From a virus (lineage: Duplodnaviria > Caudoviricetes), in IMG/VR virus record IMGVR_UViG_3300030392_002118, positions 1 through 50,624 of that record: a stretch of 50,624 nucleotides of DNA, one strand, 5' to 3'. The position numbers and the translations under genes were made by a program. The notes below the pieces were generated by a model that saw nothing but the letters and a program-made list of their open reading frames with translations, ran no database searches and had not been told where the DNA came from. Numbering within the stretch: position 1 is the stretch's first letter; every line of letters begins with the position of its first letter. Shown piece after piece: positions 1 through 50,624 of this stretch.

Positions 1-5
1 TTGAA

Positions 6-65
6 AATGAAAAGGAAGAAAAAAGTTTTTTGAGCAAGCTCAAAACTTTTTTCTTCCTTTCATTT
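6..65 (-). terminator. Long host-side hairpin, probably the original tRNA-Arg terminator displaced by integration
   Basis: Imperfect inverted repeat AAATGAAAAGGAAGAAAAAAAGTTTTTTGAGC / GCTCAAAACTTTTTTCTTCCTTTCATTT directly outside the left att. Confidence 0.6.
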
Positions 66-69
66 ATTC

Positions 70-87
70 GTGACCGCGGAGGGATTC
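70..87. repeat. att core, left junction (duplicated tRNA-Arg 3' end)
   Basis: GTGACCGCGGAGGGATTC is identical to 47776..47793; the match extends to 24 bp with 1 mismatch (TTATT[C/T]G...). Confidence 0.95.
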
Positions 88-141
88 CTATACAAAAGTT
101 AACAGGTTAATTATCAGGTTATTTATAAAATTCGTGTGTCA

Positions 142-465
142 TTATTGTGACACTTTTTGCTTCAAACGAGTAATTATTTCTTCAATTTCAGTGATGTCCT
201 GTATGACATCTACGGAATATGCAGCTCTATTTTCATCCACTTTTGGAATGGGAGCATCCAGGGCATAGTCATCGCGCAGCAACCAATTCAAATCTACTTC
301 GCCGAAATAGGTAAGTGCCTTTACTAAAAATTCATAATTCGGTGTTCGCTCTTCGTTGAGCACTTTGTTTACTTGAGTTATGTTCTCCTCAATGTTATCA
401 GCAAATTGGCGTTGCGATATCCCTTTTTGCTTGATAAGAAACTTCAACTTTTTCCCTACTCCCAT
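142..465 (-). CDS. XRE-family HTH prophage repressor (cI-like, no peptidase domain)
   Basis: GISQRQFADNIE...VNKVLNEERTP HTH and VDLNWLL motif; divergent from the early operon. Confidence 0.85.
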   Translation of the reverse strand: MGVGKKLKFLIKQKGISQRQFADNIEENITQVNKVLNEERTPNYEFLVKALTYFGEVDLNWLLRDDYALDAPIPKVDENRAAYSVDVIQDITEIEEIITRLKQKVSQ

Positions 466-484
466 ATTTAGAATGAATATAAAT

Positions 485-537
485 TGTCATTACGGACATT
501 TTTTATTTGTAAATATGTCAGATACGACATACATTTG
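485..537 (+). promoter_or_regulatory. Early promoter with two operators
   Basis: Bacteroidota consensus TTTG(506-509)-N20-TACATTTG(530-537); TGTC-N6-GACA inverted repeats at 485-498 and 516-529. Confidence 0.75.
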
Positions 538-564
538 AAAACAATTCAAAACGATTAAAAACAT

Positions 565-900
565 TTGAAAACAAATTTAAAGAAAAACAGCGAACAAATT
601 GATGTGCAGTCGCATAATGCTAGAATATCAGCATTTTGTGAGTTCTACAATCTAACTCCTGAAGAAGCGGAATCAGCCATTGATTTATTGGACAATAATC
701 TTGGCTATGGCTACACTGCTGATGTGATTGCGCTGGCATTACGAAATGAAACGCAGATCACAAGTCAGTCAATTAGATTGATTAAGCGTGGTGCATATAA
801 AAACCAAACTGTTTTTGATTTTTTATTGGAGGTTGCAGCAACCAATAAAAGTGATGGGAAAAAAGCCCAGAATTCAATCAAACAAAAATTAACACTATAA
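565..900 (+). CDS. Cro-position protein, possible DNA-binding regulator
   Basis: First gene divergent from the repressor; TTG start; weak HTH-like segment. Confidence 0.5.
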   Translation: MKTNLKKNSEQIDVQSHNARISAFCEFYNLTPEEAESAIDLLDNNLGYGYTADVIALALRNETQITSQSIRLIKRGAYKNQTVFDFLLEVAATNKSDGKKAQNSIKQKLTL

Positions 901-913
901 CACATTTAAAACT

Positions 914-1480
914 ATGGAAAGAACCACAAACAATTTTTACCCTGGCTTATTCGGACCTGATGTTGAAATATTCAATCATCCAGATCAAGGTCTTAAAATT
1001 CTTAGCGATGGCCAAGTCAAGCCATTTTCCCAAGCTCCCTTTGCTCTTATAGCTATTTTATTGGAAAAAATGGAAGCCGAACCCGAATCAAAAAAAATAT
1101 TAGAACAATGGCACCCTGGCTCCTCAATGAAGCAAGTCCACCAATTCGCAGGGTGCCGCTTTGGAGGTCTTGACTACGAGGCCGACATCAAGGATAACCA
1201 ACTGCAGGACGGCGAATTTCACCCGTGCCCCCACCGCGGAGGCTGTTCTGCAGAGGGAATCCTATGCAAGATGCCCATTATCAATGGCACGCGCTTAACA
1301 TTACAAGTCGTAAAGCTTATGCGCTTGCTTTCCGGAACAGATACCAATGAAGTTATCGCAGAGAAAATGGATCTGCCCCTGGGCACATATCATTTACTAA
1401 AAAAACAATTGTACGCCACACTTGGTGTACAGACAAAACAGGAGGTGGCCTTGATAAGCCGCAACCTTACAATAGTGTAG
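914..1480 (+). CDS. Regulator with Cys cluster and C-terminal LuxR-type HTH
   Basis: CPHRGGCSAEGILC followed by TNEVIAEKMDLPLGTYHLLKKQLYATLGVQTKQE. Confidence 0.75.
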   Translation: MERTTNNFYPGLFGPDVEIFNHPDQGLKILSDGQVKPFSQAPFALIAILLEKMEAEPESKKILEQWHPGSSMKQVHQFAGCRFGGLDYEADIKDNQLQDGEFHPCPHRGGCSAEGILCKMPIINGTRLTLQVVKLMRLLSGTDTNEVIAEKMDLPLGTYHLLKKQLYATLGVQTKQEVALISRNLTIV

Positions 1481-1554
1481 TTCGCCCTACACGCTACGTT
1501 CTTTCAATTACCCTTTTTTCTTTATTGAAATAGGTTTTTTTAGGTTATTAATGC

Positions 1555-1584
1555 CCGCCCGGCTGAGGAGCTGGGCGGTTTTTT
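1555..1584 (+). terminator. Intrinsic terminator within the early operon
   Basis: CCGCCCGGCT-GAGG-AGCTGGGCGG followed by T6. Confidence 0.8.
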
Positions 1585-1621
1585 AAAAGTAACTCAAGTT
1601 TAATAAATAACACATAGTAAA

Positions 1622-1833
1622 ATGGGAAAAGCAAAATTAATATTCAAATGGAATCAGATTCTCACGGTTGTAGTTCTTCCTCTGTTGAAGTAGAAGGTGA
1701 TGCAGTATCACTTATGGCTTTGTTCTGCCAAAACTTCGAAAAATCTAATTCTTTTTATGAGATAGTTAAAGCTTCAATTGAAGCATATCCTAGAATCAAA
1801 GCGATGAAGGAAGCAAGTAGAAATCAAAACTAA
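1622..1833 (+). pseudogene. Small hypothetical gene, probably frameshifted (or 61 aa from ATG 1648)
   Basis: ATG 1622 (MGKAKLIFK) would join the 1648 ORF if one more A were present at 1646-1648; flanked by 18-bp direct repeats. Confidence 0.45.
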
Positions 1834-1864
1834 GTAACTCAAGTTTAATTTAATACATATAACA

Positions 1865-2113
1865 ATGGCAATTTCAAGAGAAAACATGCAGAAAATCCAG
1901 CGCGGTTTCGCTGAGATCTTTGGAGACAAAGGAACAAACAAAACCAAAGGGCCCGATGGCGATGGCCGCTTTACTGAGGTAAGCTGCCACGTAAAGGAAC
2001 CATTAAACGAATTCCATCTGCGAAAGCTCCGTGATCACAAGTTTGAAAACGGCATTCCGCACGCTTATCAACTAAAGCGCTCAGGTGCAGGTATCACAAT
2101 TACTTACGAATAA
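1865..2113 (+). CDS. Hypothetical phage protein
   Basis: 82-aa ORF with A-rich Bacteroidota-type initiation region. Confidence 0.7.
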   Translation: MAISRENMQKIQRGFAEIFGDKGTNKTKGPDGDGRFTEVSCHVKEPLNEFHLRKLRDHKFENGIPHAYQLKRSGAGITITYE

Positions 2114-2142
2114 ACGGTTAAAAGGAATACTGGTGAATAGTA

Positions 2143-2343
2143 GGGGCTCTGGGTCTGCCAAAGTATAGCAGGCTACCAAACATCCCCCAAGACGTGGATG
2201 GTAATCCGACACGGTTAATAACATTCCAGACTTTGGCCGGGGACTGATAGGAACCCCACCTGGTCAAACAAACGGGAGCATCAGGAGAAATGCTCCGGAA
2301 ACAGCCCATACCCTGTTCTTGGTTCGATTCCAAGCGTTTGGCG
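2143..2343 (+). ncRNA. Putative structured RNA: multi-stem kissing-loop domain plus tRNA-like cloverleaf
   Basis: GC-rich intergenic segment with at least 7 stems; T-arm CTTGG-TTCGATT-CCAAG at 2318-2334. Confidence 0.6.
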
Positions 2344-2360
2344 AAATAAAAATTAATACA

Positions 2361-2549
2361 ATGACAAAAAGAAAATACGTAAGAAGCGGTGAAGAACCGG
2401 TTGCTTTTGAATGCACAAAGCAAAAATGCAAGTGGCAGGGAAAAGAGGAACAAAAAGGTAAAAAGAAAGATGGTGATTGGACTGTCTTTGTTTGTCCCAA
2501 ATGTGGCAACCCTGATTTTTATGGATTACTCGAAGCTCCAACCCCTTAA
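2361..2549 (+). CDS. Small Zn-ribbon protein
   Basis: CTKQKC...CPKC; ATG 2361 preferred over the TTG inside the RNA structure. Confidence 0.7.
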   Translation: MTKRKYVRSGEEPVAFECTKQKCKWQGKEEQKGKKKDGDWTVFVCPKCGNPDFYGLLEAPTP

Positions 2550-2559
2550 AGTAATTAAT

Positions 2560-2694
2560 ATGAGCCTATTCCAAACCTGTAGAGTATGTGGCTGCACCGA
2601 TAATGACTGCAGACAATGTATAGAGAAAACTGGATATCCCTGTATGTGGGTTGAAAAAGATTTGTGTAGCGCTTGTGAAGATAAAACCGTATGA
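2560..2694 (+). CDS. Cys-rich small phage protein (44 aa)
   Basis: CRVCGCTDNDCRQC...CMWVEKDLCSAC, a recurrent phage Zn-finger pattern. Confidence 0.7.
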   Translation: MSLFQTCRVCGCTDNDCRQCIEKTGYPCMWVEKDLCSACEDKTV

Positions 2695-2840
2695 AACCCG
2701 AAAATCAAACCCAATCAAAACTAAACCTGCTCCGGGCAAGTTTACAGCAGCTTTGCGACAGCGATTTATTCACCGTAACAGAGAAACAAAAGCTTGTTGC
2801 TACCATTAAAAAGGAAATTGAAAAACTAACCCACATATAA
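2691..2840 (+). CDS. Hypothetical 49-aa protein (not in the ORF track)
   Basis: ATGA overlap with the upstream gene; fills the gap to the primase. Confidence 0.55.
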   Translation: MKPENQTQSKLNLLRASLQQLCDSDLFTVTEKQKLVATIKKEIEKLTHI

Positions 2841-2850
2841 GCCCCAGCGA

Positions 2851-5800
2851 ATGCCATTTATTACTAAAGACACAATAGAGAAAATTTGGGAAGCTTCAGA
2901 CCTGGTTGAAGTTATTAAGGACTACGTGGACCTAAAAAAATCAGGCGCTACCTTTAAAGGGCTTTCCCCTTGGACAGATGAACAATCTGGAAGCTTTATG
3001 GTTTCTCCGGCCAAAGGCATTTGGAAGGATTTTTCTTCTGGGAAAGGCGGCAATTCAGCAATTTCTTTTGTAATGGCCAAGACCGGTTGCACATATCCTG
3101 AAGCTATTGAAACTTTGGCCAGAAAATATTCCATTGAATTGGAATATGAGGATAGCAAACAGGCTAAAATCTACCACGAAAAGCAGGAAAAAAGGGAAGC
3201 GCTGCGCCCATTGCTTGAGGCTACCATCCGCAGATATGAGGAGCAGTTCCACGCCCTGCCCGAAGATCATCCCGCAAAGCTGGAAGTTTACGGCAAAAGA
3301 AAATATACCAAGGAAATTGCCGAGGAATACCGTATAGGGTATGCCCCGGGACATCAATACATCTATAATCTGTGCAAGGAACAAGGCCGCGTTAAGGATG
3401 CGCAGGAAATAGGGCTCGTTTCAGATAAGAATACCGATAAGTGGGTAGATCGTGTAATCTATCCGCTTATCGAGCGCAAAGGCTCTTCCCTGTTACCCGT
3501 AGGGCTTGCTGGGCGTAGTTTAAGCAATGACAAGAAGTATGCAAAGTGGCTCAATTCTTCAGACAGTGAGCTCTACAAAAAAGATTCTTTTTGGTACGGC
3601 CTTCACGAAGCCAGGGAAACCATTGTGAAAAAGGGCGAAGCGTGGTTGGTTGAAGGTTATAATGATGTGATTGCCTGGCAAACGCACGGTATAAAAAACA
3701 CCATAGCTTCCTGCGGAACCGCGATAGCAATAAAGCAGATGAAGCTTCTTAAAAAATTATGCGACCGCATTGTTTTTTGTTTGGATCAAGATGCCGCCGG
3801 CATAAGCGCGATGCTAAAATACATTCCTGAATTTATGAAGCTACAATTTCGGGTGCAGATTGTGGCGCTTACCCCGGGAATAGATCCTGATGATTTTGTT
3901 TGCCTTTATGAAGCAACAATCAAAAATGAGGGCTTAACCGAGCTAAACAAAACCACATACCGCGAGGATGGTTTTAAATTCTTGATGGACCACTCCTTTA
4001 AAGATAAAGATGCCGTGGCCATTGCCCAGGAGGCAAGAAAATTAACTGAGATTATTGCCCAGATTGAGGATGTATCAATGCAGGACCTTTATTTAAAGTG
4101 GCTTGCAAAAGAAAGCGGCACCACGGTTACGCAACTTAAAAAGTATATGAAGGAGGCCGAGATTAAGGAAATTGAGGTGAAGTGGCAGCCCGATAATTTC
4201 TATGAGCTTCCGGAAGGAGTGAAGGAACCTATTGAAAAACTTCGCCCAACCATTGAGCGCTATGAAATGTTCCAGGCGAACAATCAGATTTGGGTGCAAA
4301 GCAATGACGGTCCTCCGTATCATTTTAGATCCGTTTCAAATTTCAGCATTGAGATTATCCAGCATATGCAGGATGAAAAGTTTCCGATGAAACTGGTCCG
4401 TATAAAAAACATTCATAACCTGGAGCGCATTTTTGATATGCAGTCTGCAGATATGAATTCGCCACAAGCATTTGAAAATGCGGTTACGGCACACGGTAAC
4501 TTTAGATGGAAGGGCGGCCGTAAGGAGCACGAGCTTTTAAAAACATATTTATTTGACGGAATGGGCACCGGCCGGAAAATAGATGTACTTGGTTGGCAGC
4601 CCGAAGGCTTTTGGGTTTGGAACAATAAAATCACGGTACCAAAACAGGCGCCTATTGCAATTGATGAAAACGGAGTTTTTGAAAAGGACGACGTAATGTA
4701 TTACGTGCCATCGGCAAACCAAATTTATCGCCACAACCTTTATAAATATGAGGCGCAAAAGAAATTGATTTCAATTTCTCCGGAGAAACTCACTTTTCAA
4801 AATTATGCAGCGCAAGTTTTGAAGGTGCACCGGAACCACGGAATGATGGGCATATTGTTTTCCGTGGCCAGTATGTTCCAGGACATTGTGGTTTCGCAAA
4901 TCAATTCATTCCCTATGCTGTTCCTATTTGGCCCGGCTTCTTCCGGAAAGGATCTGCTGGCCGATTGTTGCCAAAGCTTCTTTGGCCATCCGCAAACCGC
5001 CATTAACCTTGAAGGGGGCGTGAGCACCATAAAAGCGCAAGTGCGGGAATTTGCACAATTCAGCAATACTATATCGCAGCTTTCGGAATATAAAAACGGA
5101 GATCCAAAACTGGACGGTGTTCTTAAAGGTCTTTGGGACCGCCGCGGGTACAAACGTGGAAATATTGATAGCCACGTAGGTACTGAAAGCATCCCGATTC
5201 TTTCATCGGTAATTATGACCGGAAACTATGCGCCCGACCAGGAAGCATTGATCACGCGATTGATTTGGAATTTTATGGACAAAACAAGTTTTGACGATTC
5301 CGAGATTAAGGAATATGAGAAACTTGCCGATATGAACAAAAAGGGAATATCCGGTTTTACTGACGTATTCCTAGCCCACAGGGAAGCTGTAAAAAATAAT
5401 TTCAAAGTTAAATTCAGGGAATTTAAAGCAACGCTTTCACAGCGACATGAGGAGGCAAATAGCCGTATGATTACCAATCTTTCGGTTTTGGGAACTTTTT
5501 ATCAGATGTTCCAGAATGCAGAAGAAATTCACTTCCCTTTTACCCACGTAGAAATGATGGCGCATTTTGATAAGACCATCGAGCTGCAGATGAATAAGAT
5601 GAGCACGGCCAGCATCATTAACCGTTGGTGGGATTGTTTCCTGGCATCGATGCGCGGCACGCTTGCAGACCAGATTAAAGTGGGCAGGGATCTAAAGCTG
5701 GAGGGCGACAATCTGTATTTCAATTTTACCAGCTGCTACAACCGAGTGTCCAGACAGTGGTATGTGCAGTATCGCGATTCTGCTCCGGCCAAAGGCGTGA

Positions 5801-6039
5801 TGATGGACAGCTTGAAAAAAGACAAGGCGTGGGTAGATGCCATATCGGGGGTTCGCTTTGCTCCCGGGCGCGATAGCAAGGCTACGAGCGCCTATCAGGT
5901 AAACCTTCAGCAGATTCCAATTTCAGATGAAATCAAGTTTGCTGTAGATTTTCAGGTGCACGAAAACTCTTTGTTTCCGTCCCCTGCCACCCCTGAAGAA
6001 AAAAACAATGATAAGGATGCGGAAGAATTGCCCTTTTGA
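2851..6039 (+). CDS. DnaG-type primase fused to a C-terminal P-loop helicase-like domain
   Basis: Cys-less ZBD-like N-terminus (KGLSPW...WKDFSSGKGG), Toprim VEGYNDV and DQD, Walker A GPASSGKD. Confidence 0.9.
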   Translation: MPFITKDTIEKIWEASDLVEVIKDYVDLKKSGATFKGLSPWTDEQSGSFMVSPAKGIWKDFSSGKGGNSAISFVMAKTGCTYPEAIETLARKYSIELEYEDSKQAKIYHEKQEKREALRPLLEATIRRYEEQFHALPEDHPAKLEVYGKRKYTKEIAEEYRIGYAPGHQYIYNLCKEQGRVKDAQEIGLVSDKNTDKWVDRVIYPLIERKGSSLLPVGLAGRSLSNDKKYAKWLNSSDSELYKKDSFWYGLHEARETIVKKGEAWLVEGYNDVIAWQTHGIKNTIASCGTAIAIKQMKLLKKLCDRIVFCLDQDAAGISAMLKYIPEFMKLQFRVQIVALTPGIDPDDFVCLYEATIKNEGLTELNKTTYREDGFKFLMDHSFKDKDAVAIAQEARKLTEIIAQIEDVSMQDLYLKWLAKESGTTVTQLKKYMKEAEIKEIEVKWQPDNFYELPEGVKEPIEKLRPTIERYEMFQANNQIWVQSNDGPPYHFRSVSNFSIEIIQHMQDEKFPMKLVRIKNIHNLERIFDMQSADMNSPQAFENAVTAHGNFRWKGGRKEHELLKTYLFDGMGTGRKIDVLGWQPEGFWVWNNKITVPKQAPIAIDENGVFEKDDVMYYVPSANQIYRHNLYKYEAQKKLISISPEKLTFQNYAAQVLKVHRNHGMMGILFSVASMFQDIVVSQINSFPMLFLFGPASSGKDLLADCCQSFFGHPQTAINLEGGVSTIKAQVREFAQFSNTISQLSEYKNGDPKLDGVLKGLWDRRGYKRGNIDSHVGTESIPILSSVIMTGNYAPDQEALITRLIWNFMDKTSFDDSEIKEYEKLADMNKKGISGFTDVFLAHREAVKNNFKVKFREFKATLSQRHEEANSRMITNLSVLGTFYQMFQNAEEIHFPFTHVEMMAHFDKTIELQMNKMSTASIINRWWDCFLASMRGTLADQIKVGRDLKLEGDNLYFNFTSCYNRVSRQWYVQYRDSAPAKGVMMDSLKKDKAWVDAISGVRFAPGRDSKATSAYQVNLQQIPISDEIKFAVDFQVHENSLFPSPATPEEKNNDKDAEELPF

Positions 6040-6046
6040 TTTTCAA

Positions 6047-6222
6047 ACGTTTCAACACATTAACTAAACTATTAAAAATGAAGAATTTAAATTAAAAAAA
6101 AGGTGTTGAAAGGGTGTTGAAACGGTTTGAAAGTGTTTGAAGTTGTTTTGAAGTTCAAACCGTTTCAACACAAATAAAGAATTAATTAACTGAATATCAA
6201 CGGTGTAGATGTGTTGAAACGT
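6047..6222. repeat. Iteron-like array A (GTGTTGAAACG / CGTTTCAACAC), probable replication origin
   Basis: Copies at 6048, 6103 (variant), 6114, 6161, 6211; outer 14-bp IR and inner 18-bp IR; directly after the primase-helicase. Confidence 0.7.
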
Positions 6223-6252
6223 AAAACGCATTTTCACTATAACGCGAGAGCT

Positions 6253-6504
6253 ATGGAAAATTTAATTTCAGAAAAAAAGGAAATGGTCCAGGTAACCATC
6301 AAGCTTCGAAAAGCGGAACCGGAGGATCTAAAAATTGACAGCCGAACCCTGAAACGCGGCCAACCTTTCTGGTTGAAAAGTATGATCACTGGCAAGTTTG
6401 ATAACAAGCCCGAAATCATTTCTCTAGAAACTGATCCTGGAGAGTTAGCAGAATGGCTTCGCAATGATATGATCTATGTTCCAGCTTCATCTTTAGAATC
6501 ATGA
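6253..6504 (+). CDS. Hypothetical protein
   Basis: ATG 6253 preferred because the upstream GTG lies in the repeat array. Confidence 0.6.
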   Translation: MENLISEKKEMVQVTIKLRKAEPEDLKIDSRTLKRGQPFWLKSMITGKFDNKPEIISLETDPGELAEWLRNDMIYVPASSLES

Positions 6505-6686
6505 TGTACCACCCCTTAGAAATATCAAAAATATTCGCCCACAGCAATACCGAGGACGAAGTAAAGAAAAGCGCCAGGGCCCTGCGCTACATCATGCACG
6601 ATGAAGACGATGACAGCATGTATGAAAAAGTAAGAAGGTACTCCCTTTGGAGATTGATTGAAGTAAGTAAACCAGATTTAAAATGA
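6501..6686 (+). CDS. Hypothetical protein
   Basis: ATGA overlaps on both sides. Confidence 0.65.
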   Translation: MMYHPLEISKIFAHSNTEDEVKKSARALRYIMHDEDDDSMYEKVRRYSLWRLIEVSKPDLK

Positions 6687-8350
6687 AAGAATTTGTAATA
6701 GACCTTTTTTGCGGAGCTGGAGGAACCAGTACCGGAATCCATTTAGCTAACTGCGATACCACGGTAACCGCCTGCGTAAACCACGAGGCTAAAGCAATAG
6801 AAAGCCACCGCCGAAACCATCCTTGGGCGAAACATTTTATTGAGGATATCCGTAACCCTGAAGTAGTATTTTTTCTGAAGCTTCGCGTGGATGCTCTCCG
6901 GAAATTATATCCTGATTGTATTATTACGATCTGGGCAAGTTTGGAATGTACCAACCATAGCAATGCAAAAGGTGGAATGAGCCGAGATGCAGATAGTAGA
7001 ACACTTGCGGAGCATCTTTTTATGTACTTGGATGGATTGAAACCGGATTATTTGATGATTGAAAATGTTAGGGAATTTATGGATTGGGGACCACTCAGAA
7101 TTAAAGAAGATGTAAAAAAATCAAAAAAAGGAAAATACTCCACACTTCTACCAGACCCAAAATCTAAAACGAAGGCAGTTAAGTTTGTTATGATGCCAGT
7201 AAAGGAATTGAAGGGCATCGATTACAATAAATGGGTTTCCGAAATCGAAAACCGTGGATTTAAATATGATCACCGTATTTTAGATGCTGCCGATTTTGAA
7301 GCATTTACATCTAGAAAAAGATACTTTTCTCAATTTGCAAAAGGTGATTTACCAATTGATTGGCCAGAACCAACTGCTGCACAATTTCCAGAAAAAGTAA
7401 AATTAAAAACCGGAAAAAAATTAAAAAAATGGAAGGCAGTTAAAGAGGTGCTACGCTTGGATGTGGAAGGTGTTTCTATTTTTAACCGAAAAATTCCTCT
7501 AGTAGAAAATTCAGAAAAACGCATTTACGCTGGCCTAGTGAAGTTTGTAGCAAACGGAGATGAAAGCTTTATTCAGAGTTATTATTCTGGAAGCCCTATG
7601 CAGCGGAATCATTCTTTGAATGGTCCAGCCCGGACTGTTAGAACTAACAATTGTATGGCTGTAGTGCAAACTTCATTTCTAAATAGTTATTACGGAAACG
7701 GAAACGCCCATTCTATTGATAAGCCTTGCCCTACTATTTCTACAAAGGACAGATTTTCTAAAATCAACTATTTGATGTTAAGTTATTCAAATGGAAAAAA
7801 TTTAAAAAGTATAAATGGTCCAGCTGCAACTGTCGTAAAAAACGATAAACACAATTTAATCAATTGTTGGATGATGACAACTTCATTTGATAACAAAGGC
7901 CGTTCTATTGATAAGCCTGCGCCCACGGTTTTGGCAGGAAGAAAGCACCATTATATAGTTAACCCACAATATAACAACCCCGGCAATTCTGTAGAAAAAC
8001 CGTGTCCTGTAATTATTGCCCGGCAGGATAAAAAACCCCTTGGTTTGGTTATTTGCGATACAAGTGCCGAAAGCTTTGCCATTCCGATTTATGAAGATGA
8101 TACCGAAACTATGGTAAAAATCAAACAGTTTATGGCCGCCTACGGAATTGTGGATATAAAGATGCGTATGCTTTTAGTAGAGGAACTTTTGCGCATCCAA
8201 GGCTTTCCAGAAGGTTATGAGTTGGTTGGAAACCAAACCGATAAAAAGAAATTTATCGGTAATAGTGTAGAAGTTACCACCGCAAAGAAGCTATTTGAAG
8301 CGCACCACGCAGCATTGGTAGAATATTTTGAACTTAAAAACGCAGCATAA
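6683..8350 (+). CDS. DNA (cytosine-5) methyltransferase, orphan
   Basis: Motif I DLFCGAGG, motif IV variant WASLEC, motif VI ENV, RKRYF, C-terminal RIQGFP...IGNSV. Confidence 0.92.
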   Translation: MKEFVIDLFCGAGGTSTGIHLANCDTTVTACVNHEAKAIESHRRNHPWAKHFIEDIRNPEVVFFLKLRVDALRKLYPDCIITIWASLECTNHSNAKGGMSRDADSRTLAEHLFMYLDGLKPDYLMIENVREFMDWGPLRIKEDVKKSKKGKYSTLLPDPKSKTKAVKFVMMPVKELKGIDYNKWVSEIENRGFKYDHRILDAADFEAFTSRKRYFSQFAKGDLPIDWPEPTAAQFPEKVKLKTGKKLKKWKAVKEVLRLDVEGVSIFNRKIPLVENSEKRIYAGLVKFVANGDESFIQSYYSGSPMQRNHSLNGPARTVRTNNCMAVVQTSFLNSYYGNGNAHSIDKPCPTISTKDRFSKINYLMLSYSNGKNLKSINGPAATVVKNDKHNLINCWMMTTSFDNKGRSIDKPAPTVLAGRKHHYIVNPQYNNPGNSVEKPCPVIIARQDKKPLGLVICDTSAESFAIPIYEDDTETMVKIKQFMAAYGIVDIKMRMLLVEELLRIQGFPEGYELVGNQTDKKKFIGNSVEVTTAKKLFEAHHAALVEYFELKNAA

Positions 8351-8622
8351 TGAACCTAAAAACCATAACCCTAATTGCCCTATACATCGCCATCGGAGCA
8401 TTCACCTATTGGGTATGCTCTCCGGCAGGAATAAAGAAAACCCAAACCGATAAGATATTGATCCCACTGGTGGCAATATTCTGGCCCATCCCCTGGACAT
8501 TCATCTTTGCCAATGAAGTAGTAGGATTTTTCAACAGAAAAATAAAAAGCTTCCAGAGAAACAGGCGTATCGCAAAAAAGGAAAAACAGCGCATCGAGCG
8601 CCTAAAAAAAATGAACCCATGA
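8350..8622 (+). CDS. Small 2-TM membrane protein
   Basis: Two hydrophobic segments and a basic C-terminus. Confidence 0.7.
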   Translation: MNLKTITLIALYIAIGAFTYWVCSPAGIKKTQTDKILIPLVAIFWPIPWTFIFANEVVGFFNRKIKSFQRNRRIAKKEKQRIERLKKMNP

Positions 8623-8717
8623 ACTGGCTCTATATAGCCGGCGGCATCTTGGTGGCGCTGTGCCTTGTATCGTATTTAATTATGAAATACAGCTCAGAGA
8701 TTGAGCCAGAAGACTAA
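8619..8717 (+). CDS. 32-aa single-TM peptide (not in the ORF track)
   Basis: MNWLYIAGGILVALCLVSYLIMKYSSEIEPED; ATGA overlap. Confidence 0.55.
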   Translation: MNWLYIAGGILVALCLVSYLIMKYSSEIEPED

Positions 8718-8787
8718 AAACAAAGGGCGGCGCCCTAGGAAAGCACACCGCCCCTCTTAATTAATAACCCTTAACACAGTAAAGATT

Positions 8788-9312
8788 ATGAAAACAAAAG
8801 TAACATTTTTAATTATTGCAACGGCCGTAGTGCTGTTAATGAACGTGCAGCTAGTAACTGCCCAGTTTCGGTTGGGGCAGACCGAAAGTTTTGCCGTTTC
8901 GCTCTATGTAGATCCCGGAGCCAGCCATAAGGAAAAAGGTCTGGACATTGGGGCAGATATAGAATACAATGGCCCCATTTATGCCCGTGCCGGTTTTGAA
9001 AGCTTTGAAGCTTTGCCCGGTGGCTATTTTGACATTCACGGGGCAGTAGGTCCGCGCTTTACCATTGGCAGCCAAGAGCGCATAGCACTTTATATAGGCG
9101 GTCGCGTGGGCGTAGCTTGGCGCAATGGAGCACACGGCAACGCCATAGGTGGCGCAGAGGGCGGTGCCGAATATACCTTCCCCTCCGGAATATTCCTGGG
9201 CGTAAATGGATCCTACATGTATCGGGGAGATATGAAGGCGATGCAGTGGCCAGAAATTTGGCGCGAGAATTTTTATATAAAAATTGGATACCGATGGAAC
9301 TGGAGACAATAA
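8788..9312 (+). CDS. Outer-membrane beta-barrel protein with signal peptide
   Basis: Sec signal ending VTA-Q; alternating Gly/aromatic beta strands; C-terminal FYIKIGYRW. Confidence 0.75.
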   Translation: MKTKVTFLIIATAVVLLMNVQLVTAQFRLGQTESFAVSLYVDPGASHKEKGLDIGADIEYNGPIYARAGFESFEALPGGYFDIHGAVGPRFTIGSQERIALYIGGRVGVAWRNGAHGNAIGGAEGGAEYTFPSGIFLGVNGSYMYRGDMKAMQWPEIWRENFYIKIGYRWNWRQ

Positions 9313-9448
9313 AAAGCAGAAAATTTTGGATAACGGGAACCCATCCCATAGTGGGTGGGTATCTCTCCAGCGGCGGTTCTACATCAAACTCAAAGCAGTT
9401 TCACGAGCGCCATTTAAAAATGAAAGTTAAACCTGAAAAAAAGTGGTT

Positions 9449-10045
9449 ATGAAAATAAAACCAATATTATTTAGTACGCCGATGGTTCAAGCCATTTTAG
9501 ACGGACGAAAAACGCAGACCAGGAGAATTGTAAAAGATAGTATGCTGCAAGAAAATGAAAATGAATTTAAAGAAGAGGAATTTCTGAAGGCAACAATAAA
9601 AAAACCTATAAATAAAGGCGACATCCTTTGGGTTCGGGAAACTTGGTTCCCTACAAGGTATGATTTTAAAGAACTTTTACAATCAGGAATCACTTCATTA
9701 TCAAAAGGAAATATTATAAAATACAAAGCTGATAATGATTATGACCCAATAAAAGACTGCGTGGGAAGATCTTGGAAACCCTCCATCTTTATGCCCAAAG
9801 AAGCCTGCCGTATTTTCTTGGAAGTTGTAGATGTTCGCGTGGAGCGGTTGCAGGATATTTCTGAAAGTGACGCAATTGCTGAAGGAATTAATCCAACAAG
9901 CGGTGTAGTAAGTGCTAATCACGCAAAGAATTGTTTTCAATCTTTATGGCAAATGATCAATGGAACTCAATCTTGGCACGATAACCCCTGGGTTTGGGTG
10001 TATGAATTTAAGCAAGTTGAAAAACCAAAAAACTTTTTAAAATGA
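9449..10045 (+). CDS. ASCH/PUA-like conserved phage protein
   Basis: KPILFSTPMVQAILDGRKTQTRR...GDILWVRETW...WKPSIFMP...NPWVWVYEF. Confidence 0.8.
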   Translation: MKIKPILFSTPMVQAILDGRKTQTRRIVKDSMLQENENEFKEEEFLKATIKKPINKGDILWVRETWFPTRYDFKELLQSGITSLSKGNIIKYKADNDYDPIKDCVGRSWKPSIFMPKEACRIFLEVVDVRVERLQDISESDAIAEGINPTSGVVSANHAKNCFQSLWQMINGTQSWHDNPWVWVYEFKQVEKPKNFLK

Positions 10046-10161
10046 CAGAACTAGAAAAAACATACCGGAACATAGGCTTTATAAAAGGTCTGGCTATTGG
10101 TTTCGCCCTGGGCGCCGCCTTTGTATGTGCCCTATTTTATTTTAACCCTTTAAATTTTTAA
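10042..10161 (+). CDS. 39-aa single-TM peptide (not in the ORF track)
   Basis: MTELEKTYRNIGFIKGLAIGFALGAAFVCALFYFNPLNF; ATGA overlap. Confidence 0.55.
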   Translation: MTELEKTYRNIGFIKGLAIGFALGAAFVCALFYFNPLNF

Positions 10162-10495
10162 TAACGATAAAGTATAACAAAAGTTAATGGTATGAAAATG
10201 ACAGACCAATGGGGAGTTCCCTTAACATCTTTAGAATTACAGAGATTTCTAAAGTATATAGATAATAATAGATTGGCGCCAAATACAATGACAAAGGAAG
10301 CAAGAATACAACTTGTTTGGGATTGGAAGAAATTAAATTAATTTTTGTTATACCGTGTTGTGTGTAGTGCTTAATGTAGATTTATGTAAAAATTTACAAT
10401 AAGGAATTTGCTATTATACTTTTATTACCTTTTTTGCATTACGCACAACACCAAGCTAAACGCCGTTTTAATGGCGCTTTAGCAACTGTTATCAA
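10158..10495 (+). repeat. Two attC-like imperfect palindromes
   Basis: AAC...GTT outer ends with inner L-like IRs; detailed in findings. Confidence 0.55.
10192..10341 (+). CDS. 49-aa hypothetical protein enclosed by a 17-bp inverted repeat
   Basis: MKMTDQWGVPL...WDWKKLN; bounded by IR arms 10172-10188 and 10337-10353. Confidence 0.5.
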   Translation: MKMTDQWGVPLTSLELQRFLKYIDNNRLAPNTMTKEARIQLVWDWKKLN

Positions 10496-10504
10496 TACCC
10501 AACC

Positions 10505-10540
10505 AAAAATCCCTGCAATATTCCCCTGCAGGGATTTTTT
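10505..10540. terminator. Bidirectional intrinsic terminator ending the early operon
   Basis: AAAAATCCCTGCA / TGCAGGGATTTTT perfect 13-bp stem between convergent genes. Confidence 0.85.
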
Positions 10541-10576
10541 ATTTTTAAATACGCGCCGTATGGCCAGCGAGCGGCC

Positions 10577-10768
10577 CTAATTGTTTCTCCAGGCATAAAT
10601 ATACTCTTCCGGAAGCAGGCGTTCGGCAATGGGATAAAATCCCTTTCCCGGTATCCAGTCTGCTTTACATATACGGTCCTGCCCGACTGTAGTTTTAATC
10701 TTTACCTCATAAATACCCTTGCCCTTCGGCTGGGCATCCTCAAGGTCTATAAAGTCCGTTTCTTCCAT
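10577..10768 (-). CDS. Small antisense-oriented hypothetical protein (moron-like)
   Basis: 63-aa ORF with its own -7 box TATTTTTG (10795-10802, minus) and the terminator at 10505. Confidence 0.7.
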   Translation of the reverse strand: MEETDFIDLEDAQPKGKGIYEVKIKTTVGQDRICKADWIPGKGFYPIAERLLPEEYIYAWRNN

Positions 10769-10883
10769 TTTATAATGCGGTTTTGGTTACATATCAAAAA
10801 TACTAAAAAAGCCACTCCCGCCCCCACGTGGCCACCTCTTGTTTTTCCCCTTTTCCCCCAATTCATTCAAAGGTCAAAAAAAA

Positions 10884-11098
10884 CTGTAATTCTGTAATAA
10901 ATCACGACAAACCCCGAAAACACTAAGAAAAAAGATTACAGAATTATATTCAAACTGTAATTTCAATTACAAAAAAACTGTAACTACTATTGGGGATTAC
11001 AGAATTGCAAATTTCACTTTCAATAAGATTACAAAATGATTGTAAGCTTCAAAACCCTATAAAATCTACTATTAGCATCTTTAATTACAGAATTACAG
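10884..11098. repeat. Iteron-like array B (CTGTAAT / ATTACAG)
   Basis: Perfect 15-bp IR CTGTAATTCTGTAAT (10884-10898) / ATTACAGAATTACAG (11084-11098) enclosing at least 6 internal copies. Confidence 0.7.
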
Positions 11099-11127
11099 AA
11101 TTTTTCGGAGTTTTGGCAGTTATGTCG

Positions 11128-11181
11128 TATAAGTCAATCTTAACCCTGTCATTGACTTATAAGTCAATTTTACTATCTTTA
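11128..11181 (+). promoter_or_regulatory. Promoter with an 18-bp palindromic operator
   Basis: ATTGACTTATAAGTCAAT 11151-11168, extra half-site 11128-11138, -7-like TATCTTTA 11174-11181. Confidence 0.6.
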
Positions 11182-11197
11182 CCCAAACATACCTGCT

Positions 11198-11698
11198 ATG
11201 GATCTGCTCCAAAAACCTACACTCTTTCAAAACGTCTGCGAGATTCAGCTTGCCACACAGGCCGTTATCAAGCCAGCGCCGTTTGGTAGCCTGCAGCCTT
11301 TTAGCAATACGTATGTAGATACCACTACTGCCGTGCCGGTGCATTTTGGCCGTAGCTCCGTAGCCTTGGCGCAGGAAGGAAAATCCACCATAGCCGGAAT
11401 GCTCTATGAACAGCAGCTAAAACTGCGCTTCCCAAACAGCGACCTATTGCAGAGCGCGCGCATCCAGGAATACCAAAAAGTAAAATTTGTGTATGTAAAA
11501 ATGAGCGATGGGCTGGTATTCTTCTTAGGAAGAAACGACTATTTCCAAAATGCGCCAATTGTTTCAGAAATAAAGAATACCCCCAACATTGTAGAAATAA
11601 CCTACAAAACAACTTCCATTTTTCCGATTGGCCTTACCAATGGCGCTGCAGATCATTTATTGGGAGAAGATATTCCTATTAACTTTTTCAATCTATAA
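11198..11698 (+). CDS. Hypothetical virion-associated protein
   Basis: First gene of the tail-fibre-like block; beta-rich. Confidence 0.6.
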   Translation: MDLLQKPTLFQNVCEIQLATQAVIKPAPFGSLQPFSNTYVDTTTAVPVHFGRSSVALAQEGKSTIAGMLYEQQLKLRFPNSDLLQSARIQEYQKVKFVYVKMSDGLVFFLGRNDYFQNAPIVSEIKNTPNIVEITYKTTSIFPIGLTNGAADHLLGEDIPINFFNL

Positions 11699-11701
11699 AA
11701 A

Positions 11702-13015
11702 ATGCCGGCACCCGCAAATCCATTTCCGCTAAACATAGATTCCAAGATTGACAGCTGGGGCAAACTGCAGATTCTGCAGCACATCCATCCTTCCCTAAAG
11801 CTCACCGCCGACGAAATAAATAAAATGATACAGGCGCTGGAGTATCTTAACAACAACACCGTTACTGGTGGCTATTCCGGCAACGTACCGCTAAAGTTGA
11901 AATTTGTTTCCGTGGACCACAGCACGCCCGGTTCTTTGAGCAGTAAGGTAAAAACGGTTGTAAACGCCGGAGCCAATTATGTTTTGGCAGACGGCTATAC
12001 GCAGTGGTTCTATACCCATAGGGTAGTGCTTACCAATGGCCCCGGTATTTTAAGCACGCCGGGCGGGCCCAGCTACGCGGTAATCACCGAATATTTTTAT
12101 CTCAATAAAAAAATCCCGCTCATAAATGGCGTGGCCTCCTTGGGCGTGGGCGGTACCGAAATAAATACAGGCGACCTCGTACCCCTCCCTGCTCGCGATA
12201 CCCGAAGCTTTGCCCCCACAACCTTTGATTTGGGAAATATAGGCGCCAGCACCATACACGCCGCCGTAAGCGCAGGCACCGACCGCAGTACGCCCAATAC
12301 CGCTACCATTGTTTTTACGGCCGTGCAAAATGGCGAAAGCAAGGCGTGGCTCTATTTGGGCCAGCAGGAAAACGTAGGTGCCAGCTTTCCGGCACTTACG
12401 CCAGCCGATTTTCGAATCTTCCCTGCAGATGGAAATGGTACAGATCCTGCCCCGCCACCTGCCCAGCGTATCTATAAGGAATATGACGATATAGATGAAC
12501 TACTGATACGCCAGCGCGAGCAGACTGGTAATGAGCTTATATTGGTGATAGACGCCGTAGCCGATACAAATATTTATTTTGCGCCCGGACAGACCAAGCG
12601 ATGGGCACTCTATAGATATTTAAAGACTACAAACGGTACGCTTGCCGATTACCGATTTTTGGGTGCGCCCTACGCTACTACCAAGCCCAAGCAAACCATA
12701 AAGTCCGCAAATTTCACCCTCGACCCCGTGGACCAGGATAGCACGATAATAAGCGAGGGAAAGATTTGCACGATTGACCCGATAACAAAGACCTATCCAG
12801 CCGCTTTTACGGTGGCTATGAAAAACGATGCTGGAGACACCAATTTAGTTATAGTACCAAAAACGGGATGGAGCTACCAGCTTAACGATGCCGATGCTAT
12901 ATCACTTACAACAGGCGGTTCTAACGTTACACTTTCTTGGGTAAAGGGCGGAACGTGTACGGTAATTTTGAAAGGTTCAACTAATAAAATTATGATAGAT
13001 GGCGGGGTTGAATAA
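11702..13015 (+). CDS. Tail fibre/adhesin-like structural protein
   Basis: G/T/A/P-rich beta protein; N-terminal KLTADEINKM anchor-like segment. Confidence 0.6.
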   Translation: MPAPANPFPLNIDSKIDSWGKLQILQHIHPSLKLTADEINKMIQALEYLNNNTVTGGYSGNVPLKLKFVSVDHSTPGSLSSKVKTVVNAGANYVLADGYTQWFYTHRVVLTNGPGILSTPGGPSYAVITEYFYLNKKIPLINGVASLGVGGTEINTGDLVPLPARDTRSFAPTTFDLGNIGASTIHAAVSAGTDRSTPNTATIVFTAVQNGESKAWLYLGQQENVGASFPALTPADFRIFPADGNGTDPAPPPAQRIYKEYDDIDELLIRQREQTGNELILVIDAVADTNIYFAPGQTKRWALYRYLKTTNGTLADYRFLGAPYATTKPKQTIKSANFTLDPVDQDSTIISEGKICTIDPITKTYPAAFTVAMKNDAGDTNLVIVPKTGWSYQLNDADAISLTTGGSNVTLSWVKGGTCTVILKGSTNKIMIDGGVE

Positions 13016-13883
13016 ATTGCAGATGCAGGTTTTTGGGAGAATTGATACAAATGCACCCAGCATTTACAGCGATGCAATTGCTGTATTTTCATTGCGAAAA
13101 GTTTTTCATTGGACAAACGCCGTGTTAAAAGTTAGGCGAAATAGCGACAATGCTACAAAATTTGTTTTTTTTGATGATGAAGGCAAAATTTCTCTCTCTT
13201 CCTACGTAAGTGATTCAAATTCATCACAAACCGAAATAAATTTCGGGTCTTGGGTGGGCGAAAACAGTGCATTTGTAGAGGAATGGCTATCTATGAAAAG
13301 TGATAATATTATTGGCGCAACCCCTTCGCAGACAATAAATTCTTTACAGCCAAGAATTGTAGATTCCGGGGTATTGGAAACTAAAAATGGAGAAGCCGCT
13401 ATTAATTTTCTAAACACACCCGGGGTTGGCTTGATTTATGGCTCGGTAATTTTTGACATCAACAGAACGGTGCTAACTGTGTCAGCTACTAACGGAGGTG
13501 CTTACAATTTTATTTTTGGAACTTGGCATAATGGATTAGAACGATTTATGCTTTGTAATTCCAGAGATAACGGAAGACATTTCATGTTCACCAATTCGGA
13601 TAAATTATTATTAACAACCGCAAATACTAATAATAATCAAAGATTACTAACAGCGTTAGTCACTTCTGACCAATACAAAGGTTGGAGGAATAACATTAGT
13701 CAAGGAGTTTTAAACCGAACAGGGACTTTTAATAATGGAGATTTCAATATCGGCATACAATTTTCGGGAAACTCATTTACTTATAACGGCACAATTCAGG
13801 AAATAGTTGTTTTTCCCACCGATAAAACAGCAGATTTAACTACACTTCACGGAGATATTAATTCTTATTATTCTATATACTAA
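12999..13883 (+). CDS. LamG/arabinofuranosidase-B-like lectin domain protein, probable receptor-binding
   Basis: AVFSLRKV...VLKVRRNSDNA and QPRIV...YNGTIQEIVVF motifs. Confidence 0.7.
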   Translation: MAGLNKLQMQVFGRIDTNAPSIYSDAIAVFSLRKVFHWTNAVLKVRRNSDNATKFVFFDDEGKISLSSYVSDSNSSQTEINFGSWVGENSAFVEEWLSMKSDNIIGATPSQTINSLQPRIVDSGVLETKNGEAAINFLNTPGVGLIYGSVIFDINRTVLTVSATNGGAYNFIFGTWHNGLERFMLCNSRDNGRHFMFTNSDKLLLTTANTNNNQRLLTALVTSDQYKGWRNNISQGVLNRTGTFNNGDFNIGIQFSGNSFTYNGTIQEIVVFPTDKTADLTTLHGDINSYYSIY

Positions 13884-14317
13884 TGAAACTAAAAACCCTA
13901 ACCCCCATAACCATAGTCCAAGCCCGAATCTTTGAGGACGAGCAGGGATTCAAAGGCATAAAAAAAGAAAACATTTTCAGCCAAGAAGACTGCAAATGGG
14001 AGCTGGAAGTTACCGAGCGCAAAATGGAAAATGGATTTTCCGCCAAAGTGCAATGGTTCCAGATTCAGCAATATGAAGATGTAGATGAAAATGGCAACCC
14101 CATTACAAGAGAGCTTTCCCGATTAATGTACAATGAAAGATTCGTCCTTTCCCGTGCCGAAGTAGATGGAATGTTCAACCAAATGGGGATTTCCATAATT
14201 CCCAACCAAGATAGTTTCAGCGAGAAAGTAGATGAAATTATCCTTAACGGCATCATCTATTGGGTAGGCGTGGTAAGGCAGATTTTCGGCCTTGACACCA
14301 GCGGCTTTGAGGAATAG
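13883..14317 (+). CDS. Hypothetical protein, possible fibre chaperone; may be truncated by frameshift
   Basis: 144-aa ORF; an open -1 frame continues 14314-14481. Confidence 0.6.
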   Translation: MKLKTLTPITIVQARIFEDEQGFKGIKKENIFSQEDCKWELEVTERKMENGFSAKVQWFQIQQYEDVDENGNPITRELSRLMYNERFVLSRAEVDGMFNQMGISIIPNQDSFSEKVDEIILNGIIYWVGVVRQIFGLDTSGFEE

Positions 14318-14488
14318 ATGCCAATAGGCCAGCGCCCGACCAAGCAAAAGCATCGCAAAAAGATGACTTGGAAGTTTCGGTAGATGATATTAAAGCCGCC
14401 GAAAACTTTACAGAAAAAATATCAGGCTTTACCAATGTGCTCGAAACGCCAGAAGAAGTGAGATCCCGAAAGAAAAAATAAACCCACA

Positions 14489-15052
14489 ATGCCCCAAACC
14501 CTAATCCCCGTACATATAAAACCGCACCTGGTTCCGTTTCTATTCAAGAAACTGAAGTGTGTGGAATGTACCTATGAAGGTCGGGCAGTTAAAGCGGCTA
14601 AAGTTGGAAATAATAATACCCTGGGCAGGATTGTTAGGCTTCTGTTAGAAAAATCACAACAAAAAGTTAACTGTGACAAAACTTCCCAAACTTTTTTTTT
14701 GGTGCAGGATTACGCGAAACCAGTGGGATTGATGAAGAATGTGTACAAATACGAAGACGGACGTTCCGGATTTTTATTCATTCCTCCCGCTGGTGAGATG
14801 CTGATCAATGAATATTTAGAGGAAGAATTTGAAACTGCCAGTATGTATTTCATCCACGCGCGCCATCAAGCCGAGGGTGAAGGCAGTTTAGATTCCGCAA
14901 TTGTGGAATTCTTTGAAAAATATGATCTGGAGGAATTCAACTACAACATTCTCCGCATTCGCCGTGCCTACTACCGCAAGTTGGAAAGCGGCTACTTCAG
15001 GGCGCGGGTAAAGTACAATCCCATCAGCAACAAGCTGGAGGCTGGCGCATAG
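14489..15052 (+). CDS. Conserved phage protein, candidate late-gene activator
   Basis: Ends 1 nt before the first TTGTCACA promoter; helical, basic C-terminus (RIRRAYYR); function inferred from position only. Confidence 0.5.
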   Translation: MPQTLIPVHIKPHLVPFLFKKLKCVECTYEGRAVKAAKVGNNNTLGRIVRLLLEKSQQKVNCDKTSQTFFLVQDYAKPVGLMKNVYKYEDGRSGFLFIPPAGEMLINEYLEEEFETASMYFIHARHQAEGEGSLDSAIVEFFEKYDLEEFNYNILRIRRAYYRKLESGYFRARVKYNPISNKLEAGA

Positions 15053-15089
15053 TTGTCACAGCCGCCTGGCTTGCACTCCTTTACATTTA
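15053..15089 (+). promoter_or_regulatory. Late promoter 1 (lysis)
   Basis: TTGTCACA-N21-TACATTTA. Confidence 0.75.
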
Positions 15090-15114
15090 CCCAAAAATAA
15101 AAGGAGCCCCTGCA

Positions 15115-15546
15115 ATGAAATTGAAAATAATCTTTATATACATCTGCGCTTTTAGTTGGGGCGCACTGTATGCAAATCCACTAATTGATGCCTATGAGGG
15201 ATTGGAGCCAATGGCAACAAAATTTTTGGTAATGGGCGCGGTGGTTCCGTTTATAGCAATCTATATGCTCTTCCAAGACGAGAACCAAAAGAACCCCACA
15301 AAATTTGACATAGCAGTTACCGTAGTACTGTCTATGATGCTGGTGTGGATGGGGTACGAAGTAAGCCTGCAAACGGTTATCCCTATGTGGCTTGGGCTTA
15401 TTCTCTCCTTTATTCTTGGACTTTTTTCTTTAAACCTGGTATTGCTTCTCAGAACTAAAATATTTGGAAAGACTGGATTGATAGATCGGCTTTTCAAGGA
15501 ATTGGGAAATTATATAGCTAAAAAATTGGGCAATGGACAAGAATGA
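15115..15546 (+). CDS. Holin-like membrane protein
   Basis: 3-4 TM segments upstream of the endolysin. Confidence 0.65.
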   Translation: MKLKIIFIYICAFSWGALYANPLIDAYEGLEPMATKFLVMGAVVPFIAIYMLFQDENQKNPTKFDIAVTVVLSMMLVWMGYEVSLQTVIPMWLGLILSFILGLFSLNLVLLLRTKIFGKTGLIDRLFKELGNYIAKKLGNGQE

Positions 15547-15901
15547 TATTTTCAGTACAGCAAATGCAGCTTTGCGAAGTTTGCCTGAAGAAATCCACTT
15601 ACTTACGTGGGTGGTGATGCTCGCCCTATACGCACATCTTTTATATGGTGCATTCATAGAGCGAAAAAAATTGAAGTCACACGTGCGCTGGTATCTAAAA
15701 ATCAGGGGTTTTTTAATGATTGGCTACCTCTGTATAAAAGCCGTAGATGTACGCTACGGAATGTTTGACCTCTTTTTGCCGCTTTACATCCTATTCTATA
15801 TTGACGGCCTTATCATCGTGAAAGGCTATATGTTTCACCGTTGCGAGGGTTTTGTAGCTGCTATGAAACGTCTTACAAAATTTACATCAAAAGCCAAATG
15901 A
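15533..15901 (+). CDS. Second holin/antiholin-like membrane protein
   Basis: About 3 TM segments; overlaps both neighbours. Confidence 0.55.
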   Translation: MDKNDIFSTANAALRSLPEEIHLLTWVVMLALYAHLLYGAFIERKKLKSHVRWYLKIRGFLMIGYLCIKAVDVRYGMFDLFLPLYILFYIDGLIIVKGYMFHRCEGFVAAMKRLTKFTSKAK

Positions 15902-16425
15902 GAAAAATAAAAAACATCGTCATCCATTGCACAGCTGGGCATCAAAATGCCGATAAGGTGCAGGATTATTTTACACGTCCGGTTTCCAAAGGTGGCCGTG
16001 GATGGAAAACTGGAGGCTATCACCGCATTATTGAAAAAGACGGGACCATCAAAAAGATGTATGATTTTTCAGTGGTTACCAATGGCGTAAAGGGCTACAA
16101 TGAAAACTCCATCCATATAAGTTACGTGGGCGGCGTGGACATTTTGGACGTGAATAAAGCTAAAGACACCCGCAACATTTACCAAAAGCCAGCCATACAT
16201 ACCTGCATACAGGAAGCCATTCAATGGTGCAAGGATCAAGGCCAGGATATTACCGTAAATCTTGGCGTGGTAGGCCACCGCGATTTCAGTAAGGACAATA
16301 ACGCCAATGGTGTTATTGAGCCTTGGGAGCGAATTAAAGAATGTCCAAGCTTTGACGTAATTCCGGAATACGGATTTATTTATTCCAGCAACGACCGGGA
16401 AGGAAAACTGCCTTATGAAAAATGA
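15898..16425 (+). CDS. Endolysin, N-acetylmuramoyl-L-alanine amidase (T7-lysozyme type)
   Basis: IVIHCTAG, GYH, SIHISYVGG, GHRDF, KECPSF Zn-amidase motifs; ATG 15898. Confidence 0.92.
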   Translation: MRKIKNIVIHCTAGHQNADKVQDYFTRPVSKGGRGWKTGGYHRIIEKDGTIKKMYDFSVVTNGVKGYNENSIHISYVGGVDILDVNKAKDTRNIYQKPAIHTCIQEAIQWCKDQGQDITVNLGVVGHRDFSKDNNANGVIEPWERIKECPSFDVIPEYGFIYSSNDREGKLPYEK

Positions 16426-16505
16426 AGTGGATTGAGCGCACCATATATATTCTTGTTTTTCTGCTTGCAATTTTATTGCTCTACGTAACCTTTTATGTTG
16501 AATAA
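16422..16505 (+). CDS. 27-aa TM peptide in the lysis cassette (not in the ORF track)
   Basis: MKWIERTIYILVFLLAILLLYVTFYVE; ATGA overlap with the endolysin. Confidence 0.55.
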   Translation: MKWIERTIYILVFLLAILLLYVTFYVE

Positions 16506-16507
16506 AA

Positions 16508-17227
16508 ATGAAGGCCAATTTCACCACTCCGGAAAAAACCATTAAGATTCCAGCCTTGCGGATATCTTGGTTGCATGTAGTAGTTGTGGTGTTGGCCCTA
16601 CTTTGGTTCCGAAGCTGTTCAGAAAAGCGAAATCTTGAAAAGAACATCGCGCAAAATGCTGAAGTGCTGCAGGACACCATCCAATATTACACAAACAAAA
16701 AAGGAGAGGAAGTAGCCACACGTTTGGCAATGCAGGGCGAAAAGCAAAGTTTGGAATTGTTACTGGCTTCACAAAAAGACAGTACGCATCAATTAAAAAG
16801 CCTGGTTAAATACTATAAAAAAGTAGCAGCTGCAGTCCGCACGGAAACCATTACGCAGATAGACAGTATCGAGGTTCCTTATTTTATAGAAGGAAATGAT
16901 TTCAATATTCCATTTTCCCTTCAAGAAAAATGGTACGGACTTTCTGGCCGATCCACAAACAAAGGTTTGTTCCTGGATAATCTCACTATTCCAAATCAGC
17001 AGAGCATCGTGATAGGCGATAAAAAAACGGGATTCTTCAAAACCCAGTTTCGCATTGATGTGATCAACAGTAACCCATATATAAAAACTACCAGTGTAGA
17101 TGGTTACAGCCTTACCGAACGCAGAAAGCGTTTAGGAATAGGCGTTTTTGCGGGTTATGGCTTTTCTTCGAGTGGCCTTTCTCCTATTCTTGGATTGGGC
17201 GTTTCCTATAATTTATTTCAGTTCTAA
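16508..17227 (+). CDS. Spanin-like protein (N-terminal TM, coiled coil, C-terminal beta hairpin)
   Basis: TM, then coiled coil, then GIGVFAGYG...LGLGVSYNLFQF; follows the endolysin. Confidence 0.65.
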   Translation: MKANFTTPEKTIKIPALRISWLHVVVVVLALLWFRSCSEKRNLEKNIAQNAEVLQDTIQYYTNKKGEEVATRLAMQGEKQSLELLLASQKDSTHQLKSLVKYYKKVAAAVRTETITQIDSIEVPYFIEGNDFNIPFSLQEKWYGLSGRSTNKGLFLDNLTIPNQQSIVIGDKKTGFFKTQFRIDVINSNPYIKTTSVDGYSLTERRKRLGIGVFAGYGFSSSGLSPILGLGVSYNLFQF

Positions 17228-17231
17228 ATAG

Positions 17232-17268
17232 TTGTCACAGCGGAAGTGTGGAGCGTTTACGAAGTTTG
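17232..17268 (+). promoter_or_regulatory. Late promoter 2 (head)
   Basis: TTGTCACA-N21-GAAGTTTG. Confidence 0.75.
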
Positions 17269-17286
17269 GTGTAAATCATTTATAAA

Positions 17287-18168
17287 ATGTATACCAACTC
17301 TCAATTACTTCACGAAATCGTCACAGGACAATGGCTAATGGATTTTAGCGATTTGGTTCAGCTTCGTCATTTTTTTGACAACGTAGTGGCTAAAGGTGAA
17401 GACAGGAAGAAGGAAGAAAAACCGGAACATCTGATGATGTCTTTTTTCAATGAGGAATTGGAAAGGATCAATCCCCGGGAAATTTCAGAAATACCCAAAG
17501 GATCAATAGCATTTATAAAGGCTATTGGACCAATGATGAAATATGGTGGGTATTGGTTTCTTGGTGCAGATGAAGTGGTTGCCCAATTGGATTTTGCCAA
17601 CAATCAACAAAACATAGCTGCTACTGTACTTTATGTAGATGGCCCGGGCGGTTCTGTTTCAGCAATAAATCCATTTATAGAATTTTCTTCACGCAAAAGA
17701 AAGCCCATTGTTTCACTTGCCGATCAAAGCTTGAGCCTGCACAAATGGATACCCTCTGCAGTGGCAGATTATCAAATGGCAGACAACAATATTACCGCAC
17801 GTTTCGGCAGTATTGGTGTATTAAGTTCCTGGATGGATTTCAGTAAATACTATGAAGATCTCAAGATTATATTGGAGGAAGTCTATTCAGATCACAGTCA
17901 GCATAAAAATGAAATTTGGAGAGCGTATAAGGATGATCCAGAAAAAGGCCGCCAAATGTTGCGTGATATGCAATTGAACCCAATGGCAAAAAAGTTCCAA
18001 GAAGCCATTAGAGCAGCGCATCCAAACTTAATAGAAGAAGAGGGCGTGTTGACAGGGAGAACCTTTAGCGCTGAAGATGCCGTAAGGTTGGGAATGATCA
18101 ATAAGATTGGAAGTTTAAAAGAGGCTATGCAAATAGCGCAGGGCCTCGCAGAAGTGAGTAATTATTAA
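17287..18168 (+). CDS. S49-family prohead protease
   Basis: DGPGGSV, FGSIGV, GRTFSAEDAVRLGMINKIG. Confidence 0.9.
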   Translation: MYTNSQLLHEIVTGQWLMDFSDLVQLRHFFDNVVAKGEDRKKEEKPEHLMMSFFNEELERINPREISEIPKGSIAFIKAIGPMMKYGGYWFLGADEVVAQLDFANNQQNIAATVLYVDGPGGSVSAINPFIEFSSRKRKPIVSLADQSLSLHKWIPSAVADYQMADNNITARFGSIGVLSSWMDFSKYYEDLKIILEEVYSDHSQHKNEIWRAYKDDPEKGRQMLRDMQLNPMAKKFQEAIRAAHPNLIEEEGVLTGRTFSAEDAVRLGMINKIGSLKEAMQIAQGLAEVSNY

Positions 18169-18197
18169 ATCTAAATACTAATTAAATTCAAAAACAA

Positions 18198-20348
18198 ATG
18201 AAGAAAGCAATCCAGCTGATTTTGGCCGTACTAGGCATCAGCAAATTACCGGTTAAGGATGCCGCTACCGATTTTACACCCGAACAGCTCAAAGCTTTAG
18301 AAGATGCGCTGGAAGGTAAAGTTGACGTTGCCCAAATGTTGGAAATGGTCAATAAAGAATTAGCAGCTGCAGCCGAAAAAATTTCAGACGATGATCAACT
18401 ATTGATTGATGCGCGGGCTGAAATTGAAGAAATGTTACGCGCTCACGGAATGAGCCAAGAAGATTTGGAACAAGCTCAAGAGGACAATAAAATTGATGCC
18501 TCTGAGATTGGAAAAATTAAAGCTATGATTGAAAGCTATTCCAAAAAAATGGATGCTAATTTACAAAAGCTCTTGTCTACCGCTGAAGGCGATTCTCCTT
18601 TGGAAATTATCCATTCAAAAACAGACAAGAATATGCAACACTCAAAAACACACCTTTTCGGTTCCAAAAAGGAATACGATGCCTTTGAGGGCCGCCCGTG
18701 GAACCAAATGGCAAAAGGAGAGCAGGTTGCAATGCCTACTTTCGCGGCCGATTCTTTGGAGGTCCAAAAACTACAGAGCGATGCCGATCTGTATTACCAG
18801 GAAGTTAAGGCCGATGTAAAATCATTAAATCGAGATTTCTTAAAACTTCCTTCTTTTTGGCCTATACGTACCAATGTAGTAGATAGAATTGCCGATGGTA
18901 ATATAGTCACTGCGGAAGTTACCCAGGCACGTAAGAAAAATTGGTTGCCAAAAAACAAGCAACTTATCCAGCCTGAAGAAGCCAAAATCTATCCAGTACA
19001 GGTAGATATTGAGCACGCTGGTTATTTGTTGCAAACCTTACTTACCTCTTGGTTGCACCAATACAATAAGGAAGGCTCACAGGCTTACAAATGGAGTTTT
19101 GTAAAATTCCTTTTGGTAGAGCTTGATAAACGTGCACGTCAAGAAGATAGAATTGTGGCTGTAAACGGGGTTTATGTTCCTACGCCTGACACAACTCAAA
19201 TTCCTGGTCTTGCGGTTCACCGTAGTGATGGCATAAGGATTAAACTTTGGAGAGCTTACTTCCTTGAGAAAAAATTCAAATCAGCCCAGATTGGCGCGCC
19301 AACAAATAGCAATATTGTTGACTACGTGAAAAATCTTCTTGAGAAAAACGTTCCGTTGGAAGAAATAAACAGCGCTAACCTTATCCTGTATCTTTCTCCG
19401 GAGTGGATCCGTCGTCACGTAGAGCGTAAGCGTGTGCTTTTTGGCCACGATAACAATTACACGGGTCAGGAATTAATGGAGATTGAAAACTTCCCCAATG
19501 TGAAGCTTTGCCCATTGTCTGAACTTTCCGGAAGTGACTTTATGTTTATCACGTATGATGACAACATTGAGATTTTGGAAAACATCCCTTCAGAAAAATC
19601 AATGTACCATATGGAATCATTGAAACGCGATATGTACATTTTTGCCGATTATAAATTCGGTGTACGTGTTCGCCACATTGGTACCAAAGTTAAGGATGGA
19701 GATCCTGCAGCTTTCAAGGTGCAAACTGTATGGACCAATGGAATGCCAATTTTTAACGAAAATTTCTTTGTTCGTCTTTATGACTATGGAACTGGAGAAA
19801 TCAACATCAATGAATTCTACAGCAACATCACCATTACCGACGATTACGCAACATCTATTGAAACAATAAATGGTGCCTATGAGGGTCAGATAATCAAGAT
19901 ACAAGGAAACACTGCGGTTGGTGCAGGCGTAAAAGTAGTAGATGATGGCAACATCACCCTTACCGGAAATGCAGACTTCCCACTGAACAGTGGCGGAATT
20001 CTAACTTTACGTGCTACTACGGCCACCACTTTTACAGAAGTGAAACGAACCACTTCGCCTCCAGTTGTGCCAGATGCAGATGTAGATTTCAGCTCTGATA
20101 CTTTAGATGCAGATCTTGGTTACGAATTTAATTATACCGGAGGGGTTGATACCCTTGAGGGAATAATCGGCGGTGTAGAAGGCCAGGAGATTGTGATCAA
20201 TGGCGGAGCCGGTGGCGCGCTAACCCTACAAGATGTAACGGGTAATATTAACGTTGGTGCAGGCGCAGTACTTGCCAACGGTGCAGATAACATCACGCTT
20301 ACAAAAATTGACGGCGTGTGGGAAGAAGTAGCGAGAACAATCGCTTAA
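18198..20348 (+). CDS. Major capsid protein with N-terminal scaffold-like and C-terminal beta decoration domains
   Basis: 716 aa directly after the protease; acidic helical N-terminus; two tandem beta repeats at the C-terminus. Confidence 0.75.
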   Translation: MKKAIQLILAVLGISKLPVKDAATDFTPEQLKALEDALEGKVDVAQMLEMVNKELAAAAEKISDDDQLLIDARAEIEEMLRAHGMSQEDLEQAQEDNKIDASEIGKIKAMIESYSKKMDANLQKLLSTAEGDSPLEIIHSKTDKNMQHSKTHLFGSKKEYDAFEGRPWNQMAKGEQVAMPTFAADSLEVQKLQSDADLYYQEVKADVKSLNRDFLKLPSFWPIRTNVVDRIADGNIVTAEVTQARKKNWLPKNKQLIQPEEAKIYPVQVDIEHAGYLLQTLLTSWLHQYNKEGSQAYKWSFVKFLLVELDKRARQEDRIVAVNGVYVPTPDTTQIPGLAVHRSDGIRIKLWRAYFLEKKFKSAQIGAPTNSNIVDYVKNLLEKNVPLEEINSANLILYLSPEWIRRHVERKRVLFGHDNNYTGQELMEIENFPNVKLCPLSELSGSDFMFITYDDNIEILENIPSEKSMYHMESLKRDMYIFADYKFGVRVRHIGTKVKDGDPAAFKVQTVWTNGMPIFNENFFVRLYDYGTGEININEFYSNITITDDYATSIETINGAYEGQIIKIQGNTAVGAGVKVVDDGNITLTGNADFPLNSGGILTLRATTATTFTEVKRTTSPPVVPDADVDFSSDTLDADLGYEFNYTGGVDTLEGIIGGVEGQEIVINGGAGGALTLQDVTGNINVGAGAVLANGADNITLTKIDGVWEEVARTIA

Positions 20349-20359
20349 TAATAATCTAG

Positions 20360-20385
20360 AGTCCGCCCTTAACGGGGCGGGCTTA
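20360..20385 (+). terminator. Hairpin after the capsid gene (weak terminator or stabiliser)
   Basis: AGTCCGCCCT-TAAC-GGGGCGGGCT with a poor U tract. Confidence 0.55.
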
Positions 20386-20403
20386 TTAAAAACATAAAAA
20401 ATT

Positions 20404-21222
20404 ATGTGGCCAGTACAAAATATAAATAGTAAAGGTGCAGGATCGGGAGCTGCAGCTCCTAGTGCACCAAACGTTACTTTCATTAAAAGTGATGACGTTT
20501 TGAACCCAGAAATGCCCCGAGATTCAAAGGGAGTGCTTATTCTTGGTGATATTGTTCCCAAGCCGGGCGCAAAAATGTTTACAATATATCTTACCCCTTC
20601 CAAGCAAGTGAAAAATTACACTTCTGAGGGCGATGAAGATATGGAAACCATCAAACAAAAGTTTGAGGGGTGGCATCCCGGTGATGATTTGGACATTAAT
20701 GAATTTGTGCAGAACAACCTTGGCGTTGGTTATTTCATTATTGCCGACAATTGTGTGGACCAACACAAAAGGGTGTATGGTACTAAATGTTCACCTATGA
20801 AGCTGAATGTTGAACAAACATCAGATAATTCAGGTCGGGGGATTAAGTTGGTCTTTGAACAAAAAATAGGAACTAGCAAGGTTCCTGCTTTTTACAATGG
20901 AAATATGGTTTATGCAGAACCTACTGCAACCGATGAAACGATTGATCTTACCGTTGCAAATGGCAATACCTTCCAGTTGGCGGCCGATGCTGCAGGAGCT
21001 TCAATTTCAATTGCAACTACAGACCGGGTAACAGGCGATGTAGTTACTTTGATAGGTGGTGGCGGTGCAGACCCTTCCACTTTGGCAAATGGAGCCAGTA
21101 CAGCGGCAACGGTAATTTTGAAAGCCGGAACCACCTGGACTGCCCTTGAAAATGCAACAATCACTTTTGAAGTGATCGATGACGGAACTGACACGTTCTT
21201 GATTGAAAGAGCGCGTTCGTAG
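20404..21222 (+). CDS. Probable major tail (tube) protein with C-terminal decoration domain
   Basis: Follows the capsid gene; beta-rich; C-terminal domain resembles the capsid C-terminal repeats. Confidence 0.55.
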   Translation: MWPVQNINSKGAGSGAAAPSAPNVTFIKSDDVLNPEMPRDSKGVLILGDIVPKPGAKMFTIYLTPSKQVKNYTSEGDEDMETIKQKFEGWHPGDDLDINEFVQNNLGVGYFIIADNCVDQHKRVYGTKCSPMKLNVEQTSDNSGRGIKLVFEQKIGTSKVPAFYNGNMVYAEPTATDETIDLTVANGNTFQLAADAAGASISIATTDRVTGDVVTLIGGGGADPSTLANGASTAATVILKAGTTWTALENATITFEVIDDGTDTFLIERARS

Positions 21223-21251
21223 CTTGTTTAAATTTTTAAGTTTTAAAGCTG

Positions 21252-21282
21252 AAAAGCCACTTCGTAAAGGAGTGGCTTTTTT
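21252..21282 (+). terminator. Intrinsic terminator
   Basis: AAAAGCCACT / AGTGGCTTTT plus T tract. Confidence 0.85.
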
Positions 21283-21283
21283 G

Positions 21284-21320
21284 TTGTCACAGCTTTTGCA
21301 AAAATGCAATTGCATATTTG
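21284..21320 (+). promoter_or_regulatory. Late promoter 3 (packaging)
   Basis: TTGTCACA-N21-CATATTTG directly after a terminator. Confidence 0.75.
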
Positions 21321-21351
21321 AGTCACTAATTAGTAATTAATACCAAACACC

Positions 21352-22521
21352 ATGGAAAAAAAGAAAGTAATTGAGGCCCTCAATAAAAATGATGAGCCAC
21401 AAAAGCAATTTAATGAATTGCTCCAGCTGTTCATAAAACATCCCCATCACGGTCCGTCACTGGCAAAATATTACAATGCCAGCGGATTTAGTAAGGAGAA
21501 TTTGCAAACGTTGAAATATGACGTGAAGCAAACCTATGGCATCACCGATGCAGAAGTACGTGCTTTAGCTGAAGAAGAAAAAGCACTTAAGAAAAAACAG
21601 GAAAAGGAATTAGCTGAAATAAAATTGAAGGTGAAAATTACTGAAGATCTGTCAAAATTTGATTTTGAAAATGCTGATTACCGAAAAGAGTTAAAGCCTT
21701 TTGCTGTAGAAGTTTCAAATGCATTAGGGCACGAATTGCCAAATATGAAAACGGAAACACTGGTTTCATATCTACAGGACCAAAAAGCAAAGCTTTTGGA
21801 TGTTCATGCTGAAGAATTACCTGCAGGAACCATTGCCGAATTAGGCGAAGAGGAAAAACAATTGAAGAAAGTATTGGCAGAGGAAACTCCCGATACTCCG
21901 GAATATGATGAAAAGCTGGAGCGTTTAAAAGCAGTTGTTTCCAAAAAGGATGAACTTACTGAAGATGCGAAAAATTCAGAAAACACTTCTGAAGAAAATA
22001 AAAATCCTGAACCTTCAGACGAAGCCCAGGAAAAGAAAAAACTGCGTGAGGAATTTCCTTTCTTAAATGAAAAGGATTGCCCGGACAAATTCAAAATCCT
22101 TGTGGCCGATAAATTTTCAGCTTTGAAAGCGTATCACGATGCTTTCGAGGAAATTCAGCGAAAGAAAAAAGCTGGAGACAATGAAGGCCTTTTTGAACTT
22201 GGCAAAACAGCTACCGAAAATTGGGAGCTGAACCAACTTATCTATGATGAGTTGAACTACTACCAAGAGCATAAACAGATCCTTGGCAATCATCCCATTT
22301 TTGTTGACGATGTGCTTCAGAAAAAAGTTGCTGCCTATTCCACCCAAGAGGCTATGAAGCGCCAAGGCAATCTGCGCTCCTACATTTCGCGCGACACCAA
22401 GAAACTGGAAGGCATCAAGGATGCCAAGAAAAAGGAAAATGCCGAGGCCAAAATAAAGGAATGGCAGGACGAACTGGATTTAATCGATAAAAGATTGAAT
22501 GCAGATGCTGAAAAGAAATAG
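21352..22521 (+). CDS. Highly charged coiled-coil phage protein
   Basis: 389 aa, E/K-rich; LREEFPFL...CP..FKILVAD and ILGNHPIF blocks. Confidence 0.7.
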   Translation: MEKKKVIEALNKNDEPQKQFNELLQLFIKHPHHGPSLAKYYNASGFSKENLQTLKYDVKQTYGITDAEVRALAEEEKALKKKQEKELAEIKLKVKITEDLSKFDFENADYRKELKPFAVEVSNALGHELPNMKTETLVSYLQDQKAKLLDVHAEELPAGTIAELGEEEKQLKKVLAEETPDTPEYDEKLERLKAVVSKKDELTEDAKNSENTSEENKNPEPSDEAQEKKKLREEFPFLNEKDCPDKFKILVADKFSALKAYHDAFEEIQRKKKAGDNEGLFELGKTATENWELNQLIYDELNYYQEHKQILGNHPIFVDDVLQKKVAAYSTQEAMKRQGNLRSYISRDTKKLEGIKDAKKKENAEAKIKEWQDELDLIDKRLNADAEKK

Positions 22522-23137
22522 ATTGTTCAAGCTTCCGTCTTCTAGTGGTGTTTCCGAGCCCGCATCATCTGAAAATCACGGAAGCTTTGTTTCAAAATAC
22601 CTGGCTGCGCACTACCAAAAAGTTGCCAAGCTGGAGGCAGACATAAAACGGCTTCCGGAAAAGGAGGAGTTTTTCTTCCTGCAGAGTGACAATTCGTTTA
22701 ATGCCTTCACTTTTATTCCGTGGATCTGCAAGCAGACCACAGTTAAGCATCTGTACGCCACAACGTACAGCATCAATAAAAGGGTAATTACGGCATTAAT
22801 GGAATTGCACAGGCAAGGATTTGTGGACCAAATAACGCTTTTAGTGAGCGATACGATGTTGAAACGAAACCCGATAACAGCAGACCTGCTATCGGCGAGC
22901 GCCAAAGAGAATCCGAACCTAAATGTGTTGTTCGCCTGGGTACACGCCAAGGTATGTTTGCTTGAAACTGAGAAAGGACATTTTGTAATTGAGGGTTCCG
23001 GAAATTGGAGTGAAAATGCATACTACGAACAATACGCCTTTGCCAACTGCAAGGGATTGTTTGATTTTAGGATGAAACTATTTACTGAAGTGGATATCCG
23101 GTATAAAGCTTTGAATGGAGTAGTAATTAAAAACTAG
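22499..23137 (+). CDS. Phospholipase D/Nuc-superfamily protein (single HKD-like motif)
   Basis: HAKVCLLE...IEGSGNWS (HxKxxxxE plus GSxN). Confidence 0.8.
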   Translation: MQMLKRNRLFKLPSSSGVSEPASSENHGSFVSKYLAAHYQKVAKLEADIKRLPEKEEFFFLQSDNSFNAFTFIPWICKQTTVKHLYATTYSINKRVITALMELHRQGFVDQITLLVSDTMLKRNPITADLLSASAKENPNLNVLFAWVHAKVCLLETEKGHFVIEGSGNWSENAYYEQYAFANCKGLFDFRMKLFTEVDIRYKALNGVVIKN

Positions 23138-23142
23138 AAATA

Positions 23143-23475
23143 ATGAATAAAATTGAACTATTGAACAAATTTGAAACAGCAATGCGTGCTTTAAACGCAG
23201 GATGGAGGGTAAGAAGAAGTAGCTGGCCAAATGAAAAGCTTTTTATATTTAAACAAGTGCCTGCAGAAATTCCGAAGGAAGTAGTTCCAAGAATGCAATC
23301 CTTGCCACAAACGGTTAAGGATTTCTTTCAAGAAACTTTTGAAAATGAAAATGACCAGATTTCAAGCATTTACTACGAGGATCAACTTGCATTAGTTAGC
23401 GAGAGTAATTTGATAACAAGTTATAGTCCTTCTGTTTCTGATTGTATGGCTGAAGATTGGCAAATACTAGATTAA
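23143..23475 (+). CDS. DUF2829 / Tad2-like anti-defence nucleotide-sponge protein
   Basis: FETAMRALNAGWRVRRSSW...LF and YSPSVSDCMAEDW match the DUF2829 pattern FxxALxALxxGxxVxRxxW...xxPSxxDxxAxDW. Confidence 0.8.
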   Translation: MNKIELLNKFETAMRALNAGWRVRRSSWPNEKLFIFKQVPAEIPKEVVPRMQSLPQTVKDFFQETFENENDQISSIYYEDQLALVSESNLITSYSPSVSDCMAEDWQILD

Positions 23476-23483
23476 CAAGGCAA

Positions 23484-23556
23484 GCGTATTTAGCTCAGTT
23501 GGTAGAGCACTGGTCTCCAAAACCAGGTGTCGGGAGTTCGAGTCCCTCAGTACGCG
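23484..23556 (+). tRNA. Phage tRNA-Trp(CCA)
   Basis: Acceptor GCGTATT/AGTACGC, D-arm, anticodon arm CTGGT-CTCCAAA-ACCAG, T-loop TTCGAGT, discriminator G; one A-C mismatch in the T-stem; no encoded CCA. Confidence 0.92.
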
Positions 23557-23570
23557 CAAAAATTAAGATT

Positions 23571-23735
23571 ATGCTATACACAAATCCAAAATGCAGAAAC
23601 TGTGGCCACGTTTTTAAACCATTAATTGGGGTGACTAATTTAGAAAGTGCTGCTCCAGCTTTTGACTATCGACATACTTGCAATGGAATAAGTAAAGAAA
23701 AAACTTTTGTTTTTTCGGAAAGGGGTAAAGTATAA
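23571..23735 (+). CDS. Small Zn-ribbon-like protein
   Basis: CRNC...HTC; ATG 23571 lies after the tRNA. Confidence 0.55.
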   Translation: MLYTNPKCRNCGHVFKPLIGVTNLESAAPAFDYRHTCNGISKEKTFVFSERGKV

Positions 23736-23744
23736 ATTGAAATT

Positions 23745-23993
23745 ATGGGCACTCACAAAATACCTGGTTATATAGTAAAGCTTATGAGAGATACAGAAAA
23801 AGGTGTTCCAAACATGAAAAATCCGCCACCGCCACCACCGAAAAGTTTAAAAATCCTTGATACTTCAAATATGTTGCCCGGTACGCCCATTCGGAAGGCC
23901 GCAAAAGCAGCAAGGTTATTAAACTATGCTTTTTTTCGTTTCAACGGGGATGTTTATGACCTTGAATTTAATAAGGTTGAAAATTTGAAATAA
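23745..23993 (+). CDS. Hypothetical protein with poly-Pro
   Basis: MKNPPPPPPK motif. Confidence 0.6.
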   Translation: MGTHKIPGYIVKLMRDTEKGVPNMKNPPPPPPKSLKILDTSNMLPGTPIRKAAKAARLLNYAFFRFNGDVYDLEFNKVENLK

Positions 23994-24106
23994 TGGCTAA
24001 AAAATTCAAAAAAATCTTTCACCCAAAACCAAAGAAGCCGACAATGAAAATTGCGGTTCCTTTAAATATTTACGAAAAATGGCAAGAGATGAAGAAAAGG
24101 AAATAG
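23993..24106 (+). CDS. 37-aa basic peptide (not in the ORF track)
   Basis: TAATG overlap; MAKKFKKIFHPKPKKPTMK... Confidence 0.4.
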   Translation: MAKKFKKIFHPKPKKPTMKIAVPLNIYEKWQEMKKRK

Positions 24107-24402
24107 CGCCGCTTTCTGAAGAAGAAGAAATTTCGCGTATGGCCGCCTGCGGTTTTACGAATACCGAAATGGCGCTTGCATTGGGCTATGATGTGAAGGC
24201 GTTTAAAGCTTTGGCCGAGGAAGTGGATTCCAAAATCTGGACGGCCATACAAGCCGGAAAGCTTCAGAGCGAGTTTATGTTGATAGACAAACAGCGCCAA
24301 CTTGCCGAAAGTGGAAACATTACTGCAGCACAAACTTTCTTAAAAATAAAAGAGGCCAAGGATGTTCTGGCCATTAAAAACAGAATTTGGTTTGGTACGT
24401 AA
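24079..24402 (+). CDS. HTH protein, probable terminase small subunit
   Basis: MAACGFTNTEMALALG HTH...AESGNITAAQ; upstream of TerL. Confidence 0.6.
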   Translation: MARDEEKEIAPLSEEEEISRMAACGFTNTEMALALGYDVKAFKALAEEVDSKIWTAIQAGKLQSEFMLIDKQRQLAESGNITAAQTFLKIKEAKDVLAIKNRIWFGT

Positions 24403-25036
24403 ATTCCCCGACATACAGGATATTTCCATAGAGCAGATCTACGAGTATATGGAGCGTGGTTTTGAAAGCAAAACGATGCCCGCAGAAATTGCCGAATATC
24501 TTGACGCAATGGACAAAGTGCGCGCCATGCGGTGCCGTTTTGACAAATGGGGCAGCAAAGAGGCCATAATCACCTATTTGGTGAACGTAGAGGGCTATTC
24601 CCGATACTTGGCCACAAAACTCCACAATCAGGCCGTGGAGTTCTTTTATATCGATCCTACGGCAAGCAAGCAAGCAATGCTGAATGAATTGCTGGAGAAA
24701 ATGGAAAAAAACCTTTCCGTGGCCATTATGCTCACGCAAAATACGGCAGATGCGGCCAAGGTTCAGAAAATGATGATTGATATGAAGGACGTCATCAAAG
24801 AGATTTATCCTGATGATGATGGGCTGGATGAAGAGTTCTTCAGACGCCCGATAAAGCTTTATACCCAAAAACCCGAAGATGTAGATTTACCGCCAGTGGA
24901 CAAAGCTGAATTAAAGAAATTCATTGAAACCCTCCCAGAGCTGCACGCTGTGGTAATAGATAAAATCAAGGAAGAGGCCGGGCTTTTGCCTATGAAGCTT
25001 TTCCTTGACGAAAAAGAAGATCCACGCCAGCAATGA
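24362..25036 (+). CDS. Packaging-associated hypothetical protein (start may be TTG 24392)
   Basis: Helical ORF coupled to TerL by ATGA. Confidence 0.65.
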   Translation: MFWPLKTEFGLVRKFPDIQDISIEQIYEYMERGFESKTMPAEIAEYLDAMDKVRAMRCRFDKWGSKEAIITYLVNVEGYSRYLATKLHNQAVEFFYIDPTASKQAMLNELLEKMEKNLSVAIMLTQNTADAAKVQKMMIDMKDVIKEIYPDDDGLDEEFFRRPIKLYTQKPEDVDLPPVDKAELKKFIETLPELHAVVIDKIKEEAGLLPMKLFLDEKEDPRQQ

Positions 25037-26715
25037 TAACTAAAAATGATCCTTTAGTAGAAACCAGGTATTCCACCAATGCCAATCAATCTATTGCGTA
25101 CATTGGCGCAAAGGACGTGCAGGTTATCGGCGGCCGCGGAACCACAAAAACCACGCAGATACACGCAGAGCGATTTCAGGAGGCTATGATAGAAATGCCG
25201 CGAAGCCTGCAGATGTTTCTTTGCAATACCTATGAAAATGCCAGGACAAACTTAGTGCCCGGTCTGGAAAATGGCTGGAAGGAATATCGCGACTGGAAAT
25301 ATGGCATAGATTACGTAAAGGGCGAGCCGCCGCCATCCTTTTTTAAAAGGCCCTTTGTTCCGGTTGAAAATTGGAAAAAAGTAATTTCCCATAGAGATGG
25401 CGCCGCCATTGTTATCGGGTCGGGAAATGAAGTTACCGGACTTGCGGGTAACTCCTATCAATATATTGGCGCTGACGAAGTAAAGTATATTGGAAAGGCC
25501 AAAATGGATATCATTGAGCCGGCTCTGCGTGGTCTTAATCATTTTCCACATTCGGCATATTACCGGGGGTCCTGCTTTACTACCGATTTACCCAACTTGG
25601 GGAAAGGCGATGATCCGTGGATTTTGGACCGTCGCAAAAATATGAATGTGGAGCAGGCAAAAGCTGCTTATTATTGTGGCTATTTGTATTATCAGAATGA
25701 GGGGAAATTGGCCAATGCGCTAAAGAATAAGAACAAAGCCGATGTGCGCAGATACCTCAAAGCTCGCGTTAGGCTATACGCACAGTGGTTGCGGGTTCGA
25801 AAAAATCTATCGTATTTTTTTGTTACTTCCTCATTCGCAAATATAGATGCCCTTACTTTGGAATATATTCAAGACCTTCTGAAGCAATTGGGATGGGAAG
25901 AATTTAAGCAAAGCGTACTTTCGCTAAAAGGCGGCGTGGAAGATGGCGAAAAGTTTTATTCCGGACTTTCTGAAGCGCATTTTTACCGGGATGGCATCAA
26001 TGAAAGTTATGATCATTCCCTGGGGCTTCACGAAGAGGCAAACTGCAATATCCTGCGTTATCTGGATATTAATAAGGAATTGGATTGCGGGATTGATTTT
26101 GGGCGTATGCTGAGTATGGTAATTGCCCAGGAGCGCGGCAAGGAATTTCGTTGTCTGAAGAATATTTACAAACTGGCCCCCGAGAGCTCGCGCGAATTGG
26201 CCGATCATTTTATACAGTTTTTCAAGCCCCACAAAAGGAAGGTTTTGAATATGTATTACGACCGTAGCGGGAACCAGTACGAAAGTAGTGGGCGTTCGTG
26301 GGCGGCAGAGCTGAAGGATTGTATTGAAATAGATACTGCGGGAAACCGTACCGGCTGGACGGTGAATTTAATGAGCCGCGACCAGGCTACCATTTACCAA
26401 AGTGAGGAATATTATTTTATGAAAAATGTGCTTTCCGGGCAAATGGAAGGTTTGCCAAAACTTTTGATAGACGTTTACCAATGCCGTGAATTGAAATCGT
26501 CGCTGGAGCTTACAAAAATCCTTCAGAAACGGGACAAAAAAGGAAGTGTGCAGATCTACAAGAATAAAAGTAGTGAGGGCTTACCGTTATTTCAACTACC
26601 AATGAACTCTACAAATATGGGCGATGCCTTTAAATATTTGATGTACCGTAAGAAGTGGGCGAATATGGCGAAAAGGAAGCGGAGTGTTATTATTACTGCG
26701 CTGGATGGGATGTAG
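25033..26715 (+). CDS. Terminase large subunit
   Basis: Walker A GGRGTTKT, Walker B IGADE, nuclease GIDFG / YYDRSG / GDAFKY. Confidence 0.88.
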   Translation: MITKNDPLVETRYSTNANQSIAYIGAKDVQVIGGRGTTKTTQIHAERFQEAMIEMPRSLQMFLCNTYENARTNLVPGLENGWKEYRDWKYGIDYVKGEPPPSFFKRPFVPVENWKKVISHRDGAAIVIGSGNEVTGLAGNSYQYIGADEVKYIGKAKMDIIEPALRGLNHFPHSAYYRGSCFTTDLPNLGKGDDPWILDRRKNMNVEQAKAAYYCGYLYYQNEGKLANALKNKNKADVRRYLKARVRLYAQWLRVRKNLSYFFVTSSFANIDALTLEYIQDLLKQLGWEEFKQSVLSLKGGVEDGEKFYSGLSEAHFYRDGINESYDHSLGLHEEANCNILRYLDINKELDCGIDFGRMLSMVIAQERGKEFRCLKNIYKLAPESSRELADHFIQFFKPHKRKVLNMYYDRSGNQYESSGRSWAAELKDCIEIDTAGNRTGWTVNLMSRDQATIYQSEEYYFMKNVLSGQMEGLPKLLIDVYQCRELKSSLELTKILQKRDKKGSVQIYKNKSSEGLPLFQLPMNSTNMGDAFKYLMYRKKWANMAKRKRSVIITALDGM

Positions 26716-26849
26716 GATTTTTTTTCATTACAGGTTCGAAAAATATAGGATTGCCAAATATTCCTCCTTTTTTAATAGGAATATATACAGCCTTTACCCC
26801 GCATTTATTGATGAACTCGCTCACTTTTTGGTAATGCCTAGCCATAATA

Positions 26850-27119
26850 CTACTTTAAAAGATTTTCTAATTCAAAATCAAATTTTTCTGTAAAACTTTT
26901 TGGAACAATCCAGTATTGGCCACAATTTGATTTTATGAATGAAATTCTAAATTGTGTTTCAATTTCTTCAAAATGAAATTTTCCTGTTAAAACGTCTGGA
27001 TCTTTATTGATCCATTTAACCGAGTGAGGAATAGTTATAATATTCTCGGGGTATGATTTTGCGTCTGGAAGCTTCGCAATTACTTTTTCAAGAATTTCTT
27101 TTTCAGATTGTTGTTTCAT
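26850..27119 (-). CDS. Hypothetical protein (AT-rich accessory)
   Basis: ATGA-coupled to 27116..27532. Confidence 0.65.
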   Translation of the reverse strand: MKQQSEKEILEKVIAKLPDAKSYPENIITIPHSVKWINKDPDVLTGKFHFEEIETQFRISFIKSNCGQYWIVPKSFTEKFDFELENLLK

Positions 27120-27532
27120 AATTGCCGCTTTGGTTCGGGTTTAGGAATTTTAAAAGCTTTTTCAAACATTCCGTATAATCGTTGATCGGAATGTTCGATT
27201 TCAGTTACTGGAGTAAATTCAAATTTTAAATTTGGGTTTCGCCCTTCAAAAAAGCCAATGATTCTACCCATTACATAACCATTGTATAATAACAAAAAAT
27301 CAAAAACATTTGATGATTCATCAATGTAATATTCTCCAATTTTATCTTGATCAAAATTCGGGATATATAGAGAAACAACTTGTTTCACAAAATTATTTTT
27401 TCCTTCAATCATGATATGGCGAAGTATTGCTTTTTCTTTACAATAATCTATCCAGGATTCTTCAATCCTTTTTAGTTTCTTCTCGGTAAGCCCGGGAATG
27501 TCAATTTGAACAGGGAAAATTTTCTTTGTCAT
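27116..27532 (-). CDS. Hypothetical protein (AT-rich accessory)
   Basis: Own -7 box TATCTTTG at 27537-27544 (minus). Confidence 0.7.
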   Translation of the reverse strand: MTKKIFPVQIDIPGLTEKKLKRIEESWIDYCKEKAILRHIMIEGKNNFVKQVVSLYIPNFDQDKIGEYYIDESSNVFDFLLLYNGYVMGRIIGFFEGRNPNLKFEFTPVTEIEHSDQRLYGMFEKAFKIPKPEPKRQL

Positions 27533-27612
27533 AAATCAAAGATAATCAAAAATTTGTACGCACAATTGTAATGAAAATGTAACAGATGTGCGCATATTTT
27601 GTATTTTTGGGT

Positions 27613-27972
27613 ATGGCAGAAAAGAAAAATCTTCAAAAAATATTCGATTGCTTCAGCGATTGCGAAACAAATGGAGGTATCAATACTGATGATCCCAGAT
27701 TTATGTATAAAGTAATGTCTTTTAATGCTTTTAAGAGAGCGTTATTTGTGATTGAAATTGATGATTTTATAAAAAAGCTACCTAAAAATAATCCTGCTGA
27801 TGTTATGGTTCTTCCGGAAGATTATTACAATGCGCTTTCAAAATTTGCTGAAGGGGAATATTACAAAGGATTTGAATTAGTTTTGGAAAAGAATTTGCCT
27901 GAGGGGAATTTCTTTTTAACTTCTGGAGAGAATTATACAAATTCTAAAACTCACTACGAAAAATATAAATAA
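27613..27972 (+). CDS. Hypothetical protein
   Basis: ATG 27613 after -7 box TATTTTTG (27602-27609). Confidence 0.65.
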   Translation: MAEKKNLQKIFDCFSDCETNGGINTDDPRFMYKVMSFNAFKRALFVIEIDDFIKKLPKNNPADVMVLPEDYYNALSKFAEGEYYKGFELVLEKNLPEGNFFLTSGENYTNSKTHYEKYK

Positions 27973-28008
27973 AAAACGCCTTACGATTGCAGCGTAAGGC
28001 GTTCACGG
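27970..28008. terminator. Terminator hairpin, copy 1 of a 39-bp direct repeat
   Basis: AACGCCTTACG-ATTGCAG-CGTAAGGCGTT with a T tract on the minus strand. Confidence 0.85.
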
Positions 28009-28009
28009 T

Positions 28010-28318
28010 TTAGTTTTTAGGAAGTTTATCCGGCCGTCTGCCCAGCTGCTCCATCGCGTCCTCAAACCATTTATTAGTTTCTGCGCTTTCATCGCGGGAT
28101 TCAAAAAAAATGTTTAGCTGGAGCGCGTGTATGATCGCTAAGACCACATCAAACTTCACGCAAAATTCAAGTTCAAAAAACCTTTTGATCGTGGAGCTGT
28201 GTACGCCTATTTTCTCGGCCAGCTGTGTGCGGTTCATTCCTTGGGCTTCCATAGCATTTTCAAGGAAAAGGGCGAACGCCTTCCAGTGTTCGCCCTGTTG
28301 TTGGTTTTGTTTAGTCAT
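28010..28318 (-). CDS. XRE-family HTH regulator
   Basis: GMNRTQLAEKIGVHSSTIKRFF. Confidence 0.85.
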   Translation of the reverse strand: MTKQNQQQGEHWKAFALFLENAMEAQGMNRTQLAEKIGVHSSTIKRFFELEFCVKFDVVLAIIHALQLNIFFESRDESAETNKWFEDAMEQLGRRPDKLPKN

Positions 28319-28580
28319 TTATTCTTGCATTTGAAGCGTCATAAGATAAAGAAGACCCTCTTTGATAGCTAATTCCGCCTTGTTTGTAATAATCAACTTC
28401 ATCATTTTTCAAAGTTTGAAAAGCTTCGCTTAATGCTTTAACGGCCTTACCTTTTGTAGGGAAGATAATTTCGTAATTGTTGAAGTTTAATTTTTTTGTT
28501 TCACTTTCAAATGTAGAGATAGCATTGTGAAGTGTGAGGTTTCCTGAAATTTGACCAGAAATAATAATTGAAGTTTTCAT
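28311..28580 (-). CDS. 89-aa hypothetical protein upstream of the HTH gene
   Basis: ATG 28580 (MKTSIIISGQ) downstream of a canonical promoter. Confidence 0.7.
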   Translation of the reverse strand: MKTSIIISGQISGNLTLHNAISTFESETKKLNFNNYEIIFPTKGKAVKALSEAFQTLKNDEVDYYKQGGISYQRGSSLSYDASNARIND

Positions 28581-28636
28581 AATAATTGTTGCCGTATTGT
28601 GCTGTTGCCGCCAGCTCTTATGATTAATTTGTTTAC

Positions 28637-28667
28637 CAAAGATAATATATTTTTGCGTGTACGCAAA
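28637..28667 (-). promoter_or_regulatory. Canonical promoter with palindromic operator
   Basis: Minus-strand TTTG-N19-TATCTTTG; IR TTTGCGT-GT-ACGCAAA at 28652-28667. Confidence 0.75.
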
Positions 28668-28696
28668 TAAATTAAGAAACTTTAACACTTTTATTT

Positions 28697-28735
28697 TAAA
28701 AAACGCCTTACGATTGCAGCGTAAGGCGTTTACGG
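28697..28735. terminator. Terminator hairpin, copy 2 of the 39-bp direct repeat
   Basis: 38/39 identical to 27970..28008. Confidence 0.85.
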
Positions 28736-28755
28736 AAAACAACTAAAAGGAGATC

Positions 28756-29409
28756 TTAATCTCCTTCGTTGATTTTATAGACGAATGGTGTTTTTGTTTT
28801 CCAGTAGTCGTGGTTAATGATATAGCTGTTATAGGGTTTCTCCATTGTAATGGTGTTTTGATGGTACACTTCTGCTTTAATGCCGTGCATCGCCAAGTTA
28901 ATGCAGGTCATTTTTACACATATATGGTCCAGGTCTTGGGCTACATAGTAGTTTCCTGGTGCATAGTTGTGGGAGGCTAAAATTAAACGGCCACTGCCAC
29001 AACAGGGATCATTTATATTTTTGCCGAAATCCTTTTCCAGTGTCATCATTGCCATTAAATCGCATACACTTTGAGGGGTGAAGAATTGCCCTAGGCCACT
29101 TTTTTTATAGTTGCCGGCAATGGCTTCATAAAAAGAGCCGAGAGGGTCTGTCCATTCGCCCGCTCTGCGGGCGTTTTCATAAATAATGAACAAACTGCCC
29201 AGCATTTTGGGAAATCTATTTATCTCGTCTTCGCTGTATTTTCTTATGGTACTGAGGTACCAGTCCTCTTGTGTTTGTCGTGCGAGCACGCAAATAACAA
29301 GGGTTAGAAAATCGTCGAAGACGCGCGCGGCATCGTGGCGCATTGCTATAAAGGAAAAGAGGGAATTAAATTCCCTCAAATCCTGTGGTATATCTCTTGT
29401 TTTAGGCAC
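28756..29409 (-). CDS. Truncated N6-DNA-methylase (HsdM-like) protein lacking the catalytic NPPY/F motif
   Basis: LGSFYE, GQFFTP and DPCCGSG present; the protein ends before any NPP(Y/F). Confidence 0.8.
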   Translation of the reverse strand: MPKTRDIPQDLREFNSLFSFIAMRHDAARVFDDFLTLVICVLARQTQEDWYLSTIRKYSEDEINRFPKMLGSLFIIYENARRAGEWTDPLGSFYEAIAGNYKKSGLGQFFTPQSVCDLMAMMTLEKDFGKNINDPCCGSGRLILASHNYAPGNYYVAQDLDHICVKMTCINLAMHGIKAEVYHQNTITMEKPYNSYIINHDYWKTKTPFVYKINEGD

Positions 29410-29773
29410 TTTCTTTCTTTTTTAATGGTTCTACCTGCGCATTGCTGAAAATGTAGGCTAAAGGGTAAAATTTAGATTTTTTGCCTTCCTCGTTTTCTTC
29501 TTGGGGGTCGGTTTCCTTTTTATCTCTTGGCTTCCCCCAAATGCAAAATGCCTTTTCTCCTTTCTTTACTGCAAATCCTGCTTTCATCCATCCTTTGAAA
29601 CTTTTAAATTCTTGGTGTGTTTCATTTGTATAGAAGTGATTTATCACGATTTCGTTAACGTTCCCTTCTTCCATTGTTTCGGTTTGAAGCATCATTTTTG
29701 CCACTTTTGAAATTTCCCTCAAGGCTTGGCGTTTCTTTTGTACTGCGGTTAATTCTTTGTTTTGTGTTTCCAT
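29402..29773 (-). CDS. ArdC N-terminal-like ssDNA-binding protein
   Basis: FKSFKGWMKAGFAVKKGEKAFCIW...YIFSNAQV. Confidence 0.75.
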   Translation of the reverse strand: METQNKELTAVQKKRQALREISKVAKMMLQTETMEEGNVNEIVINHFYTNETHQEFKSFKGWMKAGFAVKKGEKAFCIWGKPRDKKETDPQEENEEGKKSKFYPLAYIFSNAQVEPLKKKESA

Positions 29774-29938
29774 GATATATAATTTTGAAGTGTTGGAATT
29801 AAAGTTTTGAAGCGTGTATCGTTTCGCCTGTCGGCTAATTCCTTACCAATATTACACGTTAGGCGTTTTCAGGTTTTTGCTAACGGGGTGCATCCTCAAA
29901 AGCCGTTATACAAAATTCCTCCCCGACCACGTGTATTT

Positions 29939-30166
29939 TTAAAAAATGTACTCGTTAAAATCGTTGTGCTGTGGTTCTGCTTCGACCCGGAATTTATCCG
30001 CTATTGCTTGGGCTTTGTTAAATGCGTTTTTGCATTGCTCCTTAAAAAATTTGTAATCGTCATAATTGAAGATTGACGAAAAACCCTGTTTTTGTAGAAT
30101 ACTTTTAACTTGTTCGGAAAGTAAAAAAGGGTTAGTTTTACGGCTGTTCAATGTGTTGTTTTCCAT
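29939..30166 (-). CDS. Hypothetical protein
   Basis: 75 aa; ATCATGGAAA initiation context shared with its neighbours. Confidence 0.7.
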   Translation of the reverse strand: MENNTLNSRKTNPFLLSEQVKSILQKQGFSSIFNYDDYKFFKEQCKNAFNKAQAIADKFRVEAEPQHNDFNEYIF

Positions 30167-30233
30167 GATACTTTGAATGTGTTATAAAAACCCCTATCGC
30201 CCTGCAACGGCTTTAGGGGTTCTTTGATTAATA

Positions 30234-30674
30234 CTAGATTTGAAAATTTAAAATTTCCTTGTCTGTCTGCGTTTGAAGCGTTGAAAGTTCTTTTTCTACT
30301 ACGTCTAAAAGCATGTTAATGGTTACAGGGTTGCTAATTTTGAAGCGATAACCGCCACTTGTGGAAAATTCCATTTTGGCTTCTGTTCCGTCCTGGCTAA
30401 CTCTGAAACTCGTTAATTCATCGAGTTTCGTATCTATGCGGTTTTTCTTGTCGGCTAACTTGTTAAAGATTTCAAGTTTTTTAACTCTGCTTTCTGCAGT
30501 AGGGTTCAAAATTTGGTCAATGGTGGTTGTGGCTTTTTGCACAACTTCTTTTTTTGCATCTTCCTTTTTTGGTTCTCCTTGTGCTTGTGGCTTTTGCTCC
30601 GCTTTTGCGGTTGCGTTTTTAGCGGTTGCACTTTTCTTGTTGTTTGTGGCTTTCGCCTCTTTCAATTTTTCCAT
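30234..30674 (-). CDS. Hypothetical protein (K/A-rich N-terminus, coiled coil)
   Basis: First gene of the inverted operon. Confidence 0.75.
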   Translation of the reverse strand: MEKLKEAKATNNKKSATAKNATAKAEQKPQAQGEPKKEDAKKEVVQKATTTIDQILNPTAESRVKKLEIFNKLADKKNRIDTKLDELTSFRVSQDGTEAKMEFSTSGGYRFKISNPVTINMLLDVVEKELSTLQTQTDKEILNFQI

Positions 30675-30706
30675 GATGTATGGTTTTAAGGGTTATTATT
30701 ATAACT

Positions 30707-30739
30707 TAAAGATACGAAAAAAAGTCGGAAATTCCGACC
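30707..30739 (-). promoter_or_regulatory. Promoter of the inverted operon with operator GTCGGAA-A-TTCCGAC
   Basis: -7-like TATCTTTA (30707-30714, minus); palindrome 30724-30738. Confidence 0.65.
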
Positions 30740-31085
30740 TTTAAACACGCCAAAAGGCTATATTTTGCAGGGGTTTAGGCTAATTTTTACTAATTCTAAA
30801 TAACATATTTTTAAAGTAAAAAAACCTCAAAAACTCCCTTCCATTTAAAGCCTAAAAAAGTTAAAACACTGAAAATCAATAATTAAACCCTAAACAAAAA
30901 CCCGCATCGGGTTTTTGAAGCATCGCAGATACCGTTCCGCTCAATGGCGTTATTGCAATTGCATAAAGGCTTTTTTCTTAGATATATGACGAACGCCCAT
31001 AAACAAAGGCGTTCCACGCCCAACCACTTAGGTCTAAACCACTATAACCACATTCTTGGTTTTAGTGGTTATAACCATTTATTAC

Positions 31086-31122
31086 TTGTCACAATCAAGC
31101 CAACCATTATGTTATATAATTG
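31086..31122 (+). promoter_or_regulatory. Late promoter 4 (portal/neck)
   Basis: TTGTCACA-N21-TATAATTG. Confidence 0.75.
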
Positions 31123-31126
31123 TGGA

Positions 31127-31411
31127 ATGATTGCAATTGCACATTACGAAGCTTTAAAGCAAATGAGGAAGTTGTCTGAAAACAACATACCTTTTTCATT
31201 TTCATTTTTAGGATGCAACTTATCTACTCGCCAGAGCGATGGGTTCAAGGAAATTAAGAAAGCAAAGCTTCGGGTGGGGCTATCATCTGAGCACGGTATT
31301 AAATCTCGTAGCCTTATAGGCTATACCGATCTAGAAACAAACCAAGATCGTTGGTTCTACTTTCCGTTGCTTACCTCGTTTAACCAATATGAAATCAAAT
31401 GTTCGAAGTAG
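31127..31411 (+). CDS. Conserved hypothetical protein preceding the portal
   Basis: ATG 31127 just after late promoter 4. Confidence 0.65.
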   Translation: MIAIAHYEALKQMRKLSENNIPFSFSFLGCNLSTRQSDGFKEIKKAKLRVGLSSEHGIKSRSLIGYTDLETNQDRWFYFPLLTSFNQYEIKCSK

Positions 31412-32775
31412 AAATGTTCCGCGACAATGGCGGCTTAGTTACAACCAGTGAGGCTTCATTTACGTTTGAAGCTGTCGATAACCCTAGAGATCTAGATAAC
31501 AAGCGTAATGAAGGGAAATCATTTGATTGGACTTCTCAATCATACGAATTACAGGGTTATACAATTTTTCCTTACGGCAAGACAGATGATTTGCCTAGAG
31601 AAATAAGAGATGTTGTTCTTGATAACAACATAGCTCCCGGTATATTAAGGAAGAAAACACAGCTTCTCTGGGGAAAGGGTGGGCTTCTGTATACAGAGGA
31701 GTTTGATGAAAAAGGAAAACTATACAGGAAGTGGGTAAAGGATAATGAAATATCCGATTGGTTATACAGTTGGGACGCAGACACCTATATTACTAAAGCG
31801 TGTGTTGATTATGATTATGCTGAAGGGGTTGGCACTATGTTTAAGCTAAACAGAGGGCCACGTATTGGTGGTCGTCCATTTATAGCTGAATTGGAGCATA
31901 GAAACCTAATTGAGCATAGATTGGCTAAGGAGTCTTCTGATAAAGGAAAAAAAGCTACTCGTTGTATTTATACTCCTGATAATACAGATCCGCATACATT
32001 AGGAAATGAACATAGCGTTTATCCCCTATTTGATTTTAGAGATCCCTTCAAATATAAAAATGCTTACTTCTACAGTAGTATGTACTCCTTTTGTAGTGAG
32101 CACTATGCCATTCCTTCAATTTACGGTTCATTGAATTGGCTGCGTCGTTCTACGGCTGTCCCTTTAATACTGGAAGCATACATTAAAAATGGAATTAATG
32201 TAAAGTATCACGTTATTTCCCCTGCAAAGTTTTGGGAAAAAATGGAAGATGAATTAAAGGAAAAATGCAGGCTGGATAACAAAAAGTATGATGCGTCAAT
32301 GCTCCTTACCGAGAGGACTAAGTATTTACGAAAAGTAACTAAAGCTCTTTCGGGAGCAGATAACACAGGTAAGTTCTGGCATACAGTTAAGTATGTTGAA
32401 GTAGACGGAAACAACATTCTAGAGCACGGATGGGAGATAAAGGAGATACCAGGAAAGATTAAAGATTTAATAAATGGGAATCTTGAAATTGGAAGAGAAG
32501 CTAATCGTGCTACTGCTGCCGGTGTAGGTATGCACCCAGCATTAGGCGGAGCAGGTGAAAGTGGAAAGTCCGATTCCGGAAGCGAGCAGCTGTACGCGCT
32601 TAAAAACTATCTCATCACCGGTATTGATATTCCAGAAATGATAGTATGTAAAGCCTTAAACTATGCCATCAAAGCCAACTGGCCAGAAAAGGAAGTAAAA
32701 ATCGGCTTCTATCACATAGCCCCACAAAGGGAAGAAGACACAACAAGTAGCGATCGCGTTAAAAACAAAGTATAA
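31399..32775 (+). CDS. Portal protein
   Basis: 458 aa; PYG..DDLP N-terminus, GMHPALGG...SGSE C-terminal block; position and size. Confidence 0.72.
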   Translation: MFEVEMFRDNGGLVTTSEASFTFEAVDNPRDLDNKRNEGKSFDWTSQSYELQGYTIFPYGKTDDLPREIRDVVLDNNIAPGILRKKTQLLWGKGGLLYTEEFDEKGKLYRKWVKDNEISDWLYSWDADTYITKACVDYDYAEGVGTMFKLNRGPRIGGRPFIAELEHRNLIEHRLAKESSDKGKKATRCIYTPDNTDPHTLGNEHSVYPLFDFRDPFKYKNAYFYSSMYSFCSEHYAIPSIYGSLNWLRRSTAVPLILEAYIKNGINVKYHVISPAKFWEKMEDELKEKCRLDNKKYDASMLLTERTKYLRKVTKALSGADNTGKFWHTVKYVEVDGNNILEHGWEIKEIPGKIKDLINGNLEIGREANRATAAGVGMHPALGGAGESGKSDSGSEQLYALKNYLITGIDIPEMIVCKALNYAIKANWPEKEVKIGFYHIAPQREEDTTSSDRVKNKV

Positions 32776-33752
32776 TGAAACTACTATTTAACAAACCAGG
32801 AGCCGATTTTAGCAAAGAGTTCAAGGATGCCCTTGGGTTCGTGGATGCCGATTTCAAATTTCAGAAAATAAAGCCTGATCTTGTGAATGCCACTCAAGAG
32901 ATTGCCAGCTTCCTTGGCAATGCTACTTATTTGGAAATTGTAGCTACCTATGAGAGCAATTTTGATTACGAAACCACAGCTGGGCAGATCCTCCAGTTTG
33001 CACAAAACGCCATTGCCAATCTCGCTTACCGATATTTTGCTCCAAGCAATGACCTTCAGCACGGTACCAACGGCCGTAAGATGCTAACCAGTGAGGATAG
33101 CAAAACGCCATTTGAATATATGATTGTTGCTAGCAACGACGAAATGGAGCGCCGCTCCCATCGCGCGATGGACAATCTCATAAACCTATTGGATGAAAGT
33201 TCAAATACCTGGAAAGCTTCAACCAATTATAAAGAAACGCATCGCCAGTTCGTGCGCACGGTTAAGGAATTCAACCAATTCTATACCATCAATTCCCGCT
33301 ATCTATTGGAAAAACTTTCTCCAGGTATTGCCATGGCGGAAAAACGTATGATACTTCCGCGAATAGGAAAGACTGCATTTGATGCCCTAAAAACAAAAAG
33401 AAAAGAGAATACATCGCTTACTGAAGCTGAAGAAGCACTTCTTTTAATGATTCAGGAAGCCACCGTTTATGCCGCACTTGCTTGGGGCGTTATACGTCTG
33501 CAGGTAACATTGTTTCCAGACAGCATATCTCAAGCTGTGCGTGGTGATAGGGCTACGATTAAAGGTAGAATGCCATTAGTAAATAATGTTTTGGACCAGC
33601 TGGAGCAAAAGTTTAACCAGGATGCTGCACAGGTGCTATTGGATATCGAAGCCGCGGTTAAGGAACCGGATCCAGAACCAACTACCCAAAAAACCAACTG
33701 CCCCGAAGAAGACAAACACGGTTTTAGTACCGCTGATGGCTTCGTAACATAA
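32775..33752 (+). CDS. Head-tail adaptor-like protein (DUF6712-like)
   Basis: Follows the portal; internally duplicated helical halves. Confidence 0.55.
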   Translation: MKLLFNKPGADFSKEFKDALGFVDADFKFQKIKPDLVNATQEIASFLGNATYLEIVATYESNFDYETTAGQILQFAQNAIANLAYRYFAPSNDLQHGTNGRKMLTSEDSKTPFEYMIVASNDEMERRSHRAMDNLINLLDESSNTWKASTNYKETHRQFVRTVKEFNQFYTINSRYLLEKLSPGIAMAEKRMILPRIGKTAFDALKTKRKENTSLTEAEEALLLMIQEATVYAALAWGVIRLQVTLFPDSISQAVRGDRATIKGRMPLVNNVLDQLEQKFNQDAAQVLLDIEAAVKEPDPEPTTQKTNCPEEDKHGFSTADGFVT

Positions 33753-33779
33753 AAAAATCAACCTATAAGTTTACTTTCT

Positions 33780-34064
33780 ATGATAAAAAGAATAATCAAA
33801 TTTTTAAAGCGCCTTCGCCGTCGTTGGTTTTTGTCTCGCCAGGCAAAAGCAATGCAGCCTGTGGTTGAACAAATGATTGCAGATCGCAAAGCGTTGCGAG
33901 GGGACATTAACCAATTCCTCCCGAAATATTTTGGAGTAGATGCCAGGAGTAAATACATTCCGGCAGACTTCAAGAACAAGGAAGAAGTAAAGCTGGCTAT
34001 TTTGGACAAATTCAGTCCAAAAATGGAAGAACTGAATGTAACATATGAGCAGCTGTTCAAATGA
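33780..34064 (+). CDS. Hypothetical protein
   Basis: In operon; ATGA overlap downstream. Confidence 0.6.
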   Translation: MIKRIIKFLKRLRRRWFLSRQAKAMQPVVEQMIADRKALRGDINQFLPKYFGVDARSKYIPADFKNKEEVKLAILDKFSPKMEELNVTYEQLFK

Positions 34065-34963
34065 CAGATTTTCCCGAAATATTGCCCATACAAATACCTG
34101 AGCTAAACAAATGGCTCTATTTGCCATTGTGCTTGGATAAATTGGACCAACGCCAATACATTGCCTTTTTCGGCCTTGTGTACCGAATGGAAACCAAGGA
34201 AATTGACTATTATCAGTTTGCAACCTTGGCGGTGTATGAATTGCTTCAGCTAAAAAAAGGCGATCGTAAGTTACCGGGAGAGGAACTGGAGGAAGCAATG
34301 AGCAATATTGCGATGTTATCAGAATATATTGCGGCTTACTTCAATAGAAATGACAACGTAATTTCGTTAAAGCTGGAATATACTCGCAACTACATAGATT
34401 GCGTTACACTTCCCTTCAACAAAAAATACTATGGTCCATCCCAATGGTTTCGCGATGTTGATTTTGGTGAATATGAAGATGGATTGAACCGTTTCCTGCA
34501 GTATAATGAAACGCCTTGCCGTGAATTGCTCCAGGAACTAATGGCCACCTTCTACCGGGAAAAAAGAAACGGCAAGCGCTTTGGATATCTTTCTTCTGAA
34601 ATTGATAGTGCAGCACTTAGCTTCTCACAGGTTCCAATAGGTACGCTCTATGGCTTTTACTACAATTTTGCAATGTTCCATACCTATTTCAGCGGTTCAC
34701 AGGTGTACTACAATGGCCAAATCATTGATCTATCCATTTTGTTTACCAATCAACCATTAGATGAAGAAAGTGGCTATGAAAGCCCCTACCCTTCACTGGG
34801 CATTAAATCAACAGGAATTGAAATTGCCAAAACAGGTATTCTCGGCAATTTAGAACAAGTGCGCAGCACAAAGCTTTGGGAGGTGGCCCTACTACTTTAC
34901 GATATGCGAAAAAAAGATCTAGATGAGCGAGGTAGACAAAAAAATGCTAAAAAAGAAACATAA
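34061..34963 (+). CDS. Conserved hypothetical (tail-assembly-chaperone-like position)
   Basis: 300 aa; YYGP...FGEY motif. Confidence 0.6.
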   Translation: MTDFPEILPIQIPELNKWLYLPLCLDKLDQRQYIAFFGLVYRMETKEIDYYQFATLAVYELLQLKKGDRKLPGEELEEAMSNIAMLSEYIAAYFNRNDNVISLKLEYTRNYIDCVTLPFNKKYYGPSQWFRDVDFGEYEDGLNRFLQYNETPCRELLQELMATFYREKRNGKRFGYLSSEIDSAALSFSQVPIGTLYGFYYNFAMFHTYFSGSQVYYNGQIIDLSILFTNQPLDEESGYESPYPSLGIKSTGIEIAKTGILGNLEQVRSTKLWEVALLLYDMRKKDLDERGRQKNAKKET

Positions 34964-35415
34964 TGGCAGCAATACAGGATTTTAAGGATTATATGGACGA
35001 GATCCAGGCGCAAATTGCCGGAATCAATCTGAATAAGATGGTCACTTCAGAAAAGCAGCTATCGAAGTACATAAACGATCTCCAGCGAGACGACAATGCG
35101 CTTATGCTCGGCTTGATGCCCAATTTTGGAAACAACAGCCCACAAAGTGGCGATGGTTTCGGTTTGCGAGGCTTTACGGAACTGATGATCCTCGAAAAAA
35201 CGGATTTTTCAGATTTAACCGATGCTGAATACATAGCCCAGAGCGATCGCATATTTGCCATTGCCAATTTGGTTAAGGAAAAACTCTTGGCGGACCATTT
35301 GGACGGCGATTGCAATATTATGCGTTTTCTCGATCCCACCAGCATTCAGATTGTGGATGTGTACAACAATAGCCAGTGTAATGGTTGGACGGTTGTATTT
35401 ACATTTGATATTTAA
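34963..35415 (+). CDS. Tail terminator/completion-like protein
   Basis: 150-aa acidic protein ending NGWTVVFTF. Confidence 0.55.
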   Translation: MAAIQDFKDYMDEIQAQIAGINLNKMVTSEKQLSKYINDLQRDDNALMLGLMPNFGNNSPQSGDGFGLRGFTELMILEKTDFSDLTDAEYIAQSDRIFAIANLVKEKLLADHLDGDCNIMRFLDPTSIQIVDVYNNSQCNGWTVVFTFDI

Positions 35416-35439
35416 GTATAAAAGTCGTAAATTCCGACC
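35400..35439 (+). promoter_or_regulatory. Internal -7 box plus second copy of the GTCG(G/T)AAATTCCGAC operator
   Basis: TACATTTG 35400-35407; 35420-35439 matches 30720-30739 at 19/20. Confidence 0.65.
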
Positions 35440-35454
35440 ATAAAAAGGAAATTT

Positions 35455-35646
35455 ATGACACTCACGGATATCGATAAAGCAATTTCAAAAATTTTGGCGA
35501 GCGATGAGCTCCAAAAAAACGCTGGAATTGATAAAAGACTAAAATATGAATTGCTTAACCAGGATAAGCGAATTGTTTCCGTTTCAAAAAAACTGGAAAT
35601 ACTCTGGAAAGCCGGAATGCTAAAATTAACCGATGGCACAAAATGA
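35455..35646 (+). CDS. Small HTH-like regulator
   Basis: 63 aa; helical with VSVSKKLEILWKAG, resembling XRE C-terminal helices; operator immediately upstream. Confidence 0.55.
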   Translation: MTLTDIDKAISKILASDELQKNAGIDKRLKYELLNQDKRIVSVSKKLEILWKAGMLKLTDGTK

Positions 35647-35989
35647 TGATGTATTAAAAGGCCGTTTTATGTCACGAATTCTTCGTGAGGAGGGTCAAAA
35701 CATAGAGCAGGCAAAATTAAAGGAGGTTAGTAAATTTGCCAGCCGCAATAATTTTGCCGCACAATACACCAATGACGAAACTAAGTTGGTAATGCGCCAC
35801 CCCATTGCGCTGCGCTTTATTGATATGAAAACCCGAAATACTAAAGAGGGCAAGATCCGCAAAGTTTCACATCCGGTACATAACAAAATAGTAATGGGCC
35901 ACGCCAATAACATTGTACGCCGTGCTTCTTTTGAGTACACTTCAGCGATGAAAGAGACCCTTTTAAAGGATTTTCCACAAAACCTATAA
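35633..35989 (+). CDS. Neck/tail-completion-like basic protein
   Basis: 118 aa; LRFIDMK...HPVHNK. Confidence 0.6.
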   Translation: MAQNDDVLKGRFMSRILREEGQNIEQAKLKEVSKFASRNNFAAQYTNDETKLVMRHPIALRFIDMKTRNTKEGKIRKVSHPVHNKIVMGHANNIVRRASFEYTSAMKETLLKDFPQNL

Positions 35990-36031
35990 AGTTTTAAATA
36001 TATTGGGTAGTCATTTTTAAAACTAACCAAT

Positions 36032-36208
36032 ATGAATCAAAATTTTGAAACCTGGCAGGATGAGCTCCTCGCGGTAGACTCCTCAGAAAACCACAAGCAA
36101 ACGATTGCTGAAATCGAAATCTCAATTCTAGAAAGCCCCGCGGCAGATGACTGCGCCTTTCGCCTAAAGGCCTTTTGGCTATTGCGCCACCTGGCGCGCC
36201 TTGTGTAG
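36032..36208 (+). CDS. 58-aa hypothetical protein (not in the ORF track)
   Basis: MNQNFETWQDELL...RHLARLV with an A-rich leader. Confidence 0.55.
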   Translation: MNQNFETWQDELLAVDSSENHKQTIAEIEISILESPAADDCAFRLKAFWLLRHLARLV

Positions 36209-36268
36209 TAACATTATCTCCCCGATTTATTTTGCTATATTTATTCTTCTAACCTAAATACCTATATT

Positions 36269-36838
36269 ATGGAATACGCAATTATTGGGATTTTAATCCT
36301 CTGGGTGGTCTATCTTTACTCAAAGTTGAATGAGCTTAAAGCTGAATTAAAACAAAAACCTTATACGGAACCAGCACAAAATCAAACTGACTATAAAGAG
36401 TTTGAAAGAAAAAGATTAAAGGAACAGCAGGAATACGAAATTGAAAAAACTCTCAATCCTCCCTCTAAAAAGAATTCAGGCAATCCTAATTATGATATTA
36501 CCCAAGAAGAATTACTGCAGCATATGGGTAATAAAATACCACCACAATTTTTAAGACCAAAAAAAGATGTTGAAGAAAATGACAGCATTTTTTATAGAAA
36601 GAAAGTTTGCATTACTGGAAGCTTCTCGGAATTTCCAGTTAGAGCGGAATTAGCTGAGTATTTATGGAACTTGGGCGCTGATGTTGATACGCAAGTAGGT
36701 CCAACATTAGATTATTTAATTTGCGGGGATGGTGCCGGGCCATCCAAATGTTCTAAAGCTGAAGACCAAGGTGTAGAAGTTATTGAAGAAGACGAATTGA
36801 TTGAATTATTACCAAATTTTAAATCCAAATACTTATGA
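36269..36838 (+). CDS. Membrane-anchored BRCT-domain protein
   Basis: N-terminal TM; FYRKKVCITGSF...RAELAE...LGA...LDYLICGDGAGPSK..KA...GVEVI.E is a ligase/RFC-type BRCT. Confidence 0.85.
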   Translation: MEYAIIGILILWVVYLYSKLNELKAELKQKPYTEPAQNQTDYKEFERKRLKEQQEYEIEKTLNPPSKKNSGNPNYDITQEELLQHMGNKIPPQFLRPKKDVEENDSIFYRKKVCITGSFSEFPVRAELAEYLWNLGADVDTQVGPTLDYLICGDGAGPSKCSKAEDQGVEVIEEDELIELLPNFKSKYL

Positions 36839-37377
36839 AAAAAATTACATTTATTTTTTTATTGTGCAGCACTTTCATTTTTGCTCAGAACCAAGTGGAC
36901 CGTTTTGAAGCTACGGCTGAAGGATTTCCAAATTATGTGGTTCTGGAATTTCCGGATAAAACTGCCAATGAAATTTTTACCCAAGTCCAAAAATGGGCGC
37001 AATACAATCTTCGCAATTCTAAAGATGCCACTTATAGCGAAATCCAAAATGAGTATGTAGCATACTCTCTCTTTATTGATCGTGCATTTAAAGTAGATGC
37101 GTTTTATGGTATCGATTATGATTTGGAACTCCGAATTAAGGAAGGAAAGCTTCGCATAGATTTAAAGGTGAAATCTATGCCGCTGGATCCAATTTCTACA
37201 GGTGCAGATTTGACCTTCAGCAAAGGATTAAATTCAATGTTTAAAAATAACGGGGAACCAAGGACATTAAAGGACCGTCAAATGAAAAGACAGGCAATAG
37301 ATTATTTTGCTAATGGCTTGGTTGCTTCTATTGAAAATGCCTTCTACGGAAAAGCTGATGTTAAAAATGACTGGTGA
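36835..37377 (+). CDS. Secreted DUF4468-like protein
   Basis: Signal peptide (IFA-Q); PDKTANEIFTQVQKW...LELRIKEGKLRI. Confidence 0.65.
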   Translation: MKKITFIFLLCSTFIFAQNQVDRFEATAEGFPNYVVLEFPDKTANEIFTQVQKWAQYNLRNSKDATYSEIQNEYVAYSLFIDRAFKVDAFYGIDYDLELRIKEGKLRIDLKVKSMPLDPISTGADLTFSKGLNSMFKNNGEPRTLKDRQMKRQAIDYFANGLVASIENAFYGKADVKNDW

Positions 37378-37787
37378 TGGAATGGTTTGTTATTTTAATA
37401 CTGGCCTTTGTCTGTTTAGTTTTTATTTTTCTCGCCAATTCAGGAAAAAATGAAGCGTCGGTAAATGGTAAGGAAATCACAATAGATTTAACGCCGTACA
37501 CTTGGAAAGAAACATTTGAATTGGCAGGCGTTCATATTCCTGAAAGAAGGAATTATATTTTACAATTTGTAAAATGGAGACATCCAGTATTAATTTACCA
37601 CGAAAGCAATAATAGGTTTTCCAAACAGGCCTTGGCTGTTCAGCATACATCGGTTATTATCGGGTACGTTCCGGAATATATGATAACTGAGGTGCGCCCT
37701 CTTTTAGAAAAGAAGCATCAGGTTTTAATTGAAAGTGTAGATTTTTCAGGAGGTTATCTTGAAGTGAAAGTGAGTGTTTATTATTAA
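37374..37787 (+). CDS. Membrane-anchored HIRAN-domain protein
   Basis: N-terminal TM; FELAGVH...HESNNRFSKQALAV...IGYVP. Confidence 0.8.
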   Translation: MMEWFVILILAFVCLVFIFLANSGKNEASVNGKEITIDLTPYTWKETFELAGVHIPERRNYILQFVKWRHPVLIYHESNNRFSKQALAVQHTSVIIGYVPEYMITEVRPLLEKKHQVLIESVDFSGGYLEVKVSVYY

Positions 37788-37794
37788 ACGAGCT

Positions 37795-37967
37795 TTTGGG
37801 CGTTTATTTTAATTTTCTATCTTTGGAGTGCGTAACATCCCGTTCATACTTTAGAAGAAACAAATTAGCCCAGAGATGAGAGTTTAAGAAACTCATCCTT
37901 CACTAAACGGTGTTGTTACGCAGCGTCTCTGGGTGTATTTAATTTTTTTATCATGCGTAACAACACC
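37795..37967 (+). promoter_or_regulatory. Canonical promoter plus structured 5' leader with an anti-start-codon segment
   Basis: TTTG(37795)-N19-TATCTTTG(37818); 37909-37922 is complementary to 37954-37967. Confidence 0.65.
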
Positions 37968-38132
37968 AAGGGATTTTACCGAAACAAATCCGATTTAATT
38001 TCAATTGAAAACATAGAAGTGGACGCCGGTTCACTCTGGAAATTTGACGAGAATCAGAATTTATTAATTCTCGATGACGATGACCAATATGCAACCGCAT
38101 ATCTGGACGAAAATTTTGATCAAGCGCTTTAG
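37953..38132 (+). CDS. 59-aa acidic protein (not in the ORF track)
   Basis: MRNNTKGFY...LDENFDQAL between its own promoter and terminator. Confidence 0.6.
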   Translation: MRNNTKGFYRNKSDLISIENIEVDAGSLWKFDENQNLLILDDDDQYATAYLDENFDQAL

Positions 38133-38175
38133 ATTTTAAAAAAAATCCATTTGTTTGGATTTTTAAGTTGATGCT

Positions 38176-38208
38176 GCCCACTGCTTACTTCTCAGCAGTG
38201 GGTTTTTT
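38176..38208 (+). terminator. Intrinsic terminator
   Basis: GCCCACTGCT / AGCAGTGGGT plus T tract. Confidence 0.85.
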
Positions 38209-38209
38209 A

Positions 38210-38246
38210 TTGTCACAACTTTTCCCGTCCCTGTTTTCTAACATTG
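38210..38246 (+). promoter_or_regulatory. Late promoter 5 (tail)
   Basis: TTGTCACA-N21-TAACATTG directly after a terminator. Confidence 0.75.
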
Positions 38247-38264
38247 AGGTAAAATCTACCCTCA

Positions 38265-41200
38265 ATGGCAAAGCGAATAGTTGATGAAGAAATGCGGTTT
38301 ACCATCATCGTCAATGGCAATGATGCGCAAAAGGAACTTTATGATCTTGAAAAATCTACTCGCGAGCTCACAGCATCCAACAAAGAGTTAAGAGCCGAGC
38401 GCGCCAAGCTTCAAGCTGCAGGCAAACGAGGTTCTGAGGAATACAAAAGGCTATCTGCAGAAATAAAAGCTAATTCTGCAAAGATTGGTGAGAATAACTC
38501 CAAAATGAAAGCCTTGCGCGATCAGATTGGTATTACTGGCCTCACCATGGGGCAATTAAGAAAAGAGGCTACCATTCTCCGAATGCAGCTTCATAATATG
38601 ATTCCTGGTTCTGCAGAGTATAAACGTCTTGAGAATGATTTACAGCGTATCAATACGCGAATGGCAGAATTACGAAGAGGGTCTTCCGCAACGGAAGGCA
38701 CAATGTCTAAAGTAGCAAATAGCTTTAATAAGTACGCTGCCTTAGGTGCATCCATCATAGCTTCCTTTACCGGGATTGTATTGTCAATGCAAAAGGTCAT
38801 TGACTATAACGGCAAGCTTGCAGATGCGCAAAGTGACGTACAGAAAACAACCGGATTAACGGCTAAGGAAGTTGATAATCTATCCGCTTCCTTCGGTGTA
38901 CTGCAAACAAGAACTTCTAGAATTGATCTTTTAAAAATAGCCGAGGAAGGAGGGCGTATTGGTATTGCTAAAGATGAAATTGCAGATTTCGTTGCCATTA
39001 TGGATAAGGCTGTGGTGGCACTTTCTGATTCTTTCCCGGGGGGCGCTGAGGAAACCGCTGCTAAACTCGGTAAACTGAAACTACTGTTTAAAGAAACCAA
39101 GGATCTAAAAGTAGGTGAAGCCTATAACGCTATTGGTTCCGCAATAAACGATCTGGGTGCAGATGGTGTGGCCACTGAAAATAACATAGCGGAATTTGCT
39201 ACTCGATTAGGGTCAATGTCTGATGCTTTGAAACCAAGTATTGCAGATGCGCTAGCATTGGGAGCAGCTTTTGAAGAGTCCGGAATACAAGCAGAAATTG
39301 CCGCAAGGGCATATTCAATTATATTGAACCAGGCATCCACTGAAGCTTCAAAGTTTGCAGATGTAATGGGTTTGACAACCGAACAGGTTGAAGCCCTTAT
39401 AAATGAAAATCCATTAGAATTTATGATCAAGTTTGCTGACGGTCTTCGTGGTATGAACGCCACCGAAACTGCCCAAACACTTGACTATCTAGGAGTATCT
39501 GCAGATGGTGCCAATAAAGTATTGGGGGCAATGGCGAACAACCAACAGTTGTTCCGTTCCCGCCTGGAGCTTTCCAACCAATCTATGAAGGATGGTACTT
39601 CACTTATAAATGAATACAATGTAAAAAATAACAACTTGGCAGCCACCATGGAAAAAGTTTCCAAAGCATTTCAGGGAATGCTAGGAGGTAAGGCTGTATC
39701 AAACCTACTTACTGGTTTGGTTACCATTTTTGGTCGCTTGATTGGTGCAATTAAAGATGTTAACGAGGAAATTGATAAGGAGATCCAAGTTACTTACGAG
39801 TCAGCAAAAGCGAACAGGAAACTAGCAAATGAGAGTCAAAATCTTTTGGATCGATATGAAGAGCTCACGGCTGATGGAGTAGAACCCACGGCCGAGGCAA
39901 AAGAAGAATTGGATATAATTACTCTTCGCTTAAAGGATCGTTTGGGCGAATCTGTAATGGCTATCGATAAAGAGACCGGAGCTTATATTTTAAATACAGA
40001 TGCCGTAAGGGAGCAAATTAAAATGAAGCGTCTGGCTGCAGATGAAGAAGCATCCACACTTGCATCACGTCTAGTTGGAGTAAAGGAGGAACAAAAAGTT
40101 CTTGCCATTCGCCAAAGGGATGCTTTAAAGGAGTTTGAAAGCCGTAAAAAATTCTTTGAGAGTAAATATGCAGATGATATTGCCGAAATAAAAAATTCAG
40201 AAGTGCTTTCTCAAGTAGAAAAGCAAAAACTTCTTGAGCGTTTGGACGGCTATAAAGAACTCTATCAAGCACGTTCAGCCTATAACCAGGTCAATAAGGA
40301 AATAGAAATTCAATTAAACCGTGAGGCAGATTTAGTTGCTAAATTAAATGAATTGAATTTCACGCCGCAGGACGCAACCAATCTTATTTCTCCGGAGGAA
40401 ACTGGACCCAAAGAAGGTGACACCAAAGAAATGGGTGGCCAGACATTCATCTTTAAAAATGGTAAGTGGGAATTGGTGCGTGTATTCACGCCGCCAGGAA
40501 AAGATCCAAAACAAAAAGCAGAAAAGGATGAGAGTATTGAAATCCTGCGCCAAAACCTTCTTCTAAAAGCCCAACTTATTGACGATGCATTTCTAGCAGA
40601 GCTGGCAGTTTATGACACGCAGCATGATATAAAAATGCAAAAGCTTTCCGAGCAGTTGGTTACTGAAGGAAAGTTGACTGAAGACCAAATACGTAAAAAC
40701 GGAGCCATCCGTGCGCAGATGCGTTTGGAACAGGAACTTTATGAAAAAGATCGCGGTACTTTCATTATGAAAGGCCTAAGCGAACAATTTAAAGCTGAAG
40801 AGGAAAACTATCAACGTTCCAAAACCCTACGCCAAACCAAATATGCCGAAGAGTTAGCTGCCTATGCTGGCAATAAGGAAGCGCAAAAAGAACTGCGGGA
40901 ACTCCACCAAAAAGAAGAGTTAGAGGCAGAAGCCAAGCATTTGGAAGAATTGATTCGTCAATTCAACTTTATAATGAATGAAGGCAGTTTCGGCGGTTTT
41001 GATCTGGAAATACTTACCCCAGAGCAAAAGGCTGAAATGGAAAAGATGTTGGAAGACATCAAGCTAAAGCTCGCTGAAGTTGCCGCCGAAAAAGCGAACC
41101 TAAGTGGTTCAGGCGAATCTGATGGGCTCGATCTGGGAACTGGAGGAAAGATAGATATTTTCGGTTTCTCTGCTCAAGATTGGGTTGACACTTTTACCAA

Positions 41201-42089
41201 TTTAGATACGGTAGAGTCTAAAATAAATGCTGCTGGGCAGGCGGTGCAAGGTTTCTTAAATGCGTGGTCTACATATTATCAATATGTAAATGATAACGAG
41301 AACCGTCATTTAAGACAGTTTGAACGTAACCAAAATAAAGAAAGGACTAAGCTGAAAAACAATTTGGATTCTAAATTGATTAATCAGCGGCAGTATGATC
41401 AAGGAATTGCTGCTTTGGAAGCAGATATGGACAAGCGTAAGGCAGACCTTGAATACAAACAGGCAAAACGAGCTTGGAAAATGCAACTTGCCAATGCTAT
41501 TGCAACTGCAGCTATGGCTACTTTAAATGGATTTAACTCTACCCCTTTTCTTCCAGTAGGTTTAATTATGGGAGCTTTGGCTGCTACTTTAGGAACAATT
41601 CAAGTCGGCATAATTGCAAAAAATAAACCCGTACGTGGGTATGAGAGTGGATATTATCCAGACACTTTTCCTGTGGAGCGTGAACAAGATGGTAAGATTT
41701 TTAATGCTCGATATGGCGGAAGGCCAAAAAGTGGGATGGTTAAGGACCCAACTATATTAGTTGGGGAAATGCCCGAGCTCATCATCAGTAATCCAGATTT
41801 AAAAAGGATGAATCCTGACGTTATAAATTCAGTTGGCCGTGAAATTCGCCGTGTACGTGGGTATGAAACCGGTTATACTTCGCCTGCCGTAGAAAATGCG
41901 GGAAATGCTCCAGCTCCGTTACAGGATAACTCGGCTTTATTGGCAATGATAGCCGAAAACAACAAAATAATGCAAGATATTAAGGAAAAAGGGTTGAATG
42001 CCTGGCTAGTTCGCGATATGGAAAATGCAAAGAAGATGCAGGAAGATCTAGACCGCCTTAAAAAATACAAACAAAAAAGCGAAATATAA
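38265..42089 (+). CDS. Tail tape measure protein (TP901-type core)
   Basis: 1274 aa helical; DVQKTTGL...LLKIAEEGGRIGI...IGSAINDLG core. Confidence 0.92.
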   Translation: MAKRIVDEEMRFTIIVNGNDAQKELYDLEKSTRELTASNKELRAERAKLQAAGKRGSEEYKRLSAEIKANSAKIGENNSKMKALRDQIGITGLTMGQLRKEATILRMQLHNMIPGSAEYKRLENDLQRINTRMAELRRGSSATEGTMSKVANSFNKYAALGASIIASFTGIVLSMQKVIDYNGKLADAQSDVQKTTGLTAKEVDNLSASFGVLQTRTSRIDLLKIAEEGGRIGIAKDEIADFVAIMDKAVVALSDSFPGGAEETAAKLGKLKLLFKETKDLKVGEAYNAIGSAINDLGADGVATENNIAEFATRLGSMSDALKPSIADALALGAAFEESGIQAEIAARAYSIILNQASTEASKFADVMGLTTEQVEALINENPLEFMIKFADGLRGMNATETAQTLDYLGVSADGANKVLGAMANNQQLFRSRLELSNQSMKDGTSLINEYNVKNNNLAATMEKVSKAFQGMLGGKAVSNLLTGLVTIFGRLIGAIKDVNEEIDKEIQVTYESAKANRKLANESQNLLDRYEELTADGVEPTAEAKEELDIITLRLKDRLGESVMAIDKETGAYILNTDAVREQIKMKRLAADEEASTLASRLVGVKEEQKVLAIRQRDALKEFESRKKFFESKYADDIAEIKNSEVLSQVEKQKLLERLDGYKELYQARSAYNQVNKEIEIQLNREADLVAKLNELNFTPQDATNLISPEETGPKEGDTKEMGGQTFIFKNGKWELVRVFTPPGKDPKQKAEKDESIEILRQNLLLKAQLIDDAFLAELAVYDTQHDIKMQKLSEQLVTEGKLTEDQIRKNGAIRAQMRLEQELYEKDRGTFIMKGLSEQFKAEEENYQRSKTLRQTKYAEELAAYAGNKEAQKELRELHQKEELEAEAKHLEELIRQFNFIMNEGSFGGFDLEILTPEQKAEMEKMLEDIKLKLAEVAAEKANLSGSGESDGLDLGTGGKIDIFGFSAQDWVDTFTNLDTVESKINAAGQAVQGFLNAWSTYYQYVNDNENRHLRQFERNQNKERTKLKNNLDSKLINQRQYDQGIAALEADMDKRKADLEYKQAKRAWKMQLANAIATAAMATLNGFNSTPFLPVGLIMGALAATLGTIQVGIIAKNKPVRGYESGYYPDTFPVEREQDGKIFNARYGGRPKSGMVKDPTILVGEMPELIISNPDLKRMNPDVINSVGREIRRVRGYETGYTSPAVENAGNAPAPLQDNSALLAMIAENNKIMQDIKEKGLNAWLVRDMENAKKMQEDLDRLKKYKQKSEI

Positions 42090-42493
42090 TGTACGAGATT
42101 TTCACAACAGAAGAAGTTTTTGAAGACGGCAGTGCAAACATAGCCTGCAATCTTCTTCATCAAGCGCTTATAGATAATTTTGACGCCACAACCATAGCCA
42201 GTCATTTTTTTCTGACCGGGGCTGCGGCTAAGATGATACAAAACGATCCCGTAGAACAGGTAAAAGTTATATCATTCGGCACCGATGACGATGCCATTTT
42301 TAGTTTTTGCGAAACGTCCATATCACAGTCATTGGGTGCCCAGGGTGCTGTTAGATTTATAGATCAGTTACAGATAGTTTACAGCCCTACCATCTTTATA
42401 GAAATTTGGTTACTGCTCGCTCCTGGTGCGTTGGTAACCACCCAAGGCATAGTAATGCAGGATAAAGCAAATATTCCACCATATATTTTATAA
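42089..42493 (+). CDS. Hypothetical tail protein
   Basis: TAATG-coupled to the tape measure gene. Confidence 0.6.
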   Translation: MYEIFTTEEVFEDGSANIACNLLHQALIDNFDATTIASHFFLTGAAAKMIQNDPVEQVKVISFGTDDDAIFSFCETSISQSLGAQGAVRFIDQLQIVYSPTIFIEIWLLLAPGALVTTQGIVMQDKANIPPYIL

Positions 42494-42496
42494 ATT

Positions 42497-44695
42497 ATGT
42501 ACAATATACCACTCAATCCAGAACAGGAATTTAATATAAATGCTGCAAGTAAATTGCCACAACAAGGCTGGTCGTTCAACCCCAGATCGCCCTATAATGT
42601 AGTAAGCTTTATTGGCGGTATGGTGCCTGCTACAACAGATATAGATACCTACATACAAAATTATCTGCTCACCCACCCCGGCTATACAAATGTGTATATA
42701 AAGCTCTTTGTTGAAAATCCAATTATAAATGGAGTGCAGACAGAAGTATTAGTGGTTACCGGAGTTATAAAGGCGGCTACTGGATTGGGCTATGAAATTA
42801 CTGCCAATAACTTGAACGTAGATACCACTCTCATATTTACCACCAATAACATTCCAGAAGGCACATGGCAAACCCGTTTAAAATTTGAAGTGCGCGGCAA
42901 AAGAATGGATGAAAGCGTAGATATAATTGATACCGTTTATTACACTACAGAGGTAAAAAGGCTTAACAATAATCAGTTTGTGATATTGCCAGACCAACCC
43001 ATAAATCTGTCCTATCTCCTTGGTTCGCCCAACTATCCCTCCAGAACCGCAACTATATATGTAAATGGATCCTTTCAAGCAGTCGCCGGCAAGCATGTGT
43101 TGCTATCGGGGTCAAACTTGACCCTACAAAATGAGCTAAACGGGATTCGCACCTACGTTGGTAGTGGAACCCAAAGCATCACGTTTACGCTGGCTTCGAG
43201 TATAAACACAGAGCAGGACTATTTTTACGCTACAGACGCTACTTTTACCAAAGGCGCTTTTTCGCGCAGTTTGGCCATTAAAGCTACGCTCTATGGCAAT
43301 CAAGAACATACTGTAAACCCCGCGGCATTGCAGTTCTCGGCAATTAAGGGTATAGCAGAGGCAGATTTTAAAAGCTTCACGGTAAACGGCGTAGGCCTTT
43401 ACCAGATTACGAAACCAAATTGGCTTGAACTGGAGGGACCTGCGTTTGGTACAGATAGCAATACACACCGTATTAAACCAATTCATTCAGACAATCTAAA
43501 TGTTGGCACCTACACGGGCACCATAAAAGTAACGTCTGGAAGCGATATACATACCATTTCTGTTACTCACGAAGTATATTCACGCTTAAGAGTGGGCTAT
43601 TCCCCTTTCGGATTAAATTTTACAAGGGACCGGAACGGAATAACAGATATTTATGGAGGCCAAAACCAAAAAGCACTTATAGAAACAACTATTATCAATA
43701 ATGGTTTTGGCATTAATACAGAGCGCATTTTTGCATTTACAAAAGGCTTTTTCCAAAGCCGTTCGGAATTTTGGTTGGGCAAAATAATGGAGAAAACAAT
43801 TCCAAGACTTAAAAACCTTAATGATATAGGATTGCAGCGTTTGGTAAGCACCCCGTCGATAACGAACATAGAATACTCGGTTTTCAAAATGTATAACCCC
43901 AACATCGTAACGGCGCGTTACTCTCTATTTAATAGAGACACGGGAGATCAGGAGGCCGCCCACATTACACATCAAAATGTACGCTTCTTGCGAGGTAGAA
44001 AACCGGAACGTATTACAGATATGGCGGGTATTTTAGACATATTGGAGTCTCCTGTTCGTGTTACAAAAAACTCCTTTGCCTTTTTGCCCATTTGGTGGAA
44101 ATCTGGAGCTGCAAAAATAGCAATAAGAAGGAACGGCCTTTTAATTGGTACTATATATCCCGATTATGCAAACATCCAGTTCTTTCTTCTTCAATTGGAG
44201 TTTAGTAATTATACCCAGGGCGATGTTATTGAGGTAGAGCTGTTACCTAACGGTTTTGAGCAGAATGTAGCTTTAATTCAAGAGTACATAGTCTTTCCAG
44301 AAGGCAAAAATAGCTATCACATTGCTTGGGAAAATGAGCACGGTGCCTTACAGTTATTGGAATTTACGGGAGATTATCAATTCAAGAGCGAACATAAAGG
44401 AGTTATATCAATGACATTCGAGAGGTATTTAGAACGTCAGGAAAAAACAGGATCCGAAAGACTTCTTAAATTCTCCGCAAATACTGGATGGATTTTAAAG
44501 CAAAATCAAGAGCGGGTTGACAGCCTAATAGATGCAGATAGGGCGTGGATTATTTTTAATGATAATAAAATCCCAATCGCATTGGTTCCTGCCGATGCCA
44601 AGATCACTAATATCGATAGTGAAGCCGGCACGTATCAATATGAAGTAGAATTTACCATAAACCCAGATCATGAACTTGCAAATTATTCATTCTGA
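42497..44695 (+). CDS. Tail-tip protein with a BACON/Ig-like domain
   Basis: TVNPAALQF...PNWL...LNVGTYTGTIKV. Confidence 0.65.
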   Translation: MYNIPLNPEQEFNINAASKLPQQGWSFNPRSPYNVVSFIGGMVPATTDIDTYIQNYLLTHPGYTNVYIKLFVENPIINGVQTEVLVVTGVIKAATGLGYEITANNLNVDTTLIFTTNNIPEGTWQTRLKFEVRGKRMDESVDIIDTVYYTTEVKRLNNNQFVILPDQPINLSYLLGSPNYPSRTATIYVNGSFQAVAGKHVLLSGSNLTLQNELNGIRTYVGSGTQSITFTLASSINTEQDYFYATDATFTKGAFSRSLAIKATLYGNQEHTVNPAALQFSAIKGIAEADFKSFTVNGVGLYQITKPNWLELEGPAFGTDSNTHRIKPIHSDNLNVGTYTGTIKVTSGSDIHTISVTHEVYSRLRVGYSPFGLNFTRDRNGITDIYGGQNQKALIETTIINNGFGINTERIFAFTKGFFQSRSEFWLGKIMEKTIPRLKNLNDIGLQRLVSTPSITNIEYSVFKMYNPNIVTARYSLFNRDTGDQEAAHITHQNVRFLRGRKPERITDMAGILDILESPVRVTKNSFAFLPIWWKSGAAKIAIRRNGLLIGTIYPDYANIQFFLLQLEFSNYTQGDVIEVELLPNGFEQNVALIQEYIVFPEGKNSYHIAWENEHGALQLLEFTGDYQFKSEHKGVISMTFERYLERQEKTGSERLLKFSANTGWILKQNQERVDSLIDADRAWIIFNDNKIPIALVPADAKITNIDSEAGTYQYEVEFTINPDHELANYSF

Positions 44696-46511
44696 TTTTC
44701 AGCTAAATCTCGTTGACACTTCTTTCACCATGGTAGAGGAGAATAATTGGTTTAGCGACAAGCTGTTTTCAAAATACACCTACACTATAAGTAAAACACT
44801 TACAGATGAGGAGGATGCGGCCTTCCGGTTCATCACACAAAATTCATCCAGAAATGTACAGACCATAATGGATGTAAGATTTTGCGTTCTGGACATGGAG
44901 CATGAAGCGGTAATGGAAATTGAAAAGATTAAGGGCCGTAAAATCGAGTTTCAAATTAGATATGGCTTTGAGGAATTTCCAAATTTTGAAAAAAAATTAT
45001 CACAGCTCCCGCTCCACAAGTTTCCGCTTGTGGGAGAAACCATATTTCAACACGCGGCGGCTAAGATAGCTTTTTCCTATCCTGCCACCGATTATAATTT
45101 TCCCAGGATATTTACAGATCAGTTTGATAAAGAGTCGCCACAATGGCAAGCCTTTGAAGGCTCTGTGAATAACTATGACGGTAGCGCATTCTTAGAAAAT
45201 GAATACGATGTAGTGGAAGATATGCAGCTTAACCGGAATATTATGCAGCCATTGCCCAGCCTGCTCTATGTTTTGAAAACCGGATTTGCCGATAAAGGCT
45301 ACACCTTGGCCGGTGATATTCTTGAAGATCCAGAGTTTAAGGAAGCTTGGCTTTATTCCCTGAGTCAATTTTACAGCACAATTGCACCCGATGGCAAACA
45401 AGAAATGCTTGTGAAGACAGATGAGCACATAGAATATATAGATGGATTTGGAAGATACGAGCGCGAGCTTGAAATAACAGAACCGGGCAGATACGCTGTA
45501 AAGGGAAATCTGTTCATTAGAAGTGAGGGAACCCATTCCTTTCAAGCGTTTGGTAAAATATTTTACAAAGGGCAGCAAGTTGCCTTTGCACAGGTAGAGC
45601 AGGGGGAATACTTTCTGATGGTTGATTTGGTACTGGAGCTTTTCCCGGGACAGGGGCCAGAAATGCTCCAGTTTCAATCCGTGCAGCTGCCCTATCAGCA
45701 CTCCGGGGGCGGGATAATTTATGATGCCACTATTTTGGACATCACTATTTCGCAACTTACTAAGTATAATCCTGACGGCACGGCCACGCCTACTTTAGTG
45801 CTGCCAAACGAAATAGACCTAACTCAGTGTGTGCCTGACATTACCTTTGGAGAGCTTTACAAAGCCGTGAAGCTTTGGAAAAATTATAGCATATCCATAA
45901 CTGGCGATACCGTAAAGATTGATCTAGTAAAGAACCTAATAGGAAGAGGCACGCCGATAGATTTGAGCCACAAGGAAGTAAGGGAGCCAGAACGTACCTT
46001 TAACCAAGGCAAAACCTTTGAGCTTAAATTCACCGAAATAGATTCAGATGTATATAAATACCCTTCCGTTTATGTGAATTCAAACGGCGTAACACAGACT
46101 CCTTATGTGCCCAAGGAAGGCACGGAGGAAATTATTATAGACGCTGTACCGCTTCCACTTAAGTCGGAAGACGGGGTGGTGACGGCCCACGGTTTTATTG
46201 ATGATAATCAAAAACTACAATTAGTGCTTTACGCCGGACTCACTTCTGGAATGAACATCGCTAAAGATACTAGTCAGCTTTATATACAGGCAATCTATCA
46301 GAATTATTATAAAGATTGGATTGACTTTCTTTTAAAAACACAGGGTTATATATGGACATTTTCAGACGTTGAAATCAACGTACGAGATCTTAATGTGTAC
46401 TCTACTATATATGCTTACGGCATCTATCACGCTGTAGTAAGCCTGAGGAAAAAGAATACTGGAACGGATGATAATATTGATATGGAGATTGAAACCTACT
46501 CACTTGAATAA
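44670..46511 (+). CDS. Tail hub/baseplate-like protein
   Basis: 613 aa; last structural gene; YPATDYNFP, VPDITFGEL blocks. Confidence 0.6.
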   Translation: MNLQIIHSDFQLNLVDTSFTMVEENNWFSDKLFSKYTYTISKTLTDEEDAAFRFITQNSSRNVQTIMDVRFCVLDMEHEAVMEIEKIKGRKIEFQIRYGFEEFPNFEKKLSQLPLHKFPLVGETIFQHAAAKIAFSYPATDYNFPRIFTDQFDKESPQWQAFEGSVNNYDGSAFLENEYDVVEDMQLNRNIMQPLPSLLYVLKTGFADKGYTLAGDILEDPEFKEAWLYSLSQFYSTIAPDGKQEMLVKTDEHIEYIDGFGRYERELEITEPGRYAVKGNLFIRSEGTHSFQAFGKIFYKGQQVAFAQVEQGEYFLMVDLVLELFPGQGPEMLQFQSVQLPYQHSGGGIIYDATILDITISQLTKYNPDGTATPTLVLPNEIDLTQCVPDITFGELYKAVKLWKNYSISITGDTVKIDLVKNLIGRGTPIDLSHKEVREPERTFNQGKTFELKFTEIDSDVYKYPSVYVNSNGVTQTPYVPKEGTEEIIIDAVPLPLKSEDGVVTAHGFIDDNQKLQLVLYAGLTSGMNIAKDTSQLYIQAIYQNYYKDWIDFLLKTQGYIWTFSDVEINVRDLNVYSTIYAYGIYHAVVSLRKKNTGTDDNIDMEIETYSLE

Positions 46512-47687
46512 CTTGTCTATAATAAAAACCTTTTCGTTTACTTCGCTTTCCACAATGTGTACATAGATCATTGTTTGCTTTATGCTGCTATGACCCAAAA
46601 GGTTTTGAAGCGAGACAACATCACCGCCAGCTCTTAGGAAGTTGGTGGCGAATGTATGCCTGCCAACGTGAAATGAAATTTTCTTTGATATCCCACAGGT
46701 TCCGGCAATTATTTTTATTTGCCGGTTCATATAGATAGGATCTTTCTTTTCAATGAAAAGCCCATCACAATAAGAAAGTAGTGTCCTGGTACTTTCGTTT
46801 ATGTTTCTACGCTGCATTCTATCTTTTTTCTTTTCAAAATATTCAAAAAAACCTTCATCAAATTGACTGCGATGGATTGACAACACTTCGGAAACACGAA
46901 GCCCAGTAAAACAAGAAAAAAGAAAGTAGCCAAGCACTAGGCGGTTCTGGTCATTTATGAAGCTACTTTTATAATATTCATACAGGCGGTTTACCTCAGA
47001 TGGTTTGAGGTCCGTTCTGTTGCCCGTGGTACTGCCTACCTTAATATCATCAACATCAATTGGCAATAAAATCCCGTGTTTTTTTGCGGCATTTAAAAAC
47101 TTTTTTAGTGTTGCAATATTGCTTTCAACAGTAGTTTTATTATTTCCTAGCTTATTCATCCACTGCCGGAAGTTCAAGATAAATTTTTGGTCAAGTTCTG
47201 TGAAGTAAATGGTTTTCTTCCAGCGTTTCCATTTTTCCAGCATATAATACTGCTTTTCATAGGTGCCTTTCGCGAGCTGTCCTTTTTGTTTTTGAAGGAA
47301 CCAATCTGCGAATGCAAAAAAATTGATTCGTGGAATGCCATTTATAAATTCTTCAGTAAGGGAATCTACGTCCAATTTTTTATTGGCCAGTCGATATGTT
47401 GTTTTAATGGAAGTGATTTTACTCTGCAGGTTATCAATAATTAGATTGAGATCCTTTGAGTGGCCATCGGTAGTCTTTAGTCTTTGCTCTTTCGGGCAAA
47501 AATCTTTCACCCTAACATATATATCCAGGGGAATTCTATTTCGCTGTTGATTACCGGTAATGTGTAGATAAAGAAGTGAAAGGCCTTCCTTATTTTGATA
47601 ACTGCGTGGAATGAATTTAGTTTTTACTGACACAAACAATTTCTTTGTGTCAACTCTTGTGTCAAAAATAGCTTCGGAAGTAACCAT
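46500..47687 (-). CDS. int: Tyrosine integrase (Bacteroidota arm-binding + SAM-like + catalytic)
   Basis: FTGLRVSE, HVGRHTFAT, LLGHSSIKQTMIY; adjacent to att. Confidence 0.95.
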   Translation of the reverse strand: MVTSEAIFDTRVDTKKLFVSVKTKFIPRSYQNKEGLSLLYLHITGNQQRNRIPLDIYVRVKDFCPKEQRLKTTDGHSKDLNLIIDNLQSKITSIKTTYRLANKKLDVDSLTEEFINGIPRINFFAFADWFLQKQKGQLAKGTYEKQYYMLEKWKRWKKTIYFTELDQKFILNFRQWMNKLGNNKTTVESNIATLKKFLNAAKKHGILLPIDVDDIKVGSTTGNRTDLKPSEVNRLYEYYKSSFINDQNRLVLGYFLFSCFTGLRVSEVLSIHRSQFDEGFFEYFEKKKDRMQRRNINESTRTLLSYCDGLFIEKKDPIYMNRQIKIIAGTCGISKKISFHVGRHTFATNFLRAGGDVVSLQNLLGHSSIKQTMIYVHIVESEVNEKVFIIDKLFK

Positions 47688-47718
47688 ATACCTGAAAATT
47701 TAAAAAAGTTAGAAAACA

Positions 47719-47743
47719 CAGGTGCTTGAATATCAAGCACCTG
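47719..47743 (-). terminator. Phage-supplied hairpin between tRNA/att and integrase
   Basis: CAGGTGCTTGA-ATA-TCAAGCACCTG perfect 11-bp stem. Confidence 0.7.
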
Positions 47744-47775
47744 CACCCTTTTTCAAATAGGTATTTTGGTTATTT

Positions 47776-47793
47776 GTGACCGCGGAGGGATTC
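47776..47793. repeat. att core, right junction
   Basis: Identical to 70..87. Confidence 0.95.
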
Positions 47794-47850
47794 AAACCCC
47801 CAACCCTCAGAGCCGAAATCTGATGCGCTATTCAGTTGCGCCACGCGGCC
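47777..47850 (-). tRNA. Host tRNA-Arg(TCG), integration target
   Basis: GGCCGCG acceptor, anticodon arm TCAGA-TTTCGGC-TCTGA, T-loop TTTGAAT. Confidence 0.95.
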
Positions 47851-47851
47851 G

Positions 47852-47921
47852 TGTTCAATGTTCAATGTTCAATGTTCAATGTTCAATGTTCAATGTTCAA
47901 TGTTCAATGTTCAATGTTCAA
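47852..47921. repeat. Heptamer tandem repeat (TGTTCAA)x10
   Basis: Ten perfect units counted. Confidence 0.95.
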
Positions 47922-47985
47922 AAATATTTAATTTCGAATCATATTAACCTAATAACCCAATAACTTATTAACCGATAACTAGAAA

Positions 47986-48435
47986 TTAGGAAAGTCTCTT
48001 CTTCACTACGGTGGAAATGGTTTTACCATCGGCTTTTCCCGCTACTTTTGCGGTGGCCAATCCCATTACCTTTCCCATATCGGCCATCGAGGAAGCCCCC
48101 GTTGCAGCGATGATATCATCCACAATCTTGCCCACCTCATCCTCGCTTAACTGTTTTGGCAAAAACTGCTCTATTACCTTTGCCTGAGTCAATTCCGGTT
48201 CAGCAAGATCCTCGCGCCCCTGTTCCTTATAAATAGCGGCACTGTCCTTACGTTGCTTTACCTGCTTTTGCAGCAATTTTATCTCTTCCTCCTCGGTCAA
48301 ATCTGCCTTTGAACCCGTTTCGGTCTGTGCCAGAAGCAGGGCAGATTTCACGGAACGCAATGCCTCCAAAGACTGGGTATCCTTCGATTTCATCGCGGTT
48401 TTCATTGCATCCATTATCTTTTCCTGTAAGCTCAT
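47986..48435 (-). CDS. GatB/YqeY domain protein (host)
   Basis: MSLQEKIMDAMKTAMKSKD...KQRKDS...MGKVMG...ADGK. Confidence 0.92.
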   Translation of the reverse strand: MSLQEKIMDAMKTAMKSKDTQSLEALRSVKSALLLAQTETGSKADLTEEEEIKLLQKQVKQRKDSAAIYKEQGREDLAEPELTQAKVIEQFLPKQLSEDEVGKIVDDIIAATGASSMADMGKVMGLATAKVAGKADGKTISTVVKKRLS

Positions 48436-48583
48436 TCCTTTGTTTTTAATAGCGTACGAAGATACTTAATTCAGCCGAAATGCGAAAAACTATTGCAAGT
48501 TTTATAAGATGAAAAAACACATAAAAAAAGCCCAAACTCAATTAAGAAATTCGGGCTTCTGCTTTAAGTGAAAAAAATATCAC

Positions 48584-50557
48584 TTAGTCAACATTGTCGT
48601 GCAAAAACGAATTGTTCTTGCGCAATTCAATCTCATCATCTTCAGTATTTACCGAGGTTCTGGAGATGTTGGGTTCGTTTTTTGTTTCGTTAAGATCAAT
48701 TCCCATACGCTTGTAGGCAGGTTGTTTTTCAATCTCATCGATTCGCGAAGGACTGTTTTTAAATTTATAATTGAACTCCTTCATTTTCCGTTTACGCTCC
48801 TCGGTACGCTCGCTCAATATTTTGGAGATGGGCAAATTCATAGGATCCTCCTCTATTTGGGTTTCTACCTCCTTCGCATTGGGCTCTGCAACTGTTCTTT
48901 TTTCAAAAACAATTTCTTCGTCTTCTATTTCCTCCGCAACCAACTTTGAGGGTTTGGCGCTATTCAGCCGATTCTCAACTTCTTGATAATCGTCCAAACT
49001 GTAGCGTTTTATTCCTTCACCCGAAACTTCTGTAATGGGAATAACTTCTATGTGATCCTGTACCTCGATCTCGCCCAGATCAAAGAAAACCGTTTCATCC
49101 TTGTCGTTCTTTTCGGGTTTTTTGGGGGCCGAATTGATAGGGAGATCAAACATCAATATTTGGTCATCGTTCTCTTCGGAAGTTGGGGCAGCGATATTCG
49201 AATCTTTTTCGGCTTCCTTTTTGGGCGCCTCAACAATTACGAATTCGTTCACGTTCATTTTATTTACCTCTACTTGGTTGAATTCCTCTATATTTCCAAC
49301 TTTGACTTCTTCATAGGAAACGTTTAGGTTTTTCAATAATTCCGAAGTTTTGATATAACCGTCAAAAGGAAGTTTTTCTTCTATTTCTGCATCGTCAAAA
49401 AGTGTATGCTTTACAACCGGAGCCTGCGCTTTCGGTTGCTGGCCCAAGGGCTTTTCCGGCAATTTTACCGTACTTGCAGTAGCCTTTGGGGTTAGGTCGT
49501 GCTCGGCCTTTTGTTCGTCTTCCAGGGTGTGGATTATCTTTTTGGTTTCGGTATTTACTATTTCATTCTGTTGCTCCACGTTAAAGCCTGTGGCAATCAC
49601 GGTAATAGAAATGGAACCTTCAAGGCTTTCTTCTTCGCCCACACCCATAATGATGTTTGCGCTATGACCGGCTTCATTCTGAATATGGTCACTTATTTCG
49701 CCAATTTCATCTATAGTGATTTCATCTGTTCCAGAAACGATAAGCAGCAATACGTTTTTGGCACCTTTTATTTTATTGTCGTTTAGCAAAGGCGAATCCA
49801 ATGCCTTACCGATGGCTTCCTTGGCCCTGTTGGCGCCAGAGGCGGTAGCGCTTCCCATAATGGCGGTCCCGCTATTGGCAAGTACGGTCTTTGCATCGCG
49901 AAGGTCAATGTTTTGGGTGTAGTGGTGCGTGATTACTTCGGCAATACCACGAGCAGCGGTGGCCAAAACCTCATCAGCTTTTGAGAAGCCTGCCTTAAAA
50001 CCGAGGTTTCCATAGACTTCGCGCAATTTATTGTTGTTGATAACCACTAACGAATCCACATTTTGGCGCAGTTTTTCAACACCAATCTGTGCTTGGTCGT
50101 TTCGGGTTTTTCCTTCAAATTGGAATGGAATGGTTACAATGCCAACCGTTAAAATATCCATATCCTTGGCCATTTTGGCAATAATTGGCGCAGCACCGGT
50201 ACCTGTGCCACCGCCCATTCCGGCCGTGATAAAGATCATTTTTGTATTGGTGGTAAGCATATTGCGGATTTCTTCCATACTTTCCACGGCAGACTGTTCC
50301 CCTACTTTAGGGTTGGCACCAGCTCCCAGGCCTTCGGTGAGGGAAACCCCCAATTGGATTTTGATTGGCACCGGACTGTTCTCCAAAGCCTGTGCATCTG
50401 TGTTGCATATTACAAAGTCAACTCCCTTTATGCCCTGGCTGAACATATGGTTAATGGCGTTACTTCCTCCGCCACCCACGCCAATAACCTTAATCACATT
50501 GGATTGGTTCTTTGGCAGATCGAAGGAAATGTTGTCAAATTCTGTTTTGCTGCTCAT
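48584..50557 (-). CDS. ftsZ: Cell division protein FtsZ (host; long acidic linker)
   Basis: IKVIGVGGGG, GMGGGTGTG tubulin signature; Flavobacteriaceae-type C-terminus NNSFLHDNVD. Confidence 0.98.
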   Translation of the reverse strand: MSSKTEFDNISFDLPKNQSNVIKVIGVGGGGSNAINHMFSQGIKGVDFVICNTDAQALENSPVPIKIQLGVSLTEGLGAGANPKVGEQSAVESMEEIRNMLTTNTKMIFITAGMGGGTGTGAAPIIAKMAKDMDILTVGIVTIPFQFEGKTRNDQAQIGVEKLRQNVDSLVVINNNKLREVYGNLGFKAGFSKADEVLATAARGIAEVITHHYTQNIDLRDAKTVLANSGTAIMGSATASGANRAKEAIGKALDSPLLNDNKIKGAKNVLLLIVSGTDEITIDEIGEISDHIQNEAGHSANIIMGVGEEESLEGSISITVIATGFNVEQQNEIVNTETKKIIHTLEDEQKAEHDLTPKATASTVKLPEKPLGQQPKAQAPVVKHTLFDDAEIEEKLPFDGYIKTSELLKNLNVSYEEVKVGNIEEFNQVEVNKMNVNEFVIVEAPKKEAEKDSNIAAPTSEENDDQILMFDLPINSAPKKPEKNDKDETVFFDLGEIEVQDHIEVIPITEVSGEGIKRYSLDDYQEVENRLNSAKPSKLVAEEIEDEEIVFEKRTVAEPNAKEVETQIEEDPMNLPISKILSERTEERKRKMKEFNYKFKNSPSRIDEIEKQPAYKRMGIDLNETKNEPNISRTSVNTEDDEIELRKNNSFLHDNVD

Positions 50558-50624
50558 GTCTTTTATTTTTTTTTTTACAATTTTTTATTGCCTATTTTTA
50601 CTTTCTACCGCTACTGAACACTTT

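Follow-up and report, generated by a model that had tools for sequence, protein, structure and literature searches.

Positions 10165-10448 of the stretch analysed here (its full 50,624 nucleotides are called the window) are very probably a 284-bp integron-type cassette, which brings its own site of an attC-like family (site 1) and was inserted at the AA|C point of a second, much shorter hairpin (site 2), presumably by a Xer-like enzyme of the host. The window is a complete IMG/VR virus record (50.6 kb) and represents a temperate phage with a Flavobacteriaceae host. Its early genes, which include a DnaG-type primase, a C5 methyltransferase and small genes, lie on the + strand, and the cassette locus is found at the 3' end of this early block, followed by a terminator-like hairpin (10505-10539) and a convergent 63-aa ORF. 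The features concerned are these:

10042-10161, + strand: 39-aa backbone ORF, kept in relatives L003, L032 and L074
10154-10165, + strand: AAC box flanking site 1, ending TTAATAAC; originally the 5' box of site 2
10165-10448, + strand: probable 284-bp integron-type cassette, made up of site 1 and an 85-nt tail
10172-10188, + strand: 5' arm of the inner (L) stem of site 1, complementary to 10337-53 at 16 of 17 positions
10192-10341, + strand (the folding strand): 49-aa ORF in the loop of site 1, with 86% amino-acid identity in L161
10337-10370, + strand: 3' arm of the L stem (10337-53), 3-nt spacer and GTT box (10357-70)
10371-10435, + strand: AT-rich 65-nt cassette tail with no ORF and one promoter-like match (10393-10420)
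10436-10449, + strand: cassette end, the AAC box now beside site 2, complementary to 10357-70 at 12 of 14 positions
10450-10495, + strand: site 2, a short attC-type hairpin, 72 bits with model R1 and a single copy in the window
10505-10539, no strand assigned: 13-bp perfect hairpin with A and T runs at both sides, outside the cassette
46500-47687, - strand: prophage integrase adjoining tRNA-Arg, of arm-binding phage-integrase architecture and not of the cassette-array type

The segment is absent from close relatives of the phage in a very precise manner. In Logan contigs of runs X3 and X4 (two runs of one study that is separate from the putative source sample, compared as contigs rather than raw reads), 9800-10162 with 7 differences is joined straight to 10447-10556 with 0 differences; the junction skips exactly 284 nt, with a 3-nt ambiguity (AAC), and the phage is otherwise 98-100% identical. 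The segment 10165-10448 is present in runs X1 and X2, possibly the source sample. A more distant relative, L003, aligns over 9400-10165 as far as ...TAAC and then from 10447 onward (ACCAAGC...), with ~281-284 nt absent. The empty alleles retain site 2 and are without site 1 and the next 85 nt, and their sequence runs from ...TTAATAAC directly into the ACCAAGC of site 2. Because the empty form joins these two, TTAATAAC is identified as the original partner of GTTATCAA, the GTT box of site 2, to which it is complementary at 7 of 8 positions. In an unrelated phage, L161, the unit 10165-10448 stands behind another gene and before other DNA, ends in ...GCACAAC and has no site 2 beside it; this copy holds the stem arms with the identical G:T wobble, the 49-aa ORF and a partly conserved tail. 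From the empty alleles and the L161 copy together, we conclude that the mobile unit is 10165-10448 and that it was inserted into site 2, with the crossover at AA|C on the + strand, between 10164 and 10165 on the left and between 10448 and 10449 on the right. BLAST of 9400-11700 against isolate phages gave no match, shorter queries later giving three phages, and a scan of the genome collection with the 166-aa neighbour protein returned one Aequorivita MAG, in which the hairpin is absent.

Site 2 runs from a flanking CACAAC (10444-49) through a spacer (ACCAA), a stem (10455-64 / 10473-83) that carries a bulged C at 10477 and closes on an 8-nt loop (GTTTTAAT), and a second spacer (AACT) to its GTT box, GTTATCAA (10488-95). 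It belongs to a short hairpin family described by model R1 (AAC, 5 nt, GCTAA plus variable stem, GTTTYAAT loop, stem plus TTAGC, 4 nt, GTTAT). The metagenome pattern scan behind this model, which fixed 18 bases of the family, returned 117 loci, of which 12 had a real hairpin and the other 105 were dropped as chance matches; the family as it stands comprises 13 distinct contexts. Four pairs of the inner stem show compensatory changes and 92% of cells are paired, as compared with 26-44% in slid controls, and the G:T pairs of the family favour folding of the + strand. There is one R1 copy in each related phage, and matches were found in 5 of 151 Flavobacteriaceae genomes. In three independent sets, otherwise similar loci lose homology just 5' of the AAC. 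The bulged C of site 2 is absent from L032 and most relatives, and a search for a downstream partner box of site 2 found none, the 8-mer not being enriched. Among the R1 matches, four of 34-40 bits (L157-L160, in genomes G043, G055, G066 and G122) are a variant hairpin, GATAA...TTATC followed by GTTAAACGAAG, located in single-copy chromosomal intergenic regions that have a conserved downstream stretch in common.

Site 1 has an outer stem (AAC...GTT) separated by an unpaired spacer from a 17-bp inner stem, and a loop of 148 nt; its relatives are chromosomal, and it would be unusually long for a member of their family. When the 284-bp unit was compared by BLAST with 401 Flavobacteriaceae genomes, 18 matched, nearly all at window positions 10335-10380, and these matches are the 3' ends of folded repeats of about 130-140 nt. 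The layout of these repeats, captured in model R2, is an AAC box, a 5-6 nt spacer, a GTATA... stem, a ~80-nt loop, a ...TATAC stem, a 3-nt spacer and a GTTGTG box. They fold as predicted: across 16 chromosomal sites, 98% of cells in the 16-bp inner helix are paired and compensatory changes are seen at 7 pairs, and two conserved G:U positions in it mark the folding strand. Site 1 shares this layout, its 3' half by profile and its 5' half by pairing and spacing. An nhmmer profile of the 3' half of the chromosomal family matched 10340-10368 with E = 1.2e-5, the only significant match in the window, and R2 as a whole scored site 1 at 23 bits (E = 0.006). The corresponding profile search for the 5' half gave nothing at 10154-10190, and this half fits the family only by the 16/17 pairing and an AAC 6 nt upstream. 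L161 keeps the 5' arm of the L stem, G:T wobble included, and Tenacibaculum phage JQ has a near-identical arm. The cassette end at 10436-10449 also resembles the canonical chromosomal box, ATTACACACAAC.

The outer AAC...GTT stem, unpaired spacer, inner stem and variable loop that make up the layout of an attC are found in site 1, in site 2 and in the chromosomal relatives. Canonical attC sites measure ~57-141 bp, and both sites in the window lie outside this range, site 1 at ~213 nt (10158-10370, with its 148-nt loop) and site 2 at 52 nt from its TTAATAAC-equivalent to GTTATCAA. The 49-aa ORF in the loop of site 1 differs between the window and L161 by 5, 1 and 12 nucleotides at the first, second and third codon positions, which argues that it is a real gene; it has only 4 similar protein clusters in a large database and gave no protein family match. 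The window as a whole contains 21 inverted repeats of 15 nt or longer within 400 nt, the 17-nt repeat among them, and the single-strand fold of 10150-10500 has z = -3.4, which none of 100 shuffles equalled. Octamers of the TTAATAAC/GTTATCAA type are not enriched in the window (76 vs 60 ± 8.7 in shuffles), so that the boxes alone prove nothing and the case is one of structure and comparison. On the inverted repeat, the fold z-score and the compensatory changes in both families, the structures of sites 1 and 2 are not due to chance.

R2 repeats are widespread in the host family, occurring in 123 of the 151 sampled Flavobacteriaceae genomes (E <= 1e-8, with 21 candidates scored per genome) and reaching at least 54, 47, 32, 5 and 65 copies in five genomes. 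In four genomes (G232, G166, G118 and G297), arrays of same-orientation ORFs and repeats start beside a tyrosine recombinase gene of 376-411 aa. The array of G232 consists of an ORF and then a repeat at least 15 times over, the folding strand being opposite to the ORFs. The repeats were noted in genome G384 as well, and there are further scattered clusters of them beyond the arrays. The Flavobacteriaceae arrays look like a family-wide integron-like system.

In integron arrays it is the neighbouring cassette that supplies the outer part of a site's box, and a GTT box should therefore complement the AAC box of the site that follows. Over 23 consecutive pairs (14 of them in G232, 9 in three phages, with some mis-parsed or interrupted pairs retained), the mean was 6.35 Watson-Crick pairs of 9, as compared with 3.35 of 9 for the box of the same site and 3.25 ± 0.36 for random pairing, which was never as high in 5000 trials. 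The pair in the window (10360-68 vs 10438-46) has 7 of 9 plus two G:T. In a repeat search the complementarity of 10357-70 to 10436-49 extends to 14 of 16 over 10355-70 / 10436-51; because these ends pair, a circular cassette would restore the outer stem of site 1. A second cassette of 295 bp, with a short hairpin and a 60-aa ORF, is 100% identical in two phage arrays (L161:2680-2974 and L162:2684-2978). The identical block extends from AAC to ACAACG, beyond which not one more base is identical in either direction; its flanks are unrelated, and its ends pair 8/8 if circularised; the identity indicates a probable recent transfer. The crossover thus falls inside the AAC/GTT triplet, as it does in attC sites, at the empty junction, at the bounds of the 295-bp block and in the swapped-end comparison.

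Isolate phages carry such sites as well. Tenacibaculum phage JQ has five R2 matches on one strand, Winogradskyella phage Peternella_1 has four (best 92 bits), and Maribacter phage Panino has an R1 match of 56 bits. Short (~60 nt) and long (~140 nt) phage sites form one series, the GTTTYAAT loop being common to the short ones, which R2 also scores. One site of JQ (L197 ~2089-2545) has inner arms nearly as in site 1 and ~390 nt in its loop, where two ORFs of 64 and 49 aa are annotated, neither of them related to the 49-aa ORF of the window. The site is in register with the rest of its array, its AAC box being complementary to the preceding GTT box at 11 of 12 positions. Cargo inside the loop is thus a recurring arrangement.

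The orientation of the phage sites is less readily accommodated. In the phages (L195, L197, L161 and L162) the folding, G:T-tolerant strand is the coding strand, and in the chromosomal array G232:C1:2888865-2903118 it is the opposite one; this reversed polarity counts against the cassette model. It bears on an explanation that we consider unlikely, in which the hairpins act at the RNA level in the early transcript of the phage, as terminators, processing sites or protein-binding sites, and the variable genes are swapped by ordinary homologous recombination between the conserved hairpin sequences, an exchange of the kind proposed for T4-type promoter-stem-loop cassettes. In its favour, the wobble-tolerant strand of the phage sites is the mRNA strand, the short sites have the conserved apical loop GTTTYAAT, and the sites are placed between co-directional ORFs. 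However, the two partners, long site 1 and short site 2, have little beyond AAC in common, the breakpoints are fixed at AA|C, the swapped-end rule holds, and the chromosomal members fold on the non-coding strand and adjoin a recombinase gene. The hairpins may nonetheless have a dual role as RNA element and recombination site.

That the locus records the insertion of a cassette had been proposed in a first-pass annotation of the same DNA, in which the direction of the event was the reverse: a cassette of 131 bp without an ORF (10358-10488), to which site 2 would belong, was taken to have entered a resident site 1 at G|TT. We regard this as very unlikely. The box swaps are formally symmetric, the 7/8 match of TTAATAAC and GTTATCAA and the 12/14 match of 10357-70 and 10436-49 being compatible with either direction, but the empty alleles keep site 2 and are without site 1 and its tail, L161 has site 1 and the tail with no site 2, and the conserved G:T wobbles make + the folding strand and thus place the cut at AA|C on that strand rather than at G|TT. 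The 131-bp proposal is therefore the mirror image of the 284-bp insertion into site 2 that we favour. Much else in that annotation was borne out. Its motifs and match counts are all present (TTAATAAC at 10158-65, the 16/17 repeat, GTT at 10357 and GTTATCAA at 10488-95), and TTAATAAC and GTTATCAA, which it had paired by their 7/8 complementarity, are original partners according to the empty allele. Its attC-like sites with integron-type insertion logic correspond to families with covariation and to precise empty junctions, and the swapped outer ends and the 49-aa ORF lying within the 16/17 inverted repeat were correctly read. It had also suggested comparing related phages for indels at the box points and looking for similar repeats elsewhere; L003 and X3/X4 break exactly at those points, and the repeats are those found in most of the sampled Flavobacteriaceae genomes.

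A non-autonomous IS200/IS605-like single-strand transposon, which enters on the 3' side of a short target and does not duplicate it, would likewise give a unit with ...AAC both just before it and at its own 3' end, as is the case here. It is nevertheless highly improbable, as no Y1 transposase is present among the ten neighbouring proteins scanned, the unit has no subterminal local hairpins, and the arrays are tied to a tyrosine recombinase and follow the rule of swapped ends. A combination of chance palindromes in AT-rich intergenic sequence with microhomology-mediated deletion would fit the lack of enrichment of the 8-mer boxes, but can hardly be credited in view of the covariation in both families, the profile match at E = 1.2e-5, the recurrence of the unit in L161 and the 100% identical cassette in two arrays.

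As regards the enzyme that would have inserted the 284-bp cassette, the sole tyrosine recombinase of the record is the prophage integrase (46500-47687), which reaches 56 bits with TIGR02249, where the cut-off is 265, in agreement with the earlier view that the prophage has no IntI. Homologues of the array recombinase were found in 0 of 3 phage records (the window, L003 and L032). Because the prophage is without an integron-type integrase, a trans-acting, presumably host, recombinase is implied, as had been surmised. The host flank beyond tRNA-Arg is 98% identical to genome G040, and this host-like genome encodes a 384-aa homologue with 45% identity to the array recombinase and contains at least 10 R2 repeats, many of them at contig ends; no R2 site was found in the 3.3 kb surrounding its recombinase gene.

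The array recombinase itself passes the threshold of NF040815 (238.6 bits vs a cut-off of 220) and falls below that of TIGR02249 (203 bits vs 265), where its match is split at model positions 178/240. In place of the 66-residue region that contains the IntI-specific domain in VchIntIA, the enzyme has 24 residues; the window holds no candidate for an IntI. Conserved extrahelical bases are seen in neither site family, the 16-bp helix of the 16 chromosomal sites being continuous, and the strand asymmetry of the sites resides in G:T wobbles and unequal spacers. With no IntI insert and no conserved bulged bases, the system departs from canonical integrons in two defining features and cannot be counted among them. 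The IntI-specific domain reads the bulged bases of attC, and the absence of the one would be coherent with the absence of the other.

The events may be pictured as follows. A 284-bp circular cassette, the presumed intermediate, with ...CACAA joined to CGATAAAG... at the circle junction, would fold on its + strand and recombine at AA|C with the folded resident site 2 by single-strand site-specific recombination. The + strand would be the one folded and cut, and insertion would leave the outer box ends swapped. The enzyme would act in trans, the array-associated Xer-like tyrosine recombinase of the host being the best candidate, and recombination could take place during lysogeny or replication.

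Several known systems resemble this one in part. T4-type mobile promoter-stem-loop cassettes likewise comprise small accessory phage genes that have conserved stem-loops beside them and are located in a hyperplastic region; their exchange is thought to run on sequence homology, whereas here there is a fixed AA|C crossover between sites unlike in length and sequence. The Flavobacteriaceae arrays share with sedentary chromosomal integrons, such as those of Vibrio with their species-specific attC repeats, the one-orientation succession of ORFs and repeats beside a tyrosine recombinase and the homogeneous folded repeats with AAC...GTT boxes, unpaired spacer, second stem and swapped ends. Unlike those integrons, they have a recombinase without the IntI insert and an inner stem without conserved bulged bases, and the array follows the recombinase gene on its 3' side, in the same orientation. 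End to end and with no IntI gap, the array recombinase can be aligned with the archaeal XerA type (NCBIfam NF040815; PDB 4a8e, 5hxy), from which it differs by an extra N-terminal region of ~110 aa and by adjoining cassette arrays instead of a dif site.

Phage-borne attC clusters (CALINs) and integron fragments have been published, including a Polaribacter phage (Qi et al. 2023, PMC9892861). In the portion of that report considered here, as in our case, attC-type sites and cassettes were found in phages without an integron integrase, and access to a cassette pool was proposed. Within the same portion, our observations differ in resting on comparative evidence and purpose-built models instead of IntegronFinder, and in the occupied/empty polymorphism, the short docking hairpin, the ORF in the loop and the Xer-like host recombinase. 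A CALIN is defined by two or more attC sites on a replicon that has no integron integrase near them; the region 10154-10495 contains two Flavobacteriaceae-type sites with no such integrase, found by models of our own and not by the program that defines a CALIN. From the sections consulted, the report on IntegronFinder 2.0 gives In0 elements as the only earlier finds in Bacteroidetes and adds one complete integron, in Salinibacter ruber, and two preprints, likewise represented by excerpts, disagree on whether integrons are present in Bacteroidetes. A partial literature search turned up no published account of cassette arrays in Flavobacteriaceae that go together with a Xer-like recombinase. Against this literature, as far as it was covered, what is new here is the occupied/empty pair, the short docking hairpin family, the gene in the loop, the reversed polarity and the link to the array system.

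It is possible, although we put it forward with some reserve, that these elements together constitute a distinct integron-like lineage spanning the family, characterised by a Xer-like recombinase without the insert, hairpins without bulges, reversed phage arrays and genes in loops, and in which the early regions of phages serve as platforms serviced by the host. The phage cassette uses the same folded sites as the chromosomes of the host family, and phages thus appear to share the bacterial gene-cassette pool. Near-identical phages with and without one cassette form a natural before-and-after pair, in which integron-style recombination seems to reshape a marine phage genome, and the locus links the phage to a repeat family that is present in most of the sampled host-family genomes and whose recombinase is not a canonical IntI. 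If the host enzyme does act on phage DNA, accessory genes of phages and bacterial cassettes would make up one exchangeable pool, a site could hold cargo in its own loop, and tools keyed to canonical integron features would under-count such systems. Cultured phage-host pairs exist for the three isolate phages JQ, Peternella_1 and Panino.

The slot occupied by the cassette also has alleles that the cassette logic does not explain. In L032 (2829-3233, with an ORF of ~134 aa) and L074 (386-721 as oriented, with a 111-aa ORF), the ORF directly adjoins the 39-aa ORF on one side and an intact TTGATAAC box on the other and has no site of its own. On the left side of the slot, the stop codon and 3' end of the 39-aa ORF form the outer part of the left AAC box. 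To the right, the hairpin at 10505-10539 looks like a bidirectional terminator that closes the operon; Rfam returned only tRNAs and terminator-like noise (gathering threshold on the window, permissive threshold on 10100-10620), and the weak matches at this hairpin under the permissive threshold were all terminator-like. A further mosaic boundary follows, L003 and the X3/X4 contigs diverging right after 10556 and the similarity of L003 returning at 10694.

Other features were noted elsewhere in the phage. At 10877-11105, between the 63-aa minus-strand ORF and the next + genes, repeated CTGTAATTCTGTAAT-type motifs occur in both orientations and look like operator repeats. A tRNA-Trp gene lies within the phage at 23484-23557. 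At 6040-6171, 3' of the primase gene, an 18-19-nt motif (TTCAAAC..GTTTCAACAC) is present three times in the orientations +, - and +, and two of the three copies pair as a perfect 18-bp hairpin.
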